A DNA stretch of 64,000 bases from an uncultured Candidatus Rokubacteria bacterium (GTDB lineage: Bacteria > Methylomirabilota > Methylomirabilia > Rokubacteriales > DASRDR01), in contig CAWDVE010000004.1 of the NCBI GenBank assembly GCA_963805625.1, positions 64,001-128,000 of the forward strand, given 5' to 3'. Below the pieces are notes generated by a model. That model did no database searches. It was not told where the DNA came from and saw nothing but the letters and a program-made list of their open reading frames with translations. This document shows, in pieces, positions 1 through 64,000 of this stretch. Every line of letters begins with the position of its first letter. Within the stretch, counting starts at the first letter, position 1. A program made the position numbers and the translations under genes.

Positions 1-243
1 TTCCCGTCGCCGTTCTTCCGGAACATGCCGACCGGGATTGTCGTGGAGTCCATGGAGGATGAAAAGGCGGTCGAGAAGCGCGTCACCCCCTCGATGAAGG
101 AAGCGTTCAAGGAGGAGCTCCTGCACTTCGCCGAGTGCGTGCGCACTGGCGCGCGCCCGATCACGACCCCCGAGGAGGCGCGCGGCGACGTGGCGCTGCT
201 CCACAAGATCTTCCACGGGATCAAGCGCCCGTTGATCGGATGA
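1..243 (+). CDS. C-terminal fragment of a Gfo/Idh/MocA-family oxidoreductase (5' partial)
   Basis: Frame 1 is open from the window start. It ends AFKEELLHFAECVRTGARPITTPEEARGD, a typical Gfo/Idh/MocA C-terminus. Confidence 0.75.
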   Translation, partial: FPSPFFRNMPTGIVVESMEDEKAVEKRVTPSMKEAFKEELLHFAECVRTGARPITTPEEARGDVALLHKIFHGIKRPLIG

Positions 244-358
244 GCCACGGGTCGCCGCAGGCCGCCACAGGCCGAAGGCCGTCCGATCAAGCCGTCCGAT
301 CGGCCGTCACATCAATGCGTTCGATCAGACTCAAGGTGGAGCGAGGGTAGCCCAGTGA
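240..358 (+). repeat. Dispersed RRPS mini-ORF element, copy 1 (one base missing relative to the copy at 31812-31916)
   Basis: Reads ATGAGCC...GCCACAGGCCGAAGGCCGTCCGATC...AGGGTAGCCCAGTGAG and is homologous to 31812-31916(-) and 35098-35205(+). Its ATG overlaps the upstream TGA and its TGA overlaps the downstream GTG. Confidence 0.8.
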
Positions 359-1152
359 GACTGCGGGCGGAGACGCGCGCCGCCATCGCCGCGGCCCGGG
401 CCGCGGGGCAGATCCTCGACCGGTGGTTCGGCCGGGTGGGGCCGGTCCGGCTCAAGAGCGTTCGGGATCCGGTGACACGCGCGGACGGCGCGTCCGAGCG
501 CGCGATCCGGCGTCTCCTGGGTCGGCGCTTCCCCGCGATCGGGTTCCTCGGCGAGGAGGGCGGCACGGTGGCGACGGGGCCGGACGGACGCTGGATCGTC
601 GACCCCCTCGACGGCACGATCGCGTTCGTGGCAGGGCTGCCGACGTTCGGCGTGTCGATCGCGCTGGAGCAACGCGGGCGGCTCGAGGTCGGTGTGATGC
701 TGTTCCCGCGCCTCCGGGAGCTCTTCGTGGCCGAGCGGGGCCGGGGAGCCTGGCTGAACGGCCGGCGGATCCGGGTGACGCGGACGACGGACATGGCCCG
801 GTGCGTCATCTCCCTGTGGCACGAGCCCGGTCTCTGGCGGGACGCCCGGATGCGCGCGCGCGTGGCGCGCATCGGCGCGGAGGTCCGGAGCGTGGCCATG
901 GTCGGCGCCTGCTTCTCCCTCGCGTACGTCGCCGCCGGACGTCTCGACGCCTACTGGGAGCGGCAGGCTCATCCGTGGGATGTGGCGGCGGGGGCGCTGC
1001 TCGTCCGCGAGGCCGGCGGCCGCGTGACCGGCGGTGCCGGTCAGCCCTTCGACGTGGACGAAGCCACGATCGTCGCGTCGAACGGCCGCATCCATGGCCG
1101 GATGGTCGCGCTCTTGAACGGCCGGCGTCCACCGGCCCGCGGGGCCCGATGA
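355..1152 (+). CDS. Inositol monophosphatase family protein
   Basis: Motifs [12 protein letters not shown] and WDVAAG. Confidence 0.9.
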
Positions 1153-2246
1153 AGGGGGGCGGCGCCCGGGTCCGACTCGACGCGATCTCCAAGCGCTTCG
1201 GCGCCACGGTCGCCGTCGACTCCGTCTCCCTCACCGTCGAGCCGGGCGAGTTCCTGACGCTCCTCGGACCCTCCGGCTGCGGGAAGACCACGACGCTCCG
1301 CATGGTGGCGGGACTCGAGGAGCCGACCTGCGGCCGCGTCCTAATCGACGACGAGGACGTGACGGACCAGCCGCCTCACGCCCGCGACATCACCATGGTG
1401 TTCCAGAGTTACGCGCTGTTCCCGCACCTCACGGTCTTCGAGAACGTCGCCTACGGGCTCCGTGTGCTCCGGCGCCCGGCCAACGAGGTGCAGCGACGCG
1501 TGATGGAGGCGCTGACCCTGGCGGGCATCGGGGATCTGGGTGCCCGCCAGCCCGCGGCGCTGTCGGGCGGCCAGCAGCAGCGGGTGGCGCTGGCCCGGGC
1601 TCTCGTGCTCCAGCCGAAGGTGCTCCTGTTCGACGAGCCGCTCTCGAACCTCGACGCCAAGCTCCGGAAGCGGATGCGCGACGAGATCCGGGCGCTCCAG
1701 CGGCGCGCGGGCATCACGGCGCTCTACGTCACGCACGACCAGGCCGAGGCGCTCGCGGTGTCGGATCGGATCGCGGTCATGGCCCACGGGCGCGTCGAGC
1801 AGCTCGGCGGGCCGGCCGAGATCTACCGGCGGCCCGCGACCCGCTTCGTGGCCGACTTCATCGGCGAGGCCAATCTCCTCCCGGTCGAGATCGAGGCGGG
1901 CGGTCCGTCTGGAGCGCAGGCGCGGCTGGGTTCGGTGGTGGTTGCCGTCCCGGACGGGGCGGGGATCGCTGGCCCCGCGACCCTCGTCGTGCGCCCCGAG
2001 GCCGTCCAGATTCGGCCCGCGGCGCTCCCGCTGTTGCCCGCCGGCGCGCTGGGCGGCCAGGTCCGGCTGGCCGCCTACCTCGGCGCCGCCGCGGAGTACA
2101 CGGTCGACACCGAGGTCGGGGACGTGGCGGTGACCGACGCGCTCATGCCGGACGGTCTCCTTCCCACGGGCGCCCGAGTGTGGCTCACCTTCTCTCCTGA
2201 CCGCCTGGCGGTGCTGCCGGCCGGTCCAGTCGAGGTGGCTTCGTGA
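1149..2246 (+). CDS. ABC transporter ATP-binding protein (PotA/FbpC-like)
   Basis: Walker [29 protein letters not shown] and a TOBE-like tail. ATG 1149 overlaps the previous stop. Confidence 0.92.
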
Positions 2247-3124
2247 CGGTACCGCTGGCTCGCGGGAGATTTGGCGTGTCGGCCTGGATCTACGGGGACG
2301 CGCCGCTGTCCGAAACGCTCGCCCGCATCGCCGCGGCCGGCTACGACGGCGTCGAGCTGCCCGGCGAGCCGGACCGCTGGCGTCCCGCCGAGCTTCGTCG
2401 GTGGCTCGGCGATCACGGACTCACGCCGGTCGCGCTCACCGCTTCCTGCATGGTGCCCGACACCGAGCGCGATCTGGCGCATCCCGACCCGCGGATCCGG
2501 GGTGTCGCGGTCGACTACATCCGGCACTGCCTCGGATTTGCCGCCGAGATCGGCGCCCCGCTCGTGCAGATGATCGCCTCCGGTGAGCCGCGACTCGCGC
2601 CCATCGCGACACGGGACGCGGAATGGGCGTGGTCCGTGGCCGGCATGCAGGCGGCCGCTCGAGAGGCGGAACAGACGGACGTTAGAATCGCGGTGGAGCC
2701 GCTGAACCGTTACGAAGCGTACCTGGTGACCTCGGCAGGCGAAGCGCTTGCCTACCTCGACGCCGTCGGCTCACCCTGGGTCGGCATGACGCTCGACCTC
2801 TTCCACGCGAACATCGAGGAGCCCGACGTTGCGGCCTCGATCCGGGCGGCGGGGCGGCAGCTCTGGCACGTGCAGGTTGCCGACACGACGCGCCGGGGCC
2901 TGGGACATGGGCACCTCGACCTCGGGAAGGTCGTGGAGGCCCTGGCGGGCATCGACTACGGCGGGGCCCTGGTCGTGGAGATCATGGCACCGGGCCCCGA
3001 TCCGTTCCGGGCGATCAAGGACCACCATTCGGCCGGGATCCTCGACCGGGACATCCGGGAGTCGCTCGACCGGCTCCGGGCGCGCTGGCCCCCGCGGGCC
3101 GGCGGAGGCCCGGCAGGGAGGTGA
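2243..3124 (+). CDS. Sugar phosphate isomerase/epimerase (D-tagatose/psicose 3-epimerase-like TIM barrel)
   Basis: [23 protein letters not shown] and HVQVAD..R..G.GH motifs. Confidence 0.88.
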
Positions 3125-3201
3125 TCGGGACGGGACCGCGATCAAACCGCACGTGAAGCGAAAGGTCCAAGCGTGCCTGCGCGGCAGGCAGGAGGAGTGG
3201 A

Positions 3202-4335
3202 ATGCGAGGCCGTGTCCTCATCGCCGTCATCGCGAGCGCCATCCTGGCCCTGGGCGTGATCGGGCCGACCGGCCAGGCTGTCGCCGCCGAGCCGGAGCTG
3301 GTCATCGCCGACAGCCAGTCGGGCGCCAACTTCCAGGCGTACTGGCAGAAGTACGTCATCCCCTCGATCAAGCAGTCACTAGGCATCACCGTCCGGTATC
3401 TCGTGACGAGCGACGCCGAGCAGATCCAGAAGGCGAAGGCGTGGCAGCCGGGCAAGGGCGATGCCCACATCATCTTCCCCAAGTCCATGGCCGCCTGGGT
3501 CAGCTCGGGGGTGCCGCTCGAGACGCTGACGCCCGCGACCGTCCCGAACCTGAACCGCATCGATTCGAAGTTCCTCAAGTCCGACGAGGGCGTGGATCTC
3601 CAGGGCAAGGGCGCGCTCTTCTGGCGGACGTCATACGCGCTGATCTACAACTCGGCGTCCATCAAGAACCCGCCGAAGTCGTGGAAGGAGTTCTACGATC
3701 GCCGCGCCGAATTCAAGGGGCGCATCGGCATGGTGCGGCCGGACGCGAAGTCGAGCTCCGGGTGGCGCCAGCGCTACGTCTTCCTCCACGCGTTCCTCAA
3801 GGACAAGATGACGCGGCCGATGGCCGAGCTCCAGAACGATCCGGCTTTCAAGGACGCCTGGGCCAAGCTCAAGGACTTCACGCAGTACGCGAAGCTTCCG
3901 ATGCCCGCCGAGCCGCCGAACCTCTTCGAGGACTTCAACGCGGGCGAGACCTGGATCTCGCTCTACGCGCAGGACTACGCCTTGTGGTCGGCGCGGCAGG
4001 GCACGATGCCGCCGACGATCAAGGCGGTTTACCCCGAGGAGGGGGCTGACGAGATCGGGACGGGCTACCTCGCGATCCCGGCCAACATCTCGGCCGACCA
4101 GAAGGCCGCGGCCCTGCGGGTCGTGAACTACCTCCTCTCGGACGACCAACAGATCCGCTTGCTCACCACGATGTGGCAATACCCCGGAACGGACATCACG
4201 GACCAGGCGCCGCCCATCGTGTGGGAGATCGTACCGAAGCTCGACGTGCTGATGCGTACCGCGATCCCGCGGGAGCGCATCCGCAAGGATATCATCGACT
4301 ACATCAAGGCCAACGCGAAGGACCTGATCCCGTAG
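3202..4335 (+). CDS. ABC transporter extracellular solute-binding protein (PotD/YnjB-like)
   Basis: Signal peptide (AVA-AE), LIYN...PPKSWKE motif, GGAGG RBS, and position upstream of two permeases. Confidence 0.85.
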
Positions 4336-4350
4336 CCAGCCCGATCCCGC

Positions 4351-4376
4351 GGGCGGCGGCATGATTGCCGCCGTCC
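4351..4376 (+). promoter_or_regulatory. GC-rich stem-loop between the binding-protein and permease genes (mRNA stabiliser or attenuator candidate)
   Basis: GGGCGGCGGCA-TGAT-TGCCGCCGTCC inverted repeat with no U tail. Confidence 0.45.
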
Positions 4377-4392
4377 GCGCGGTTCTGCGGAC

Positions 4393-5244
4393 ATGAAACG
4401 CGCGGGCGCCCGAGCGGAGGCGATCGTCACCGGAACGCTGCTGCTTCCGGCGGCGGCAGCCTTTGTCGGGCTGTTCTGCTATCCGATGTTCCTGACCCTC
4501 ATCCTGAGCCTTCGACCCGAGGGAGCCGACACGGGGTGGACCCTGTCGCACTACGTGGCGTTCCTGAGCGACCCGGACGGGCGAGGGGTCGTGCTGCTCA
4601 CGTTCGGCCTCGCCTTCGCGGCGACCGTCCTCTCCGTGATGCTGAGCTTGCCGGTGGCCCTTGCGCTGCGCCGTAAGCTGCCGGGGCACCGGGCCTTTCG
4701 GCTCGTGGTGCTCGTGCCGCTCGTCGTGCCCGGTCTCATCGGTGCGCTCGGGCTCCTCATCTTCTGGGGCCCGCGCGGGTGGTTCAACCTTCTGCTGACG
4801 CAGATCCTCTTCTTGCGGCCGCTCGTCGTGACCTACACGCTTCCCGGCCTGATCCTCTTCTACCTGTGGCTCTACTTCCCGTACACGTGCGTGACCACGC
4901 TGGGGGCGCTGGAGAGCCTCGATCCCGCGATCGAGGAGGCGGCGGAGGTGGCGGGCGCCGGCCGCTGGCAGCTTCTCCGGCACGTGCTCCTCCCGCTCAT
5001 CACGCCGGGGATCCTCGCCGGCTCCGTCCTCACCTTCATGGCCGCCTTCGGGGCCTTCAGCGTGCCCCTCGTGGCAGGCGGGAACTACCGGCCCCTGGCC
5101 GTGGAGATCTACAAGCAGATCTCGGTTCCCATCCCGCCCCGGTGGTCGGGCGCCAGCGCGATCGCCATCGTCATGGGCGTGGTGCAGGTCGGATTTCTCG
5201 CGTTCTACATGCGGTCGGTCCGCCGGCTCGGAGGCCGGCGATGA
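4393..5244 (+). CDS. ABC transporter permease (PotB-like)
   Basis: Multiple TM helices and the EAA loop IEEAAEVAGAG. Confidence 0.9.
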   Translation: MKRAGARAEAIVTGTLLLPAAAAFVGLFCYPMFLTLILSLRPEGADTGWTLSHYVAFLSDPDGRGVVLLTFGLAFAATVLSVMLSLPVALALRRKLPGHRAFRLVVLVPLVVPGLIGALGLLIFWGPRGWFNLLLTQILFLRPLVVTYTLPGLILFYLWLYFPYTCVTTLGALESLDPAIEEAAEVAGAGRWQLLRHVLLPLITPGILAGSVLTFMAAFGAFSVPLVAGGNYRPLAVEIYKQISVPIPPRWSGASAIAIVMGVVQVGFLAFYMRSVRRLGGRR

Positions 5245-6080
5245 GGCCGCTCGCGCGCGCGTACGGCCGAGGCCTCTGGGACGCGCGGGCGGTGCTCGGC
5301 TACACGATCCTCGTGAGCCTGACGCTCTTCATCGTCGCGCCGTTCCTGATGATCGCGCTTCGCTCGGTGGGCAAGGGGTGGTTCGGCAAGCTGTGGGTGC
5401 CGCCCCAGCTCACGCTCGAGTGGTACCGCTGGGCGATCGAGGTCGGCAACATCCCGGAGGTGCTCCGGAACACGGTGATCATCGGCGTGATCGCGGTCGC
5501 GATCAGCACCACCATCGGGCTCTTCGCCGGCTGGGCGTTCGGCCGGCGGCGTCTCCCTGGCAAGGAGCTGCTGCTGGCGGTTTTCCTGCTGCCGCTCATG
5601 ATCCCCTCGATCACCTATGCCCTCGGGGTCGCGCGGATCTTCTACGCGCTGCGTCTGGTGGATACTCACTTCGGGGTGGCGCTGGCCCACGTCGCGGTGT
5701 GCGCGCCGTACGCCATCATGGTGCTCGCGGCGACCTTCGAGGGGCTGGACGAGCGGGTGCTCGAGGCGGCGAGCGTGTGCGGCGCCGGCCCGGTCCGGCG
5801 CTTCTTCCACGTGGTGCTGCCGCTGGTGATGCCGGGGATCCTCGCCTCGGCGATCTTCACGTTCACGCACTCGTACAACGAGTTCACGCTGACGCTGCTC
5901 ACGTACGGGCCGCACACGGTGACGCTGCCCGTACGAACCTACCTGGCGGTGGGCGACGGCTACTGGGAGATCACCAGCGCGATGGCGGTGCTCATGGTCG
6001 CGCCGTCGCTCCTGATCCTCGCATTGGTCCAGCGGCGCGCACGTCCCGAGCGCCTGGTCGGCGGCTTCAAGGGGGCGTGA
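5241..6080 (+). CDS. ABC transporter permease (PotC-like)
   Basis: EAA loop LEAASVCGAG, TM helices, ATGA overlap with the previous gene. Confidence 0.9.
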   Translation: MRPLARAYGRGLWDARAVLGYTILVSLTLFIVAPFLMIALRSVGKGWFGKLWVPPQLTLEWYRWAIEVGNIPEVLRNTVIIGVIAVAISTTIGLFAGWAFGRRRLPGKELLLAVFLLPLMIPSITYALGVARIFYALRLVDTHFGVALAHVAVCAPYAIMVLAATFEGLDERVLEAASVCGAGPVRRFFHVVLPLVMPGILASAIFTFTHSYNEFTLTLLTYGPHTVTLPVRTYLAVGDGYWEITSAMAVLMVAPSLLILALVQRRARPERLVGGFKGA

Positions 6081-6081
6081 G

Positions 6082-7162
6082 GTGCCGGACCCGATGATCG
6101 AGCTTCGCGGCGTGACGACGCGCTACGGCACGGTTCTCGCCAACGACCGCCTCGATCTCGTCGTCCACCGGGGCGAGCTCCTGACGCTGCTCGGCCCGTC
6201 GGGCTGCGGGAAGACCACGGCGCTCCGGACGCTCACGGGCCACGTGCGGCCCGACGAGGGCCGGGTCCTGATCGACGGGCGGGACGTGACGGACCTTCCC
6301 ACGCACCGGCGCGATCTCGGCATGGTGTTCCAGAACTTCGCCCTGTTCCCGCACATGACGGTGCGCGACAACGTGGGCTTCCCGCTGATGATCCGCGGGG
6401 TGTCCGTCGCCGAGCGGGCCAGCCGCGTCGCGGAGGCGCTGCGGCTCGTCCGGCTGGAGGGGCACGCCGACAAGCAGCCGCGCCAGCTCTCCGGCGGCCA
6501 GCAGCAGCGGGTGGGGCTCGCCCGCGCGCTCGTGTACCGGCCGAAGGTGCTCCTCCTCGACGAGCCGCTCTCGAACCTCGACGCCAAGCTGCGCGAGGAG
6601 ATGCGCTTCGAGATCCGGGACGTGGTCACGCGCCTCGGCGTGACGGCGGTGTACGTGACTCACGACCAGGAGGAGGCGCTCGCCCTGTCGGATCGCATCG
6701 CCATCATGCACCGCGGCCGCATCGAGCAGCTCGGCACACCCGAGGACATCTACGCGCGGCCCGCATCCCGGTTCGTCGCCGAGTTCGTCGGGCCTCTCGA
6801 GCTTCCTCGAGGGCGTGGTCGAGGCGGTGGGAGAGGGCGGAATGTGGGTCGCGGTGGGCGGCGGGCAGGTGACGGTACCGACGCTGCCGGGCGCGGCGCC
6901 GGGTCGTCGCGCGCTCCTCTTCGTGCGGCCGAACGAGGTCGAGCTGCTCCCCGGTGACGCGCCGGAGGCGGCGGGCGCTCTCCGGGCGACCGTGGAGGCG
7001 GCGACGTACCTGGGGGACCGCATGGACTACCGGGTCCGTCTGGAGGGCGGGCTCGCCCTGCGCGTCCAGCAGGACGGCGGAGCGCGACTCGCGCCCGGAA
7101 CCTCGGTGCGGCTCCGGCTTCCGCCCGGCCGGGTACGCGCGCTGTCCGACGCGAGCGCGTGA
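6082..7162 (+). pseudogene. Second ABC ATP-binding protein, split by a +1 frameshift near 6790 (possibly a sequencing error)
   Basis: [16 protein letters not shown] and DEP in ORF 6082-6957. Removing one G at 6790-6792 gives EFVGLSSFLEGVVE, continuing into the TOBE-like ORF 6815-7162. Confidence 0.85.
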
Positions 7163-7179
7163 AAGGAAGGGAAAGCATC

Positions 7180-7929
7180 ATGGGCACGCCAGTCACCCGC
7201 GTCGCGAGCCTGACGATGGAGGAGCTCGCCACGGCCCTGGGAGGGGGCCGCTGGCTGCTCCTGCCGTTCGGTACGGTGGAAGCGCACGGGCCTCATCTGG
7301 CCCTCGGCGCCGACCTGATCGACGCCGCGCGGATCTGCGGAGCGGTGGCCGAGCGCGTCGGTGGGCTCGTCGCCCCGGGCTTCCCCTACGGTGTCTGCCG
7401 CACGATGCGGAACTTCCCGGGCACCGTGTCGCTGTCGGCGGCGACCTTCACGGCTGCCGTGCGCGAGGTCGTGCGCGAGTACGTCCGCCACGGCGCGCGG
7501 CGGCTCGCGCTCTACTCCGGACATGCTGAGCCGGCCCAGCTCGAGGCGTTGCGCGAGGCGGTGGTCCCGATCGCCGACGCCGAGCCTGCCGTCGAGATCC
7601 TCGTCGTCGGGCCCTACGCCTTCCTCGACGCCGTGCGCGAGGCGGCCGGGCTCACGGGCCGCGACGGGCACGCGGCGTCCCTCGAGACGTCGACCCTGCT
7701 CGCGCTCGATCCCGGCGCCGTGAGGCTCGACCGCATCCCGGACGTCCGCGAGCGCCCGCGCCTGTCCGTGTTCCGCGTGGCGGCGCACCCCGAGACGGAG
7801 TTCCCGAGGGCGGTTCGAGGCGACACGAGCCGGGTCTCGCTTGATCTCGGCCAGCGCGCGGTCGAGCACGTCGTGGCCGAGTTCACCACCCTCCTCGAGC
7901 GCGTGGCCCGGACGGGACGCGAATGGTAG
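7180..7929 (+). CDS. Creatininase family amidohydrolase
   Basis: LLPFGTVEAHGPHLALGAD, SGH and DGHAASLETS motifs. Alternative GTG start at 7159. Confidence 0.88.
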   Translation: MGTPVTRVASLTMEELATALGGGRWLLLPFGTVEAHGPHLALGADLIDAARICGAVAERVGGLVAPGFPYGVCRTMRNFPGTVSLSAATFTAAVREVVREYVRHGARRLALYSGHAEPAQLEALREAVVPIADAEPAVEILVVGPYAFLDAVREAAGLTGRDGHAASLETSTLLALDPGAVRLDRIPDVRERPRLSVFRVAAHPETEFPRAVRGDTSRVSLDLGQRAVEHVVAEFTTLLERVARTGREW

Positions 7930-8810
7930 GCCGCCCGGCTCGACGCTGGGCGGCGGCCGTGGCGGCCGGGCTCCGGGCCGCCGCCGCCGCCGTGCGGCGG
8001 ACCGATCCGCGCCGCGGCCAGCGCGTGGTCGCCGGCCGGGCCGAGGGCTACCGGCCGTTCGACCCCGAGGTGATCGGGGTCGACACGGCGGCCGAGGGCG
8101 CGGCGGTCACCGCGCTCCGCCGCGCCGGAGTTCACGGCACCCTCCTGTCGGAGGAGGCCGGCGAGCGACCCCTCCCGCGACCCCGGACGGGGGCCTGCCC
8201 GGAGCCGGTCTACGTCGTCATGGATCCATTCGACGGCAGCATGCTCTACCGCCGCGGCATCCGCGCCATGTGGTATACGGGTCTCGGCCTCTGGGGACTC
8301 GACGGCACCTCGCGGGCCGCCGGCCTCGTGGACCACATCACGGGGGAGCTCGTCCTCTCGGACGGGAGCGGAGTCCGTCGGTGGACCCGTGCCAGGACGC
8401 GGCCGGACCGGCCGCGCCCCGCCCTGACCCGCGAGATCGAGGCGGCCTTCGTCGAGGCCTACATGATGAAGCCGGCGTTTCTCTACCCGACCGCCGAGGC
8501 GCTGCGCCCGCTGCTCGACCGGGTCCGGTTCGTCTTGCCGAATGGCGGGCCCGGCGGGTTCGTCGACGTCGCCTGCGGGCGGGTCGACGTCTACCTTGCG
8601 TGGCGCGAGGCGCTGACCGAGGTGTTCTCCACCGTGGCCGTCGCCCTTGCCGCGGGATGCGTCGTCAGCGGCTGGGACGGCGCCCCGCTGGTCTTCCGTC
8701 CCGACATCAACGCGCTCCACACCGTGGTCTGCAGCGCCAACCCACGCCTGCACGCGGAGGTGCTCCGCGCGCTCGAGGGCGTCGCACCGCCCGGAGGGAT
8801 CCCCGCATGA
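7923..8810 (+). CDS. Divergent inositol monophosphatase/FBPase (FIG superfamily) protein
   Basis: VDTAAE, LSEE, VMDPFDGS, VACGRVD and VVSGWDG motifs. Confidence 0.75.
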   Translation: MVGRPARRWAAAVAAGLRAAAAAVRRTDPRRGQRVVAGRAEGYRPFDPEVIGVDTAAEGAAVTALRRAGVHGTLLSEEAGERPLPRPRTGACPEPVYVVMDPFDGSMLYRRGIRAMWYTGLGLWGLDGTSRAAGLVDHITGELVLSDGSGVRRWTRARTRPDRPRPALTREIEAAFVEAYMMKPAFLYPTAEALRPLLDRVRFVLPNGGPGGFVDVACGRVDVYLAWREALTEVFSTVAVALAAGCVVSGWDGAPLVFRPDINALHTVVCSANPRLHAEVLRALEGVAPPGGIPA

Positions 8811-9589
8811 GGTTCGGCTGCATCTGTGGCTCGTTCAACCGCTCGTTCGCCGCCGGCGCGATGGACCAGCTCCGCTTCGTCGCACACTGCAAGGACGTCC
8901 TCGGCGTCGCCGGCGTGGAGTTCCAGGACATTCACTTTCCGGAGACGCGCCCCGCGTACCTCGACCGGCTGCGCCGCGCGGCGGCGGACCGCGGCCTCGC
9001 GGTCATCGGCATCGGGATCCACAACGACTTCGGTCGTCGGGACGAGTGCCTGCGGGCGAGCGAGGTGGTGAAGGTCAAGCAGTGGGTGGAGGTCGCCGAG
9101 CGACTCGGCGCGCCCATGGTCCGGGTCTTCGCCGGGTGGCCCGAGGGAACCGCGGCCGAGCGATGGGCCGACATGATCGTGGCCCTCCGGGAGGCCTCGG
9201 CCTTCGCGCACGCCGCAGGCGTGCGGCTCGCGCTCGAGAACGAGGCGGGCTTCACGCCGTCGGTCGCGGAGCACGTCCGGATCCTGGAGGAGGTGGGCTC
9301 TCCCGCGCTCGGGCTCCTGCTCGACACGGGAAACTACCCCGCCGGATGGCTGTCCGTCGAGCAGGCGGCGCCGCGCGCGATGCACGTCCATGCGAAGTTC
9401 TGGAAGGTGGGGCCGGGCGGAGAGGAGCCCACGATGAACTATCCAGCCCTCCTGACGCAGCTGCGCCAGGAGGGCTACCCGGGCTGGATCACGTTCGAGT
9501 ACGAGGCGGCCGAGCCCGAAGCCACGGGGCTCCCGCGCGCCTTCACATACCTGCGCCGTCTCGTGGAGTCCGTCGGAGTGGCGGGCTAG
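8807..9589 (+). CDS. Sugar phosphate isomerase/epimerase family protein
   Basis: GVEFQD, VRVFAG, LALENE, LDTGNY, HVHAK and FEYE motifs. ATGA overlap at 8807. Confidence 0.85.
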   Translation: MRFGCICGSFNRSFAAGAMDQLRFVAHCKDVLGVAGVEFQDIHFPETRPAYLDRLRRAAADRGLAVIGIGIHNDFGRRDECLRASEVVKVKQWVEVAERLGAPMVRVFAGWPEGTAAERWADMIVALREASAFAHAAGVRLALENEAGFTPSVAEHVRILEEVGSPALGLLLDTGNYPAGWLSVEQAAPRAMHVHAKFWKVGPGGEEPTMNYPALLTQLRQEGYPGWITFEYEAAEPEATGLPRAFTYLRRLVESVGVAG

Positions 9590-9678
9590 CGAAACTTCTG
9601 CTCAACCCCGTCGACGCATGGAGCAGGGTCGCCGGGGTGTGCCGCCGGCTTTCCCGGAGAGGGTCGCCCGGTGAGTCG

Positions 9679-9864
9679 CTAGGCCAGCGAGGGCGTGTCC
9701 TCGCGATCAGGGCGGGGGAGCAGCGAGGACCCCTGGCGCCGATCCTCGATCACGTCGATCCAGCCAAGGTCTGCAAAGAGCTCGCGCGCCGCCTCCAGCA
9801 GGCTGCTCTGCCCGCGTGCCACGACCAGGAGTGCGCGCTCGTCCCGAGGATCGTTGTCCGCCAT
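9679..9864 (-). CDS. Small hypothetical protein (61 aa, VIEDRR motif)
   Basis: AAGGAGG RBS upstream of the ATG and a TATGAT -10 box at 9923-9928. Confidence 0.6.
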   Translation of the reverse strand: MADNDPRDERALLVVARGQSSLLEAARELFADLGWIDVIEDRRQGSSLLPRPDREDTPSLA

Positions 9865-9902
9865 GCGAACCTCCTTGCGGGTTGGTCGGCCGGCCACAAC
9901 AT

Positions 9903-9917
9903 CCAGTGTGACACTGG
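9903..9917. promoter_or_regulatory. Perfect palindrome CCAGTGT-G-ACACTGG, candidate operator
   Basis: 7-bp inverted repeat just downstream of the minus-strand TATGAT -10 box. Confidence 0.45.
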
Positions 9918-10029
9918 GCCCGATCATACGACAGGCTGGGCCTGCGAAGCCAGGGCTTTCGGACGCCGAGGCGGGGCCCGCGGAACAGGCCACCCGCGGC
10001 CCGATCGCCCCACTTCACGGCCGGCGCGA

Positions 10030-10058
10030 TTGACACCCCTCGGAGCGGCCCCTAGAGT
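10030..10058 (+). promoter_or_regulatory. Sigma70-type promoter for a leaderless transcript
   Basis: TTGACA-17 nt-TAGAGT, then 6 nt to GTG 10065. Confidence 0.75.
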
Positions 10059-10064
10059 GACAGC

Positions 10065-10922
10065 GTGGCTTCCGGCCGCGCAGGCGTGCCCCCGGACTTC
10101 GTCGCCGTGGGCCATCTCACCGTCGACGAGCTGGAGGCCGGGCTTCGTCCCGGGGGCTCGGCGCTCTACGCGGGGCTCTTCGCCCACCATCAGGGCCTTC
10201 GGGTCGGGCTCTTGACGAGTTATGGTCCGGATTTCCCGTTCGACGTCCTCCCGCCGGAGATCGAGGTCGTCGCGGTGCCGGCGGCCGCCACGACGCGGTT
10301 CGCCCTCGACTATCGGTCCGGCGGGCGGCGCCTCACCCTCAAGGAGCGCGCTGCGAACCTCGAGTTCGAGCACCTGCCGGCCCACTTCGCGGAGGCAGGC
10401 CTCGCGTATCTCTGCCCCGTGGCGGACGAGGTGTCGCCCGAGCTCGCAAGCGCGTTCCCGGACGCGGCCATCGGCGTCGGGGCTCAGGGCTGGTGCCGCG
10501 TGTGGGATCGTGACGGCATTGTGACGATGCGGCCCTGGCCCGATCCGCAGCCCGTCCTCGCCCGAGCCCAGGCGCTCTTCCTCTCGAGCGACGACGTGGC
10601 GGGCTGGGAGTCGCGCGCGACCGAGCTCTACCAGGACGTGCCGCTCGGGGCCCTGACCTTCGCCGACAGGGGGGCGATCCTCCTCGTGAACGGGGAGCGG
10701 CATCCCGTCCTCGCGGCGCCGGCTCGGGAGGTTGAGCCGACGGGAGCGGGGGACGTCTTCGCCGCTGCGTTCCTCATCCGCTACAACCTCACCGGCGACC
10801 CTTTCGAGGCCGCCTCGTACGCGGCCGTCGCGGGCGCGCTCACGGTCGAGGCGCCCGGGATCTCCGGCGTGCCGACGGCCGAGCGCCTCGCCGGCCGGTG
10901 GCGGGCCTCGCAGCCGCGCTGA
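10065..10922 (+). CDS. PfkB/ribokinase-family carbohydrate kinase
   Basis: GHLTVD, PGGSALY and EPTGAGDVFAAAF signature. Confidence 0.88.
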   Translation: MASGRAGVPPDFVAVGHLTVDELEAGLRPGGSALYAGLFAHHQGLRVGLLTSYGPDFPFDVLPPEIEVVAVPAAATTRFALDYRSGGRRLTLKERAANLEFEHLPAHFAEAGLAYLCPVADEVSPELASAFPDAAIGVGAQGWCRVWDRDGIVTMRPWPDPQPVLARAQALFLSSDDVAGWESRATELYQDVPLGALTFADRGAILLVNGERHPVLAAPAREVEPTGAGDVFAAAFLIRYNLTGDPFEAASYAAVAGALTVEAPGISGVPTAERLAGRWRASQPR

Positions 10923-10952
10923 GTCCGTCGCCCCCGCGCTCTGGAGGGACCC

Positions 10953-11771
10953 ATGAGCGAGTACTGGTGGATCATTTTCCTCTTCATCGCACTCCAACCG
11001 GTCATCAAGCAGAAGGTGCTCGAGGCCAGCCGGATGCGCGTCCTGAAGCGGCTCGAGCAGGGGCGCCGGAGCCGGGTCATCGCGCTGGTGCACCGCCAGG
11101 AGACGATGAGCCTCCTCGGGTTCCCGATCATGCGCTACATCGACGTCAACGACTCGGAGGAGGTACTGCGGGCGATCGAGCTGACGGACTCCGAGGTCCC
11201 GATCGACCTCGTCGTCCACACGCCCGGCGGGCTCGTGCTGGCCGCCGGCCAGATCGCGCACGCGCTCAGGCGCCACCGGGGCAAGGTCACCGTCTTCGTC
11301 CCGCACTACGCCATGTCGGGTGGCACTCTACTCGCGCTGGCGGCCGACGAGATCGTGATGGCCGCGAACGCCGTGCTCGGGCCCGTGGATCCTCAGCTCG
11401 GCCAGTCGCCGGCGGCCTCGATCCTCTCCGTCCTGGAGCGGAAGGAGATGAAGGACATCGACGACCAGACGCTCATCCTCGCGGACGTCGCCCGCAAGGC
11501 CTTCGTCCAGGTGCAGGTCATGGTCCGCGACCTCTTGATGGAGCACATGACGGAGGAGAAGGCGTCCGACATCGCGGTGAAGCTGTCGACCGGCACGTGG
11601 ACGCACGACTATGCCATCACCGCGGAAGAGGCTAAGGCGCTGGGCCTCCCCGTGACAACCGAGATGCCTCCCGAGGTCTACGAGCTGATGCGGCTCTTCC
11701 CGCAGCCGACGCGCACGCGCCCGTCGGTCGAGTACGTGCCGATCCCGTACCGGCGGCCGGGGAACCCCTGA
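10953..11771 (+). CDS. SDH-family ClpP-fold serine protease (DUF114)
   Basis: HTPGGLVLAA, PHYAMSGGTL, LGPVDPQ and WTHDY motifs. Confidence 0.9.
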   Translation: MSEYWWIIFLFIALQPVIKQKVLEASRMRVLKRLEQGRRSRVIALVHRQETMSLLGFPIMRYIDVNDSEEVLRAIELTDSEVPIDLVVHTPGGLVLAAGQIAHALRRHRGKVTVFVPHYAMSGGTLLALAADEIVMAANAVLGPVDPQLGQSPAASILSVLERKEMKDIDDQTLILADVARKAFVQVQVMVRDLLMEHMTEEKASDIAVKLSTGTWTHDYAITAEEAKALGLPVTTEMPPEVYELMRLFPQPTRTRPSVEYVPIPYRRPGNP

Positions 11772-11828
11772 TGGGCCGTCGTCCTGCTGGGCGGCCTCAC
11801 CCGGTCGCAAGGCCGCGGCGGCGGGGAC

Positions 11829-12605
11829 TCAGTGGTTGCGCCGGATGCTGCCGACGATCGACGCGTATCCCGAGCGGAGCACCGCGGCGTCCGATGAATA
11901 GTTGACCAGGGTCGCGCCGAGGGCGATCATCTCGCGCACCCCTTCCAGGCTGTCGGTCAGCATCGCGACGGCCTTTCCGTGACGCCGGGCCGCCTCGACG
12001 AGACGGCGACGATGCTCGTCGATCACGCCGCGCTGGGCGGGCGTGCCGAGCACACCTAGGTCCTGCGCGAGGTCCGAGGGCCCCAGCGTGAGCGCGTCAA
12101 TCCCGGGGACGGCGGCGATCTCGTCGAGCCGATCGAACGCCCGCCTCGTCTCCAGCATGACGGTCACGTGGACGCGTGCGTTCGCCGTCGCCATGTGCTC
12201 GGTGACGGGGGGCGACTGGTAGCCCGTGTGGGGGCCGAAACCGTACATCCCGCGCTCGCCGAGCGGCGCGTAGCGGGCGGCCCGCGCCACTCCGACCGCC
12301 TGCTCCGGCGTGTCGACCTGGGGCACGTGGAGGTTCAGCACCCCCGCGTCGAGGAGCCGGGTGATCCACTCGCGGCTGCCCTCGGGCGGGCGGACCACCA
12401 GCGGGAAATCGAGGGCGCGAGCGAGGGCCGCCATGTCGGCGACGGTCTCCATCGAGAAGGCGCCATGCTCCATGTCGATCCGCGCGAAGTCCAGCCCCGC
12501 GGCCTGGAGCAGCGTCAAGATCCCCGGCGTTCGGATCATCGTGATCCAGGTGCCGATCTGTACTTCCCCGCGCTCCGCGCGGACCCGCATCCGGTTGTCG
12601 GTCAT
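11829..12605 (-). CDS. HpcH/HpaI aldolase family protein
   Basis: IDMEHG, RYAPLGERG, MLET and GPSDL motifs. Start MTDNRMR at 12605. Confidence 0.9.
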   Translation of the reverse strand: MTDNRMRVRAERGEVQIGTWITMIRTPGILTLLQAAGLDFARIDMEHGAFSMETVADMAALARALDFPLVVRPPEGSREWITRLLDAGVLNLHVPQVDTPEQAVGVARAARYAPLGERGMYGFGPHTGYQSPPVTEHMATANARVHVTVMLETRRAFDRLDEIAAVPGIDALTLGPSDLAQDLGVLGTPAQRGVIDEHRRRLVEAARRHGKAVAMLTDSLEGVREMIALGATLVNYSSDAAVLRSGYASIVGSIRRNH

Positions 12606-12886
12606 CCTCTCTCCTTGGCGTGCCCGGCCTCGCCGTCGAGCGCCTGGCGGGCGCGGGCGATCTCCGCCGCCACGGCCTCGGGGCCGGGGAACTTGCGACG
12701 GACTCGCCGGTACCAGTATCGGGCGTTCTCGAGGTCGCCCTCGAGCGTGTGGACGATTCCGTGGAGCCACGCGGCGAGGTCGGACTTGTCGTGCTGGACG
12801 ATCTCGTGGGCGGCCTGCCAGTCTCGGGACTCCAGGTGCGCCAGCGCGCGGGCCAGGGCGGCGGCGGAGGCGCGAGGCTGGGTCAT
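12602..12886 (-). CDS. Conserved hypothetical small protein
   Basis: WQAAHEIVQ...WLHGIVHTLEGDLENARYWYRR is a recurrent uncharacterised family pattern. Alternative TTG start at 12907. Confidence 0.75.
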   Translation of the reverse strand: MTQPRASAAALARALAHLESRDWQAAHEIVQHDKSDLAAWLHGIVHTLEGDLENARYWYRRVRRKFPGPEAVAAEIARARQALDGEAGHAKERG

Positions 12887-12903
12887 CGTCGGTGAAGCTG
12901 GCG

Positions 12904-13692
12904 TCAAGCGCGGGCGCGCGCGTCCTGGAGCATCCGGATCAGGACACGGCGGGCGTCGTCGGCACTCGTGACCTCTGCCGGGAAGGGGATCCGCTCGGCG
13001 TGGAGCCGGCCACCGCTTCGGATCCGCAGGCGGAAGCCGAGACGATCGACGGCGACCATCGTGGCGGCCTCGGCGTCGGCCGCGCCCCCGAGCACCCGCG
13101 CGTAGACCACGAGCGCCTCCGGATGATCCCGGTTCATGTGCTCGAGGATCCCCGCCGCCACGTCCGCCAGCGGGTCGACGCGGGACGCCTGGTAGACCGC
13201 CCCGTCGATCCAGTCCATGGCCGCGAAGCCGCCGACGAAGTAGAGGTCGACGATCTCGAGGCGGTGGAAGGCGAAGTCCTCGAAGTCGACCCAGTACGCG
13301 GCGTTCGCGTGGCGGGCGAGGTATGCGGCGCGCGCCTCGGCACGGGTGTCGGCCGGGACCGGCTTCACGGCGCCCATGAGCGTCACCCGCCCGGCTGCCA
13401 GGGGATCTCCGGCCCAGTCCGGCTCGGCGACGAAGAGGCTCGCCCGCGAATCCCCGGCGAGATTCTGGGTGTGGACCGCCATCGAGCTGATGAGGAAGAG
13501 CGGCCGGCCGGTCCCGTCGAGCGCGTACGGCATGAGCGACGCGAAGGGGTGCTGCGGGTGGCGGCGGGAGAGGGTCGCGAGGGTGCCGGTCCGGGCGCGG
13601 TGGACGAGCGTGCGGGCGCGCTCGGCGTAGGTCGGCTCGGGCGGTGGCGGCGGTGCGTCCGGATCGGGCGGGGGGCCGGCGTGTCGATTCAT
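12904..13692 (-). CDS. HugZ/pyridoxamine 5'-phosphate oxidase-like protein with DUF2470 domain
   Basis: PFASLMPY, ISSMAVHTQNL, FEDF, VGGFA and HMNRDH motifs. Confidence 0.88.
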   Translation of the reverse strand: MNRHAGPPPDPDAPPPPPEPTYAERARTLVHRARTGTLATLSRRHPQHPFASLMPYALDGTGRPLFLISSMAVHTQNLAGDSRASLFVAEPDWAGDPLAAGRVTLMGAVKPVPADTRAEARAAYLARHANAAYWVDFEDFAFHRLEIVDLYFVGGFAAMDWIDGAVYQASRVDPLADVAAGILEHMNRDHPEALVVYARVLGGAADAEAATMVAVDRLGFRLRIRSGGRLHAERIPFPAEVTSADDARRVLIRMLQDARARA

Positions 13693-13717
13693 GCGTGGCG
13701 CGCCCCTGCCTCGCCCC

Positions 13718-14860
13718 TCACCGGTCGCGGAACGCCGGCATCACGTCCCGGGCGAACCAGCGGAGCTGCTCCATGAAGGCGGCCGCCGGGATCCCTTCCG
13801 GCCAGTGGAGCATGATCTGGTCGAGCCCCGGGTACTTGGCCTCGTACTCCCGGATCAACGCGATGCAGTCGGCTGGCGAGCCGACCATCCAGGCCTTCTG
13901 CTCCACACCCTCGCGCAGCAACGGAGCCCGCGCCGGCGCCCCGGGCGTCCCCCAGGGACGACCCTGCTCGTCCGCGTAGCGGACGAAGCCGAACGGCGCG
14001 AACCACTTGTAGCGCTCGTCGTGAGCGGGCTCGACCCCCCGGATGGCTTCCTCCTTCGACTCCGCCATGTGGAAGCCGAGACCGAGGCAGAGGTCTTCCC
14101 CCAGGCGCTTCTCCCGGCCGTGGCGAGCGCACGCGTCCCGGTAGGTGTGGAAGACCTGGTCGGTGATGCGCTCGCCGTTCAGCGTGACCATGCCCTTCAG
14201 ATTGTGCTTGGCCAGGAAGTCGATCGTCTTCCCGCTCGCGATCGGCTGCCAGATCTCGACGGGCCGGTGAATCGGCCGGGGAACCAGGGTGACCTCGGAC
14301 AGCTCGTAGCCTCGGTACTTCACCCCCGGGGGGACCGTGTAGTGCTTGCCGCGGTGCGAGAACTGCTCCTCGTGGAGCGCCTTCCACATGAGCTCGAACT
14401 GTTCCTCGAACAGCTCGAGGTTCGCCGCCGCGTCGAGGAGGGGCGCGCCGAAGGACTCGACCTCGCGCGTGTGGTAGCCGCGGCCGATTCCCATGATGAC
14501 GCGCCCGCCGGTGAGGATGTCCGCGACCGCGTAGTCCTCGGCCAGGCGGATCGGGTGCCACATCGGGAGGATGTTGAACGCACAGCCGAACTTGAGCTGG
14601 CGCGTCACCGCAGCCAGGTACGTGCCGACCAGGATCAGGTTCGGGAGGACCTCGTAGCCCTCGCGCTGGAAGTGGTGCTCGGCGGTCCAGAGGCAGTAGT
14701 AGCCCTGGTCGTCCATCACCCGCGCGACGTCGACCATGGAGCGATAGGCCTCGACGACCCGCTCGTTCGGGTAGCGGCGCTGGTCCGCGGGCGTGCCGTC
14801 GCGGCCGACGTTGTCGAGATCGATTTGGCCAACATACAGGACGGAGAACTTGCGGATCAT
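13718..14860 (-). CDS. LLM class flavin-dependent oxidoreductase
   Basis: WTAEHHF, WHPIRLAEDYA..D.LTGGR...GIGRGY and PRP motifs. Confidence 0.9.
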   Translation of the reverse strand: MIRKFSVLYVGQIDLDNVGRDGTPADQRRYPNERVVEAYRSMVDVARVMDDQGYYCLWTAEHHFQREGYEVLPNLILVGTYLAAVTRQLKFGCAFNILPMWHPIRLAEDYAVADILTGGRVIMGIGRGYHTREVESFGAPLLDAAANLELFEEQFELMWKALHEEQFSHRGKHYTVPPGVKYRGYELSEVTLVPRPIHRPVEIWQPIASGKTIDFLAKHNLKGMVTLNGERITDQVFHTYRDACARHGREKRLGEDLCLGLGFHMAESKEEAIRGVEPAHDERYKWFAPFGFVRYADEQGRPWGTPGAPARAPLLREGVEQKAWMVGSPADCIALIREYEAKYPGLDQIMLHWPEGIPAAAFMEQLRWFARDVMPAFRDR

Positions 14861-14916
14861 GGAGGCCTCCTCCGCCGGGCGGACTGGCCGTGCGTCATGG
14901 GACCGTCAACGGCGCG

Positions 14917-14925
14917 ATTCTAGCA
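14917..14925 (-). promoter_or_regulatory. Extended -10 promoter of the LLM gene
   Basis: TGCTAGAAT about 55 nt upstream of the ATG. Confidence 0.5.
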
Positions 14926-15239
14926 GAGGCGAGGACGGTCGTCAGGACCCTCAGCAGCCACGCGAAACCCGGGGCGAGATCGTGCGAGAGCGCCGGGTCC
15001 AACGAGCGAGGAAGAAGTCTACGCACTCGACAGGCGATACTCCCCAGCGCGCCTCCAGAGAGGGATCCGAGCGGTGGGCGAGGTCCGCGTAGCGGTGGCA
15101 CCCGGTTTGCGAACCCCGCTCATGCCATCGCGGGACGTGACCTCACGGTCCGTTGTGAAGGATCGAACGGCCAAACGCAGCCCCGGGGGGAGCATGACGG
15201 ACCGGGCTAGCCAGGCGCATCACAGCCTCGTACTGGCTG

Positions 15240-15788
15240 TCAGGGCCAGAGCGCAGCAGGGACCAGCGCGAGATCGGGGAAGGGCGGGAGCGACGCGGGG
15301 CCGGTGCCGGAGACCCGCGCGATGAGCGCGCATCGACCCTCGGCGAGGCCGTAGACCTCGACGGTCCGAGCGTCGGCGTCGACGATCCAGTAGTAGGGCA
15401 CGCTGTATCGCTGATAGAGATCCGTCTTGATGCTGCGGTCGATCCGGGTCGTCGAGGGCGACAGGATCTCGACGACCAGCGTTGGTGGGCCTTCGATGCC
15501 CCGTTCGCTGATGAGGTGCGCCCGAGTCGGATCCAGGTAGACGAGATCGGGCTGGACGATCGTGGTGTCGGCGAGGATCACGTCGATCGGCGCGTAGAGC
15601 ACCTCGCCGAAGGCGTGAGCGGCGAGGTGTGATCTGAGGATCGAGTTGAGGGCGCCGCTGACCCGCTGGTGACGAGTACCCGGAGTGGGTGTCACGGACA
15701 GCGCTCCGTCGTGCAGCTCGTACCGCCGCCCGTCGGCCGGGAGAGCCTCGTAATCACGGTAAGTGAGGACCGCCCGCTCGCCGCTCAT
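15240..15788 (-). CDS. Uma2 family (PD-(D/E)xK) endonuclease
   Basis: RYELHDG, VQPDL, PTLVVEILSPST..D...K, YYWIVD. TACAAT lies 6 nt upstream of ATG 15788 (leaderless). Confidence 0.9.
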   Translation of the reverse strand: MSGERAVLTYRDYEALPADGRRYELHDGALSVTPTPGTRHQRVSGALNSILRSHLAAHAFGEVLYAPIDVILADTTIVQPDLVYLDPTRAHLISERGIEGPPTLVVEILSPSTTRIDRSIKTDLYQRYSVPYYWIVDADARTVEVYGLAEGRCALIARVSGTGPASLPPFPDLALVPAALWP

Positions 15789-15821
15789 GCCCGGATTGTA
15801 GGGGCCCACCCCGGCGAGCGG

Positions 15822-16184
15822 TCAACGCGAGCGGCTGTCTGCCGGCGGCCGGCCCGACCGCTGGTGGACACCGAGGGTCTCCTGGTGCGCGAGGAGGTGC
15901 CATCGCGCCCGCTCGGCGTCGGCTGGGTCCTCCCAGCGCACCTGAGGGAGGCGGGCTCGAGCGCTTCTCAGGTGGGGGAGATCGACCCGCCCCTGGGCGT
16001 CGTGGTGCGGCAGGTGGCGCGACGTCGTGCCGTCCGGCGCCACGTGGACGACGGCGAAGGCCTCGTCGGGGAGCGCGGCGACGTAGGTCCGTGTCCATGA
16101 TGCGGCCGAGGCTCCGGCCGCGAATGCGAGCGTGCAGACTGCGACGGCCACGAGGCAGCGAGCGATCCGTCGATGTGACGCCAT
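15822..16184 (-). CDS. Secreted hypothetical protein (LPDEAFA...RHLPHH...HLRSARAR, DUF6582-like)
   Basis: Signal peptide ending ASA-A and GGAGG RBS. Family assignment is from memory. Confidence 0.65.
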   Translation of the reverse strand: MASHRRIARCLVAVAVCTLAFAAGASAASWTRTYVAALPDEAFAVVHVAPDGTTSRHLPHHDAQGRVDLPHLRSARARLPQVRWEDPADAERARWHLLAHQETLGVHQRSGRPPADSRSR

Positions 16185-16226
16185 CGTCCGAGTTTCCTCC
16201 GCTCAGCGCGAGCTGACCGAGCGTGG

Positions 16227-16242
16227 AGCAAGCACGAGGCCA
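16227..16242 (-). promoter_or_regulatory. Sigma54-type -24/-12 promoter
   Basis: TGGCCT-CGTGC-TTGCT upstream of ATG 16184. Confidence 0.55.
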
Positions 16243-16420
16243 GGTGTCGGCGTGCCCCGAAGTGCCCACGGCGGAACGACACGGGCGCCAGAGGGGGTGT
16301 CTCGGGAAGCGTACGACCGTATCTCGGTCGGCTTGAGTCAGGGGGCCAGCCGGGCGCGGGGCTGCGGTGGCGTCTGGGCCCCGCGTCCGGCTGGCGACTC
16401 TTGACGCCCGAGGAAGGGCG

Positions 16421-16912
16421 CTACTTCACCTCGCGGAGGCGCCCGGTGCGGACGTCGTAGACGAAGCCGCGCACTTCTCCCCGGTGCGGGACGAAGGGAT
16501 TCGCCCGGATCCGGGCGATCGACTGGCGCACGTCCTCGTCGAGGTCGGAGAACGGCTCGAGGGCGAACGGGGGCCGGATCCCGGTCTGCGCCAGGATGTC
16601 CCGCTTGAGCTCCTCGTCGGTGAACGTGAGCATCCCGCAGTCCGTGTGGTGGATCAGGATGATCTCGCGTGTGCCGAGGAGGCGCTGCGAGATCACGAGC
16701 GAGCGGATCGCGTCCTCGGTGATCGCACCCCCCGCGTTCCGGATCACGTGGGCGTCCCCCTCGTCGAGCCCGAGGAGATCATGGAGGTCGAGTCGCGCGT
16801 CCATGCACGCGACGACGGCCACTCCCTTGGCCGGGGGGAGGGGCAGGGAGCCCTTGGTGAAGGACCCGGCATAGTGCTGGTTGTTCCGGAGAAGCTCGTC
16901 CGTGACACTCAT
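16421..16912 (-). CDS. Beta-class carbonic anhydrase (Rv1284-like small clade)
   Basis: ACMDARL, RNAGG and HHTDCG zinc ligands. Confidence 0.93.
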   Translation of the reverse strand: MSVTDELLRNNQHYAGSFTKGSLPLPPAKGVAVVACMDARLDLHDLLGLDEGDAHVIRNAGGAITEDAIRSLVISQRLLGTREIILIHHTDCGMLTFTDEELKRDILAQTGIRPPFALEPFSDLDEDVRQSIARIRANPFVPHRGEVRGFVYDVRTGRLREVK

Positions 16913-16963
16913 CGTGGGCCTCCTCTCCGGGCTCCTTCAGGGAGCCGCGGGGCCTGGAAACGC

Positions 16964-17008
16964 AAAAAGCCGAGGGCGGGGCTCGCGGAGCCCGCGCCGC
17001 TCGGCTTT
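16964..17008 (-). terminator. Intrinsic terminator between the zinc-ribbon gene and the carbonic anhydrase
   Basis: Long GC stem (AAAGCCGAG...CTCGGCTTT) ending in a TTTTT run on the minus strand. Confidence 0.7.
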
Positions 17009-17050
17009 CGTCTTCTCGTCCGACTCTCGCCGTGCTGACCTGGTTCGGGG

Positions 17051-17257
17051 TCACTCCCGGTAGTTGAGGGGCACCTCCACCCAGCTCTTGCAGCGAGGAC
17101 ACTTGGCCGCGGCGCGCCCAGTCTTGGCGCTCACGCGCAGGATCGCGTTCTTCACGACGAGCCCGTCGGGCTCGGGGACGACGATCTTCGTCCGGCACGT
17201 AGGGCAGCGACGGCCCTCGACGCCGGCGAGTGCTCTTACCAGGTGGCCGTCGGCCAT
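17051..17257 (-). CDS. Small zinc-ribbon protein (CPTC...CPRC), Com-like
   Basis: 68 aa with two CxxC knuckles and its own leaderless promoter. Confidence 0.75.
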   Translation of the reverse strand: MADGHLVRALAGVEGRRCPTCRTKIVVPEPDGLVVKNAILRVSAKTGRAAAKCPRCKSWVEVPLNYRE

Positions 17258-17263
17258 GTCGGA

Positions 17264-17292
17264 AAACTACCCATCTTCATCGGAATTGTCAA
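17264..17292 (-). promoter_or_regulatory. Sigma70 promoter (leaderless) overlapping an operator-like motif
   Basis: TTGACA-17 nt-TAGTTT, then 6 nt to ATG 17257. Confidence 0.7.
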
Positions 17293-17322
17293 GATTGAAT
17301 TCGGGAGTCAAGACAGGAGGGC

Positions 17323-18768
17323 CTAGGAGAGGTCCACCCAGACGCTCTTGACCTCCGTGTAGAGATCGAGCCCGGCCTGGCCAAGCTCCCGGCCGAACCC
17401 CGATTCCTTGTAGCCACCGAAGGGCAGGGCGGCGTCGTAGAGGTTGTAGGCGTTGACCCAAACGGTGCCGGCCCGAAGCGACCGGGCCATCCGGAGCGCC
17501 TTGCCGACGTCCCGCGTCCAGACGGCGGCAGCGAGCCCGTAGAACGTCTCGTTCCCCTGGGCCACGGCGTCGTCGGCGTCCTTGAACGGGATGACGGACA
17601 GGACGGGTCCGAAGATCTCCTCGCGGGCGATCCGCATGCTGTTGCTCACGCCCGTGAACACCGTGGGCTGGAGGAAGTAGCCCCGGCCGTCGCCGACCCG
17701 GACGCGCTCGCCGCCGGCCGCGAGCGTCGCGCCTTCTCGGCGGCCCGCCTCGACGTAGCCCAGCACCGTCTGGAGCTGCTGGGCCGAGACCACCGGGCCC
17801 ATCCGGGTCCCCTTGTCCATCGGGTCGCCGACCTTGAGACCCTTGACGCGATCGACGAGCTTCCCGACGAACTCGTCGTGGACACGCTGCTCCACGAGGA
17901 GTCGCGATCCGGCGGCGCAGACCTCGCCCTTGTTGTAGAAGATCCCGGTCATCGCGCCCCGGAGCGCCGCCTCCATGTCCGCGTCCGCGAAGACGACGTT
18001 GGGCGACTTTCCCCCGAGCTCGAGCGACACGCGCTTGAGCGACGCGGCCGCCTCGCGCATGATGCCCTTGCCCACCTCGGTCGATCCGGTGAAGGCGATC
18101 TTGTCGACGCCGGGGTGCCGGACGAGCGCCATCCCCGCCTTGCCGCCCGGGCCCGGCACCAGGTTGAACACGCCCTCCGGAAGGCCGGCCTCCTGGGTGA
18201 GCTCGGCGAAGCGGAGTGCGGTCAAAGGCGTGAGGGAGGCCGGCTTCAGAACGAGCGTGTTGCCGGCGGCCAGCGCGGGGGCGATCTTCCAGGAGGCGAG
18301 CAGGAACGGGAAGTTCCAGGGGACGATCGCGCCCACCACGCCGAGGGGCTGGCGGAGCGTGAAGGTGAAGGCGCCGTCGCGAAGGTTGAGGGTCTCCCCG
18401 TGGATCTTGGTCGTCCAGCCCGCGTAGTAGCGGAACACCTCCGCGGCGAAGGGAAGCTCGACCTTCCCGGAGTCGAAGAGCGTCTTGCCCGTGTTGATGC
18501 TCTCGAGCCGCGCCATCTCGTCAACGTTGGCGGTGATCAGGTCGGCGAGCTTCCACAGGACGCGGGCCCGCTCGGCCGCCGCCATCCGGGGCCAGGGACC
18601 CTGGTCGAACGCGCGCCGCGCGGCCTGGACGGCGAGGTCGATGTCCCGCTCGTCACCCTTCGCGACCTGGGCGCTCACTTCCTCCGTGGCGGGGTTGATG
18701 GTCGCGTACGTCTCGCCCGACGCCGGCGGACGCCACTGGCCACCGACGAAGACCTCGCTGGTGTGCAT
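17323..18768 (-). CDS. Aldehyde dehydrogenase (betaine-aldehyde dehydrogenase-like)
   Basis: PWNFP, FTGST, LELGGKSP, catalytic Cys in GEVCAAGSR, EEIFGPV and PFGGYKESG. Confidence 0.95.
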   Translation of the reverse strand: MHTSEVFVGGQWRPPASGETYATINPATEEVSAQVAKGDERDIDLAVQAARRAFDQGPWPRMAAAERARVLWKLADLITANVDEMARLESINTGKTLFDSGKVELPFAAEVFRYYAGWTTKIHGETLNLRDGAFTFTLRQPLGVVGAIVPWNFPFLLASWKIAPALAAGNTLVLKPASLTPLTALRFAELTQEAGLPEGVFNLVPGPGGKAGMALVRHPGVDKIAFTGSTEVGKGIMREAAASLKRVSLELGGKSPNVVFADADMEAALRGAMTGIFYNKGEVCAAGSRLLVEQRVHDEFVGKLVDRVKGLKVGDPMDKGTRMGPVVSAQQLQTVLGYVEAGRREGATLAAGGERVRVGDGRGYFLQPTVFTGVSNSMRIAREEIFGPVLSVIPFKDADDAVAQGNETFYGLAAAVWTRDVGKALRMARSLRAGTVWVNAYNLYDAALPFGGYKESGFGRELGQAGLDLYTEVKSVWVDLS

Positions 18769-18963
18769 GACCTGCCTCCTGGTCGTCTCGGGACCTGCGG
18801 GGGGCCGCTGCCGCGGGCGCGGGCCGCGCGCACTGCCGTGTTCAACAGTCTAGCCTGCGAGTCACGGCTCCGGAAGCCGCGGCCGGTCGTGCGCTCCGCT
18901 CGCTGCGGGCCCTCGGTTCGGCGCGACTTGACACCCGAGGCCGCCCGGCGGACAGATGAAGGG

Positions 18964-20160
18964 ATGATGACGCGTCTGGCTCAGCCGGGAGCCGGGGTAT
19001 CCCGGCGCTGTCTGCTCCGAGGGCTCGGGGCTGCCGTGCTGGGCGGCCTGGCCGCCGGCTGCGCGACCAACCCGGTCACGGGCCAGTCCGAGCTGATGCT
19101 CCTCTCGGAGGAGGAAGAGATCCAGCTCGGCAAGCAGGCGTTCGGCGAGCTGGCCTGGCAGCAGGGTGGGCCGCTCCGGACCGACCCGGCAACGCAAGGC
19201 TACCTCGACGCGATCGTGCGGAAGCTCCATCAGGTGTCCCACCGCTCGAGCCTCCCCGTCGACTTCACGCTCGAGAGCGCTTCGGAGCCGAACGCGTGGG
19301 CGATCCCCGGGCACACCGCCATGAATCGAGGCCTTCTCCAGTACCTCGAGAACGAGGCCCAGTTCGCGTTCGTGATGGGGCACGAGATGGGACACGTCGC
19401 GGCGCGCCACAGCGCGGCGCGCCAGAGCCGGGCGACCCTCGGGAGCGCGGGGCTCGGCATCCTCGGCGCCGCGGCCGATGTGGCGGGGCTCGGCGGACTT
19501 GGCGGCCTTGCGGTCGGCGCCGCGGGAGCCGGCACCCAGCTGCTCCTGTTGAGCTACGACCGGGGTCAGGAGCTCCAGGCCGACCAGCTTGGCGCCCTCT
19601 ACATGGCGCGCGCCGGCTACGATCCCAACGAGGCGGTCCGCGCCCACGAGGTCCTGAACCGCGCCATCGACGCGCACCTCGCCAACTTGGGCCAGCGCCG
19701 GGGGGATCCTTCGGTCATGTCGCAGATCCTTTCCACGCATCCCCGACACGAGGAGCGTGTTGCCGAGCTCCAGGCCTACATCAAGACGCTGCCACCCACC
19801 GAGGTGCGGATCGAGGGTGACGGGCGGGACGCCGATCAGTGGCTGCGCCAGACCGAGCCAGTCCGGCGCCTGGCGCCCGCCTACGCCCGGTACGACCGGT
19901 CCCTTCAAGCGTTCGCCCTGGCCGCTCGGGCGGCTCAGCAGAAGCAGGACAGCGTCATGAGGCAGAAGCTCGCCGAGTCTCAGCGCGAGATCGACGCGGC
20001 GATCCAGCTCGCCGACCAGGCCCAGTTCGCCACGCTCCAGGGGTACCTGCTGGCCGTGCAGGGGCGAAAGGGGGAGGCGCGGAGCGCCTTCAATCGCGCT
20101 GTCTCGCTGTACCCGGGCTACCAGCCGGCCATCCGGGCGCTCGCAAGGATCGGCAGCTAG
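18964..20160 (+). CDS. M48 family metalloprotease (BepA-like) lipoprotein with TPR tail
   Basis: SRR twin-Arg and LAAGC lipobox, PNAWAIPG, HEMGH, QELQAD and LSTHP. Confidence 0.9.
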   Translation: MMTRLAQPGAGVSRRCLLRGLGAAVLGGLAAGCATNPVTGQSELMLLSEEEEIQLGKQAFGELAWQQGGPLRTDPATQGYLDAIVRKLHQVSHRSSLPVDFTLESASEPNAWAIPGHTAMNRGLLQYLENEAQFAFVMGHEMGHVAARHSAARQSRATLGSAGLGILGAAADVAGLGGLGGLAVGAAGAGTQLLLLSYDRGQELQADQLGALYMARAGYDPNEAVRAHEVLNRAIDAHLANLGQRRGDPSVMSQILSTHPRHEERVAELQAYIKTLPPTEVRIEGDGRDADQWLRQTEPVRRLAPAYARYDRSLQAFALAARAAQQKQDSVMRQKLAESQREIDAAIQLADQAQFATLQGYLLAVQGRKGEARSAFNRAVSLYPGYQPAIRALARIGS

Positions 20161-20319
20161 CCAGCGGAGCTCCGGGCGGCGAGCCCCGGTTCCGGCTCGA
20201 GCGTCTCGTGCCGGTCGCGGGACACGGAGACACGTCTCGACCCGGTTTCAGATCAGTCGTTGAGCCGCTCGAGAGTCCGATGGGGCCACGGTCTGCGGCG
20301 CGGCCGCGCCCGCCGTCAG

Positions 20320-20466
20320 CTAGAGCGAGTCGTTGTCGCCTTCTCCCTCGGGTCCGGGCGCAATGCTGTCGGCCTCGTTCGGCGAGGGGAGGGTCTCCGT
20401 TTGCTTGAGGGTGGCGCACGCACTCGCCAGCATCAGTGCCACGAGCCAGACCCCTAGCAGCCACAT
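20320..20466 (-). CDS. Putative 48-aa small lipoprotein (below the ORF-track cutoff)
   Basis: MWLLGVWLVALMLASAC-ATLKQTETLPSPNEADSIAPGPEGEGDNDSL: hydrophobic segment, lipobox-like Cys, acidic tail, purine-rich RBS. Confidence 0.55.
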   Translation of the reverse strand: MWLLGVWLVALMLASACATLKQTETLPSPNEADSIAPGPEGEGDNDSL

Positions 20467-20503
20467 AGTGTCCGCCTTTCACCACGATTCGATCGGCGTC
20501 CGA

Positions 20504-20728
20504 TCAGGGTTCGGCCTCGCGCCGCGAAGTCCCGCGCGAGCGTCTCAGGACGCGCAGGCCTCCTCGATCGTGAGCGAGGATCAGGGCTTTCACCGAGATA
20601 CCGCCGAGCAGGAAGAGTATAACGATGGAGAGCGCGAGATCCACGGCCGTCTGGAAATGGAGATTCACCGGCACGATGATGGCGCGGACCCCCCAGACGC
20701 CGAGGACGAGCGCACCGGAGCTGACCAC
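20504..20728 (-). pseudogene. Probable C-terminal fragment of a membrane protein
   Basis: Two TM segments (GALVLGVWGVRAII and AVDLALSIVILFLLGGISV) with no convincing start or RBS. Confidence 0.35.
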
Positions 20729-21041
20729 GAGATACTTGTGGGTCTCGATCGTGCGGGGCGAACCCGGCCACGGCGGCTCGGCCGGACGCCGGCAGCAGCA
20801 GCGTGGTCAAGAAGGGTGAGCGCGTCGACGGTGGTCAGCGATCAGAACCGCCGTGTCAGGTTGGCCGTCTCCACGGCGAAGGCGAGCGCGCCGGCCGGCG
20901 ACCCCAGCGCGCCGCGCCCGCTCGACTCGGTCTCGCCCGACCCATCAAAGCCGCCGAGCGCATCAGCCGGCATCACGCGCCTCGCGGGATGCACGGGCGC
21001 GCTGACCGTCAGGACCAAGCCGGGCGTGCTCGACTCCCGAT

Positions 21042-21239
21042 TCAGCACGTGCCATACCAGCCCCACCCGTACCAGCCCCACCCGTACTGCCAGCTGCACT
21101 GCGGCGTCGCCGTCACATGAGGTGGGGGCGGAGGACTGACTCCCGGCCCGAGCGGGGGAGGCGCGGGCACTACATAGCAGCCGGACAGGGCGACGGCGAC
21201 AAGACTCAGGAGGAGCGTGAGGGTTCCGATGCGCTTCAT
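21042..21239 (-). CDS. Small proline-rich lipoprotein with YGWGW repeats
   Basis: LSGC lipobox, poly-Pro linker, C-SWQYGWGWYGWGWYGT-C tail, AGGAG RBS. Confidence 0.8.
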   Translation of the reverse strand: MKRIGTLTLLLSLVAVALSGCYVVPAPPPLGPGVSPPPPPHVTATPQCSWQYGWGWYGWGWYGTC

Positions 21240-21247
21240 GGCTGCTC

Positions 21248-21625
21248 CTACTGGCAGACCTGCTCGGCCCGGGTCGGAATCCAGATCGTCTCCTGCTGCC
21301 CGTTCTGCCTCACATGGGTCTCATAGTGGCCCTCCACCGTCACCGTCTGGCAGTTCTTCGCGGATTCCTGCGAAGAGCCCGAGGCGCCCGGCGCGGAGCT
21401 CGGAGTCGCGCTGGACGGCGGAGGTCCCGTCGCCGGGCCTCCCGGCCGCGGTGGCACGGGTGCCGCTGGGGATGGCGGCACGTAGGGCGGCCGGTATGGT
21501 GGGGGGGACGGCGCCGGGTACGGCGGCGCGTAGGCCGGATAAGCATACGGCGACACCACATAGCATCCGGAGAGACCAGCAGCAGCGAGACCAAAGAAAA
21601 GCATCGCGGCCAGCATCCGATTCAT
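21248..21625 (-). CDS. Proline-rich lipoprotein
   Basis: MNRMLAAMLFFGLAAAGLSGCYVV, Pro/Tyr-rich linker, C...VEGHYET...WIP...C tail, GGAGG RBS. Confidence 0.8.
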   Translation of the reverse strand: MNRMLAAMLFFGLAAAGLSGCYVVSPYAYPAYAPPYPAPSPPPYRPPYVPPSPAAPVPPRPGGPATGPPPSSATPSSAPGASGSSQESAKNCQTVTVEGHYETHVRQNGQQETIWIPTRAEQVCQ

Positions 21626-21933
21626 CGTCCGTGTCCTCCGACAGCTTTGGTGCACCGTCTCACGACCCGACGCGGCCGGCCCGCAGGAGGACCCGGCTGC
21701 CTTGTTCGGTCGGTGATAACCTACTCTTTGGACGCTCCGGACGGGCGGGCGATTCCGTCGAAATGGCGCTGCATCGCCGGTCACGCTCCTGCTCGGGGCG
21801 CCCCAACCCCACTGGGGCAGCGCTGGGACATCGCCTGATGGCGAAGGGCCCTCGGGGGCCAGGACCTGCGGCGTACACAACCAGTTCCACTCGCGTATGC
21901 GGCGTGGAAACGAGGCGCGTGCCCAAGGGCCGG

Positions 21934-21949
21934 TGGCACCATCGTTGCT
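21934..21949 (+). promoter_or_regulatory. Sigma54-type -24/-12 promoter
   Basis: Consensus TGGCAC-CATCG-TTGCT upstream of ATG 21965. Confidence 0.65.
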
Positions 21950-21964
21950 TGATGACGATCCGAG

Positions 21965-23278
21965 ATGGTTTTCCCGAGCCGGATCATCAGCCTCGTGCTC
22001 ACCGTGAGCCTGGTGGCCTCGGCCGGTCAGGCGCAATCCCCGCCGCCGAGCGCGCCCCCTCAGGGGCCGGCCGCCCTCACGCCGGATCAACTCGAACAGC
22101 TGCTGGCCCCGATCGCGCTCCACCCGGATCCCCTGGTGGGCCAGATCCTGATGGCCGCCACCTATCCGCTCGAGGTGGTCCAGGCGACCCGCTGGCTCCA
22201 GGACCCCAATAACGCGGCCCTGACCGGCTCCGCGCTGGCGGCGGCCCTCGACCTGCGGCCGTGGGATCCCAGCGTCAAGGCCCTCGTGCCCTTTCCCCAG
22301 ATCCTGCGCATGATGGATAGCTCGCTCGAGTGGACGGAAGCCGTCGGCGACGCATTCCTGTCCGATCAGGCGGCCGTCATGGACGCGATCCAGCGGCTGC
22401 GCCAGCGGGCACAGTCGGCCGGGACCCTGGTCACCACCACGCAGCAGATGGTGGTGACGGCGGATCAGGCGATCGGCATCATCCCGGCCGATCCTCAGGT
22501 CGTCTACGTGCCGATGTATGACCCGGGTGCGGTGTACGGGACGTGGGTGTACGCGCCGAGTCCGTTCTTCGGATATCCCGTCGTCGCCCCGCTCGGGGGT
22601 ATGGGGGGGCTCAGCTTCGGCGTCGGCATCGTCGTCGTGTCGTACTTGTGGGGCTGGCATAACTGGGATTGGCATCATCATCGTCTCCATGTCGACGACG
22701 ACCGATTTCACCACATCAGCGGTCACCATCCCCCACCGGGGGGCATCTGGCAGCACGACCCGGTCCATCGCCACGGGGTCCCGTATCGGGATCCGGGAAC
22801 GCGCGCGCGCTTCGTGGGGGGCCCGCCCGTTGACGTGCGTGGCTACGGCCCTGGCCCTCCGGTGAGGCCGGGCACTCGTCCTGGTGGCACGCCGCCTCGG
22901 GCTGCCCCTCCACCGAGGAGCCCCGCCCCGCCCCGCGTGATGCCCGCCCCCGGCGCCGCCGGCCCTGGCCCCGCGGTGAAACCGGGCACTCATCCGTTGG
23001 CCAGAGTGCCGCCTCGGGCTCCTGCCCCGCCGCCGAGCCCCGTCCCGCGCCCCGTGACTCCTGCCGTCGGCGGGGCGCTTCGCCCGCTCGCCCCCGCCTT
23101 CGAGTCCTTCGGGCGAGGCGTCGACGTACGCACACACACCGAGCGCGGCCAGTCGAGCCGACAGTTCATCGCCCCGCCCTCGCTGCGGGCCCCAGCCACG
23201 CGTCCATTAAGCGGGGCGCGCCCCGGGGGGGCGCCCTCCGGGGGCACCAAGTCCGGGAGCGGCCAACCTCGCCGCTGA
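21965..23278 (+). CDS. DUF3300 domain-containing secreted protein
   Basis: LEQLLAPIALHPDPL..QILMAATYPLEV, WDPSVKAL, VYVP.YDP, WQHDP.HR.GVPY, Pro-rich tail. Confidence 0.9.
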   Translation: MVFPSRIISLVLTVSLVASAGQAQSPPPSAPPQGPAALTPDQLEQLLAPIALHPDPLVGQILMAATYPLEVVQATRWLQDPNNAALTGSALAAALDLRPWDPSVKALVPFPQILRMMDSSLEWTEAVGDAFLSDQAAVMDAIQRLRQRAQSAGTLVTTTQQMVVTADQAIGIIPADPQVVYVPMYDPGAVYGTWVYAPSPFFGYPVVAPLGGMGGLSFGVGIVVVSYLWGWHNWDWHHHRLHVDDDRFHHISGHHPPPGGIWQHDPVHRHGVPYRDPGTRARFVGGPPVDVRGYGPGPPVRPGTRPGGTPPRAAPPPRSPAPPRVMPAPGAAGPGPAVKPGTHPLARVPPRAPAPPPSPVPRPVTPAVGGALRPLAPAFESFGRGVDVRTHTERGQSSRQFIAPPSLRAPATRPLSGARPGGAPSGGTKSGSGQPRR

Positions 23279-23291
23279 GGGCCAAAGGACG

Positions 23292-24239
23292 ATGAGACGT
23301 CGCGCGGACCAGTCACACGCCGTCCAGGCAGGCTTATGGATCCTGGTGACGGCCTTCCTTCTGGTGGCCGTGAGCACGCCGGGGTGGACGGCCGATGGGC
23401 CCCCGGCGACGTTCGCCTCCCCGGAGCAGGCCGTGGACGCGCTCGTGACCGCCACCCGGAATACCCGGTTGGCCGAGCTGCGCCAGATCCTGGGGATGGA
23501 GGGCCGGGCCCTGATCTGGTCCGGCGATCGGGTCGCCGATCGAGTGGGGCGGGACAAGTTCATCGCGGCCTACGACCACGGCCATCGGCTCGAGATGACG
23601 GGCCCGACCCGAGGGGTTCTGATCGTCGGCCCCGAGCAGTGGCCTTTCCCCATCCCCTTGGTTCGCGACAGGACGGGCTGGCACTTCGACACACCCGCCG
23701 GTGTCCAGGAGATTCTGAATCGACGCGTCGGGCGGAACGAGCTCAATGTCATCGAGGTCTGCCGGGTCTTCGTCGTGGCGCAGCGCGAGTATGCCGCGCG
23801 GGACCCGATGGGGACCGGCCTCGCGGAGTTCGCCCAGCGCTTCCTCAGCACGCCGGGGACCCGCGACGGCCTGTACTGGCCGACCCAGCCCGGCGAGCAG
23901 GACAGCCCGCTCGGGCCTCTGGTCGCCAGCGCCCGGGCCGAGGGCTACCAGCACACGCCGGCCGCGCAGCCCGTCCCGTACCACGGCTACTACTACCGGA
24001 TGCTCACGCGTCAGGAGGCCAACGCCCCCGGAGGTCCGCGCGACTACATCGTCGACGGCCACATGCGGGGAGGTTTCGCACTGGTGGCGGTCCCCGCGAA
24101 GTACGGCAACTCCGGCATCATGACGTTCCTCGTGAACCAGACCGGGATCGTCTACCAGAAGAACCTCGGCCCGGATACGCCGACCATCGCGGCCCAACTC
24201 TCGGCGTTCGACCCGGATGCCACGTGGACGACGCCCTGA
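23292..24239 (+). CDS. DUF2950 family protein
   Basis: FASPEQA, WPFPIPLV, RRVGRNE, DGLYW, PYHGYYYR, YGNSGIMTF. Usual partner of DUF3300. Confidence 0.9.
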   Translation: MRRRADQSHAVQAGLWILVTAFLLVAVSTPGWTADGPPATFASPEQAVDALVTATRNTRLAELRQILGMEGRALIWSGDRVADRVGRDKFIAAYDHGHRLEMTGPTRGVLIVGPEQWPFPIPLVRDRTGWHFDTPAGVQEILNRRVGRNELNVIEVCRVFVVAQREYAARDPMGTGLAEFAQRFLSTPGTRDGLYWPTQPGEQDSPLGPLVASARAEGYQHTPAAQPVPYHGYYYRMLTRQEANAPGGPRDYIVDGHMRGGFALVAVPAKYGNSGIMTFLVNQTGIVYQKNLGPDTPTIAAQLSAFDPDATWTTP

Positions 24240-24331
24240 CGCGGTAGGTCTCGTGTCCGTCGTCCTCGACTACTGCTGAGCAAGGGAGATCGCCACTACT
24301 TCGAGTTCTGGCAAGCTCCGACATCCATGGC

Positions 24332-24991
24332 CTATTTCCGAGCAAGGAAGGCGAGGAGGTCCGCCGTTTCTTCGGGGGTCAATTGTGGCCAGGTGCGGCG
24401 CTGGCTCTCGGTCTTGAGAGCCATGAGGAAGGAGTGGTTCCACATCGTCGCGAGGACGATCCAGGGACTCTCGGAGCCCTTCAGGCGATCGAAACCACCC
24501 CCGATCTTACCTGCCGCCCCATCGCCCGGGAGCGCGTGACACGCGAGACACCCCTTGCTCGTGACCAGCTGGCCGCCTCGCTGGGGATTGCCCGACTCGG
24601 AGAAGAATCGCTCCCCGCCGTCAACGGCTCCGGGTCGACTGAACGCATTCGGTGTGTAGAGAAAGGCAATCAGGTCGCTCATCTCGTACGGGGTGAGATA
24701 CGGTCGATCAGCCCCCGAGGCCCAGATGCGTCCTGACATGTGGGGCAGATGGTTCCACATGGCGGCGGCGAGGTCATAGAACGACCGCGGACGCGCGACG
24801 CGGCTGAGGTCGGGACCATTCTTGCCGCCCACGCCGTTCATCGCATGGCATCCCGCGCATCCCTTCGTCTCGAAGAGGCGTGCACCCGCGATCGGATCCT
24901 GAGTGGGGGTGAAGAGGACCTGGGGGAACGCAACTCCGAGAGTGCCGACGCATACGCCGGCGACCGCAACGAGTATCGCGATCTGTCGCAC
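24332..24991 (-). CDS. Dihaem c-type cytochrome
   Basis: Signal peptide, CAGCH and CLACH motifs, duplicated MWNH...M ligand segments, GAGGAGG RBS. Confidence 0.88.
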   Translation of the reverse strand: MRQIAILVAVAGVCVGTLGVAFPQVLFTPTQDPIAGARLFETKGCAGCHAMNGVGGKNGPDLSRVARPRSFYDLAAAMWNHLPHMSGRIWASGADRPYLTPYEMSDLIAFLYTPNAFSRPGAVDGGERFFSESGNPQRGGQLVTSKGCLACHALPGDGAAGKIGGGFDRLKGSESPWIVLATMWNHSFLMALKTESQRRTWPQLTPEETADLLAFLARK

Positions 24992-25578
24992 GCTTACCTC
25001 CTCGGCTGGCGCGAGCTGATACGGTCCAAGGGTTCAAGGGATGGTGCGCGGGCCGAACCGGCGGACGTCCGCCTCCTCTCGGGCCCCATCACCGTGGACC
25101 ACTCGGCGTTGACGGATCGGGCCGGGCTGCCTAAAGGCTCGTCTCCTCCGGGCATTCCCGTGCAGGTGTCGTCGCTGATGGAGTAGGTCATGCGCGGGCC
25201 TCGTCGACGCTGACTGGTTGGCGGAGGAACGACGGCAGGTACCGGAGCAACCGTGCTCCAACGACGTCATCGAAGACGTCCTCGAACGCGGCCCGGGATC
25301 TGGCGCGGCCAGACATGAGGGTCCAAACGCCGGCCCAGTATAGCGCAGAGGCCCCGTGAGGTCGGTGGCCATGAGCTTCCGGGAGACGCGCCGTTTCCGC
25401 TCGTGCGGCGCCGTCCACCGCGCGATACGGCGGGTGTGCGCGAGGAGACGGCCCCGCTCGCGCGGGACCCGGATGTGTCCGGATCGCTCGAGTATGTGAC
25501 GCGGCGAAGTCCGCGCGGGATCAGTCGAACCGCCCTCCGTTCCGAACACGAGACGCGATGGATCCGACGCGGCGAGGG

Positions 25579-25594
25579 TGGCACGCGGATCGCA
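25579..25594 (+). promoter_or_regulatory. Sigma54-like promoter
   Basis: TGGCAC-GCGGA-TCGCA upstream of ATG 25638. Confidence 0.45.
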
Positions 25595-25637
25595 CCGTGA
25601 AGGCGCAGCGGTGAACCCTAACAGATGGAGGTGCCCG

Positions 25638-26078
25638 ATGCGCTTTGTTCAGGGTCGTCTCGTTCCAGTGCTCGTCGGCGTGGTGCTCGCCGCGCCGGCG
25701 GCGTTCGCCCAGACCCCGGCGCCGCCCGCGGCAAAGCCCACGCCCACCATTGCCCAGGCGCCGACCCAGGCCCCCGCTCGCGTGCCGCTCAGCATCGCGC
25801 GCGGGGTGGTGAAGTCCATCGCCGACAGCCGCCTCGTGATCGATCTGGGTCAGGCCGTCTCGGGGCCGGGGACTGGCCCGAGCGCGTTCATGCTGGACGC
25901 CCAGACGCAGATCCAGCGGCTCGGGCGGCCGCTCACCCCGAAGGACCTGAGAGTCGGGGACGCAGTGACGGTGGGTTATCAGATGCGCGGTGACAAGGCC
26001 GTGGCGAGCCGGGTCTGGCTGCGCTTCGGCGGATCGACGGCCGGCGCGCCGAGTGGCGCGGGATCCCAGCCGCGCTAG
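25638..26078 (+). CDS. Secreted OB-fold-like hypothetical protein (DUF5666-like)
   Basis: Signal peptide (AFA-Q), GVVKSI...DLRVGDAVTVGY...ASRV, GGAGG RBS. Confidence 0.7.
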   Translation: MRFVQGRLVPVLVGVVLAAPAAFAQTPAPPAAKPTPTIAQAPTQAPARVPLSIARGVVKSIADSRLVIDLGQAVSGPGTGPSAFMLDAQTQIQRLGRPLTPKDLRVGDAVTVGYQMRGDKAVASRVWLRFGGSTAGAPSGAGSQPR

Positions 26079-27289
26079 AGCGGCGGGCCCAGGGCCGCGG
26101 GCGGGGCATCCGTCTCGCCTGCGGCCTTGGGTGATTCCTCGTCGAGCGTCACCCGGATGCCGTGGGCCCCGAGCTCGCGGAGCAAATAGTCGACCGTCGC
26201 CCCCGCCACGACCGCTTCCGGGCGCTGGACACCGCGCGCCGCGATCTCGTCCCCGGCGATCATGCGGGCGACGACCGAGGCCGTGAATCCGGTCGTGCGG
26301 GCCATGGCCGTGAAACCGTCCCTCCAGCGGTCCACCATTTCCGCTCGCATGCGCCACGGCTGTCCTGCCCGCGTGCCGACGGCCTCCACGCGCAGCAGCG
26401 CGAGATCGTGCTCGCCGGGCTCGAGGCGGACGCGCGGGTAGAGGAGCGCATCGAGGAAGCGCTTGGGCACCACCGAGGCGCCGTCGACGGTGACGGGTGT
26501 CTCGCCGAGGAGACCGAGCTCCCGGAGCAGGGTCGCCTTCGACGCGTATCCTGGCCAGCGCACCGTCTTCTGGGTTCCGACCCGAAGCCCTCGGAGCGCG
26601 GGGATCTGGAGAAGGGACACCGCGAAGCCCTCGTGCCAGGCCTCGAGTTCGCCCACGCTCGGAAAGGCCACAGGCTCCACGCCCGAGTAGCGAGGCTGCG
26701 CGACGACACGGCCATCCGCGACGGTGAGGGCTGGCGCCTCCCGGAGGGGAAGCTCGCGGCCGCCGAACACGATCTTGTAGCCGAGCGGCGGCGCCGGCCG
26801 CGCCGGGATGCCGCCGCACAGGATGTGGAGCTCGTCGACGTGGTCGAGCCGCTCCGCCAGCCGGCGCGCCAGGATCTCGGTGAGCCCGGGCTCGAGCCCG
26901 CAGCCCAGGACGACGAGCCCCTCGTGGCGCGCTACCTCCGCCGCCAGAGCGGGGACGGTGTCCGCGCCGCGCGCCGAGAGGGTGACAAGCCGGGCGCCGG
27001 CCTCGAGCGAGGCCTGGATCGCCAGCGGGCTTGCCCGCGTCGGGAGCGCGTCGACCGCGACGTCGTGACGCCGGAGAAGCGCGACCGCCGCCGCCCGGTC
27101 GGCGAGGTCCAGGCACGCAGGCCGCAGCTTGGCCGCGCCCGGGCGGTTTGCGAGACTGGCGAGGGCGGCGTCGAGCTGAGCAGGGCTCTGGTCGCAGAGG
27201 CCCACCTCCGCGATCTCGGAGCTGGCCATCGCCTCGGCGGCGACCGCCGGGCCCATCAGGCCCGCTCCGAGGACGACGAGCCGGCTCAC
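26075..27289 (-). CDS. Saccharopine dehydrogenase family (lysine 6-dehydrogenase-like)
   Basis: LGAGLMG, GCGLEPGL, CGGIP..P.PPLGYK, KTVRWPG and TAMARTTG. GTG start chosen at 27289. Confidence 0.88.
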   Translation of the reverse strand: MSRLVVLGAGLMGPAVAAEAMASSEIAEVGLCDQSPAQLDAALASLANRPGAAKLRPACLDLADRAAAVALLRRHDVAVDALPTRASPLAIQASLEAGARLVTLSARGADTVPALAAEVARHEGLVVLGCGLEPGLTEILARRLAERLDHVDELHILCGGIPARPAPPLGYKIVFGGRELPLREAPALTVADGRVVAQPRYSGVEPVAFPSVGELEAWHEGFAVSLLQIPALRGLRVGTQKTVRWPGYASKATLLRELGLLGETPVTVDGASVVPKRFLDALLYPRVRLEPGEHDLALLRVEAVGTRAGQPWRMRAEMVDRWRDGFTAMARTTGFTASVVARMIAGDEIAARGVQRPEAVVAGATVDYLLRELGAHGIRVTLDEESPKAAGETDAPPAALGPPL

Positions 27290-27370
27290 GGCCGCTCCGG
27301 CCCGGTGCAGTGAGTCACGCACCGGCCCTGGACCACGGGCTCGCGGGGCCGGCCGCACCGCCGGAAGCGC

Positions 27371-28270
27371 TCAGTCGCGGACCGGGTCGGGTGGCGTCTT
27401 CCGGTAGTCGTAGAAGCCCTTGCCGGTTTTCCGGCCGAGATCGCCGCGCTTGACCCGCTTCTCGAGCTCAGCGGGCGGCCGGTCCCGGGGATCGTGCGTC
27501 GACTCGTAGGTCTCGAGCCGGGCGTTGTAGCCGATGTCGAGGCCGGACAGGTCGCCCAGCCGGAAGGGGCCCATCGGGAAGTTGAGGCCCAGCTCGACGG
27601 CCTTGTCGATCTCCCAGAATGGCGCCACCCCCTGCTCGAGCAGGAAGTACGCTTCGTTGCCGAGCGCGCGGAGGATGCGGTTGACCAGGAAGCCCGGCAG
27701 CTCCTTCCGCAGCACGACCGGTTCGCGCCCGATGCGACGCACGAGCTCCGTGGTCGTGTCGAGTACCGCCTCCGACGTCCACTGGCCCTTCACCACCTCG
27801 ACCAGGCGCATGACGAGCGGCGGAAAGAAGAAGTGCATGTTCACGCACTGTGCGGGCCGTGTCGTCGCGGGGGCGATGAGGGAGTTACCGAGCGTCGAGG
27901 AGTTGGTCGCCAGGATCGCGTGGCGCGGGGCGGCGCGGTCCAGGCGCGCGAAACACTCCTTCTTCGGCTCGAGCCGCTCGACGATCGCCTCGATGACGAA
28001 ATCGGCGTCCCGGGCGGCCCGGTCGAGTTCCGGCTCCAGGCGGACGCGGCCGACCGCCGCGTCCATCTCGGCCTGGCTCATCTGTCCCTTGGCCACGCGG
28101 CGATCGAGATGGCCGCGGTTTCCCGCCATGGCTTTGTCCAGGATCGCGGCCGAGAGGTCGTTGAGCGTCACCGCGTAGCCGTGGAGGGCCGCCTGCATCG
28201 CGATCTGGGCGCCCATCTGGCCCGCGCCCACCACCAGGATCCGCTTGACGTCGTCGATCGCCACCGTCAT
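27371..28270 (-). CDS. 3-hydroxyacyl(butyryl)-CoA dehydrogenase
   Basis: GAGQMG, IEAIVE, TNSS, MHFF.P, GFLVNR, PMGP and LGRKTGKGFY. Confidence 0.93.
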   Translation of the reverse strand: MTVAIDDVKRILVVGAGQMGAQIAMQAALHGYAVTLNDLSAAILDKAMAGNRGHLDRRVAKGQMSQAEMDAAVGRVRLEPELDRAARDADFVIEAIVERLEPKKECFARLDRAAPRHAILATNSSTLGNSLIAPATTRPAQCVNMHFFFPPLVMRLVEVVKGQWTSEAVLDTTTELVRRIGREPVVLRKELPGFLVNRILRALGNEAYFLLEQGVAPFWEIDKAVELGLNFPMGPFRLGDLSGLDIGYNARLETYESTHDPRDRPPAELEKRVKRGDLGRKTGKGFYDYRKTPPDPVRD

Positions 28271-28323
28271 CGTTCTCTCCTTAGGTCAGGCCCTGGCTTC
28301 GGGAGGATTGCCCCGCGGGCGCT

Positions 28324-29964
28324 CTAGATCGCGAGCGCGTAGCCGTCGCGCCGCGGGTCGGCCCCGCCCTGGAGCGCGCCGGACTCCGGATCGCGCCGGA
28401 TGCCCTGGCCGCCGCCGACGACCCACGACCAGTCCTCGATCACGTTGACCTGGTGACCGCGCGCCGCCAGGCCTGCCCGCACGCTCTCCGGGATGCGGCC
28501 CTCGACGTCCACCAGGCGGTCGCGATACGCGCGCACGCGCGGCGCCTCGATCGCCTCCTGCACCGTCATGCCGAACTCGACCACGTTCAGCAGCATCTGC
28601 GGCGTGGTCTGGAGGATGCCGTACGAGCCCGGCGTGCCAATCGACAGGAGGAACGCCCCGTCGCGGAAGACCTGGGTTGGCGCCATGCGCGTCTGCATCG
28701 GCGCGCCACCCCGGAGAACCGCCGGGCTGCCGGGCTCGACGTCCGCCCACATGAGGAGGTTGTTGAGGAGCATGCCGGTGCCCGGGACCATCACGCCGGA
28801 GCCGAACGGGCTCCCGAGCGTCTGGGTGACCGTGACCACGGTGCCGTCCCCGTCGGCCACCGCGAAGTGCGTGGTGTGCTCCTTCGCGAAATCGGCCGGA
28901 TGCCCCGGGAGGATCTCGCCGGGGAGGCGCTCGGCGCTCCACCGCTCGCCGCCGGAGACACCGGCCCGCCGGGGATCGATGAGCGAGCGCCGGTGGGCCG
29001 CGTAGCGGGGCGAGATGAGACCGGCGATGGGGGCGTCCGGATGCAGCACGTCGAGGCCGACCCGGTCCGCGGAGGCGACCTTGGCCGCCTCGATGAAATG
29101 GTGGAGGTACTCGACCGAGTTGTGGCCCATGCTCTTGAGGTCGAACCCCTCGAGGAGATGGAGCGTCTGGACCGACTGGAGGGCATTGGTCGGCGGGGGC
29201 GGGACGCACACCTCGTGGCCGTGAAAGCCGACGGCGAGCGGCGTGCCCCACGTCGGCCGGTAACCGGCGAGGTCGGCTTCCGTGATCCAGCCGCTCTGCG
29301 CTTCCATCGCCCGGGCGATCGCGCGCGCGATGGGGCCGCGGTAGAACGCCTCGGCGCCGCCCTCGGCGAGCTGCCTGAGCGTCGCGCCGAGGTCCTTCTG
29401 CACGAGCACCATTCCGGCCCGGGGCACCTCGCCGCCGACCAGAAATGTACGCTCGGCTTCTGCCGAGTGGGCGAGCTGTGGGCGCGCCTTCCGGAGGAAC
29501 TCGACGTTCTTCACCGTGAGCGGGAAGCCGTCCTCCGCCAGCCGGATCGCCGGCGTCATGACGGTCGCGCGGGGAACCTTGCCGTAGCGCTCGTGGAGCC
29601 CGAGGGTCGCCGCGACCAGCCCGGGCACGCCGATCGAGCGTGGGCCGGCCTTGAGATCCTCGGCGGTCACGCGCGACGGGTCCGCGGCGGCCGGCATCCG
29701 GCCGGCCGACACCACGGCCTCGCGGCGCCCCCGGTGGAACACGAGGAGCGTCGCGACGCCGCCCGGGCCGGACATGTACGGCTCGACGACGTGAAGGGCG
29801 AAGGACGTCGCGAGCGCGGCGTCGATGGCCGAGCCGCCCTGAAGGAGGATCTCGATCCCCGCCATCGCGGCAAGGGGATGGGCGGCCGCCACGCAGCCGC
29901 GAAGGCCCATCACGGTCGGCCGGAACGCGCCCCCGTGCGGGGTCAGACTTTGATTTCCCGACAT
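28324..29964 (-). CDS. ggt: Gamma-glutamyltransferase family protein
   Basis: GGSAIDAA, VEPYMSG, EAFYRG, autocleavage HTTHF, GTPGS and GGADPRRDG. No signal peptide, AGGAGG RBS. Confidence 0.92.
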   Translation of the reverse strand: MSGNQSLTPHGGAFRPTVMGLRGCVAAAHPLAAMAGIEILLQGGSAIDAALATSFALHVVEPYMSGPGGVATLLVFHRGRREAVVSAGRMPAAADPSRVTAEDLKAGPRSIGVPGLVAATLGLHERYGKVPRATVMTPAIRLAEDGFPLTVKNVEFLRKARPQLAHSAEAERTFLVGGEVPRAGMVLVQKDLGATLRQLAEGGAEAFYRGPIARAIARAMEAQSGWITEADLAGYRPTWGTPLAVGFHGHEVCVPPPPTNALQSVQTLHLLEGFDLKSMGHNSVEYLHHFIEAAKVASADRVGLDVLHPDAPIAGLISPRYAAHRRSLIDPRRAGVSGGERWSAERLPGEILPGHPADFAKEHTTHFAVADGDGTVVTVTQTLGSPFGSGVMVPGTGMLLNNLLMWADVEPGSPAVLRGGAPMQTRMAPTQVFRDGAFLLSIGTPGSYGILQTTPQMLLNVVEFGMTVQEAIEAPRVRAYRDRLVDVEGRIPESVRAGLAARGHQVNVIEDWSWVVGGGQGIRRDPESGALQGGADPRRDGYALAI

Positions 29965-30013
29965 TTTGGTCCTCCTGATGTCACGCTTGTTCTCACCGAC
30001 CACCCCCACCGCA

Positions 30014-30039
30014 TCATCGGGAATTGTCGGGAAGTCAAG
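30014..30039 (-). promoter_or_regulatory. Operator-like motif shared with the 17277-17312 region
   Basis: CTTGACTTCCCGACAATTCCCGATGA here versus CTTGACTCCCGA...GACAATTCCGATGA at 17277-17312. Confidence 0.5.
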
Positions 30040-30043
30040 TCCG

Positions 30044-31771
30044 TCAGTGGCTCGTGGGCGCGTACGGCGTCCAGTCCTGACCGGGGCCGCCGCGCAGGAA
30101 GTCGAAGTCGACGCCCTCTGGCGCCTGCAGCACGTGGTCGAGGTAGAGCTTTCCGTACCCGCGTGTGAAGGCGGGCGCGGGCGGGGTCCACCTGGCCTGC
30201 CGCCGCGCGAGCTCCTCGTCGGACACGTGGAGCACGAGCCGCCGCCCCGGGACGTCGAGCTCGATCTGGTCGCCGTCCCGGACGAGCGCCAGGGGACCGC
30301 CGACCGCGGATTCTGGCGCGACGTGGAGGACGCAGGTCCCGTAGGACGTGCCGCTCATCCGGGCGTCGGACACCCGCACCATGTCCTTCACGCCCTGGCG
30401 GAGAAGCTTCTCCGGGATGGGGAGCTGCCCCCACTCCGGCATCCCGGGTCCGCCTCGCGGCCCGCCGAGCTTCTGGACCAGCACGCACGTCTCGTCGACA
30501 TCGAGCGCCGGATCGTTCACGCGCGCCATGAGGTCGTGCTTGGACTCGAAGACGACCGCCCGGCCCCGGTGGCGGAGGAGATGGGGCGAGGCCGCGGTCT
30601 GCTTGAGCACGGCGCCGTCGGGACACAGATTCCCCTGGAGGATCACCGTGCCCCCTTCCTTCCCGAGCGGGCGGTCCAGGGGGACGATCACGTCGGGGTT
30701 CCGCACGCGGGCGCCCTGGACGTTCTCGGCGAGGCTCCGGCCCGTTACCGTCGGCGCCCCGCCGTGGAGGAGTGGGAGGAGCTGGTGAAGGACGGCGGGC
30801 AGCCCGCCCGCGTAGAAGAAGTCCTCCATCAGGTACTTCCCGGAGGGCCGGACGTTCGCGATGAAGGGCGTCTCCCGCGACAGGCGGTCGAAGAGCGACA
30901 GCGGCAGCGGCACGCCGACGCGACCCGCGATTGCGGGCAGGTGGACGATCGCGTTCGTGCTCCCGCCGATCGCCATGTCCACGCGGATCGCGTTCTCGAA
31001 GGCCTCGCGCGTGAGGATCCGGGTCGGGCGGAGGTCCTCCGCCACCATCTCGACGATCCGCTTCCCCGTCGCCTCGGCGAGCGTGAGGCGCCGTGAGTCG
31101 GGCGCGGGGATCGCCGCGTTGCCCGGGAGCGTCATGCCGAGGGACTCGGCCATCGAGGCCATCGTCGACGCGGTGCCCATGACCATGCAGTGTCCGGCCG
31201 AACGCGAGAAGCAGCTCTCCAGCTCACACCAGGACTCCTCGTCGAGCCGGCCCGCGCGGAACTCGTCCCAGTAGCGCCAGAGATCCGTCCCCGAGCCGAC
31301 CTCCTCGGTGCCGAACATGCCGCGGAGCATCGGGCCGCCGGTGACCATGATGGCCGGGAGATCCGCGCTCGCCGCGCCCATCAGCATGGCGGGTGTCGTC
31401 TTGTCGCAGCCTGACAGGAGCACGACGCCGTCGAAGGGCAGGCTCCGGATGCACTCCTCCACGTCCATGGACATCAGGTTCCGGAAGAGCATCGTCGTCG
31501 GCTTCATGAGGGGCTCGGAGAGCGAGATCACCGGGAACTCGAGCGGGAACCCCCCGGCGCGCCAGACGCCCCGCTTGACGTGCTCCGCGACGGTCCGGAG
31601 GTGCGCGTTGCAGTTCGTCGCCTCGCTCCAGGAGTTCGCGATCCCGATCACCGGCCGGCCCTGGAAGGCATCCTCGGAGAATCCCTCCGCCTTGATCCAG
31701 GCGCGATGGAGGAAGCCGTTGAGGTCGGTCCCACCGAACCAGTGCTGGCTGCGGAGCCTGGGGTTCGTCAT
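30044..31771 (-). CDS. IlvD/Edd-family dehydratase (L-arabonate/sugar-acid dehydratase-like)
   Basis: CNAHL, MLFRNL, CDKTTP, C.VMGTASTM, GGSTN and SDARMSGT. Confidence 0.92.
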   Translation of the reverse strand: MTNPRLRSQHWFGGTDLNGFLHRAWIKAEGFSEDAFQGRPVIGIANSWSEATNCNAHLRTVAEHVKRGVWRAGGFPLEFPVISLSEPLMKPTTMLFRNLMSMDVEECIRSLPFDGVVLLSGCDKTTPAMLMGAASADLPAIMVTGGPMLRGMFGTEEVGSGTDLWRYWDEFRAGRLDEESWCELESCFSRSAGHCMVMGTASTMASMAESLGMTLPGNAAIPAPDSRRLTLAEATGKRIVEMVAEDLRPTRILTREAFENAIRVDMAIGGSTNAIVHLPAIAGRVGVPLPLSLFDRLSRETPFIANVRPSGKYLMEDFFYAGGLPAVLHQLLPLLHGGAPTVTGRSLAENVQGARVRNPDVIVPLDRPLGKEGGTVILQGNLCPDGAVLKQTAASPHLLRHRGRAVVFESKHDLMARVNDPALDVDETCVLVQKLGGPRGGPGMPEWGQLPIPEKLLRQGVKDMVRVSDARMSGTSYGTCVLHVAPESAVGGPLALVRDGDQIELDVPGRRLVLHVSDEELARRQARWTPPAPAFTRGYGKLYLDHVLQAPEGVDFDFLRGGPGQDWTPYAPTSH

Positions 31772-31811
31772 GGGCGGGCGGTGCCTTCTCGACGGGAAGC
31801 GGCCCGGGAGC

Positions 31812-31916
31812 TCACTGGGCTACCCTGGCTGCGCAGGAGTTGATCGGACGGCTTCGATTGGACGGTCTTCGATCTGTGGCGGACGGTCTTCGATTTGTGG
31901 CGGCCTGTGGGCTCAT
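31812..31916 (-). repeat. Dispersed RRPS mini-ORF element, copy 2 (34 aa)
   Basis: Encodes MSPQAATNRRPSATDRRPSNRSRPINSCAARVAQ with 21-nt tandem units. Its ATG overlaps the upstream gene's TGA. Confidence 0.8.
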
Positions 31917-32257
31917 ACCTTGTCTTCCGTGCCGCGTGACCGGTACTCGGCGACTCTCTCCTGGATGGTCCTGGCAATGCTCTCCGCGTGGTCCATCGAG
32001 ACAAGAATGCCTAGCTGAATGCGACGCGTGAACCGGCGCTCGGGTTCGCGGCGGAGCTCCGTCCCCACCCGTCCCTCGGGACTGATGGCATGCATGACGC
32101 GGGTGGGAAGAGTGGGCGCCTCGACGAAGAAGTCGAGACGCAGGTCACCCCGTGGCGTTGGATCACCCCAAACACCATTGGCCGCGACCAGGCGATATCC
32201 GGCATCGTACTCGAAATGGAATTCGATCTGCCCTCCTTCGTACTGACGTTCGGTCAT
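31913..32257 (-). CDS. Hypothetical protein (DUF3467-like)
   Basis: GGAGGAG RBS and YRLVAANGVWG..TPRGDL.LDFF.E pattern. Somewhat more A/T-ending codons than neighbours. Confidence 0.7.
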   Translation of the reverse strand: MTERQYEGGQIEFHFEYDAGYRLVAANGVWGDPTPRGDLRLDFFVEAPTLPTRVMHAISPEGRVGTELRREPERRFTRRIQLGILVSMDHAESIARTIQERVAEYRSRGTEDKV

Positions 32258-32324
32258 GACGCGGTCTCCTCCAGTGAAACGAGGCGCTTTCTGCCGGCCG
32301 GACACGAAGTCGACCGCGGACCAC

Positions 32325-33665
32325 TCAACCGAGGAACTCGCGGCAGAGCGTTTCCCACATCGCGGCGGAGAGCCGGAGGCTCTCCACGTCGACCCGCTCG
32401 TCGTTGCCATGGAACATGAGTGGGTACTCCGCGTGGGGGATGCGCGGGGAGTGAAGGCCGAAGCCGTAGGCGGGGATACCCTGCAGACGGAAGAAGCGCG
32501 CATCGGTCGCGCCCACGGTGAGGCGCGGCACGATGTGGCTGCCGGGGACGAGCGCCTGCGTCACGCGCCTGAGGGTGTCGATCAGGGGTGTATCCGGCGA
32601 TGTGAGCGAGCCCTCCTCGCGGCCGATGGACTCCACGGTCACGCGGCTCCGGAGGTCGCCGAGGGCCTCGTCGAGCATCGTGTCCACCTCGGCCGGCGTG
32701 ACGCCCGGCAGGGCGCGGATGTCCACGTCGATCTCGACGCGGTCCGGCACCGTGTTCACCTTGCTTCCGCCCCGCACCAGGTTCGGCGAGAACGTGGTGT
32801 GGGTGGAGGCGTGGGCCATCTGGGCGAGGCCGAGGCTCTCCATGCGGGCGGCGGCGTCCAGCACGCGCGCCGGATCGGTGAGTGCGGCGGCGAGCTCCCG
32901 GTCGGGCTGGACGGCCTCCACGTAGCGCCGCCAGACGTCGAGGATCCGCGCCTTTGGCTGGTAGGCGGCGATCCGTCGCACGGCCTCGGCCGCGGTCACG
33001 AGCGCGTTGTCGGAGCGAAACGGCCGCGAGCCGTGCCCGGGCGTGCCCCGGACCGTGAGCCGTCGCCAGTTGACGCCCTTCTCTCCCACCGTGAGCGGGA
33101 GCCTGGGTCCGGCCGGCGTCGGGACCGGCACGCCGCCGCTCTCCGTGATGACGTAATCCGCGCGGACCGCGTCGAGCGCATGCGTCGTGAGGTGCTTGGC
33201 CCCGTAGAGCCCGCCGGCCTCCTCGTCGGCGACCGCCAGGTAGATGAGCGTCCCGCGCGGGCGGAACCCGGCGACCGCGAGGCGTCGCGTGGCGACGGCC
33301 ATGGTCGCCGTGAGATTCAGCATGTCGGTGGCACCGCGTCCCCAGACGATCCCGTCGACGAGCTCGCCCGCGAACGGGTCCCGGCGCCAGCCGGCGGGGT
33401 TGGCCGGGACGACGTCAGTATGTCCCATGAGGAGGAGCGTCGGGGCGTTCGGATCACGGCCCTCGATCCGGGCGACGAGGCTCGTCCGCCCGGGGGCCGC
33501 CTCGAACCGTCGGCAGGTGAGGCCGGAACCGGCGAAGTAGTCCTCCAGGGCCGCGACGTTCCGGATCTCCTGGCCCGAGCCGACGGTGTCGTCGTTGACG
33601 CAGGCGTTCCGGATCATCGTTCGAAGCAGCTCCGTTGGTTCCACGGTCAGCAGGTCGGGCGGCAT
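32325..33665 (-). CDS. M20/M25/M40 family metallo-hydrolase
   Basis: GHTDVVP, WGRGATDM, DEEAGG, PGHGS, GATD and HGNDER. Confidence 0.92.
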   Translation of the reverse strand: MPPDLLTVEPTELLRTMIRNACVNDDTVGSGQEIRNVAALEDYFAGSGLTCRRFEAAPGRTSLVARIEGRDPNAPTLLLMGHTDVVPANPAGWRRDPFAGELVDGIVWGRGATDMLNLTATMAVATRRLAVAGFRPRGTLIYLAVADEEAGGLYGAKHLTTHALDAVRADYVITESGGVPVPTPAGPRLPLTVGEKGVNWRRLTVRGTPGHGSRPFRSDNALVTAAEAVRRIAAYQPKARILDVWRRYVEAVQPDRELAAALTDPARVLDAAARMESLGLAQMAHASTHTTFSPNLVRGGSKVNTVPDRVEIDVDIRALPGVTPAEVDTMLDEALGDLRSRVTVESIGREEGSLTSPDTPLIDTLRRVTQALVPGSHIVPRLTVGATDARFFRLQGIPAYGFGLHSPRIPHAEYPLMFHGNDERVDVESLRLSAAMWETLCREFLG

Positions 33666-33764
33666 GGCGTCTCCTCGAGGCACGTGACGGTGGCCGGAAC
33701 CCTTCGCTGACGTCATGGTAGGGGGGGCCCGTACCGGGGTCAACGGGCGGGCTGGCGGCGGCCG

Positions 33765-33870
33765 GACCGCTGGCCAGACCGCTGGCCAGACCGTTTGGAT
33801 GGTGTCCGGGCCGGGCGCGTGGCACGGGCCGCGAACTCGCGGATCGCAGGTCTCGGGATCGCAGGTCTCG
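33765..33870. repeat. Two short tandem duplications in a divergent promoter region
   Basis: GACCGCTGGCCA x2.4 (33765-33793) and GGATCGCAGGTCTCG x2 (33841-33870). Confidence 0.7.
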
Positions 33871-33976
33871 GGTTGCCGCGGCGCGCCGCGCGGCGGTAGA
33901 CTGGCCTCGTGACGACGGCGATCCGGAGCGCCGACCGCCCGACGATCGGGCCGATGAGGACAGACAGGGGGAGGCC

Positions 33977-34630
33977 ATGAAGATCTTCCTCGACACCGCG
34001 AGCGTGAACGAGCTCAAGGAGGCCACGGCGATGGGTCTCCTCGACGGCGCCACCACCAACCCCTCGCTGGTCGCGAAGGAGAAGCGGCCGTTCCGCGACC
34101 TGGTCGACGAGATCTGCCGGATCGTCGACGGTCCGGTGAGCCTCGAGGTGGTCGCCACGGACACCGACGGCATGGTCCAGCAGGGGCGCGAGCTGGCCAA
34201 GATCGCCCCGAACGTCGTCGTGAAGCTGCCGACGACGGTCGAGGGCTTGAAGGCGCTCCGGATCCTCCGGGGCGAGGGGCTCCGAACCAACCTGACGCTC
34301 TGCTTCTCGGCGAGCCAGGCGCTCTTGGTGGCGAAGGGCGGAGCGACGTACGTCAGCCCGTTCCTGGGGCGGCTCGACGACATCTCGCACGTCGGGATGG
34401 ACCTGATCCGGACGATCCGGAAGATCTACGACAACTACGGTTTCGAGACGAAGATCCTCGCGGCGTCGCTCCGGAACCCGCTCCACGTCGTGGACGCAGC
34501 GCTCGCCGGCGCGGACGTGTCGACCCTGCCGTTCGCCGTCTTCCAGCAGCTCATCAAGCACCCGCTGACCGACATCGGCCTCAAGCGCTTCCTCGACGAC
34601 TGGCAGAAGGCCGGCGTGACGCTCGCGTGA
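33977..34630 (+). CDS. tal: Transaldolase (Fsa/TalC type)
   Basis: IFLDTA, TTNPSL, VVVKLP, TLCFS, VSPFLGRLDD, ASLR and HPLTD.GL. Confidence 0.93.
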   Translation: MKIFLDTASVNELKEATAMGLLDGATTNPSLVAKEKRPFRDLVDEICRIVDGPVSLEVVATDTDGMVQQGRELAKIAPNVVVKLPTTVEGLKALRILRGEGLRTNLTLCFSASQALLVAKGGATYVSPFLGRLDDISHVGMDLIRTIRKIYDNYGFETKILAASLRNPLHVVDAALAGADVSTLPFAVFQQLIKHPLTDIGLKRFLDDWQKAGVTLA

Positions 34631-34648
34631 CGCGGTAGGCGTCGCGCC

Positions 34649-35042
34649 GTGTCCGCCGCGAGCCTGACGCTCGTCCGGGAGGTCTACGACGCGTTCGCGC
34701 GCCGGGACCTCTCCGCCGTGTTGGCGCGGCTCCACCCGGACGTCGAGATCCGTCAGACGGGGCTCGTGCCCTGGGGCGGGCACTACCGCGGCCAGGAGGG
34801 CGCCCGGGAGTTCTTCGGGCGAGTGCTCGGCGCGATCGACTCCGCCGTGACCGTCGAGCGCTTCAATCGACGCGGGTGATCACGTGGCGGCGGTGGGGCG
34901 GACGCGCGGTCGCACCCGCGCGAGCGGCGTCGCGTTCGACCTGGCTGTCGTCCACGTGTGGACCGTGCGGGACGCGCGACTCGCGCGGCTCGAGGTGTCC
35001 ATCGACACGCCGGCCATGCAGGAGGCGCTGGCCTCCGGCTGA
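34649..35042 (+). pseudogene. NTF2/SnoaL-like protein with a +1 frameshift near 34865 (possibly a sequencing error)
   Basis: VREVYDAFARRDL...PWGG.Y.G. Deleting one A in TTCAATC gives FIDAGDHVAAVGRTRG...VHVWTVRD...IDT, ending at TGA 35042. Confidence 0.8.
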
Positions 35043-35097
35043 CCGGCGCGAAGCCGTTCTGCCGGCCTGCTGCCGGATCGGGGTAGAGTGCAGGGCG

Positions 35098-35205
35098 ATG
35101 AGCCAACAGTCCGACACAGGGCGAAGACCGTCTGCCACAGGGCGAAGACCGTCTGATCGAAATCGGCCGATCAACTCCCATGCCAGTCTAAGGGTAGCCT
35201 GGTGA
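35098..35205 (+). repeat. Dispersed RRPS mini-ORF element, copy 3 (35 aa)
   Basis: Encodes MSQQSDTGRRPSATGRRPSDRNRPINSHASLRVAW. TAGAGT -10 box 8 nt upstream; its TGA overlaps the sthA GTG. Confidence 0.8.
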
Positions 35206-36584
35206 GCCCAGAGAGCGACGTCTACGAGTTCGATCTGGTGGCGATCGGGAGCGGCCCCGCGGGCCAGCGCGCCGCCGTCCAGGCGGCGAAGCTCGGGAAG
35301 CGGGTCGCCCTCATCGAGAAGAACCGGTGCGTCGGCGGCGTCTGCGTCGAGACCGGGACGATCCCGAGCAAGACGTTCCGCGAGGCGGTGTGGGCCATGA
35401 GCAGCGCGCCCGCCGCCGGCGCCCGTCCGACCGCCGAGCAGCTCCTCGGGCGTGTCAGCGACGTCGTCCGGCGGGAGATCGACGTGCTGGACAGCCAGCT
35501 CCGGCGGAACGACATCGCGGTGATCCGGGGCGAGGCCGAGTTCCAGGACCCCCACACCCTGCTGATCCGGTCGGAGACCGGCTCCCGCGCGGTCCGCGCC
35601 GCGACGATCGTCGTCGCCGTGGGCACGCGGGCCGTCACCCCGCCCGGGGCGGTGCTCGACGGCGAGGTCGCGATCACCAGCGACGACATCATCCGCCTGA
35701 AGCGCCTGCCGCGGGCGATGGCGGTGGTGGGCGGCGGCGTCGTCGGGATGGAGTACGCGTCGATCTTCGCCATGCTCGGGATCGAGGTCACGGTGGTGGA
35801 GCGGCGGGACCGGGTACTCGACTTCGTCGACCGCGAGATCGTGGACGAGCTCATCCACCAGATGCGAAAGCGCGACGTCACCTTCCGCTTCGGCGAGGCC
35901 GTGGAGCGGTTCGAGGTGTCGGAGGGGCCGCCCCGGCGGGGTGTGCTGTTCCTCGAGTCAGGGAAGCGGATCGTCTCCGATCTGGTGCTCTTCTCCGCGG
36001 GCCGTACGGGTGCAACCGATCGGCTGAACCTCGCCGCGGCCGGCCTTGCTGCCGACGGGCGGGGCAGGCTCGGCGTCGACGCCGACTTCCGGACCTCGGT
36101 TCCCCACGTCTACGCCGCCGGGGACGTGATCGGTTACCCGAACCTGGCCGCGACGTCGAGCGAGCAGGGACGGCTGGCCGCCTGCCACGCCTTCGGCGTC
36201 GCCGCCGGGCCGATGGCGTCCCACTTTCCCGTGGGGATCTACGCCATCCCGGAGATCTCCATGGTCGGGGCCACCGAGCAGGAGCTGACCGCGGCCAAGG
36301 TTCCGTACGAGATCGGGATCGCGCGGTACCGCGAGATCGCGCGGGGCCAGATCCTGGGCGACGACAGCGGGCTCTTCAAGATGCTCTTCCATCGAGACGA
36401 CCGGCGGCTTCTCGGCGCCCACGCGATCGGCACCCAGGCGACCGAGCTGATCCACATCGGCCAGGCAGTCCTGGGGCTCGGCGGCGGGCTCGACTACTTC
36501 ATGCGGACCGTTTTCAACTATCCGACGCTGGCCGAGTGCTACAAGGTGGCCGCCCTCGACGCGGCCAACAAGCTCGCGACCTGA
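35202..36584 (+). CDS. sthA: Soluble (Si-specific) NAD(P)+ transhydrogenase
   Basis: IGSGPAG, GGVCVETGTIPSK (single Cys), YAAGDVIG.P.LA.TS.EQGR and FNYPTLAECYKVAA. Confidence 0.93.
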   Translation: MSPESDVYEFDLVAIGSGPAGQRAAVQAAKLGKRVALIEKNRCVGGVCVETGTIPSKTFREAVWAMSSAPAAGARPTAEQLLGRVSDVVRREIDVLDSQLRRNDIAVIRGEAEFQDPHTLLIRSETGSRAVRAATIVVAVGTRAVTPPGAVLDGEVAITSDDIIRLKRLPRAMAVVGGGVVGMEYASIFAMLGIEVTVVERRDRVLDFVDREIVDELIHQMRKRDVTFRFGEAVERFEVSEGPPRRGVLFLESGKRIVSDLVLFSAGRTGATDRLNLAAAGLAADGRGRLGVDADFRTSVPHVYAAGDVIGYPNLAATSSEQGRLAACHAFGVAAGPMASHFPVGIYAIPEISMVGATEQELTAAKVPYEIGIARYREIARGQILGDDSGLFKMLFHRDDRRLLGAHAIGTQATELIHIGQAVLGLGGGLDYFMRTVFNYPTLAECYKVAALDAANKLAT

Positions 36585-36647
36585 CCGGCCCGGGGGGCCG
36601 TCCGACCGCGCGCCCGTGCCCCGGCGGCGCCGGCGGCCGGACGTAGG

Positions 36648-36863
36648 CTAGGAGCGGCGCCCGGCCACGAGCAGGAGCAGGATCCCGCCCGCCACCGCCG
36701 CCACTCCGACCAGCGGTGACAGGGGGATCGTCTTCTCGCGCTTGACCTCCGCCTTGAATGGCCCGACGTCGATGATCTTGTCGCTCGTTGTGTACGTGAT
36801 CCCTTGGTAGACCAGGGCGATCACGCCCAGGACGATGAGCGCGATCCCAACCAGCTTGATCAT
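36648..36863 (-). CDS. Small membrane protein (DUF3185-like)
   Basis: TM-YQGITYT...IIDVGP...KTIPL.P-TM architecture with GGAGG RBS. Confidence 0.8.
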   Translation of the reverse strand: MIKLVGIALIVLGVIALVYQGITYTTSDKIIDVGPFKAEVKREKTIPLSPLVGVAAVAGGILLLLVAGRRS

Positions 36864-36902
36864 GCGGCGACCTCCCTCCGCTCGCTGTCTCTATGCAGTC
36901 CG

Positions 36903-37925
36903 TCAGCCCTGGCTCCGGAGCGCCTCCGCGAAGGCGCGGAGCTCCTCGCGGGACGTGCGGCGCTCGAGCGCGACGTACGGCGCGATCCGGTCGAGCAGTT
37001 CCCCGTAGCGCTCGTCGAGCGCGGTGCGGAGGCCGTCGAGCGGCGCCTCCACCGCGAAGACGCGGAGCATCTCGTCCGTGATCAGGGCCGCCATGCCCGT
37101 CCAGTCGCCCTCGACCGACTTCCGGTGAAGCCGCAGCGTCAGGTCCTGCCAGCCGTGCGCGGCGAGAACCGGCTCGTAGGTCCGCGTCGACGCATAGAAG
37201 GCGATCTGGGTGCGGGCGTGCTCCCGGGCGCGCGCGACCTCCTCGGCGGTGCGACCCGTGATCATGAAGACCGAGCATGCCAGCTCGAGCGCGTGCCGGG
37301 ACCGGCCGGTCTTGGCGAGTCCCGTCTCGATGTTGGGGAGGGCAAACTCCCGGAGGTACTTCACCGAGTGGAACGGGTGGAGGTGCACCCCGTCGCAGAG
37401 CTCTCCGGCGAGCCGGAGGTTGTAGGCGTTCACCGCGGCGATGTAGATCGGGATCCGCGGGTGCTCGATCGGCCCGGGGGCGAAGAACGGGGTCACGAGC
37501 GTGATCGTGTAGTGCTCGCCCCGGAAGCTCACCGGCCCCCGGCTCTGCCACGCGTCCCACACCGCCCGCAGCGCCAGGATGTACTCGCGGAGCCGCGGCC
37601 CCGGGGGCGTCCACTTGACGGAGAACCGCCGCTCCATGTGTCCCTTGACCTGGGTGCCGAGCCCGAGGATCAGTCGGCCGCCCGACGCCGCCTGGAGGTC
37701 CCAGGCCGTGTGGGCGACCACGGTGGGGCTTCGGGGAAAGGCGACCGCGATCGCGGTGCCGAGGCTCACGCGGCGCGTGTGCTCCGCGGCCAGCACGAGA
37801 GGGAGGAACGGGTCGTGCCGTGTCTCCGCGGTCCAGAGCCCGTCGAAGCCCAGTGCCTCGGCTTCCCGGGCCATCGCCGGGACGTCGCCGAGGGCCTCGA
37901 TGGCCAGGGTCACGTCGACCTTCAC
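36903..37925 (-). CDS. LLM class, probably F420-dependent, oxidoreductase (TIGR03617-like)
   Basis: AETRHDPFL, AVAFPRSP, AWDLQ..S.GR..LGLGTQVKGH.ERRF and FYAST..Y. Confidence 0.88.
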   Translation of the reverse strand: MKVDVTLAIEALGDVPAMAREAEALGFDGLWTAETRHDPFLPLVLAAEHTRRVSLGTAIAVAFPRSPTVVAHTAWDLQAASGGRLILGLGTQVKGHMERRFSVKWTPPGPRLREYILALRAVWDAWQSRGPVSFRGEHYTITLVTPFFAPGPIEHPRIPIYIAAVNAYNLRLAGELCDGVHLHPFHSVKYLREFALPNIETGLAKTGRSRHALELACSVFMITGRTAEEVARAREHARTQIAFYASTRTYEPVLAAHGWQDLTLRLHRKSVEGDWTGMAALITDEMLRVFAVEAPLDGLRTALDERYGELLDRIAPYVALERRTSREELRAFAEALRSQG

Positions 37926-38101
37926 GGATGCCTCCCGCGGACCGGCCCGGTCACGCCGCCCAGCGTACCCCAGACTCCCCCCCGGGCTGGCGGGCGGCCC
38001 GGTCAGGGGGGAGGTGGCCGGCCCGTCCAGCTCCTTGCGGGTGGCCTGGCCCCTTTCGTCGACCGGACCGGGACCGGCCCTGGACGGCCGGCGGCGCCGG
38101 G

Positions 38102-39154
38102 CTAGGATCGGCGATACGCCATCGCCTCGAGCCGCGCCACGCGGGCCGCGATCGGCGGGTGCGTGGCGAAGAGATCCGCAAGCCAGCCCTCGCGGTCGTT
38201 GACCGCCCTGCCGAGCGGGTCGGTGATGCAGAGATGGGCCGTGCCACGATAGATGCGTGCCGTCGGCGCCGTCGCGGCCTCGAGCTTGTGGAGCGCGCTC
38301 GCGAGGCCGAGGGGGTTGCGCGTCAACTCCGCCCCGGAGGCGTCGGCCAGGTACTCGCGTCGGCGCGAGACCCCTGTGGCGAGGAGGCGCCCGATCAGGG
38401 GAGTCAGGAGCACGGTGAGGAGCCACACGACGAGCAGGACCACGACGAAGGGGCCGCCGAGCGAGGCGCCGTCCTGCCGCTTCGAGTCGCGGGAGGCCGG
38501 GATCCCCAGGCGCAGGCGCGTCGCCCAGTCGCTCAGGAGCAGCACGGCCCCGAGCAGCGCAGCCACCAGAGTCATCTTCCGGATGTCGAGGTTCCGGACG
38601 TGCGCCATCTCGTGGGCGATCACGCCTTGCAGCTCCTCGCGGTTCATCGTCTTGAGGAGGCCTGTCGTCACCGCGATGGACGCGTGGTCCGGGTCCCGGC
38701 CGGTGGCAAACGCGTTTGGATCCGGCTCGTCGATCAGGAAGACGCGCGGCATCGGCACGCCGGCCGCGATCGTCATCTCCGTGACGACGTTCATGAGCCG
38801 CTTGATGTCGGGGGAGGCGTCCTCGACGGTCACCGCGCGCGCGAAGCTCGAGGCGAGGACGGCGCGGTCGCCGAAGCGGTAGCCGAGCCACGCCGAGCCG
38901 AGCCCGAGGACGGCGGCGCCGGTGGCCGCGATCGGCAGGGGGAGTGGCACCCCGCCCGGGTGCACCACCCGAGCCGCGCCGAGGACGAAGAGATCGAAGC
39001 CGAACCCGATGAACGCGAGAAGCGCGACGAAGCCTGCGATGAGGAGCCAGGTGTCGCGCCGGTTCCGGCGCTGCTCGTCGAAGAGGTTGCCCGAGGCCGG
39101 CATGGGCGACCCTCGGGCAGGGCCTGCGGAGGTCGGCGGCTCCTCCGCGGCCAT
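38102..39154 (-). CDS. htpX: HtpX-like M48 membrane metalloprotease
   Basis: PNAFATG, GVIAHEMAH, SRRREYLAD and FATHPP. Lies downstream of lemA. Confidence 0.88.
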   Translation of the reverse strand: MAAEEPPTSAGPARGSPMPASGNLFDEQRRNRRDTWLLIAGFVALLAFIGFGFDLFVLGAARVVHPGGVPLPLPIAATGAAVLGLGSAWLGYRFGDRAVLASSFARAVTVEDASPDIKRLMNVVTEMTIAAGVPMPRVFLIDEPDPNAFATGRDPDHASIAVTTGLLKTMNREELQGVIAHEMAHVRNLDIRKMTLVAALLGAVLLLSDWATRLRLGIPASRDSKRQDGASLGGPFVVVLLVVWLLTVLLTPLIGRLLATGVSRRREYLADASGAELTRNPLGLASALHKLEAATAPTARIYRGTAHLCITDPLGRAVNDREGWLADLFATHPPIAARVARLEAMAYRRS

Positions 39155-39158
39155 CCCG

Positions 39159-39716
39159 TCACCGCGTACCGAGGTCGACCCGCGGAAGCTCTCGATCCAC
39201 GGCATCCACCTGGAAGAACTCGGCCGGCCTGAAGCCGAGGGCGCCGGCCACGAGGTTAGCCGGGAAGACCTGCTGGCGCGTGTTGTAGCGCGCGACCAGG
39301 TCGTTGTAGAGCTGGCGCGCGAACCCCACCCGGTTCTCGGTCGTGACCAGCTCCTCCTGCAGTGCGAGCACGTTCTGGTTCGCCTTGAGATCGGGATACC
39401 GTTCCATCACGGCGAGCAATCCACCGACTGCCTGCGTCAGAGCCCCCTCGGCGGCCCCGACCGCCCCGGCGCCGGAAGCGGAGAGCGCGCGCGTCCGCGC
39501 GGCCGCGATGCGGTCGAAGAGCTCGCGCTCGTGCTGCATGTAGCCGCGGACGGCCGCGACCAGGTTCGGGATGAGGTCGTGGCGCCGCTTCAGCTGGACG
39601 TCGATCTGGGACCAGGCGCTCCCGACCTGGTTCTGGAGCCCCACGAGGCTGTTGTAGAGCCAGACAGCCACGGCGATCGGGGCGGCGACCAGGAGGAGGA
39701 CGAGGAATCCGGTCAA
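39159..39716 (-). CDS. lemA: LemA family protein
   Basis: YN.LV, WSQIDVQLKRRHDLIPNLV, YPDLKAN and ENRV.FARQ.YN. Confidence 0.93.
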   Translation of the reverse strand: MTGFLVLLLVAAPIAVAVWLYNSLVGLQNQVGSAWSQIDVQLKRRHDLIPNLVAAVRGYMQHERELFDRIAAARTRALSASGAGAVGAAEGALTQAVGGLLAVMERYPDLKANQNVLALQEELVTTENRVGFARQLYNDLVARYNTRQQVFPANLVAGALGFRPAEFFQVDAVDRELPRVDLGTR

Positions 39717-41383
39717 TGGCCGTCGTCGGCCGCGTCCGGCTCGTGACCGATGGCCCCCGTGTGGTGGAGGATGCGGTCTGCCACCCGTCCCTCGGCGACC
39801 ATGGCGGCGAGCGCGGCGCGCTGGATCTTGCCGCTCGACGTCTTGGGGATCGTCTGCGGGCGGACGAGGAGGACCCGCGCGGGCCTGAGCCCGCTCCGCT
39901 GGCGGACGGCCTGCGTCACGTCGTGGGCGATGCGGGAGAGCTCCTCGGGCGCCAAGCCGTCCCCCCTCACCTCCGCGACCACGTGGAGACGCTGGGTGCC
40001 CGTGCGCTCGCTCTCGATCCCGATGGCGGCCGCGTACCGGACGCCGGCGACGTGGTCCGCGGCTTCCTCGATGTCGCCCGGGACGACATTCTCCCCGCGC
40101 ACGATGATCACGTCCTTGATGCGTCCCGTGATGAAGAGGTATCCATCGGCGTCGAGGAATCCGAGGTCGCCGGTGTGGAGCCGCCCGTCGCGGAGGGCGC
40201 GGGCGGTGGCCTCGGGATCGCGGTAGTAGCCCTGCATCACCCCCGGGCCCTGGACCAGGATCTCGCCCACCTCGCCGGGTTGCGCGCGCCCGCTGCCGTC
40301 GGCCCCGGCGATCTCGACCCGCACTCCCCGACAGGGCCGCCCCACCGAGACGAAGCGCCCCGTCGGATCAGCGCGCACCGGCTGCCCGTGCGGCCAGACG
40401 GCCACCGCCAGCGTCGCCTCGGCCAGCCCGTACGCCGGCGCGAAGATGTCGCCCACGCCGAAGCGCTCCTGGAACGCGCGGATCGTCGACAGTCGCACCG
40501 GCTCCGCCCCCGACAGCGCCATCCGGAGGCTCGAGAGATCGAGGCCGGTGGTGTCATGGATGTGCCGGAGACAGTTCCGGTAGCCGAAATCCGGGGACAC
40601 CGTGAGCTGGGCGCGGTGCCTGGTGATCGCCTCGAGCCACGCGCGGGGATCCCTGAGGTCTGGCGGGAGGAGCACGAGGTTCGCACCCGTGTAGAGCGCC
40701 CCGAAGGCGAGCCCGATGAGCCCCATGTCGTGATAGAGGGGCAGCCAGCTCACCAGCCGGTCGGTCGGCGTCACCTCCACGGCCTCCACCATCATCCGGA
40801 CGGTCGCCATCACGTTCCGGTGGCTCAGCACAACGCCGCGCGGCACGGAGGTGCTACCGGAGGTGTATTGGAGGAAGCAGGTCTCGTCCTCGGTGGCGCG
40901 CACGGGCGCGGCCACGGCGCTCCCGGTCTCGAGCACGTCCGGCGTCAGGAGGTGCCGGACGTCCGGCGCCTCGGCGCGCGCGGCCTCGACGTCGGCCCGG
41001 AACCAGTCGATCGTGACGACCGCCCGAGCCTCGCAGCTCCGGAGGACCCGGGCCTTCAGCTCGGGGTCCAGGGTGGGGTAGAGGGGCACGGGCACGGCGC
41101 CGATCGCGAGGGTGCCGAAAAAGGTGAAGAAGAACTCCTCGCACGTCGGGAGGATGATCGCCACCTTGTCGCCGGGTCCGAGGCCTCGCTCGCGTAGCGC
41201 CCCCGCGTAGCGGAGGGTCGTCGCGTGGAGCCGAGCGGCCGTCAGGGGGGTGCCGAAGAGCGTGAAGTAGAGGCTCTCCGGCTCGACCTCGGCCCGGCGC
41301 CGGATAAGCGCCGGAAGGGTCGGGGCCTCGGCAGGATGCCACGGCGGAGACGCCCTCGTCCCAGATTTTCGCGATCGCGTCAT
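39713..41383 (-). CDS. Fatty acyl-AMP ligase-like adenylating enzyme
   Basis: FLQYTSGST..PRGV, SWLPLYHDMGLIG, YGLAEATL, TGDLG and IPKTSSGKIQR. Start uncertain. Confidence 0.88.
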   Translation of the reverse strand: MTRSRKSGTRASPPWHPAEAPTLPALIRRRAEVEPESLYFTLFGTPLTAARLHATTLRYAGALRERGLGPGDKVAIILPTCEEFFFTFFGTLAIGAVPVPLYPTLDPELKARVLRSCEARAVVTIDWFRADVEAARAEAPDVRHLLTPDVLETGSAVAAPVRATEDETCFLQYTSGSTSVPRGVVLSHRNVMATVRMMVEAVEVTPTDRLVSWLPLYHDMGLIGLAFGALYTGANLVLLPPDLRDPRAWLEAITRHRAQLTVSPDFGYRNCLRHIHDTTGLDLSSLRMALSGAEPVRLSTIRAFQERFGVGDIFAPAYGLAEATLAVAVWPHGQPVRADPTGRFVSVGRPCRGVRVEIAGADGSGRAQPGEVGEILVQGPGVMQGYYRDPEATARALRDGRLHTGDLGFLDADGYLFITGRIKDVIIVRGENVVPGDIEEAADHVAGVRYAAAIGIESERTGTQRLHVVAEVRGDGLAPEELSRIAHDVTQAVRQRSGLRPARVLLVRPQTIPKTSSGKIQRAALAAMVAEGRVADRILHHTGAIGHEPDAADDGH

Positions 41384-41507
41384 CTGTGAAGCGAATTCTA
41401 ACACCGGCACGGGCCGCGCCTCGCCACCTCCGGGGTCAGACGGCGCGAAATCGACCGTCGAGAACGACTCGATTCTGCGACGGTCACACTCCGATCCCGG
41501 TGTCGCG

Positions 41508-42596
41508 TCAGTCCACCCAGTCGGCGACGAAGACGTTGAACTCGCGGGGTTGGGCCGCGCCGCGGCTCGAGCAGAAGACCAGGCGGCGGCCGTCGGGGGA
41601 GAACATGGGAAACGCGGCGAACGACTCCGTGTAGGTGAGGCGCTCGAGCCCGCGCCCGTCACGCCGGATCAGATACAGCGCGAAGTCGAACCGGCCCGGA
41701 TCGTGGAGGTTCGACGAGAAGACGATCCGCTCGCCGTCGGGGTGGAGGAAGGGCGCCCAGTTCGCCGCCCCGTTGGACGTGACCTGGCGCGCTCCGATGC
41801 CGTCGGCGGCCATCACGAAGAGCTCTGCCCGGGTCGGACGGACGAGGCCCTGTCCCAGGAGCGTCCGGTACTCGCCGAGCTCGGCCGGGTCGGTGGGGTG
41901 CCATCCGCGCCAGACGATGTCCCTGCCGTCCCAGGAGAAGAAGGGGCCGCCGTCGTAGCCGGGCCGGTCCGTGAGCCGCCGCACGTTCCCGCCGTCGGCG
42001 TCGGCAACGTAGAGGTCGAGGTCTCCATCGCGTATCGACGTGAAGACGATCCGCCCATCGGGCGCGATCGTCCCCTCCGCGTCGTAGCCGGGGGAGGCGG
42101 TGAGCCGGCGGAGATCGCTCCCGTCGTCGGCGCACGTGTAGAGGTCGTAGTCGTAGAGCGGCCACACGTAGCCGCGCGAGCGGTCCGGCGCGGGCGGGCA
42201 GTCCGCCCCTCCGTGATGCGTCGAGGCGTAGAGGAGCCGCGGCCCGTCCGGGAAGAAGAACCCGCACGTCGTGCGCCCGCGGCCGGTGGAGACGAGCCGC
42301 GCGTCGCTCCCGTCCGCGCCCATCGTGAAGATCTGATCGCAGCCGAAGGGCGGCCGCGTCGACTGGAAGACCAGCCGGGTCCCGCTGCGATCCCAGTACG
42401 CCTCGGCGTTCTGGCCGCCGAAGGTGAGCTGGCGGAGGCCGGCGAGGTGGCGCTCGCGCGGATCGCCCGGCGGCGCGGCGCGGACGGTCTGGGCGCGCGC
42501 CCGCCGGGCCGCCACGTGCTCCCGCAGGACGGCCGCCGCCCCGGTGAGACCGAGGCGCAGGATCGCGCGACGATCGAGAGATCGGCTCAGCAGCAC
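41508..42596 (-). CDS. TolB-like PD40 beta-propeller protein
   Basis: QLTFGGQNAEAY, GRTTC, GYDAE and GYDGGPFFS repeats, with a twin-Arg-like leader. Start uncertain. Confidence 0.85.
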   Translation of the reverse strand: MLLSRSLDRRAILRLGLTGAAAVLREHVAARRARAQTVRAAPPGDPRERHLAGLRQLTFGGQNAEAYWDRSGTRLVFQSTRPPFGCDQIFTMGADGSDARLVSTGRGRTTCGFFFPDGPRLLYASTHHGGADCPPAPDRSRGYVWPLYDYDLYTCADDGSDLRRLTASPGYDAEGTIAPDGRIVFTSIRDGDLDLYVADADGGNVRRLTDRPGYDGGPFFSWDGRDIVWRGWHPTDPAELGEYRTLLGQGLVRPTRAELFVMAADGIGARQVTSNGAANWAPFLHPDGERIVFSSNLHDPGRFDFALYLIRRDGRGLERLTYTESFAAFPMFSPDGRRLVFCSSRGAAQPREFNVFVADWVD

Positions 42597-42627
42597 CGGC
42601 CGGCCACGCGCGTCGGATCCCCGGCGG

Positions 42628-44499
42628 TCATCGTCGCTCCTCCAGCGTCGCCTGGGCGGCTCGCTCGGCCCCGTCGCGGACGTAGCTGACCTCGACGGCG
42701 TCACCCGGCCGCCGGCTTCGGAGGGCGAACACGAGGTCGTCGAGCGTCCGGACGGTGACTCCGGCGAAGCGCACGATGACGTCTCCCGCCTGGAGCCCCG
42801 CCCGGTCCGCGGGACTGCCGGGGCGGACGCCGCCGAGGCGCACCCCGGGGTGAGGCGACTCGCCGAAGTCGGGGACCGCCCCGAAGTAGGGCCCGTAGCT
42901 GGTGGCCCCGGCGCCCGCACGCGGCGGGCCCCCGGGCACGCGGACGAACGTTGGTCGATCGCCCCGATCGGCCAGCGCGCGGACGACTCGGTAGGCGACC
43001 GTGGTGACCGTCCGGAGCCCGTCGGCGTCGATCTTGTCCCAGGTGTCGCTCGGACGGTGGTAGTCGGCGTGCGGTCCCGTGAAGAAGAAGACGATGGGAC
43101 GCTCGCGGTTGAGGAAGGCCGTGTGATCGGACGGCCCCACGCCGTCGCCGCGCAGGACCAGCTGCGCCGGCAGCCCTTGGCCGGCCTGCTCCACCAGAGC
43201 GCGGAGCCCCTGTCCCGTGTCGACGCCCATGACGTGTAGCCGGCCGTCGCGGAGCCGGCCCACGCTGTCGAGGTTGACCATTGCCACGGTGCGGTCGAGG
43301 GGGATCGCCGGCTGGCCCACGTAGTGCGTCGAGCCGAGGAGACCGAGCTCCTCGCCGGAGAACGCGACGACGACCACGCTCCGGCGCGCGGCGCCGCTCC
43401 GGGTCAGCGTCTCGGCGAGTCCGAGGAGCGCAGCCGTGCCTGAGGCGTTGTCATCCGCGCCCGGGTGAATCGCGTCACCGCGCTCTGGCGCCAGCGAGAA
43501 CGGGCTGCCCCGGCCGAGGTGATCGTAATGGGCGCCGATCACGACGGCCTCGGCGGCGAGGGCCGGATCTGTGCCGGGCAGGATGCCCACGACATTCGCG
43601 GTCGTCCCTCGGTCGCGGAGAAGTGCCGAACGGATCCGTGCCCGCACGCCGGGTAGCGCGCGTGACACGGGCGCGCCCGTCCGGTCGATCTGGGCGCGGA
43701 GGCCCGCCAGGTCGCGCCCGGCCGGGATCAGCAGCGCGTCGGCGACCTCGCGCCGGACCGAGATCGCGACGATTCCCCAGGACGGCGTGGTGCCACGGAG
43801 CGCCGTCAGCCGGTCTCCGCGGCCCGGATTCTCGACGACGATCACGGCGGCGGCGCCGTGCTCGCGGGCGTTCAGGACCTTGTGGCGAAGCTCGGTGTAG
43901 TGGAAGTGCTCGGCCGGGCGGAACGGTCCCCGGGGATCCGTCTCGCGCGGCTCCCCGGTCATCACCAGGACGACCGTGCCGCGGACGTCGAGGCCCGCAT
44001 AGTCGTCGTAGCCGAGCGGAGGCGCGGTGATCCCGTAACCGGCGAAGGCCACGTCACTTGCGACGTCCCCGTCCGCCGAGAACGTGAACGGCAGAAAGTC
44101 CGTCCCCCCGGCAAACGCCCGCGGCGCGGCACCCGGCGCCGTCACGTCGATCGTGGCGCCGGCGGCAAGACGCACGCCCGTCAGCACGTCGAAGTGCTGC
44201 AGGAATCCGCCGGCATCACCGGCGGGGCGCAGTCCGAGGCGCAGGAACTCGGCGACGAGGTAGGCCGCCGCGCGGTCCGCCGCCGGCATGCCGGCCGCGC
44301 GGCCTTCCATGGCCGGGTCGCTCAGGTCCCGGACCCACCCGACGAGCCGCGCCGGCTCGGGCACGGGCTCGGCGGCGCGAGCCCAGCCTGGCGCCGCGGC
44401 GGTCGACGCGAGCGCGAGCGCGAGGGCGAGGAGGAGGCGGGTGCCCGCCCTACCGCGGCAGGTCGATGCTCCGGAACGCCTCGGCGTAGGTGTACCCAT
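42628..44499 (-). CDS. M28 family peptidase with PA and PDZ domains
   Basis: EGR..G, GYGI....YDDY, GAHYDHLG, GADDNASG, GEE, SDH, YHRPSD and a C-terminal PDZ domain. Start uncertain. Confidence 0.9.
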   Translation of the reverse strand: MGTPTPRRSGASTCRGRAGTRLLLALALALASTAAAPGWARAAEPVPEPARLVGWVRDLSDPAMEGRAAGMPAADRAAAYLVAEFLRLGLRPAGDAGGFLQHFDVLTGVRLAAGATIDVTAPGAAPRAFAGGTDFLPFTFSADGDVASDVAFAGYGITAPPLGYDDYAGLDVRGTVVLVMTGEPRETDPRGPFRPAEHFHYTELRHKVLNAREHGAAAVIVVENPGRGDRLTALRGTTPSWGIVAISVRREVADALLIPAGRDLAGLRAQIDRTGAPVSRALPGVRARIRSALLRDRGTTANVVGILPGTDPALAAEAVVIGAHYDHLGRGSPFSLAPERGDAIHPGADDNASGTAALLGLAETLTRSGAARRSVVVVAFSGEELGLLGSTHYVGQPAIPLDRTVAMVNLDSVGRLRDGRLHVMGVDTGQGLRALVEQAGQGLPAQLVLRGDGVGPSDHTAFLNRERPIVFFFTGPHADYHRPSDTWDKIDADGLRTVTTVAYRVVRALADRGDRPTFVRVPGGPPRAGAGATSYGPYFGAVPDFGESPHPGVRLGGVRPGSPADRAGLQAGDVIVRFAGVTVRTLDDLVFALRSRRPGDAVEVSYVRDGAERAAQATLEERR

Positions 44500-45148
44500 G
44501 CGGCTTGCCGAGGTCAGCCGCGCGCTCGCGGACCCGGCCCTCGGCGCCGGCGAAGTCCCGGAGCTGGCTCGCGTGGCATCTGAGCGCCTCGAGCTTCCGG
44601 TCCATGGTTCCCGTGATGTCGAGGACGACGTCCGGCTCCTCGTGGCCCATGAGGTAGACCTCGCGCACCCTGTGGGGCTCGAATCCCTCGGCGAGCAGCT
44701 CGGGGAAGTGCATCCGGTCTCGGGCGTAGGGATAGACGGCGTCGAGCGCGAGGCGGCCCGCGTGGCGGTGGTCGCGGTGGCCCGAGTAGGGATTCAGGCT
44801 CGGGAACGGGTTCTGGGTCACGATCCGGTCGGGACGGGTCCGACGGATCTCACGGATGACGTCCCGCCGGGCCTCGCGGGTGTCCTCGACCTCGCCGTCG
44901 GGATAGCCAAGAAAGGCGACATCCCTCACGCCGAGGACGCGCGCCGCTGCGCGCTGCTCGGCCTCGCGCACCGCGGCCAGGCGCTCCGACGTCATCGCGG
45001 GGTCGTCCGAGCCGCGGTTGCCGCTGGTGAGGAGGCAGTAGAAGACCTCGCACCCGTCCGCGACCCAGCGCGCGACGCTGCCGGCGCATCCGAACTCCGC
45101 GTCATCAGGATGGGCCACGACCACCAGGATTCGCCGGACGTCGGCCAT
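44450..45148 (-). CDS. PIG-L/LmbE family deacetylase
   Basis: AHPDDAE, T.G..G, R..EQ, HRDH and K..AL.CHASQ. Confidence 0.9.
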   Translation of the reverse strand: MADVRRILVVVAHPDDAEFGCAGSVARWVADGCEVFYCLLTSGNRGSDDPAMTSERLAAVREAEQRAAARVLGVRDVAFLGYPDGEVEDTREARRDVIREIRRTRPDRIVTQNPFPSLNPYSGHRDHRHAGRLALDAVYPYARDRMHFPELLAEGFEPHRVREVYLMGHEEPDVVLDITGTMDRKLEALRCHASQLRDFAGAEGRVRERAADLGKPHGYTYAEAFRSIDLPR

Positions 45149-45299
45149 GAGCGCTCCCGTGCGTGAGATATGCCGCTGCCGAATCACTCTACCATGTGGC
45201 CTCCAAGGGTCGGGGCGGTCCCCCAAGGCCCGGGTGGATGCCGAGGAATCCACCGCGCGCGCGGAGTACACTGAGCCCCGGCGGGAGGAGGTGAGGCGC

Positions 45300-46403
45300 T
45301 TGTTGGAGTCAGTCCTCGTCGCGGGCGGTGCTGGGTTCATCGGCTCGAACTTCGTCCGGCTCCTGCTCGCTCGCACGGACGCGCGGGTCGTGGTCCTCGA
45401 TCGCCTCACCTACGCGGGCAACCTGGCGAGCCTCGCAGACGTGCGGGCGCACCCCCGCTTTTCGTTCGTCCAGGGCAACATCGCGGATCGCGCGGCCGTG
45501 GCGGCCCTCCTCGAGAAGCACCGCCCGGATGCGATCGTCAACCTGGCCGCCGAGACCCACGTCGACCGCTCGATCGACGGCCCTCGGGCGTTCGTCGAGA
45601 CGAACCTGGTGGGCACGTTCGAGCTCCTGGACGCGGCACGCCAGCACCTCGAGATGCTCGAGCCCGCGCGCCGGGCCCACTTCCGGTTCCTGCACGTCTC
45701 CACCGACGAGGTGTACGGCTCCCTTGGACCCTCGGGGCGGTTCGCCGAGGCGAGCCCGTACGCTCCCAACTCGCCGTACGCCGCCTCGAAGGCGGGGGCC
45801 GACCACCTCGTGCGGGCGTATCACGAGACCTACCGGCTCCCGACGCTCATCACCAACTGCTCGAACAACTACGGACCCTTTCAGTACCCGGAGAAGCTCA
45901 TCCCCCTCATGACGCTCAACGCCGTCGAGGGCCGGCCGCTGCCGATCTACGGGGACGGCGGCAACGTGCGCGACTGGCTGCACGTCGAGGACCACTGCAC
46001 GGCGCTGCTCCTGGTCCTGCGGCATGGCGTTCCGGGCGGCCGGTACAACGTGGGCGCGGGAGACGAGCGGACGAACCTCGAGATCGTGGACGGGATCTGT
46101 GCAGCTCTCGAGTCGATCCGGCCGGCGGCGGAGAACCCTGCGCTGACCGGGCGCGGCCTCGCACGCTACGCGGATCTCCGAACGTTCGTCCCCGACCGCC
46201 CCGGCCACGACCGTCGCTACGCCGTCGACGCGACCCGGCTCACGACCGAGCTCGGCTGGCGCGTGGCGCATCGATTCCAGGACGGGCTCCGCGCCACCGT
46301 GGCCTGGTATCTCGAGCACCGCGAGTGGTGCCAAACGGTGCTGGCCGGCAAATACGGGCGGGAGCGCCTCGGCCTGGGCGAGACGGGGCCCACCCGCACC
46401 TGA
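45300..46403 (+). CDS. rfbB: dTDP-glucose 4,6-dehydratase
   Basis: GGAGFIGSNF, LTYAGN, AAETHVDRSI, STDEVYG, PYAASK and DRPGHDRRYA. Confidence 0.95.
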   Translation: MLESVLVAGGAGFIGSNFVRLLLARTDARVVVLDRLTYAGNLASLADVRAHPRFSFVQGNIADRAAVAALLEKHRPDAIVNLAAETHVDRSIDGPRAFVETNLVGTFELLDAARQHLEMLEPARRAHFRFLHVSTDEVYGSLGPSGRFAEASPYAPNSPYAASKAGADHLVRAYHETYRLPTLITNCSNNYGPFQYPEKLIPLMTLNAVEGRPLPIYGDGGNVRDWLHVEDHCTALLLVLRHGVPGGRYNVGAGDERTNLEIVDGICAALESIRPAAENPALTGRGLARYADLRTFVPDRPGHDRRYAVDATRLTTELGWRVAHRFQDGLRATVAWYLEHREWCQTVLAGKYGRERLGLGETGPTRT

Positions 46404-46512
46404 GCGCAGCACCGTCCCGACGCGGATCGGGATCTTGGGCGCCCGACTCCTCTAACCACGTTTGGTTGGATCGGCGCCCGGCGCTCGTGGGATCCCCCGT
46501 CCCGCGCTTTTC

Positions 46513-46542
46513 TTGACTGAAGGTATAACCCTGGTTTAACAT
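46513..46542 (+). promoter_or_regulatory. AT-rich sigma70 promoter of the IclR gene
   Basis: TTGACT-18 nt-TAACAT, with an AACC-CT-GGTT palindrome in the spacer. Confidence 0.55.
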
Positions 46543-46567
46543 TATTGCTCGACTTCTGTTTGGTCTC

Positions 46568-47374
46568 ATGAAGAAAGCCAAGTCCGACTATCTAATCCAG
46601 TCCGTCAGCCGGGCGCTCGACATCCTCGAGGCGTTCACGCCCAACGAGGGCGAGCTCGGGGTGACGGAGCTGTCGCGCCGTCTGAAGCTCCACAAGAACA
46701 ACGTCTTCCGTCTGCTCGCGACGCTCGAGACGCGGGGATACGTCGAGCAAGACAAGGAGAGCGGCAACTACCGGCTCGGCATGAAGACCTTCGAGGTGGC
46801 GAACATCTTCACGCACCACTTGGGGCTCGTTCGCCAGGCGCACCCGGTCCTCGATCAGCTCGCTCAGGCGACCGGCGAGGCGGCCTATCTCGGGGTGCTG
46901 GATGGACCCTCGGTCGTGTGCGTCGACATGGTGGACACCACGCAGCCGGTCCGGGTCGTGCCGCATCTCGGGCGGCGCTTGCCCGCGCACGCCGCGGCGC
47001 TCGGTAAGGCCCAGCTGGCGTTCCGCTCACGCGAGGAGCGCGAGGAGATGTGGAAGCGCGGCGCGCTCGCGAGCGCGACGGCTCGGACTCTCGTCGAGCC
47101 CTCGCGGCTGGCCGAGGAGCTGATCCGCGTGGCCGAGCGGGAATGGGCCCTCGAGGACGAGGAGCTCGAGCCGGGTGTCCGGGGCCTCGCCGCGCCAATC
47201 CGCGACTATGCCAGGCGGGTGGTGGGAGCCATCGGCCTGCGCGGGCCGGCCTTCCGGCTGCCGCTCGAGCGCCTCGAGACCGAGCTCGCCCCACGAGTCC
47301 GCGCCGCCGCCCGGGACGTGTCCAAGCGCCTCGGCTATTCCGTCGTCGCTGCCACCGCTACCACCGCCGATTGA
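46568..47374 (+). CDS. IclR family transcriptional regulator
   Basis: IQSVSRALDILE HTH, RLLATLE..GYV, H..ALGKA.LA and EE.E.GVR..AAPI. Confidence 0.93.
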   Translation: MKKAKSDYLIQSVSRALDILEAFTPNEGELGVTELSRRLKLHKNNVFRLLATLETRGYVEQDKESGNYRLGMKTFEVANIFTHHLGLVRQAHPVLDQLAQATGEAAYLGVLDGPSVVCVDMVDTTQPVRVVPHLGRRLPAHAAALGKAQLAFRSREEREEMWKRGALASATARTLVEPSRLAEELIRVAEREWALEDEELEPGVRGLAAPIRDYARRVVGAIGLRGPAFRLPLERLETELAPRVRAAARDVSKRLGYSVVAATATTAD

Positions 47375-47405
47375 CCGTCGTGGCGCCGGACGCGAGCGGG
47401 CGGCG

Positions 47406-49286
47406 GTGACGGAGCCCGCTGCCGGCGCCGTTCGCGACGACCGCCGCCTGTTCCGCCGCTCCCGGCGCCGCGTCCTTGCGGCGAGTGGCACGACCGTTGT
47501 GGCCCTTGCCGGGCTGGCCGCCCTCTTCGTCGCGCCGAACCGTCTCGCGAGTCTTCGGCTCGGCGACCTCGCGCTCGCGTGGTGGGTGGCCGGAGCCGTC
47601 GCACTCATCGGGCTCGTGACGCTCAGCCGCGGGTTCCGGGAGATCGGCACGCTGACGGCTCCCGGGGGAATGTCGCGGCTCACACCGCTCGCGCTCGCTG
47701 CGGTCTGGAGCTCTCCTGCGCTGTGGCTTGGGCTGCCGCCCCTGTTGCTCGCGGATGGCACGCGGGGACTCTGGGCGCCGGCCGTGGTCATCGGCGGCAC
47801 CGTCGTCGCCCTCCTCGTCCTGGGGACGGCCTGGAGTCGCACCGGGGGCCTCATGGTGCCGGCGTCGGTGCTGGCGCAATCGCGCTGGCCGGGCGCCCAC
47901 GGCTGCCACGCCCTCCTCGGGTCGATCGAGACGATCGTCGCGGGCCTGTTCGTCTGGGCCCAGCTTGCGGCCGTGCGCGAGATCGGCGCGATGGCTGGCT
48001 GGCCGCGCGCCACGACGATCGGGATCACGCTCCTGATCATCGGGGCGCTGCTGCTCCCCGAGCTCTCCCGCTTCCGGCTGACGGCGCTGGGCGGAGGCCT
48101 CGCGCTCGCAGGACTCGCCGTGCCCCTCGTCGTGATCGCGCTCGGCACCACCACGGCGTGGCCCCAGGTCTGGAGCGCGGTGGCCTCTCGCCCCCGGATC
48201 GGGTTCGGGGAGGCCAGCCGATGGACGGTGGAGGGCGGGGCGGTGCTGGGGCCGGCCACGACCCTGATGCTCACGTTCGCCGACGAGCAGCGCGTCACCT
48301 TCGCCGCCCGTGGATCGGTCATCGTGGAGCCCCGCGAGGGCGGTCGTCTCGCGCGTGACGTCGAGCCGGGCGAGGAGGTCGCCCTCCACCCGGGCGACCG
48401 GCTCGTCGTCCCCGCAGGTCTCCGGCTTCGGTTCGAGGCCGGGCGGCGGGTGCCCGATGCGCCGGACTCCGGACCCGAGTGGCTCGAGCCGCCGTCGCGG
48501 GCGGTCGGCGGGCTCTGGCTCATGGCCCTGGGCGTGACGGGCTTTCTCGGAGCGCTCGGCCTGCCGACCGGTACGACTCCCGTGGGTGCGGGCCGGCTAT
48601 CGCCGGGGCGAGGCGCCCGGCTGGCCGCGATCTTGGTGACTGCGGGCGTGGCGCTCGCGGTGGGGTGGAGTCTCTACGCCGCCTGGCTGACGCCCGAGGT
48701 CTACGTGGGCGGCGTCACCGGGGCCGAGGTCTACGCGCTCCCCGAGAGCATGCCGGGGCCGAGAGGATCGGGATACCTGCTGACCTGGCTCCTCTTTGGG
48801 GGTCTCGCGGTCGGGGGAGCGGCGGCCGCGCTGGGGAGCCTCCGGGGACGTCAGGTGGCCGCCGGGTGGCCACGACGCCTCGCGGTCGTTCTCGTCGCGA
48901 GCGCCGGCACGCTGGTGGGCCTGGTTCCCGTGGGGGCGTGGACGCTCCTTCTCGCGACGCTCGGTCTCGCCGCGTCCGCGCTTGCGCCCGCCGCGGTGCT
49001 GGCCTGCTGGAGTGAGCGCGCCAGCGCGCGGAGCGCCTCAGGGGGAACCGGGGCCGGGCTGCTGGTGTTCCTGCTCCTGGCCCTCGGCGGCGCGGCGAGC
49101 CAGGGGAGCCTCGGAGAAGGGTGGGGGAGCGTTGCCGCGGCGGCGCCCGCGGCCGTCGCCGCGCCGGTCCACCTCCTGGTCGCCTGGTTCCTGCGCTCGC
49201 GAGGGATGTCCTCCGGGCGGAGCCCGCTTCCTCCCGGCCTCGAGGGGCTCTCGACCGGGCTGCCGGCGCGGTCGCGGGCGAGCTGA
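47406..49286 (+). CDS. Divergent multi-pass membrane protein, sodium:solute symporter-like
   Basis: About 13-15 hydrophobic segments and [22 protein letters not shown] resembling the SSS C-terminus, with a soluble insert. Confidence 0.55.
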
Positions 49287-49363
49287 GGACGCTCGGGGAG
49301 CAGCGCCGGGTCCCGCGCGGTTGCGTTCGCGCGGAGCGTCGGCAAGAATGGATCGTCACCACC

Positions 49364-52141
49364 ATGGCCAGCGACCGCATCGTCATCCGCGGGGCCCGCG
49401 AGCACAACCTCAAGAACGTCGACCTCGAGATCCCCCGGGACCGGCTGGTCGTCATCACGGGGCTGTCCGGCTCGGGGAAGTCCACGCTCGCGTTCGACAC
49501 GATCTACGCCGAGGGCCAGCGCCGCTACGTCGAGAGTCTGTCGGCCTACGCCCGCCAGTTCCTGGAGCAGATGGAGAAGCCCGACGTCGACTCGATCGAG
49601 GGACTCTCCCCGGCGATCTCGATCGAGCAGAAGACGACGTCGAAGAACCCCCGCTCGACCGTTGGAACCGTCACGGAGATCTATGACTATCTCCGCGTCC
49701 TCTACGCCCGCATCGGAACGCCCCACTGCCCGCAGTGCGGCCAGGCCATCGCCGCCCAGACCGTGCAGCAGATGGTCGACCGCGTGCGGACCCTGCCGGA
49801 AGGCACCCGGGTCGTCGTCCTCGCCCCCGTTGTGCGGGGCCGCAAGGGCGAGTACCGGAAGCTCCTCTTCGACCTGCGCCGGCAGGGCTTCGGGCGCGTC
49901 CGGGTGAACGGGACCGTGCGGGATCTTGCCGAGGAGATCGAGCTCGACAAGAACAAGAAGCACACGATCGAGGTGGTCGTCGACCGTCTGGTCATCCGTG
50001 ATTCGGGCGCGGCGCGCCTCGCCGACTCCCTCGAGACGGCCCTCCGGCTCGCGGAGGGAGTGGTCGTCGTCGAGGTCCCGGACGGCGGCCAGGCCTGGGT
50101 GTTCTCTGAGCGCCTGGCCTGCGTTCGATGCGGCATCTCGTTCCCCGAGGTCTCGCCGCGGATGTTCTCTTTCAACAATCCGTTCGGCGCGTGCCCCGCT
50201 TGCGGGGGCCTCGGGACCCGGCTCGAGCTCGACCCCGATCTCGTCGTGCCGGACCCGCGGAAGTCGCTGGCCAAGGGGGCGCTCGCGCCCTGGGCCGGAC
50301 GGGAATCCGTCTACTTCCGGCAGACCCTCGCGGTGCTCGCGCGGAAGCGCCGCTTCAGCCTGGAGACTCCCTGGAAGGAGCTCTCGAAGGCGACACGGGA
50401 GCTGATCCTCCGGGGCACCGGCGAGGATGGAGGTTTCGACGGCGTGCTCGGCGGCCTCGAGCGACGGTACAAGGAGACGACCTCCGAGGACACCCGGGTC
50501 GAGATCGAGCGCTACATGGCCGAGCGCCCATGCCCCACCTGCGGGGGGGGCCGCCTCCGGCCCGAGAGTCTCGCGGTCCGCGTGGGCGGGCGCCCGATCC
50601 ACCAGGTGTGCGCGCTCACGATCAAGGAGGCCGGCGTCTTCTTCGACGGGCTCGCCCTCGGCGAGCGCGAGCAGGCGATCGCCCGCCGCGTCCTCAAGGA
50701 GATCCGCGAGCGGCTCGGCTTCCTCCAGAACGTGGGCCTCGAGTACCTCACCCTCGACCGGGCGGCCGGCACGTTGTCGGGAGGCGAGGGGCAGCGGATC
50801 CGCCTGGCGACGCAGATCGGATCGAGCCTCGTCGGCGTCCTCTACATCCTCGACGAGCCGTCGATCGGTCTCCACCAGCGGGACAACCGACGCCTCCTCG
50901 ACACGCTCCTCCGGCTCCGGGACCTCGGGAACACGGTCCTGGTCGTCGAGCACGACGAGGAGACGATCCGGGCGGCCGACCACGTGATCGACCTCGGTCC
51001 AGGCGCCGGGGAACTGGGAGGCTACGTCGTCGCCACCGGCACTCCCGGCGAAATCATGGCGGACCAGAAGTCGCTGACGGGGCGCTACCTGTCCCGCGAG
51101 CTCTCGATCCCGGTCCCGGCCGCGCGCCGCCCCGGCACCGGCAAGGTCCTGACGGTCCACGGGGCCCGTGAGCACAACCTCAAGAGCATGCCGGTTCGCA
51201 TCCCGCTGGGGACGTTCACCTGCGTCACGGGCGTGTCCGGCTCCGGGAAGTCCACCCTCGTCAACGACATCCTCTACCGCGCCCTGGCTCAGGTCTTCCA
51301 CCGGGCGCAGGAGCGGCCTGGCGCGCACGACCGCATCGAGGGCATGCAGCATCTCGACAAGGTCATCAACATCGACCAGTCGCCGATCGGCCGCACACCG
51401 CGCTCCAACCCGGCCACGTACACGGGCGTCTTCGCGTTCATCCGGGCGCTGTTCGCGCGGACCCCCGACGCGCGGGCGCGCGGCTACGCGCCGGGGCGCT
51501 TCTCGTTCAACGTCAAGGGCGGCCGGTGCGAGGCGTGCCAGGGCGACGGGCTGGTGAAGATCGAGATGCACTTTCTCCCCGACGTGTACGTGACGTGCGA
51601 GGTGTGCAAGGGCAAGCGCTACAACCGGGAGACGCTCGAGATCCGCTACAAGGGCCGGAACATCGCGGAGGTCCTGGAGATGACCGTGCGGGAGGCGCTC
51701 GCCTTCTTCGAGCCCGTTCCCGCCGTGCGCCAGAAGCTCCAGACCCTCCACGACGTCGGGCTCGAGTACATCCGGCTCGGGCAGGCCGCGACGACCCTCT
51801 CCGGCGGCGAGGCACAGCGGGTGAAGCTGTCCACCGAGCTCTCCCGCCGAGCGACGGGTCGCACGCTCTACATCCTCGACGAACCCACCACCGGCCTCCA
51901 CTTCGCCGACATCCAGCGGCTGCTCGACGTCCTGAACCAGCTGGTGGCCCAGGGGAACACCGTCGTGGTCATCGAGCACAACCTCGACGTCGTGAAGACC
52001 GCCGATCACATCGTCGACCTCGGGCCCGAGGGGGGCGAGGAGGGCGGCCGCGTTGTCGGGGCCGGCACTCCGGAGCAGCTCGCGGCGGAGGCCGGCACGT
52101 CGCACACCGGCCGCTTCCTGGCCCATGCCCTCCGCGCGTGA
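49364..52141 (+). CDS. uvrA: Excinuclease ABC subunit A
   Basis: [17 protein letters not shown], zinc fingers, LSGGE..R twice, GVSGSGKS and [13 protein letters not shown]. Confidence 0.98.
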
Positions 52142-52148
52142 GAGGCGC

Positions 52149-53069
52149 ATGATACGGCGCTTCGGTCTCGCGGTGTCGGCGAGCGCGGCTTTCCTGGCGG
52201 CGCTTCTGCTGGCCAGCGCCGGCGGGCGGCCGGGCGCGGCCGCCGAGGTGGCGGAGGAGGACGACGACGAGGTCCAGCTGCGGGAGGTCTACATCCCGCA
52301 CCCCGAGTTCCAGACCTACTTCGATCGCGACCAGCTGGCGGTCGAGCAGGTGACGCTCGTGCGAGTGCGGCGCCCGGACCAGTCGGAGGCGCTGGTCGCC
52401 AAGGAGGAGTCTGGCTGGGAGCACGTCGCCCTCGAGGGATGGCGGCTCACCTTCTACAGCCAGGCGAAGCAGCCGCTCCGGCCGGGGCCGGGCCGGCACG
52501 TCATCGTGCAGGAGTGGTCGGGGGGCGCGCATTGCTGCTTCGACTATCACGTGCTCCACGTTCAGGGGACCCAGATCCGGCGCGAGGGGACGATCCGCGG
52601 AGGGGACTGCAGCCTGCGCGTGGCGGACCTGGACCAGGACGGGGCGCTCGAGCTCATTGCCTGCGACGCGCGGTTCGCGTACGCGTTCGATCTTCCCTTC
52701 GCCGAGTCTCCGCTCGTGCCTGTGGTCTACACGTTCCGCGACCGGGCGTACGTCGCGGACAACCGGCGCTTCCCGCAGGTCTACCAGTTCCGCCTCACCC
52801 AGGAGCGGCGCCGGCTCGCGGAGGCGGAGCGAGCGAGCGACGCGCGCGGCGCCCGGCGGGCTGTCCTGAGTCTCCTCCTGCACACGCTCTACGCGGGCCG
52901 CGTGACCGAGGCCTGGTGCGGGTTCGATCGCGGCTACCGGTGGGCCGACCGGGCGGACGTCCGGCAGGAGGTGATGAGGCGGCTCCGGCTCGCTCACGAT
53001 CCCGAGGACGGTCGGCTCCCGCCGATCGATCTTGGCTACGCCCTCGTGCCGCCCGGCCGGTGCCGCTGA
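52149..53069 (+). CDS. Secreted hypothetical protein (SGGAHCC motif)
   Basis: Signal peptide, WSGGAHCC motif and an FG-GAP-like DLDQDGALEL loop. Confidence 0.7.
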   Translation: MIRRFGLAVSASAAFLAALLLASAGGRPGAAAEVAEEDDDEVQLREVYIPHPEFQTYFDRDQLAVEQVTLVRVRRPDQSEALVAKEESGWEHVALEGWRLTFYSQAKQPLRPGPGRHVIVQEWSGGAHCCFDYHVLHVQGTQIRREGTIRGGDCSLRVADLDQDGALELIACDARFAYAFDLPFAESPLVPVVYTFRDRAYVADNRRFPQVYQFRLTQERRRLAEAERASDARGARRAVLSLLLHTLYAGRVTEAWCGFDRGYRWADRADVRQEVMRRLRLAHDPEDGRLPPIDLGYALVPPGRCR

Positions 53070-53190
53070 GCCATCCGGGCTGACCCGCCCCCCCTGGGCG
53101 GCTCCGCGGAGGGCGTGCTACGATTCGGCTTCGACGCCTCGGACGAACCGGTTCGGCTGGCTCTAGCCCTGACGACTCCCGGGAGGCACG

Positions 53191-55287
53191 ATGACCATCG
53201 ATATCGCGCGCATTCGTAACGTCGGCTTCGTCGGCCATGGCGGCGTCGGTAAGACGTCGCTGGTCGAGGCGATCCTGTTCCGGAACGGCATGACGTCTCG
53301 TCTCGGCCGCGTGGACGACGGCACTGCCACGACCGACTTCGATCCCGAGGAGATCAAGCGCAAGATCTCCATCAACATCGGCGTCGCGCACTGCGACTAT
53401 CGCGACCACCGGTTCAACTTCGTGGACATGCCGGGATACGGCGATTTCATCGCCGAGGCGCGGGCAGGGCTCCGCGTCGTCGAGGGCGCGGTGCTGGTCG
53501 TGGACGCGGTGGCCGGCGTCGAGGTCCAGACGGAGAAGGTCTCGAAGTTCGCGCAGGAGTATGGGCTGCCCCGGCTGGTCTTCGTCAACCGAATGGACCG
53601 CGAGCGGGCCGATTTCCTTCGTACGCTCGAGTCGATCCAGCGCCGGCTCAAGGGCCGGTTCGTTCCGCTCCACGTGCCGATCGGCCAGGAGGCCGAGTTT
53701 CGTGGGCTCGTGGACGTGCTCCGGATGAAGGGCTACGTCCTGGGAGGCGCCCCCGGGAAGATCGATGAGACCGACATCCCGGCCGAGCTCGCGGAGACGG
53801 TGCAGAGTGCCCGCGAGAAGCTCGTCGAGGCCGTGGCCGAGACGGACGACGACCTCCTGGCCCGGTACCTCGAGGAGGGGACGCTGGATGAGGCCGTCGT
53901 CATCAAAGCGCTCCGGGCGGCCATCGCGGATGGCAAGCTCGTGCCCGTCATCCTCGGGTCCGCGACGAAGGCGATCGGCGTGCGCTCCCTGCTGGACATC
54001 GTGATCGACTCCTTCCCGTCTCCGGCCGACCGGCCGCCAGTGGAGGGAATCGACCCCCGCACCAAGGAGCCGGTGACGCGGGCCGCCAGCGCGAAGGAGC
54101 CCTTCTCCGCCCTCGTGTTCAAGACCCTCACGGATCCCCACGTCGGCAAGCTCACGCTCTTCCGCGTCTTCTCGGGCGTCGTCACGGGCAACTCCCAGGT
54201 CTACAACCCGGCGCGCGAGACGCGCGAGCGGGTCGGTCAGGTGGCGCTGCTCCAGGGACGGGAGCACAAGGTCGTGGAGGCGCTCGGCGCCGGCGAGATC
54301 GGTGTGGTGCTGAAGCTCCGGGAGACGCTCACCGGCGACACACTGTGCGCCGAGAACGCGCCCGTGATCCTCCCGCGCATCCAGTTCGCGGAGCCGGCGA
54401 TCTCCTTCGCGCTCCAGCCGAAGGCGAAGGGAGACGAGGACAAGATCTCGAACGCGCTCGCCCGGCTCGCCGAGGAGGACCCCACCCTCCGGTACCACTA
54501 CGACCCCGAGACTAAGCAGCTCCTGATCTCGGGCGTCGGCCAGCTCCACATCGAGGTCACCCTCGAGCGGATGAAGCGCAAATTCAACGCCGAGGTGGTC
54601 CTTCTGCCGCCGCGGATCCCCTACAAGGAGACCGTCAAGGGTCGGGCCCAGGTCCAGGGTCGGCACAAGAAGCAAACGGGCGGCCGGGGCCAGTTCGGCG
54701 ACTGCTGGGTCGAGATCGAGCCGCTTTCGCGGGGTTCAGGGCTCGAATTCGTCGACAAGATCTTCGGCGGCTCGATCCCCCGGAACTTCATACCGTCGGT
54801 GGAGAAGGGCGTGCGCGCCCGGCTCGAGCGCGGCGTCATGGCCGGCTACCAGGTCGTGGACGTGCGCGTGACCCTCTACGACGGCTCGTACCACAGCGTC
54901 GACTCGTCCGACATCGCGTTCCAGCTCGCGGGGCAGATCGCGGCTGAAAAGGCCGTGCTCGAGGCGCGGCCGTGCCTCCTCGAGCCGGTCATGGACGTCG
55001 AGGTGACGGCGCCCTCCGCCATCGCGGGCGACGTGATCGGCGATCTCAACAGCCGCCGGGGCAAGATCGCGGGGATGGAGCCGGGCGACGAGAGCAGCGT
55101 GGTCCGCGCCCAGGTCCCCATGGCGGAGATGCTGAACTACGAGCCGCATCTCCGCTCGATGTCGGGCGGTCGGGGCAGCTACTCGATGGAGTTCTCCCAC
55201 TACGAGGAGCTACCCGGGATGCTGACCGAGAAGGTCGTGGCCGAGGCGAAGAAGGAGAAGGAGGCGCGCGCGGCCGAGAAGCACTGA
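53191..55287 (+). CDS. fusA: Elongation factor G paralogue (EF-G2 type)
   Basis: Full five-domain EF-G: GHGGVGKT, DMPG, NRMD, GQLH, KKQTGGRGQFG and GSYHSVDSS. Not in the str operon. Confidence 0.93.
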   Translation: MTIDIARIRNVGFVGHGGVGKTSLVEAILFRNGMTSRLGRVDDGTATTDFDPEEIKRKISINIGVAHCDYRDHRFNFVDMPGYGDFIAEARAGLRVVEGAVLVVDAVAGVEVQTEKVSKFAQEYGLPRLVFVNRMDRERADFLRTLESIQRRLKGRFVPLHVPIGQEAEFRGLVDVLRMKGYVLGGAPGKIDETDIPAELAETVQSAREKLVEAVAETDDDLLARYLEEGTLDEAVVIKALRAAIADGKLVPVILGSATKAIGVRSLLDIVIDSFPSPADRPPVEGIDPRTKEPVTRAASAKEPFSALVFKTLTDPHVGKLTLFRVFSGVVTGNSQVYNPARETRERVGQVALLQGREHKVVEALGAGEIGVVLKLRETLTGDTLCAENAPVILPRIQFAEPAISFALQPKAKGDEDKISNALARLAEEDPTLRYHYDPETKQLLISGVGQLHIEVTLERMKRKFNAEVVLLPPRIPYKETVKGRAQVQGRHKKQTGGRGQFGDCWVEIEPLSRGSGLEFVDKIFGGSIPRNFIPSVEKGVRARLERGVMAGYQVVDVRVTLYDGSYHSVDSSDIAFQLAGQIAAEKAVLEARPCLLEPVMDVEVTAPSAIAGDVIGDLNSRRGKIAGMEPGDESSVVRAQVPMAEMLNYEPHLRSMSGGRGSYSMEFSHYEELPGMLTEKVVAEAKKEKEARAAEKH

Positions 55288-55385
55288 GCCGGGGCCATCG
55301 GCTCGACGGTCCATCACCCTGGCTGGCGCCCGGTCGGACGCGGCGATCCGGCTCCCGGGGCGAGGTTCTTCGGCCGTGCCGAACG

Positions 55386-55811
55386 TCAGGCGTGGGCTTG
55401 CGATGGGCCGATGGTCGCCTCAACCTTGGCCAGCAGGTCGCCGACGGAGACGGGTTTGGCGAGCTGGCCGACGATGTTGAGCCCTGAGTCGCCGGCGAGA
55501 TCCGGCCCTTCCTCGAGGTGGGCCGAGACGATCACCACCGGAATCGTGTGCCACTTGGGATTGGCGCGCACGTTCTCGAGGAAATCCCATCCCGAGGCCC
55601 GGGGCATCCGGAGATCGAGCAGGATCAAGTCCGGGAAGAGATCTCGGATGAGGTCACCCGCTGCCAGGCCGTCCTCCGACCCGATCGCCCGGTAACCGGC
55701 CTCTTCGAGCACCTCGATCCAGAGCGCGCGGAGCCGCGCGTTGTCGTCGACGACTAGCACCCACTTCCGTGGCTTGGTCTTGGCCGAGGCGCCCCCACCG
55801 GGAGAGGTCAT
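55386..55811 (-). CDS. Single-domain response regulator
   Basis: LVVDD, LLDLRMP..SG, VSA and KP motifs. TTGACA-18-TACCGT promoter lies 7 nt before ATG 55811. Confidence 0.9.
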   Translation of the reverse strand: MTSPGGGASAKTKPRKWVLVVDDNARLRALWIEVLEEAGYRAIGSEDGLAAGDLIRDLFPDLILLDLRMPRASGWDFLENVRANPKWHTIPVVIVSAHLEEGPDLAGDSGLNIVGQLAKPVSVGDLLAKVEATIGPSQAHA

Positions 55812-55952
55812 CGGACCCACGGTACGCAGGCTCGCCGCGTGTTGTCAAAGAGTTCGGCCGCTTCGCGCGCGGGCCCTTCCGGCGCAGGACATACTTGGCG
55901 GGGGCGCGGCGGACGCGCTATGCTCTCGTAGGGAGCCGGCGCGGGGAGAACC

Positions 55953-57524
55953 ATGTATCTGGCATACTTCGGCCTGCGCGAGCCCCCGTTCTCGATCACG
56001 CCGGACCCGCGCTTCCTCTACATGAGCGCTCGGCACCGCGAGGCGCTCGCGCACCTGGTCTACGGCGTGGGCGAGCACGGCGGGTTCGTCCAACTCACCG
56101 GCGAGGTGGGAACCGGCAAGACGAGCGTGTGCCGGTGCCTGCTCGAGCAGCTACCGAACCACGTCGACATCGCCCTCATTCTCAACCCCCGCGTGAGCCC
56201 CGTGGAGCTTCTCGCTCTCGTGTGCGACGAGCTGCGAATCCCGTATCCAGCCGGCACCAAGACCCAGAAGGAGCTCGTGGACCGGCTCCATCGTCATTTG
56301 CTCGAGGCTCATGGGCGCGGCCGGCGGACCGTTCTCATCATCGACGAGGCCCAGAATCTCTCGCCCGAGGTCCTGGAGGAGGTGCGCCTCCTCACGAATC
56401 TCGAGACGACGACCGATAAGCTCCTCCAGGTGATCCTGATCGGCCAGCCGGAGCTGGCGGCGCTCCTCGAGGAAGCGAAGCTCCGCCAGCTCGCGCAGCG
56501 CGTTACGGCTCGGTACCATCTCGAGCCGCTGTCGCGACCCGAGACCCGGGCCTATGTTCGCCACCGCCTTGGCGTGGCGGGACGTCACGCTCCGTTGTTC
56601 ACGCCGTCGGCGGTGCGCCAGGTTCACCGAGAAACGTACGGCATCCCGCGCCTCATCAACGCCATCGCCGATCGTGCCCTGCTCGGCGCCTATACGCGGG
56701 AGCAGTCGCAAGTCGATGCGGCCACCGTCCGGCGCGCGGCGGCCGAGGTGCTAGGTCGGCCGCTTCGCCTGTGGCAGCGATGGGCGCGGGAAGCGACCGC
56801 CGCCGCCCTCGTTGCGGCCACGGCGGCCACCGCATTCGTCCTCCTCGCCCCGGGTGAAATCGGCCGGGACGAGGCTCGCCGTGCGACCGCCGTGACGGGA
56901 CCGGCGGACCCCACACTGACCGGCGTATCTGCCACGGCGGCGAGCCTGACCGCGGCGGGAACGTCCGAGCGCCCCCCGCGCCCGCGCCTCGCGGACGTCC
57001 TCCGTGACCCGGCGATCCCGGCCACAAAGGGGGACGCCCTGGCCGTACTCCTGGGCCTCTGGGGTGTGCACGCTGCGAACCAGCCGGATTGCGAAGGGCC
57101 ACCCGCGGGGGCGCTCGAGTGCCTCGCGTCGGTCGGCAACTGGCAGAAGCTTCGCCGGCTCGATCTTCCCGCCGCGCTTGAGCTCGCGGGTCCGGGGGGC
57201 GAGCGGCGCTACGCCGTTCTCACGGCGCTCACGCCATCGGAGGCAACGCTTCGGTTCGGCGACCGTGTCGTCACCGCGCAGCTGGCCGAGGTCGAGTCAT
57301 TCTGGGACGGCACCTTCGTCATCCTCTGGCGACCTCCGCCGGTGGAGCTCCCGGTCCGGCGCGGATCCAGTGGTCCTGCCACCGACTGGCTCCGGCAGCG
57401 CATGGCGCGGGCTGCCGGCGCCGATCTGCCGCTCGAGAATGGCCGGCCGTACGACCAGGGCCTGTGGGAGCGGGTGACGGCCTTCCGGCCCGACGTGCCG
57501 CGGCTTTCCGCAGGGGAACCTTAG
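55953..57524 (+). CDS. gspA: ExeA/GspA family AAA ATPase (peptidoglycan-binding domain appears shortened)
   Basis: MYLAYFGLRE.PFSITPDPRFLY, GEVGTGKT, IIDEAQ, GQPEL, GIPRLIN, TM segment and C39-like domain. Confidence 0.9.
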   Translation: MYLAYFGLREPPFSITPDPRFLYMSARHREALAHLVYGVGEHGGFVQLTGEVGTGKTSVCRCLLEQLPNHVDIALILNPRVSPVELLALVCDELRIPYPAGTKTQKELVDRLHRHLLEAHGRGRRTVLIIDEAQNLSPEVLEEVRLLTNLETTTDKLLQVILIGQPELAALLEEAKLRQLAQRVTARYHLEPLSRPETRAYVRHRLGVAGRHAPLFTPSAVRQVHRETYGIPRLINAIADRALLGAYTREQSQVDAATVRRAAAEVLGRPLRLWQRWAREATAAALVAATAATAFVLLAPGEIGRDEARRATAVTGPADPTLTGVSATAASLTAAGTSERPPRPRLADVLRDPAIPATKGDALAVLLGLWGVHAANQPDCEGPPAGALECLASVGNWQKLRRLDLPAALELAGPGGERRYAVLTALTPSEATLRFGDRVVTAQLAEVESFWDGTFVILWRPPPVELPVRRGSSGPATDWLRQRMARAAGADLPLENGRPYDQGLWERVTAFRPDVPRLSAGEP

Positions 57525-57534
57525 GGCGAGGGCC

Positions 57535-58395
57535 GTGTCTTACATCCTCGATGCCCTCAGGAAGGCCGAGCGCGACCGTCAGGTCTCGCGGGTTCCCACC
57601 CTCGCCACCTCGCACGGAGGTGCGGAGTTGCTCCGCCGACCGCACTGGGCCTGGGTTGTCGCAGCCGGCGCGGTCGCCCTGAGCGCGGTCGTCACGTACA
57701 GCCTTCTGTGGGCGCCGACCCGTCGGGATCCGGTGCGCGAGGCAGGGCGACCGCCAGCGGCGGCGGCTGACCCGGCCGCGGCGCGCGCGAGCGCCGATCC
57801 CGAGGCGCCGCCTCCGGCGCTCGAGCGCGCGCCGGAGGGCTCCGCGGCGGCTCCGGCCCTCACTCCCGGCCCGGCCGTCGAGCGGCCGCCTGGTGGTCAC
57901 GTCCCCGCGAGGCCGCGCGTCGCGCCCACGCGGACCGTGGGCGCCGGCGACGACCTCCGGCGGGCGCCGGACAGGAGGGATTCACCGGACGCGCCTGCGA
58001 CCAGGCGGGCGTCGGCGGCCGAAGCGCGCCCACCGTCGCCTGCCGTCATCGATCGGGCGCCAGTCCCCGAGCTGCGTCCAGGTGGTGATCCCGTCGCCCA
58101 GCCGGCGGTCGTGGCGGCGCCCGCGCCGCTACCCGATGCCGGCGCGGCCAGGGCCGCCCAGCCCGCATCCCCTCAGACGCTCCCGCGGCTCACGCTCGAC
58201 GTGCTCGTGTACTCGGAGGTTCCTGCGGAGCGGCTCGTCTTCATCAACGGACGGAAATACGTCGAGGGACAGACGCTGGATGGTGACGCGGTCGTCGAGC
58301 AGATCACGCCGGACGGGGCGGTCCTGCAGCACCAGGGCAAGCGGATCGTGCTGCGACCGAAGCTCAATCCATACACCCGTCCTGGGTCGCCTTGA
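57535..58395 (+). CDS. gspB: GspB/ExeB family protein
   Basis: SYILDALRKAE.DR N-terminus, TM segment, Pro-rich linker, VYS..PAER.VFING..Y.EG. Confidence 0.88.
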   Translation: MSYILDALRKAERDRQVSRVPTLATSHGGAELLRRPHWAWVVAAGAVALSAVVTYSLLWAPTRRDPVREAGRPPAAAADPAAARASADPEAPPPALERAPEGSAAAPALTPGPAVERPPGGHVPARPRVAPTRTVGAGDDLRRAPDRRDSPDAPATRRASAAEARPPSPAVIDRAPVPELRPGGDPVAQPAVVAAPAPLPDAGAARAAQPASPQTLPRLTLDVLVYSEVPAERLVFINGRKYVEGQTLDGDAVVEQITPDGAVLQHQGKRIVLRPKLNPYTRPGSP

Positions 58396-58513
58396 CACGA
58401 TCGCCGTCCCTCTGGGACAGTGGCTAGGCCGCGCCGGCAGCCGACGCTTCGTGTCCGCGGGCGTCGACGGCCGGTGGGCGAGGGCCGAGCGCCACCAGCG
58501 ACCAGAATCGACC

Positions 58514-59512
58514 ATGAACTTTCTTCGTCGCGCGATCCGCATCGTTCACACCCGCCTCGGTCTCGTCTCGAACAACCGGGAGCTTCTCACGCGTTCGGAG
58601 TACTTCACCGACCGCGTACCCCAGTCGCTCCTGACCGACTACCATCGCGTCGACGACGTGCCGTGGGACGGCGCGCCGACGGGCGTGGACGCGGAGATCC
58701 GCATCGTCGACACGCCCGGTCTCGCACCCGCGATCGCGCTCGAGCCCGACCGCGTGCTCGCGGTGGGGGACTGGACGGCTCTCGAGGCGGGCAACTCCGA
58801 CCGCCGCTACTCCCTCTTCGGGAACCTGGGGTACGTCTTCCGCTACGCGATCCACGCCCTGGAGCGCTACCACGACACGTGGTCGTTCCACGCGAGCGCC
58901 ATGGTCGACGACAAGGGCGACCTCTGGCTCATCCCGGGCGGCGCCGGCGCGGGCAAGACCGTGTTCCTGCTGGAGGGGCTCACGCGAGGCTGGACCATCT
59001 TCTCGACGGAGATGACGCACGTCCGTCTGACGGACGGCGGATACGAGTTCTACAAGGGCTCCCTCTTCGACAACATCCGGCTCGGTACCCTCCTCTACGA
59101 CTTTCCCGCCGTCCTCGAGCGGCTCGGGACCGCGTTGCCGCCGTCGCCGGACCCCTGGGGCTCGAAGATCGCGCTCGACCTCCAGCACGTGCAGACACCG
59201 GCGGACGTGCTGGTGAGCCCGTCCCTGCGGATCGTCAGCCCGAAGGTGGAGTCGGGCCGGGACCGGGCGGTCGTCACGCCGCTCGATCGCCGGGAGAAGC
59301 TGGTCAAGCTCCTCTTCGACAACGCCACCGAGAAGCAGGGGACCACCGTGCTCCTCTACGACCGGCTGCCCGTCCCGTCGCTCGACACGCCGGAGCTCAT
59401 GGCCCGGCGGCTCCACGCCATGCAGGGGCTGGTGGACCGGGCCACGATCAAGAGCGCCCGGAGCACCCTCTGCGGGGCCCGCAACTGCATGGAGGGTCTG
59501 CTGGATGAGTGA
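58514..59512 (+). CDS. HPr kinase-related P-loop protein
   Basis: FHASAM, Walker A PGGAGAGKT and GWTIFSTE. Overlaps the comA start. Confidence 0.7.
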   Translation: MNFLRRAIRIVHTRLGLVSNNRELLTRSEYFTDRVPQSLLTDYHRVDDVPWDGAPTGVDAEIRIVDTPGLAPAIALEPDRVLAVGDWTALEAGNSDRRYSLFGNLGYVFRYAIHALERYHDTWSFHASAMVDDKGDLWLIPGGAGAGKTVFLLEGLTRGWTIFSTEMTHVRLTDGGYEFYKGSLFDNIRLGTLLYDFPAVLERLGTALPPSPDPWGSKIALDLQHVQTPADVLVSPSLRIVSPKVESGRDRAVVTPLDRREKLVKLLFDNATEKQGTTVLLYDRLPVPSLDTPELMARRLHAMQGLVDRATIKSARSTLCGARNCMEGLLDE

Positions 59513-60350
59513 GCGCGACGAGGCCGCGCGCCGGCCGGCCTGGGACGGCGTCATCGAGATGCCGGTCCCGGAGCGCCTCCGAAAGCCGCGCGATGGTGGC
59601 TGGACGATGGTCATCGACAAGGGGCTCGGCCTCAACGCGATCGACGACCTGATGCAGGTGGCGGCGCCGGTCATCGACGTGCTGAAGCTCACCTTCGGAA
59701 CCTCGGCCTTCTTCGGTCGCGACGTCCTCAAGGAGAAGGTGCGGACGGTCACGGCCCACGGCGTCCACTGCATGCCGGGCGGGACCTTCCAGGAGGTCGC
59801 GGTCTGGCAGGGCGCGCTCGACCGCTACCTCGATCGGGCGGGCCAGCTCGGCTTCAACGCGATCGAGGTCTCGGACGGCACCATCGAGATGGACCGCCGG
59901 ACCCGGGCCGAGGCCATCCAGAAGGCCGTGAAGGCGGGCTTCCGCGTCCTGTCGGAGGTGGGCAAGAAGGATCCCGCCGACGCCCAGCCGATGGCGACGC
60001 TCGCCGAGGTCGTCAACGCGGACCTCGATGGCGGCGCGTTCATGGTCATCATGGAGGCGCGCGAGGCGGGCAAGGGCGTGGGCATCTACGACGCCTCCGG
60101 CCTCCCCAAGGAAGCGGAGATCGAGGCTTTCCTGAAGGGCGTGCGCGATCCCGGCCGCGTCCTCTGGGAGGCGCCGCTCGGTCCCCAGCAGCGGTACCTC
60201 GTCCTCCGGTTCGGCCCCAACGTCAACCTGGGCAACGTCGCTCCCGAGGACATCCTCGCTCTCGAGGCGCTCCGCTGCGGCCTCCGGGGTGACACTCTCA
60301 AGCGCGCGTGGCTGACCGACCCGCGGTTCCGCGCGCGGCGATTGCCCTAG
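59505..60350 (+). CDS. comA: Phosphosulfolactate synthase
   Basis: KPR..G.TMVIDKG, K..FGTS, PGGT, IEVSDG, SEVGKK, EARE.G, WEAP and FGPNVNLGN...LE.LR.GLRGDT. Confidence 0.93.
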   Translation: MSERDEAARRPAWDGVIEMPVPERLRKPRDGGWTMVIDKGLGLNAIDDLMQVAAPVIDVLKLTFGTSAFFGRDVLKEKVRTVTAHGVHCMPGGTFQEVAVWQGALDRYLDRAGQLGFNAIEVSDGTIEMDRRTRAEAIQKAVKAGFRVLSEVGKKDPADAQPMATLAEVVNADLDGGAFMVIMEAREAGKGVGIYDASGLPKEAEIEAFLKGVRDPGRVLWEAPLGPQQRYLVLRFGPNVNLGNVAPEDILALEALRCGLRGDTLKRAWLTDPRFRARRLP

Positions 60351-60360
60351 GCCGGGATCA

Positions 60361-61173
60361 GTGGACATCACTGGCCTCGACGCCGGGACCCGGGTTGCGC
60401 TCGGGTTCGCGATCGGCACTTTCGGGACCTTGATCGGAGCCGGCGGCGGCTTCATTCTCGTACCCCTCCTGCTCTTGGGCTACCACTTCCCGCCGCCCGA
60501 GGCCGTGGGGACCTCGCTGAGCCTGGTGTTCCTCAACGCCCTGTCGGGGAGCATCGCGTACCTCCGCCAGCGGCGGGTGGACCTTGCCCTGGGATGGCGC
60601 TTTGCGCTGGCGACGCTTCCTGGCGCGATCGGCGGCGCCTACGTGACGCGCGCGCTCTCCTCGCGCGCGTTCGGGCATGCCTTCGGCGTGCTGCTCATCG
60701 CGGTGGCGGTGCTCCTGTTCCTCGGTCGGACGGCCGGGCCGTCCTCCCGTGCGGGCGCGCGCCAGATCGTCGACGCGAGCGGAGGAACCCACCACTATCG
60801 CGTCGATGTCTGGAAGGGCGTGCTGGTCAGCCTCGTGGTCGGGGTGATTTCCAGCATCTTCGGGATCGGCGGCGGCATCATCCACGTGCCGTTTCTGATC
60901 GTGGTGCTGGGCCTGCCCGTGCACGTGGCCACGGCGACCTCCCACTTCGTGCTGAGCATCTCCGCGTTTGCCGGCGCGCTCACGTTCCTGGCCCTGGGCC
61001 ACGTGGACCTGCCCACCGTCGGGTTCATGGGGGTTGGGATCCTCGCGGGGGCCCAGCTGGGTGCGCGGATGTCGATCGGCACGAGCGCCGGGGTCATTCG
61101 TCGGGTGCTGGCTGGTTCGTTGGCCATCGTGGGCGCCCGGATGGCCCTGATGGGTGGAGGTTACTTGCCGTGA
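60361..61173 (+). CDS. Sulfite exporter TauE/SafE family protein
   Basis: GTLIGAGGG...VP, AVGTS, GIGGGIIHVP, ATATS and GAQLGA. Confidence 0.9.
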   Translation: MDITGLDAGTRVALGFAIGTFGTLIGAGGGFILVPLLLLGYHFPPPEAVGTSLSLVFLNALSGSIAYLRQRRVDLALGWRFALATLPGAIGGAYVTRALSSRAFGHAFGVLLIAVAVLLFLGRTAGPSSRAGARQIVDASGGTHHYRVDVWKGVLVSLVVGVISSIFGIGGGIIHVPFLIVVLGLPVHVATATSHFVLSISAFAGALTFLALGHVDLPTVGFMGVGILAGAQLGARMSIGTSAGVIRRVLAGSLAIVGARMALMGGGYLP

Positions 61174-61249
61174 TGTGCCGGCGGTGGGTTCCGTCGTTTC
61201 CGGCCGACGAGAGACGTCTTTCGCGCTTGATGTTCAGGGAGAGTGACGC

Positions 61250-62767
61250 GTGCGCTACGGCTTCGTGATCGACCAGACGCGGTGCATCGGGTGTCACGCC
61301 TGCACGGTGGCGTGCAAGGAGGAGAACCGCGTTCCCCTCGGCACGTTCCGGACGTGGGTGAAGTACGTCGAGAAGGGCGAGTTTCCGAACACCCGCCGCC
61401 ACTTCGCCGTCCTTCGCTGTAACCACTGCGACAACGCCCCCTGCGTGACCATCTGCCCCACGGTGGCGCTCTACCGGAGGTCGGACGGGATCGTCGACTT
61501 CGACCGCGACCGCTGCATCGGCTGCAAGTCCTGCATGCAGGCGTGCCCGTACGATGCGCTCTACATCGACCCCGAGACGCAGACGGCCGCGAAGTGCAAC
61601 TTCTGCGCGCATCGGGTGGAGCGGGGGCTCGAGCCCGCGTGCGTCATCGTCTGTCCCGAGCGGGCGATCCTCACCGGAGACCTCGACGATCCCGAGAGCG
61701 AGGTCTCGCGGGTGATCGCCCGGGAGCACGTGAGCGTCCGGAAGCCGGAGCAGGGGACGCGTCCGAAGCTCTTCTACGTCGGGGCCGACCACGCCACGCT
61801 CGCGCCCTCGCTCCAGGACGCGCCGGTCGCGACCATGTGGGGCCAGCACGCGAGCGAGCCCGGCTCGCTGGTCGCCCTCGCCGGCGGACGGCAGCCGCAC
61901 GGGTCGGCGGGGAGGACTGCGAAGTCCGTCGAGACTCTCGGCCGCACGGTGTACGACGTGTCGCACGAGCCCCGACCCTGGGGGTGGCGCGTCGGGGCGT
62001 ACCTCTGGACCAAGTCGGTCGCCGCCGGCGCCGCGCTCGCCGCCGCGGCGGCCGCGCTCGGCGAGGGGAGCGCCGCCGAGCTGGGCCTTCCACTCATCGC
62101 GCTGCTGTTCCTCTTGCTCACCGGGGGCTTGCTGATCGTCGACCTGAAGCGCCCCGAGCGGTTCCACTACCTCCTCCTCCGGCCGAACCCGCGCTCCTGG
62201 CTCGTCCTGGGCGCCTGGATCCTGCTCGCGTTTGGCGCGGCGCTCGGCCTCTGGATCCTGGCGGCCGTTGCCGGCGGGGGCGCGATCCTCGGCGTCCTCG
62301 CGATCCCCCTTGTGCTCCTCGCGCTCGGCGTCGCGGGCTACAGCGCGTTCCTCTTCGCCCAGGCGGAGGGGCGGGATTTCTGGCAGAGCCCGCTGGTGCT
62401 GCCGCATCTCCTGGCGGGCGCCGCGACGGCTGGAGCGGCCGTGAGCCTCCTGGTGACGCCGTCGTCGGCCACCGCGCGGAGCGTGCTCCTCGTGGGGCTA
62501 GGGGTGAACGTGTTTCTGGTCCTCGCCGAGTGCTACACGCCGCACGGGAACACGGACTCGCGGGCCGCCGCGCGGATCATCACCTGGGGCTCCCTGAGCC
62601 GGGTCTTCTGGGGCGGGGTGATCGTTACTGGCACGCTGCTCCCCGCGCTGCTCGTGATCCCGGCCTCCAGCGCCACCAGCGTCCTGGCGGGCGCCCTGGC
62701 CCTCGTCGGCCTCTACCTCTGGGAAGACTGCTGGGTGCGGGCGGGGCAGGCCGTCCCGCTCAGCTGA
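61250..62767 (+). CDS. 4Fe-4S electron-transfer subunit fused to an NrfD/PsrC-type membrane anchor
   Basis: CIGCHACTVAC, CNHC...PC...CP, CIGC.SC..ACP and KCNFC...PAC...CP, then W...VGAYLWTK, DL.RPERF and RAGQAVPLS. Confidence 0.92.
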   Translation: MRYGFVIDQTRCIGCHACTVACKEENRVPLGTFRTWVKYVEKGEFPNTRRHFAVLRCNHCDNAPCVTICPTVALYRRSDGIVDFDRDRCIGCKSCMQACPYDALYIDPETQTAAKCNFCAHRVERGLEPACVIVCPERAILTGDLDDPESEVSRVIAREHVSVRKPEQGTRPKLFYVGADHATLAPSLQDAPVATMWGQHASEPGSLVALAGGRQPHGSAGRTAKSVETLGRTVYDVSHEPRPWGWRVGAYLWTKSVAAGAALAAAAAALGEGSAAELGLPLIALLFLLLTGGLLIVDLKRPERFHYLLLRPNPRSWLVLGAWILLAFGAALGLWILAAVAGGGAILGVLAIPLVLLALGVAGYSAFLFAQAEGRDFWQSPLVLPHLLAGAATAGAAVSLLVTPSSATARSVLLVGLGVNVFLVLAECYTPHGNTDSRAAARIITWGSLSRVFWGGVIVTGTLLPALLVIPASSATSVLAGALALVGLYLWEDCWVRAGQAVPLS

Positions 62768-62777
62768 AGGACGAACC

Positions 62778-64000
62778 ATGCCGCAATCTCCCTCGATCGA
62801 GCCGCTCCATCCGGCGGCGCAGAACCTGACGGCGCTACCGGGCGGCCTCGCGAGCTACCCGCCCGTCGAGCGCTGGGAGGACTGGGCCGAGTACGACCCG
62901 CAAGCCTGGCCGCGGCGCGTCGAGCGCCGCTATCAGCTCGTCCCCACCATCTGCTTCAACTGCGAGGCGGGCTGCGGGCTCCTGGCCTACGTGGACAAGG
63001 ACCGCCTCACGATCCAGAAGTTCGAGGGAAACCCGGAGCATCCCGGCAGCCGTGGGCGCAACTGCGCGAAGGGACCGGCGACCCTGAATCAGGTCGAGGA
63101 TCCCGAGCGCATCCGCCACCCGTTGAAGCGGGTCGGGCCGCGGGGCGGGGGGCAGTGGGAGCGCGTCAGCTGGGACCAGGCGCTCGACGACATCGCCGCG
63201 CGCATCAGGAAGGCGCTCGTCGAGGGCAGGCGCAACGAGGTCATGTATCATGTCGGCCGCCCGGGCCACGAGCTCGTATACCACCAGCGCATCATGCACG
63301 CCTGGGGGATCGACGGGCACAATTCGCACACCAACGTCTGCTCGGCCTCCGCGCGCGCGGGCTACGCGTTCTGGAGCGGCCTCGACCGCCCGTCGCCGGA
63401 TCACGCCAACGCCCGGTTTATCCTGCTCCTGTCCTCGCACCTCGAGACGGGCCACTATTTCAACCCGCACGCCCAGCGGATCATCGAGGGGAAGAAGCGC
63501 GGCGCGAAGATCTGCGCGATCGACACGCGGCTCAGCAACACGGCGTCGATGGCCGACTGGTGGCTGTCCCCGTGGCCAGGAACCGAGGCCGCGCTCCTCC
63601 TCGCCATGTGCCAGCTGATCATCGCGGAGCGGCGCTACGACCGCGAGTTCATCCGCCGCTGGGTGAACTGGGCGGAGTACCTCCGGGAGGAGCATCCCGA
63701 CAAGCCCCAGACCTTCGAGACCTTCGAGGCGATCCTCCCGACGCTCTACGCGGAGTTCACTCCGGCGTTCGCCGAGCGGGAGTCCGGCGTCCCGGCCGCG
63801 ACCATCGAAGAGGTGGCGCGGGAGGCCGCGCGGGCCGGCTCCGCGCTGGCGACCCACGTGTGGCGGAACGCGGCGGCGGGGAACCTCGGGGGCTGGCAGG
63901 TCGCGCGGGCGCTCCAGCTGCTCGTCGTGCTCGTGGGCGCCGTCGCCACGCCGGGGGGCACCGCGCCCTCCTTCTACAACAAGGCCGTCCCGGCGCCCCC
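62778..64000 (+). CDS. Molybdopterin (DMSO reductase family) oxidoreductase catalytic subunit, 3' partial
   Basis: Open from ATG 62778 to the window end: CFNCEAGC...CAKG FS0 motif, PLKRVG.RG.G.W..VSWD.ALD and HNSHTNVCS. No twin-Arg signal. Confidence 0.93.
   Translation, partial: MPQSPSIEPLHPAAQNLTALPGGLASYPPVERWEDWAEYDPQAWPRRVERRYQLVPTICFNCEAGCGLLAYVDKDRLTIQKFEGNPEHPGSRGRNCAKGPATLNQVEDPERIRHPLKRVGPRGGGQWERVSWDQALDDIAARIRKALVEGRRNEVMYHVGRPGHELVYHQRIMHAWGIDGHNSHTNVCSASARAGYAFWSGLDRPSPDHANARFILLLSSHLETGHYFNPHAQRIIEGKKRGAKICAIDTRLSNTASMADWWLSPWPGTEAALLLAMCQLIIAERRYDREFIRRWVNWAEYLREEHPDKPQTFETFEAILPTLYAEFTPAFAERESGVPAATIEEVAREAARAGSALATHVWRNAAAGNLGGWQVARALQLLVVLVGAVATPGGTAPSFYNKAVPAP

Follow-up and report, generated by a model that had tools for sequence, protein, structure and literature searches.

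A dispersed mini-ORF repeat at RTGA translation starts in a Rokubacteria-like genus

The repeat at 31812-31916 of the window (the whole 64,000-nucleotide stretch of DNA that was analysed) is one copy of a dispersed family. The copies lie in a fixed orientation with RTGA at both ends, occur at junctions that also have empty alleles, and show a strong excess of in-phase lengths with no conservation of the peptide. Based on sequence comparison, we consider it likely that the family is an enzyme-less repeat, mostly 54 to 150 nt long, located at RTGA starts that mostly overlap a stop codon. It is probably mobile, and is probably tolerated by way of mini-ORFs on which ribosomes would be handed on to the next gene.

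Copies in the window and extent of the family

The focal copy lies between a hypothetical gene and a dehydratase gene, and the features of this junction are as follows.

31913..32257 (-): upstream hypothetical gene, 114 aa
31913..31916 (-): 5' ATGA, in which the upstream gene stops and the mini-ORF starts
31812..31916 (-): focal repeat copy, 105 nt; 34-codon mini-ORF open from ATGA to GTGA
31901..31910 (-): 10-nt unit; its number differs from one family member to another, which moves the core into another frame
31880..31900 (-): 21-nt unit 1, ATNRRPS; the GGCC-GAA-GGCC mini-hairpin of the family is damaged in this copy
31859..31879 (-): 21-nt unit 2, ATDRRPS
31816..31826 (-): conserved right end, which has a run of purines 7-11 nt ahead of the new start codon
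31812..31815 (-): 3' GTGA, in which the mini-ORF stops and the new start codon lies
31768..31815 (-): second mini-ORF, 15 aa, outside the repeat, terminating on the dehydratase ATG
30044..31771 (-): downstream IlvD/Edd-family dehydratase gene, 575 aa

The focal copy is translated as MSPQAATNRRPSATDRRPSNRSRPINSCAARVAQ up to its stop. The initial annotation had described an unbroken chain of overlaps here, and each link was confirmed: the TGA of the 114-aa ORF overlaps the ATG of the mini-ORF, whose TGA overlaps the GTG of the 15-aa ORF, whose TGA in turn overlaps the dehydratase ATG. The TAG within the right end closes the +2-shifted frame 4 nt ahead of the new start. The downstream gene had been named ilvD; its product is an IlvD/Edd-family dehydratase (NF004784, over cut-off), but the ilvD equivalog TIGR00110 scored below its cut-off. 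The closest relative of this dehydratase (L031, 96% identical) is labelled Ca. Methylomirabilota, and the host is Methylomirabilota/Rokubacteria-like. The 114-aa gene gave a weak DUF3467 lead and no Pfam or NCBIfam match; its GC content is lower, and it follows an M20 peptidase gene in 5 of the 13 genomes having that peptidase end.

Among the orthologs of this junction (13 loci given), the dehydratase start could be reached by relay in 11 of 12 scored, under a permissive rule with no null and with one pass (G004) that runs into a truncated gene. The routes differ, and the distances from stop to gene range from 11 to 187 nt. The route by the second mini-ORF, for example, differs in G013 and G008, both of which still arrive at the dehydratase ATG. 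Behind the M20 peptidase gene, L264 (G003), L270 (G004), and L265 (G006) have a truncated dehydratase gene or none, and in G006 the gap is filled by a Y1-type repeat, described below.

Two further copies are present in the window.

240..358 (+): third copy, 119 nt and frameshifted, occupying the overlap of a gene that ends at 243 with an inositol-monophosphatase-family gene (355-1152)
35084..35089 (+): TAGAGT, conserved, a possible -10 box, 8 nt before the ATG of the second copy
35098..35205 (+): second copy, 108 nt, open
35202-36584 (+): soluble transhydrogenase gene (NF003585), whose GTG closes the second copy

The three related copies that had been reported were recovered by both searches used. 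The end motif gave 3 exact matches, and 4 at two or fewer mismatches, against a shuffle mean of 0.10, and a profile search of the window with filters off returned the three known loci alone below E 0.05. Lengths of 105, 108, and 120 nt, all multiples of three, had been claimed; the first two are correct, while the third copy is 119 nt long and out of phase, stopping at a TAG 4 nt short of the downstream GTG. Since the G013 ortholog of this copy (131 nt) keeps the identical phase and stop, the frameshift is inherited and its 'repair' to 120 nt unwarranted. Relay was reachable at this junction in 13 of 14 orthologs, again by a permissive rule with no null. The second copy has the translation given in the initial annotation, and the bridging of operon junctions does not extend to it: no upstream stop overlaps its start, the preceding gene ending at 35042, 55 nt before the element ATG. 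In empty orthologs of this site, the transhydrogenase gene's own ATG is located here, at TAGAGT, where a near-leaderless start is probable. Elsewhere in the window, a right-end motif match with one mismatch at 9660-9675 (+), in a spacer that has no core, is probably chance or a remnant. ORFs at 21965-23278 (+) and 15240-17260 score low by the codon model, suggesting foreign or decayed DNA.

A search of the genome and its relatives, as had been proposed, bore out a dispersed family. Iterated profile and motif scans found 59 family loci in the 7.27-Mb genome G000, where the 20-nt core occurs 46 times genome-wide at two or fewer mismatches, against 0 in one block-shuffled genome. Of 14 same-genus genomes, 13 carry family matches, against none of 16 from other genera, and a screen of 150 genomes of the phylum confined the family to the genus. 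A sequence model of the element was present in 9 of 9 same-genus genomes and in one sister-genus genome; among 145 genomes of the order it gave two further matches, in another family and within coding sequence, that look like chance. Plasmids, phages, and viral contigs gave no real match, and one Actinomycetota genome gave none either, a result that is uninformative regarding the mycobacterial repeats discussed below.

From left to right, the element consists of RTGA, then one to five units of 10 nt, the core (which contains a 4-bp hairpin), units of 14 nt, and a fixed right end that closes with GTGAG(C). Its usual lengths are 84 and 60 nt, and the RRPS heptad comes from 21-nt duplications, the units of which number from one to several. 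The ends are direct, not inverted, and the element has no terminal inverted repeats. Head-to-tail copies sharing an RTGA were seen at 8 of 110 sites.

Insertion sites, empty alleles, and mobility

Element ends were defined by sequence motifs, blind to frame. Ends were definable at 31 of the 59 loci in G000 and in 104 of 149 elements of relatives, and the loci with no definable end (28 and 45, respectively) were dropped before counting. The 135 copies collapsed to 110 distinct sites, in which kin are not independent. RTGA was found at the element start in 103 and at the element end in 108 of the 110 sites. A coding stop precedes 76 sites, 90 open a coding gene, and 61 do both. Random orientation and missing overlaps had been named beforehand as signs against coupling; besides the 61 sites flanked by overlaps on both sides, the flanking genes are both on the element strand at 47 of 59 loci and both opposite at 3. 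The genes flanking different copies are unrelated. At three loci (G000:C10:1923594, G000:C13:580879, and L293), the stop of the upstream gene is gone, and the gene runs on into the repeat and gains a repeat-derived tail.

Empty alleles were found at many of these junctions. From the relatives, 87 of 104 copies mapped to a junction in G000, of which 19 hold the core and 68, including a few decayed copies, do not. As the initial annotation had proposed to check, the core-less orthologous sites were compared with the filled ones: 32 of the 68 projected to a 4-nt overlap (gap -4), and 23 of 25 distinct empty sites of this kind read RTGA. The site at 240-358 is bare in 7 of 13 relatives, including G010, whose downstream gene is 95% identical, and a soil contig about 90% alike omits 240-356 (4 letters are ambiguous). 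On the tree, filled alleles of this site are interspersed with empty ones, and the site is patchy among close kin; therefore, gains or precise losses have taken place more than once.

The base after TGA in the empty allele equals that of the 5' junction, and not of the 3' junction, in 6 of 6 informative sites. Because of this match, the element would appear, from this small sample, to bring its own start codon and to join 3' of a resident RTGAN. A mobile cassette preserving translational coupling, one of the two readings first offered, is thus supported by the empty 4-nt overlaps, the fixed orientation, and the kept phase, while the accompanying proposal of a TGAG(C) target duplication is doubtful, at least as a duplication of the plain classical kind. 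No target consensus beyond RTGA(GC) was found, the sequence upstream of the RTGA showing one weak position and nothing else, and G follows TGA in 13 of 24 empty sites against a background of 38% (p 0.09). Of the 110 copies, 90 end on a gene start, while of the RTGAG sites outside called genes only 809 of 5758 (14%) are starts, an intergenic class that is inflated, as the gene caller spans 82% of the genome. With no longer consensus to account for it, this excess could point to an active mini-element that senses translation starts beyond the DNA sequence, with precise entry and exit by a single-strand, HUH-like cut-out-and-paste and an end that preserves coupling in all three frames. We regard this reading as rather unlikely.

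No transposase, recombinase, or reverse transcriptase locus bearing the element ends was found: among 74 Y1, Y2, IS110, and reverse transcriptase loci (about 3 kb each, a subset of the IS110 and reverse transcriptase matches), one weak partial match (E 0.02) was seen. Enzyme genes are present in the genomes of the genus (Y1 in 9 of 15, Y2 in 6, IS110 in 12, and reverse transcriptase in 5), and the 10 same-genus Y1 loci are flanked by a different repeat with no match to model R1. IS200/IS605-derived elements and the REP/RAYT system insert 3' of a short fixed target with no true duplication, are lost precisely, and carry a small hairpin. The 6 of 6 junction polarity is consistent with these systems. 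Unlike them, the element has no associated Y1 or Y2 that was found, the Y1 of the genus has other repeats, and the hairpins of the element are weak and variably spaced from the left end. By the IS608-style guide/target pairing rule, CAAC near the right end fits while the left end does not, which is speculative. If the element is mobile, our best guess, which is tentative and the weakest step of the account, would be a single-strand cut-out-and-paste driven by a trans-acting enzyme, since the junction polarity, precise loss, head-to-tail copies, and small hairpin all fit such a route.

A Y1 (RAYT-like) transposase gene is located at one shared locus genus-wide (L315, at G000:C4:135122-138289, L303-L308, L311, L313, and L316), and is broken in G000, G001, and perhaps G008. 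The Y1-flanking repeat, GGGGTCAG...CTGACCCC, gave about 75 loose motif matches in G000, counted with no null.

Reading frame and peptide

The transit of ribosomes is proposed to be as follows. The element would enter just 3' of a resident RTGAN and supply a new start, the GTGAG(C) that it carries, by which the resident start codon would turn into that of the mini-ORF. After finishing the upstream gene, a ribosome would restart at -4, translate about 27 dispensable codons, terminate on the last TGA of the element, and restart at -4 once more, now on the downstream gene. Copies with a non-triplet change of units would be kept mostly after a second change had restored the phase, and the other two phases would tend toward near-coupling, either as an N-terminal extension or as a stop 4 nt before the start. 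In other organisms, coupling was seen for 13 of 14 overlapping stop/start pairs that were tested (Huber et al. 2019, PMC6728339); the element would use this same termination-reinitiation mechanism twice, while that study concerns ordinary gene pairs. Coupling through small ORFs with no conserved sequence is established in mycobacteria (Shell et al. 2015, PMC4633059). As described there, those small ORFs also keep the RTGA link to the next gene and not the peptide, and they fit the possible leaderless start at 35098, but they are unique sequences, unlike a dispersed repeat with empty sites.

The element length is a multiple of three at 73 of 110 sites (p 2e-12). The other 37 sites are out of phase. 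Ends taken from gene calls alone gave 18 of 25 in phase, and metagenome contigs (13 loci) gave 8 of 9 with both ends. The lengths of the 5' and 3' segments compensate each other in 71 of 102 copies against a permuted mean of 41.5. Of the in-phase single copies (n=71), 62 have no stop before the terminal TGA and another 4 terminate one codon ahead of it. Among the other phases, 9 of 13 copies at +1 read into the downstream gene and 12 of 18 copies at +2 stop 4 nt ahead of the downstream start. Interior in-frame stops number 4 against 11 and 9 in the other frames, which is borderline (p 0.054).

These lengths might also arise in a passive, untranslated spacer that prefers RTGA on insertion, carries its own weak ribosome-binding site, and takes its phase from a founder of 60 or 84 nt and slippage by 21 or 24 nt. 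Exactly 84 nt are found in 24 of 102 single copies, the right end carries a conserved purine run ahead of the new start, and out-of-phase copies persist, as in G000 and G013 at 240-358. Moreover, when lengths of 60, 84, 63, 81, 105, 108, 126, and 147 nt were dropped, the excess was not significant (21 of 52, p 0.18), although this cut takes out in-phase classes alone. Because the common 60- and 84-nt forms are already multiples of three, part of the in-phase excess is inherited from them. However, 29 of the 46 copies with a non-canonical 5' offset are still in phase (p 4e-5), some with wholly different peptides, and the 10- and 14-nt units are not triplets. Unrelated spacers are biased likewise, though more weakly: repeat-free junction spacers are in phase in 55 of 116 cases (element versus non-element p 0.03), and therefore selection for relay would be genome-wide and not specific to the element. 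Thus, we judge the passive spacer improbable. In G000, an open in-phase mini-ORF spans the interval between two RTGA overlaps at 41 junctions that have no recognised repeat, and at least 4 of these look like decayed family copies (C10:780216, C9:59408, C10:1316331, and C13:509284).

The alternative first offered, a family of Arg/Pro-rich regulatory or ribosome-pausing peptides in which the sequence matters, did not hold up. An MSPQA start and an RPIN...RVAQ end are common to many copies, second codon positions are the least variable in the RRPS frame (24 against 45 and 70 of 483), and one minor frame gave a mild sign in its favour (0.48 against 0.30, n 42). Against this, RRPS is present in only 25 of 64 open ORFs, with two RRP units in 7, and the core is read in three frames, as RRP in 35, as an HRPKA-like peptide in 13, and as AEGR in 17 of the 64. 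Purifying selection on the peptide, which had been proposed as a check by dN/dS, was not seen, as the synonymous share in the RRPS frame was 0.55 against 0.52 for other-frame variants read in that frame. The unrelated flanking genes and the patchiness among close kin also speak against a peptide family, which we consider extremely unlikely, and a leader or arrest peptide was rejected on the same grounds of peptide and flanking genes. Selection seems to act on the frame, not on the peptide, as far as sequence variation can tell.

Structure and relation to known repeats

Mycobacterial MIRUs occur in tens of copies per genome, and Supply and co-workers are said to have noted in 1997 that they lack dyad symmetry. 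According to a 2025 review (PMC12548453), MIRUs seem to be mobile, use start codons as insertion sites, and bring along an ORF that is coupled to the host gene with -4 spacing. Variation in the copy number of a 77-bp MIRU at senX3-regX3 is described in PMC9392950, and MIRUs go unmentioned in PMC9094748. Judged by this published account, the initial statement that no such element had been described does not stand, since MIRUs have the same design. The present family is likewise a short dispersed repeat in tens of copies, with start-codon or stop-start insertion backed by empty sites, an in-phase ORF apparently placed for coupling, and tandem copies. It differs in belonging to another phylum, where it is found in one genus with a core-only relative in a sister genus, and in having 10-, 14-, and 21-nt modules and a 4-bp hairpin. 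The element behaves like a MIRU in each feature examined, as compared by description, and is a real and well-delimited variant of a published design. It is not filed as a MIRU because the host is not mycobacterial and the likeness rests on description, not sequence. In the openly available papers searched, no description of the family or of MIRU-like repeats in Rokubacteria was found, and the sequence family is apparently undescribed.

Within the same literature, MIRU-type mobility is in print for mycobacteria only, and no enzyme is described for it. A second, apparently independent family would make start-codon riding with ribosome relay a repeatable survival strategy of selfish DNA in high-GC, overlap-rich genomes, and if the reading by start-site sensing were true, the mechanism of MIRU mobility would become testable in a second phylum. 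The pairs of filled and empty alleles are natural tests of termination-reinitiation. In practice, spurious Arg/Pro mini-proteins and shifted starts will mislead annotation, and copy-number variation could serve strain typing.

The structural side was also evaluated. The 24 copies of 84 nt showed no folding excess as RNA or DNA on either strand (mean z -0.1 to -0.35), consensus folding of the copies, the covariation check that had been called for, gave no covariation support, and an Rfam scan of the window gave 0 matches. An Rfam RNA family was thus rejected, as were a REP/REPIN with RAYT (Y1 loci with other repeats, folding z near 0, fixed orientation) and a MITE with terminal inverted repeats (direct ends, empty allele equal to the 5' junction only). 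A hairpin repeat of the REP/REPIN or MITE type, having a structural role in DNA or RNA and an incidental frame, could still explain the 4-bp core hairpin, in which a stem pair changes from C-G to T-A in 13 of 260 cores, but those 13 cores are related and the change is also synonymous in the RRPS frame. In the sister-genus genome G149, a composite hairpin element of another kind contains the same core, with at least 128 occurrences. Given the lack of folding excess and covariation support in the copies examined, the absence of an Rfam match and of terminal inverted repeats, and the other repeat flanking the Y1 transposase of the genus, we find such a hairpin repeat very unlikely, and the relay reading is preferred.

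The composite element of G149 (L327, L337, and L344-L371) is 150-400 nt long and has subterminal inverted repeats, with the family core as an optional module. It mostly lies directly against the stop of a gene on the opposite strand, at CTAG. Because the same core is carried there as a module of a larger hairpin element, this finding suggests that the relay form arose from an older repeat. One core-bearing copy in G149 (L371) lies at what we take to be the rpmJ-rpsM junction.

Follow-up and report, generated by a model that had tools for sequence, protein, structure and literature searches.

In the genome of an uncultured Rokubacteria bacterium, the gene of a kinase-like P-loop protein overlaps comA, and the linkage of these two genes is near-absolute in the genomes that carry the kinase gene. 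It is, on balance, probable that the pair splits sulfolactate at its C-S bond in two steps, a route so far undescribed, and the molybdoenzyme (Mo) module adjacent to the pair may remove the sulfite; this reading is built on sequence comparison and gene context.

The locus consists of two units

The genes occupy positions 58514..64000 of the window, i.e., of the whole 64,000-nucleotide stretch of DNA that was analysed. The five open reading frames found there are:

58514..59512, + strand, P-loop protein (kinase-like), 332 aa, without a Pfam or NCBIfam match, predicted compact PEPCK/HPrK-type fold
59505..60350, + strand, comA, (2R)-phospho-3-sulfolactate synthase family, 281 aa (PF02679, TIGR03849)
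60361..61173, + strand, TauE/SafE-family exporter, 270 aa (PF01925)
61250..62767, + strand, fusion of a four-cluster 4Fe-4S protein with an NrfD/PsrC anchor, 505 aa (Fer4_11, PF03916)
62778..64000, + strand, Mo-bisPGD subunit, first 407 of 943 aa (PF00384, PF04879; Molybdopterin)

The last gene runs past the window and ends at contig coordinate 129609 (G000:C4), where its 943-aa product is complete. The preliminary description of this DNA had placed five co-directional, closely spaced genes at these positions, with the kinase-like gene overlapping comA, and this is what we find: all five lie on the + strand, the overlap measures 8 bp and the later gaps are 10, 76 and 10 bp. The same description had treated the genes as a single cluster, and this view does not survive a comparison of genomes. 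The Mo module (TauE, the Fe-S/NrfD fusion and the Mo subunit) is present in 142/251 genomes of the phylum, mostly without the kinase, and in the sister family the Mo module is present in 120 of 159 genomes and the kinase in only one of the 159. The module adjoins the pair in 11 of the 72 kinase loci described below, all of them Rokubacteriales-type, and tauE precedes it also in genomes that have no kinase. The five genes are two units, the kinase-comA pair and a separate Mo module, and one conserved five-gene operon is ruled out.

Contigs from four RNA runs (three studies) carry related pieces that cover all five genes, with single contigs bridging the kinase/comA and the anchor/Mo junctions; the shares in these runs were 0.05-0.10 and there was no silent control, so the contigs are no evidence of transcription. 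A scan of the locus for sigma-70 promoters and terminators was uninformative.

Linkage of the kinase gene to comA

Within the phylum, comA is found in 39 of 251 genomes and the kinase gene in 29 of these 39, and the kinase adjoins comA in every one of the kinase-bearing genomes (29/29). A scan of GTDB with two kinase motifs gave 72 loci from five phyla, including many of the same phylum genomes as the 29, and in all 72 the kinase adjoins comA; because the scan relied on two motifs, divergent members of the family were missed. For a divergent clade from metagenomes, represented by the best 80 of 162 loci from a metagenome scan, comA stands beside the kinase in 70 of the 80 loci, three of the remaining ones carry a partial comA and seven end within ~65 bases of the kinase match. 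The synteny of the two genes, suspected at first from a single genome, is thus borne out, adjacency being far beyond chance. The kinase family comprises 218 clusters at 50% identity.

The closest known systems on the ComA side are the ComA-ComB-ComC route of coenzyme M and bacterial XcbB, which share with our locus the ComA family, its motifs and, in the route proposed below, the (R)-phosphosulfolactate intermediate. Unlike in these systems, the partner of ComA here is a P-loop protein of predicted PEPCK fold, and the gene context is suggestive of catabolism. Among the genes that recur next to the pair, no XcbC-type lyase was noticed. As had been stated, comB is absent from the window: the single PF04029 (comB) match of this genome lies on another contig, between argG-like and pgsA-like ORFs that were identified by eye. 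It had also been expected that comB would be missing altogether where the pair is present, and as a general rule this is ruled out: this very genome has comB, so do 113 of the 135 phylum genomes that are at least 90% complete, and a profile search found comB inside 2/72 kinase loci (in L104 it lies between comA and the kinase). A comB match over the cut-off occurs in 25 of the 50 kinase genomes searched, where a futile cycle could arise; the ten Chloroflexota searched (10/10) have none. Lying on another contig here and adjacent in so few loci, comB is not coupled to comA.

The P-loop protein and ComA

The 332-aa protein matched no Pfam (E<=0.1) or NCBIfam (E<=0.01) family, the PEPCK and HPrK models of both collections included; sequence searches against the PDB gave nothing meaningful, and a search of the ESM Atlas returned unnamed clusters only. 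Its structure model (pLDDT 94.9; an earlier one built from 13 sequences was discarded at pLDDT 48.8) is matched by PEPCK (Z 12.4, rmsd 5.0, 277 aligned) and HPrK (Z 9.5, rmsd 3.0, 123 aligned), unrelated structures scoring Z<5, and the best Foldseek matches are likewise PEPCK/HPrK-type (E 7e-9). The protein is predicted to have a PEPCK/HPrK-type P-loop fold, in line with the kinase-like nature originally ascribed to it.

Besides this predicted fold, the protein appears to share with the PEPCK/HPrK superfamily a His before the P-loop and a GxxGxGKT loop; it differs from PEPCK in length (332 aa vs >500), in a structural-alignment identity of 8-16% and probably at the acidic pair. The motif of PEPCK and HPrK consists of this His, the P-loop Lys and an acidic pair. 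H126, K148, E166, D186 and R189 are kept in 58/58 kinase homologs, and the first acidic-pair position appears to be Thr165, so that the pair would read Thr-Glu in this family, the mapping coming from weak profile alignments (E 0.14-0.4) and not from superposed coordinates. R98, R189 and R299 are invariant among the homologs and would suit an anionic small substrate. We regard the protein as a candidate (R)-sulfolactate 2-kinase, the assignment of the substrate being putative.

ComA of the window matches PF02679 with E 1e-85 and passes the TIGR03849 equivalog cut-off (321.6 bits vs 280), a cut-off that kinase-linked ComA passes in two distant members. It aligns to the solved synthase 1qwg (E 4e-55) with K155, E121 and R186 at the positions of its active-site residues K137, E103 and R170. 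No fewer than 97% of 135 ComA sequences linked to the kinase retain these three residues and the synthase motifs, whereas six ComA paralogs that are not linked to the kinase deviate at several of them.

The proposed route and the neighbours of the pair

In the route that we propose, the PEPCK-fold protein would use ATP to phosphorylate (R)-3-sulfolactate at its 2-OH group, and ComA, working in reverse, would convert phosphosulfolactate to PEP and sulfite, much as glycerate kinase and enolase act in succession. Addition of sulfite to PEP is chemically favourable, and the reverse ComA step therefore needs a strong pull; pyruvate kinase or PPDK could recover the phosphate and so pull the unfavourable elimination. 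Where a LarA-family racemase is present, it may turn (S)-sulfolactate, the common enantiomer, into the (R) enantiomer. Of five LarA neighbours that were scanned, four exceed the LarAH5 malate-racemase cut-off, and malate has sulfolactate as its sulfonate analogue. The sulfite may be exported by TauE or YeiH or, in anaerobes, reduced by DsrAB.

Among the 72 kinase loci, LarA is found in 22, a D-2-hydroxyacid dehydrogenase in 22, PPDK in 15 and pyruvate kinase in six (either of the two in 21), TctC in 12, TauE in 15, YeiH in five and GntR in six; TTT importers, SsuA-like genes and sulfite exporters recur beside the pair. The gene order is GntR-comA-kinase-pyruvate kinase-TTT in locus L105, from Formimonas warabiya, and TTT-LarA-GntR-kinase-comA in locus L073, where dsrAB follows ~2 kb downstream. 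No clear LarA was found in the genome studied here (best E 1e-4), and the 80 divergent loci contain no TauE or YeiH, their common neighbours looking unrelated. PPDK is reversible and could instead supply PEP. The preliminary description had suggested that the ComA route could run backwards. Of this proposal, the catabolic direction is favoured by the neighbours in other phyla, because a racemase, PEP-consuming kinases, importers, sulfite exporters and dsrAB are found there; direction and substrate themselves are what we infer.

The net conversion, sulfolactate to pyruvate and sulfite, would be that of the SuyAB route with SlcC/ComC and SlcHFG, whose importer and exporter neighbours are similar. 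The enzymes, however, are unrelated, and the proposed chemistry is phosphorylation followed by elimination through PEP. According to the accessible parts of PMC11193023 and 10.1101/197269, the SuyAB route needs an inversion of (S)- to (R)-sulfolactate via SlcC/ComC. Two dehydrogenases act there in the place that a nickel-pincer LarA racemase would take here. No UxaA-family sulfo-lyase (SuyAB) genes are present in the cluster, and the one PF04295 match of this genome is a single fused ORF on another contig.

The Mo module and the possible fate of sulfite

In the genome studied here, sulfite could also be oxidised by the cytoplasm-facing Mo/Fe-S/NrfD enzyme, a step that is plausible from the sequences and to which, taken alone, we give a little under an even chance. 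TauE of the window matches PF01925 (E 6e-53, 180 bits vs a cut-off of 32.6), and a TauE gene is found in 12/18 Rokubacteriales-type kinase loci; TauE/SafE proteins can export sulfonates, not only sulfite. The Fe-S/NrfD fusion has four Cys motifs and eight hydrophobic segments. The Mo subunit carries the motif CFNCEAGC and the ligand region HNSHTNVC with a Cys ligand, and it had been correctly described as a Tat-less protein with H-x3-C, the only RR in its first 55 aa being that of PRRVER.

A Tat-less, Cys-ligand Mo subunit, an Fe-S subunit and a membrane anchor are also the parts of SoeABC of Allochromatium vinosum (bSreA/SoeA lineage), and in the light of the accessible text of PMC10100899 and PMC4378227 an oxidation of sulfite in the cytoplasm is plausible. 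The module differs from SoeABC in gene order (a B-C fusion, then A, vs A-B-C as separate subunits) and in the anchor, which is NrfD (PF03916) here and DmsC (PF04976) in the proxy. SoeA was represented by the proxies L172, L179 and L180, chosen for their A-B-C gene order, their DmsC anchor and a sequence motif, to which the Mo subunit is 24-28% identical over part of its length. Quick trees with long branches, built with these proxies and without Wolinella or Thermus PsrA or the frameshifted Sulfurovum gene, place the Mo subunit in its own clade, apart from PhsA, and a joint clade with the SoeA-like proxies was rejected by an AU test on 19/29 rows (p=0.013). Against these proxies, the Mo subunit as SoeA is ruled out. 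In the phylogeny it falls into an uncharacterised clade apart from them, and the notion of sulfite oxidation by SoeABC is therefore a resemblance of layout only.

There is an appreciable, though somewhat less than even, chance that the substrate of the Mo module is polysulfide, sulfane sulfur or thiosulfate rather than sulfite, and that it stands beside the pair in one family because sulfur genes cluster, with no substrate directly linking the two. Its occurrence mostly apart from the kinase, and beside the pair in Rokubacteriales-type loci only, would fit this. The H-x3-C ligand region and the NrfD/PsrC anchor are shared with PsrABC/PhsABC, and the best named matches of the Mo subunit are PhsA in NCBIfam and the Thermus polysulfide/thiosulfate reductase 2vpw in the PDB; PhsA differs, however, in that the Mo subunit reaches just 194 bits vs a cut-off of 694 and takes a separate branch, and in the fusion of Fe-S subunit and anchor here. 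The closest outside relative, at 38-45%, is a Sulfurovum gene that lacks a Tat signal, and a Rhodococcus homolog lies beside DsrE and TusA. The accessible text of PMC10045233 describes the Tat-less enzymes of Sulfurovum as putative cytoplasmic polysulfide reductases, the link to that particular gene being putative as well. On the other side, TauE travels with the module, which in other Rokubacteria stands beside tauE, SoxYZ, a dioxygenase-rhodanese fusion, flavocytochrome c and YeeE, and persulfide-dioxygenase-like neighbours would make sulfite. Moreover, the ten kinase-bearing Chloroflexota searched all (10/10) have the Mo family and lack dsrA. Among the 50 kinase genomes, dsrA is above the cut-off in 19, with fragments in four more, the Mo family is present in 11 others and the two never occur together (0), a split that follows phyla, so that the genomes are not independent; 16/50 have neither, many of them small and probably incomplete assemblies.

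Joining all of this, one may picture a widespread and so far undescribed third route of C3-sulfonate desulfonation, in which a mini-PEPCK kinase and a reversed ComA yield PEP and sulfite, a nickel-pincer sulfolactate racemase feeds the kinase, and the sulfite is respired in anaerobes by DsrAB or, in Rokubacteria and Chloroflexota, oxidised by a new, non-SoeA family of cytoplasmic Mo sulfite:quinone oxidoreductase. This wider scheme is tentative and, as a whole, somewhat unlikely.

Other readings of the gene pair

An unlikely alternative is biosynthesis: ComA would join PEP and sulfite, the phosphate then being passed from phosphosulfolactate to ADP by the PEPCK-fold protein, so that sulfolactate forms and ATP is recovered rather than lost via ComB. 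The product could serve sulfite detoxification, as an osmolyte or as a precursor, with TauE exporting sulfolactate and the Mo enzyme possibly supplying sulfite. In the accessible text of PMC9457059, ComA is documented in this forward direction only. PPDK upstream in 15/72 loci, the two loci with comB, a ComC-like Ldh_2 gene upstream in L098 and the divergent loci, which are stand-alone pairs lacking importers and sulfite exporters, would all suit biosynthesis. Pyruvate kinase, however, is a PEP competitor and adjoins the pair in 6/72 loci, TTT and SsuA-like importers, GntR and racemases typically belong to catabolic operons, and the dsrA-bearing anaerobes (19/50) gain by freeing sulfite, not by fixing it.

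Still more doubtful is a different 3-substituted lactate as the substrate, e.g., a methylthiolactate thioether or a malate-like hydroxy acid, from which PEP would be formed by the kinase and the ComA homolog, the leaving group not being sulfite. Some neighbours do score as malate racemase and fumarate hydratase families, genes of CoA-transferase, aldehyde oxidoreductase and glutamate-mutase-like proteins flank deltaproteobacterial loci, and the divergent clade has no sulfur neighbours; yet the linked ComA proteins keep the synthase motifs and pass the equivalog cut-off in the two distant members, the six unlinked paralogs being the ones that deviate, and TauE, YeiH, SsuA-like genes and dsrAB recur beside the pair. 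That the P-loop protein is an HPrK-type regulatory protein kinase/phosphorylase of ComA or of a carrier, and not a small-molecule kinase, is very improbable: the HPrK structural match and the tight translational coupling to comA would agree with it, but PEPCK aligns over the whole model (277-289 residues, range 1-332) and HPrK only over residues 121-332, and the three invariant arginines would suit an anionic small substrate.

Implications of the proposed sulfolactate cleavage by the pair

No description of a sulfolactate kinase or of a kinase-ComA route was found in the literature searched, most subscription journals lying outside the search, and the main text of the LarA survey has no word with 'sulfo'. 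Sulfolactate arises as an end product when sulfoquinovose is broken down, and its degradation is scored in surveys by way of SuyAB, SlcC and ComC (accessible text of PMC13372026). If the cleavage of sulfolactate by the kinase-comA pair is true, such surveys overlook degraders of sulfolactate among soil Rokubacteria, Chloroflexota and uncultured sulfite reducers, and a catabolic role falls to many of the comA genes that are at present taken as biosynthetic. It would also add a new kinase family and a likely new LarA substrate, and give a testable function to a large uncharacterised clade of Mo enzymes with cultured carriers.

Two separate units in the sulfur gene cluster

The cluster at the end of the window consists of two separate units, a pair formed by the gene of a kinase-like P-loop protein and comA, and a molybdoenzyme (Mo) module. 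The homologs that bear names belong to Methylomirabilota/Rokubacteria. All five open reading frames of the preliminary description were found, on the same strand and tightly spaced, the last four being assigned by a Pfam/NCBIfam scan:

58514-59512, forward: kinase-like protein of 332 aa, without a match in Pfam or NCBIfam
59505-60350, forward: ComA
60361-61173, forward: TauE
61250-62767, forward: Fe-S/NrfD fusion
62778 to beyond the window end, forward: Mo-bisPGD subunit, 943 aa when read to its end

The kinase-ComA pair is real and strongly conserved. In the phylum, the kinase-like gene is present in 29 of 251 genomes and comA lies directly 3' of it in all 29, and the anticipated synteny extends to all 72 kinase loci found in a scan of GTDB genomes, with titles that refer to Methylomirabilota, Thermodesulfobacteriota/Deltaproteobacteria, Chloroflexota, Clostridia/Peptococcaceae and Planctomycetota; comA is downstream in 70 of them and upstream in L104 (a Peptococcaceae locus) and L105 (Formimonas warabiya). 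Since the GTDB scan rested on two motifs, a divergent kinase clade was searched for separately. Among the best 80 of its 162 loci, a comA reading frame neighbours the kinase in 70 and a partial one in three more, while in the remaining seven the contig breaks off no more than about 65 bases from the match. In 54 of the same best 80 of 162 loci (L181-L260), the opposite strand carries a gene for an MGH1-like glycoside hydrolase, probably a case of shared synteny.

The distribution of the five genes contradicts a single conserved unit. The Mo subunit occurs in 142 of 251 phylum genomes, including 120 of the 159 genomes of a family where the kinase occurs in one of 159, and it adjoins kinase-comA in only 11 of the 72 loci (some misses being contig ends), all among the 18 Rokubacteriales-type loci. 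It is in a single family of Rokubacteria that the pair stands beside this separate, uncharacterised sulfur molybdoenzyme.

The kinase-like protein and its ComA partner

A structure model of the kinase-like protein built on 58 homologs (pLDDT 94.9) predicts a fold shared with PEP carboxykinase (PEPCK), although the fold alone proves no function. PEPCKs head the Foldseek matches (E 7e-9), among them structures with bound beta-sulfopyruvate. In a wide structural search, PEPCK reached Z 12.4 (277 residues aligned at rmsd 5.0, range 1-332) and HPr kinase Z 9.5 (123 aligned at rmsd 3.0, range 121-332); unrelated folds stayed under Z 5. Residues R98, H126, K148, T165, E166, D186, R189 and R299 are invariant in all 58 homologs. 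PEPCK moves phosphate onto O2 of a C3 acid at a His-ligated metal, and by analogy phosphorylation of the sulfolactate 2-OH would have the same geometry.

The ComA of the window scores above the synthase equivalog cut-off, and in an alignment with the solved enzyme it matches the active-site residues K137, E103 and R170. At least 97% of 135 kinase-linked ComA sequences retain these residues together with the motifs DKG, PGGT, EVGKK and RGDT; several of them are altered in six ComA paralogs of the phylum not linked to the kinase. The cut-off and the kept motifs make PEP/sulfite chemistry probable for the kinase-linked enzymes. L114, L115 and L116 carry divergent ComA paralogs (about 25% identity, motifs altered), each 3' of a 456-472 aa gene that is MmgE/PrpD-like by eye.

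A candidate route of sulfolactate desulfonation

On balance, the most likely reading of the pair is an undescribed route of sulfolactate desulfonation. The kinase would phosphorylate the 2-OH of sulfolactate, ComA in reverse would eliminate sulfite to give PEP, and a LarA-type racemase, where present, would supply the (R) form from mainly (S) sulfolactate. The reverse elimination is probably uphill and would require removal of PEP and sulfite. In the accessible part of PMC9457059, the forward direction (sulfite + PEP) is the only one documented for ComA. SuyAB, with the same net reaction as the proposed route, is known to run according to the accessible part of PMC11193023. Neither a "sulfolactate kinase" nor such a route appears in the literature searched, a search that left most subscription journals outside.

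The phosphatase gene comB, expected to be missing where the kinase is present, is found in two of the 72 kinase loci, in one of which it separates comA from the kinase, and exceeds the cut-off in 25 of 50 kinase genomes. The source genome has no comB in the window, as described, and one comB-family gene on another contig. In this phylum comB (113 of 135 genomes at least 90% complete, versus comA in 39 of 251) looks like a housekeeping gene; it was not detected in any of 10 Chloroflexota searched. Inside the L104 operon, one guess is that ComB serves metabolite repair.

The neighbours in the 72 loci include LarA (22), D-2-hydroxyacid dehydrogenase (22), PPDK (15), TauE (15), TctC (12), TctA (11), pyruvate kinase (6), GntR (6) and YeiH (5). 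There is no TauE or YeiH near the pair in the best 80 of 162 divergent-clade loci, and no clear LarA in the source genome. Of five LarA neighbours scanned, four exceed the LarAH5 malate-racemase cut-off. A racemase fits the need of a catabolic route, because the (S) form is believed to predominate in environmental sulfolactate and the ComA product, phosphosulfolactate, is (R), as stated in the accessible parts of PMC11193023 and PMC9457059. Arrangements seen at individual loci or groups of loci include:

L168:8197-13611 (= L104), Peptococcaceae genome: comA-comB-kinase-pyruvate kinase-LarA-TctCBA
L105, F. warabiya: GntR-comA-kinase-pyruvate kinase-TTT
L073: TTT-LarA-GntR-kinase-comA, then dsrAB and dsrC close by
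L060, L063, L066, L070 and related, gene run conserved in deltaproteobacterial loci: aldehyde:ferredoxin oxidoreductase, CoA-transferase A/B, D-2-hydroxyacid dehydrogenase, PPDK, kinase, comA, TctCBA, glutamate-mutase-like GlmS/GlmL
L047, L048, L052, L057, L062, L086, L100, L103 (also L125, L126): Fe-S fumarase/tartrate-dehydratase-like two-gene pair

The deltaproteobacterial run may represent a longer sulfonate pathway. The fumarase/tartrate-dehydratase-like pair, next to kinase-comA in eight of 72 loci from three phyla, could, by analogy with malate, hydrate sulfoacrylate to (R)-sulfolactate or act as another sulfo-lyase; it may also be a plain fumarase.

Of the 72 genomes behind these loci, 50 were searched for dsrA and for the Mo family (L052-L106 minus L086, L088, L089, L101 and L102). 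In 19 of them dsrA is above the cut-off and in four there are fragments; 11 others have the Mo family of this cluster at near full length, 16 have neither, and none of the 50 has both. This split is suggestive only, since it tracks phyla. In the phylum, 14 genomes have dsrA, and none of these is one of the 29 with the kinase; a family search of the source genome (completeness 99.9%) gave no dsrA match.

In both Peptococcaceae loci the pair is flanked by a nickel-pincer isomerase (L168:17914-18999 and L169:6511-7770) that exceeds the cut-off of NF052515, the model of the uncharacterised group 22. An Ldh_2-family dehydrogenase gene lies directly 5' of the kinase at L098:6841-7950, its best NCBIfam match, below cut-off, being L-sulfolactate dehydrogenase.

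The molybdoenzyme module

The Mo subunit carries HNSHTNVC, with the H-x3-C described, and lacks a Tat motif. The proposed kinship with SoeA did not survive phylogenetic analysis: in quick trees a joint clade with three uncharacterised SoeA-like proxies, which share 24-28% identity with the Mo subunit over part of its length, was rejected (p-AU 0.013). In these trees the family makes up a clade by itself (SH-aLRT 100), with deltaproteobacterial enzymes and an Azoarcus enzyme encoded in an arsenic locus as its neighbours. By sequence, the closest relative outside the family is a Sulfurovum gene that carries a frameshift (38-45%). Cys-ligand lineages that look new are noted close to these clades in the accessible part of a superfamily survey (PMC10100899), and the family may be one of them.

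The family is large: every one of the 7999 candidates that were scored passed E 1e-20, and identity in the best 120 is 76-93%. A Fe-S-anchor gene followed by the Mo gene is kept in Thermomicrobium, Rhodococcus and Natrinema. In the four Rokubacteria genomes inspected that have no kinase match, the module adjoins tauE (Pfam-confirmed in three); two have SoxY/SoxZ-like genes beside it, and one has a dioxygenase-rhodanese fusion, a flavocytochrome c flavoprotein and YeeE. In Rhodococcus it lies 3' of DsrE and TusA. By this context the module is a sulfur enzyme. Sulfite oxidation is the assignment that we tentatively place first, followed by conversion of polysulfide or thiosulfate, a possible but somewhat more doubtful role. 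The HNSHTN[VI]C enzymes, whose cultured carriers include Thermomicrobium, Rhodococcus and haloarchaea (L107, L108, L109 and L178, counting the more distant Sulfurovum relative), are an uncharacterised family worth a study of its own.

Around the cluster, a gspA/gspB (ExeA/ExeB-like) pair upstream (55953-58395) is kept with it only in close relatives, and no functional link was seen. A GT87 glycosyltransferase gene lies directly 3' of the Mo gene at locus L001 (L001:9453-10925), followed downstream by a ThDP enzyme of family NF006203 (L001:11013-12758, above cut-off), which is only distantly Xsc-like and occurs in 10 of the 72 loci, all Rokubacteriales-type.
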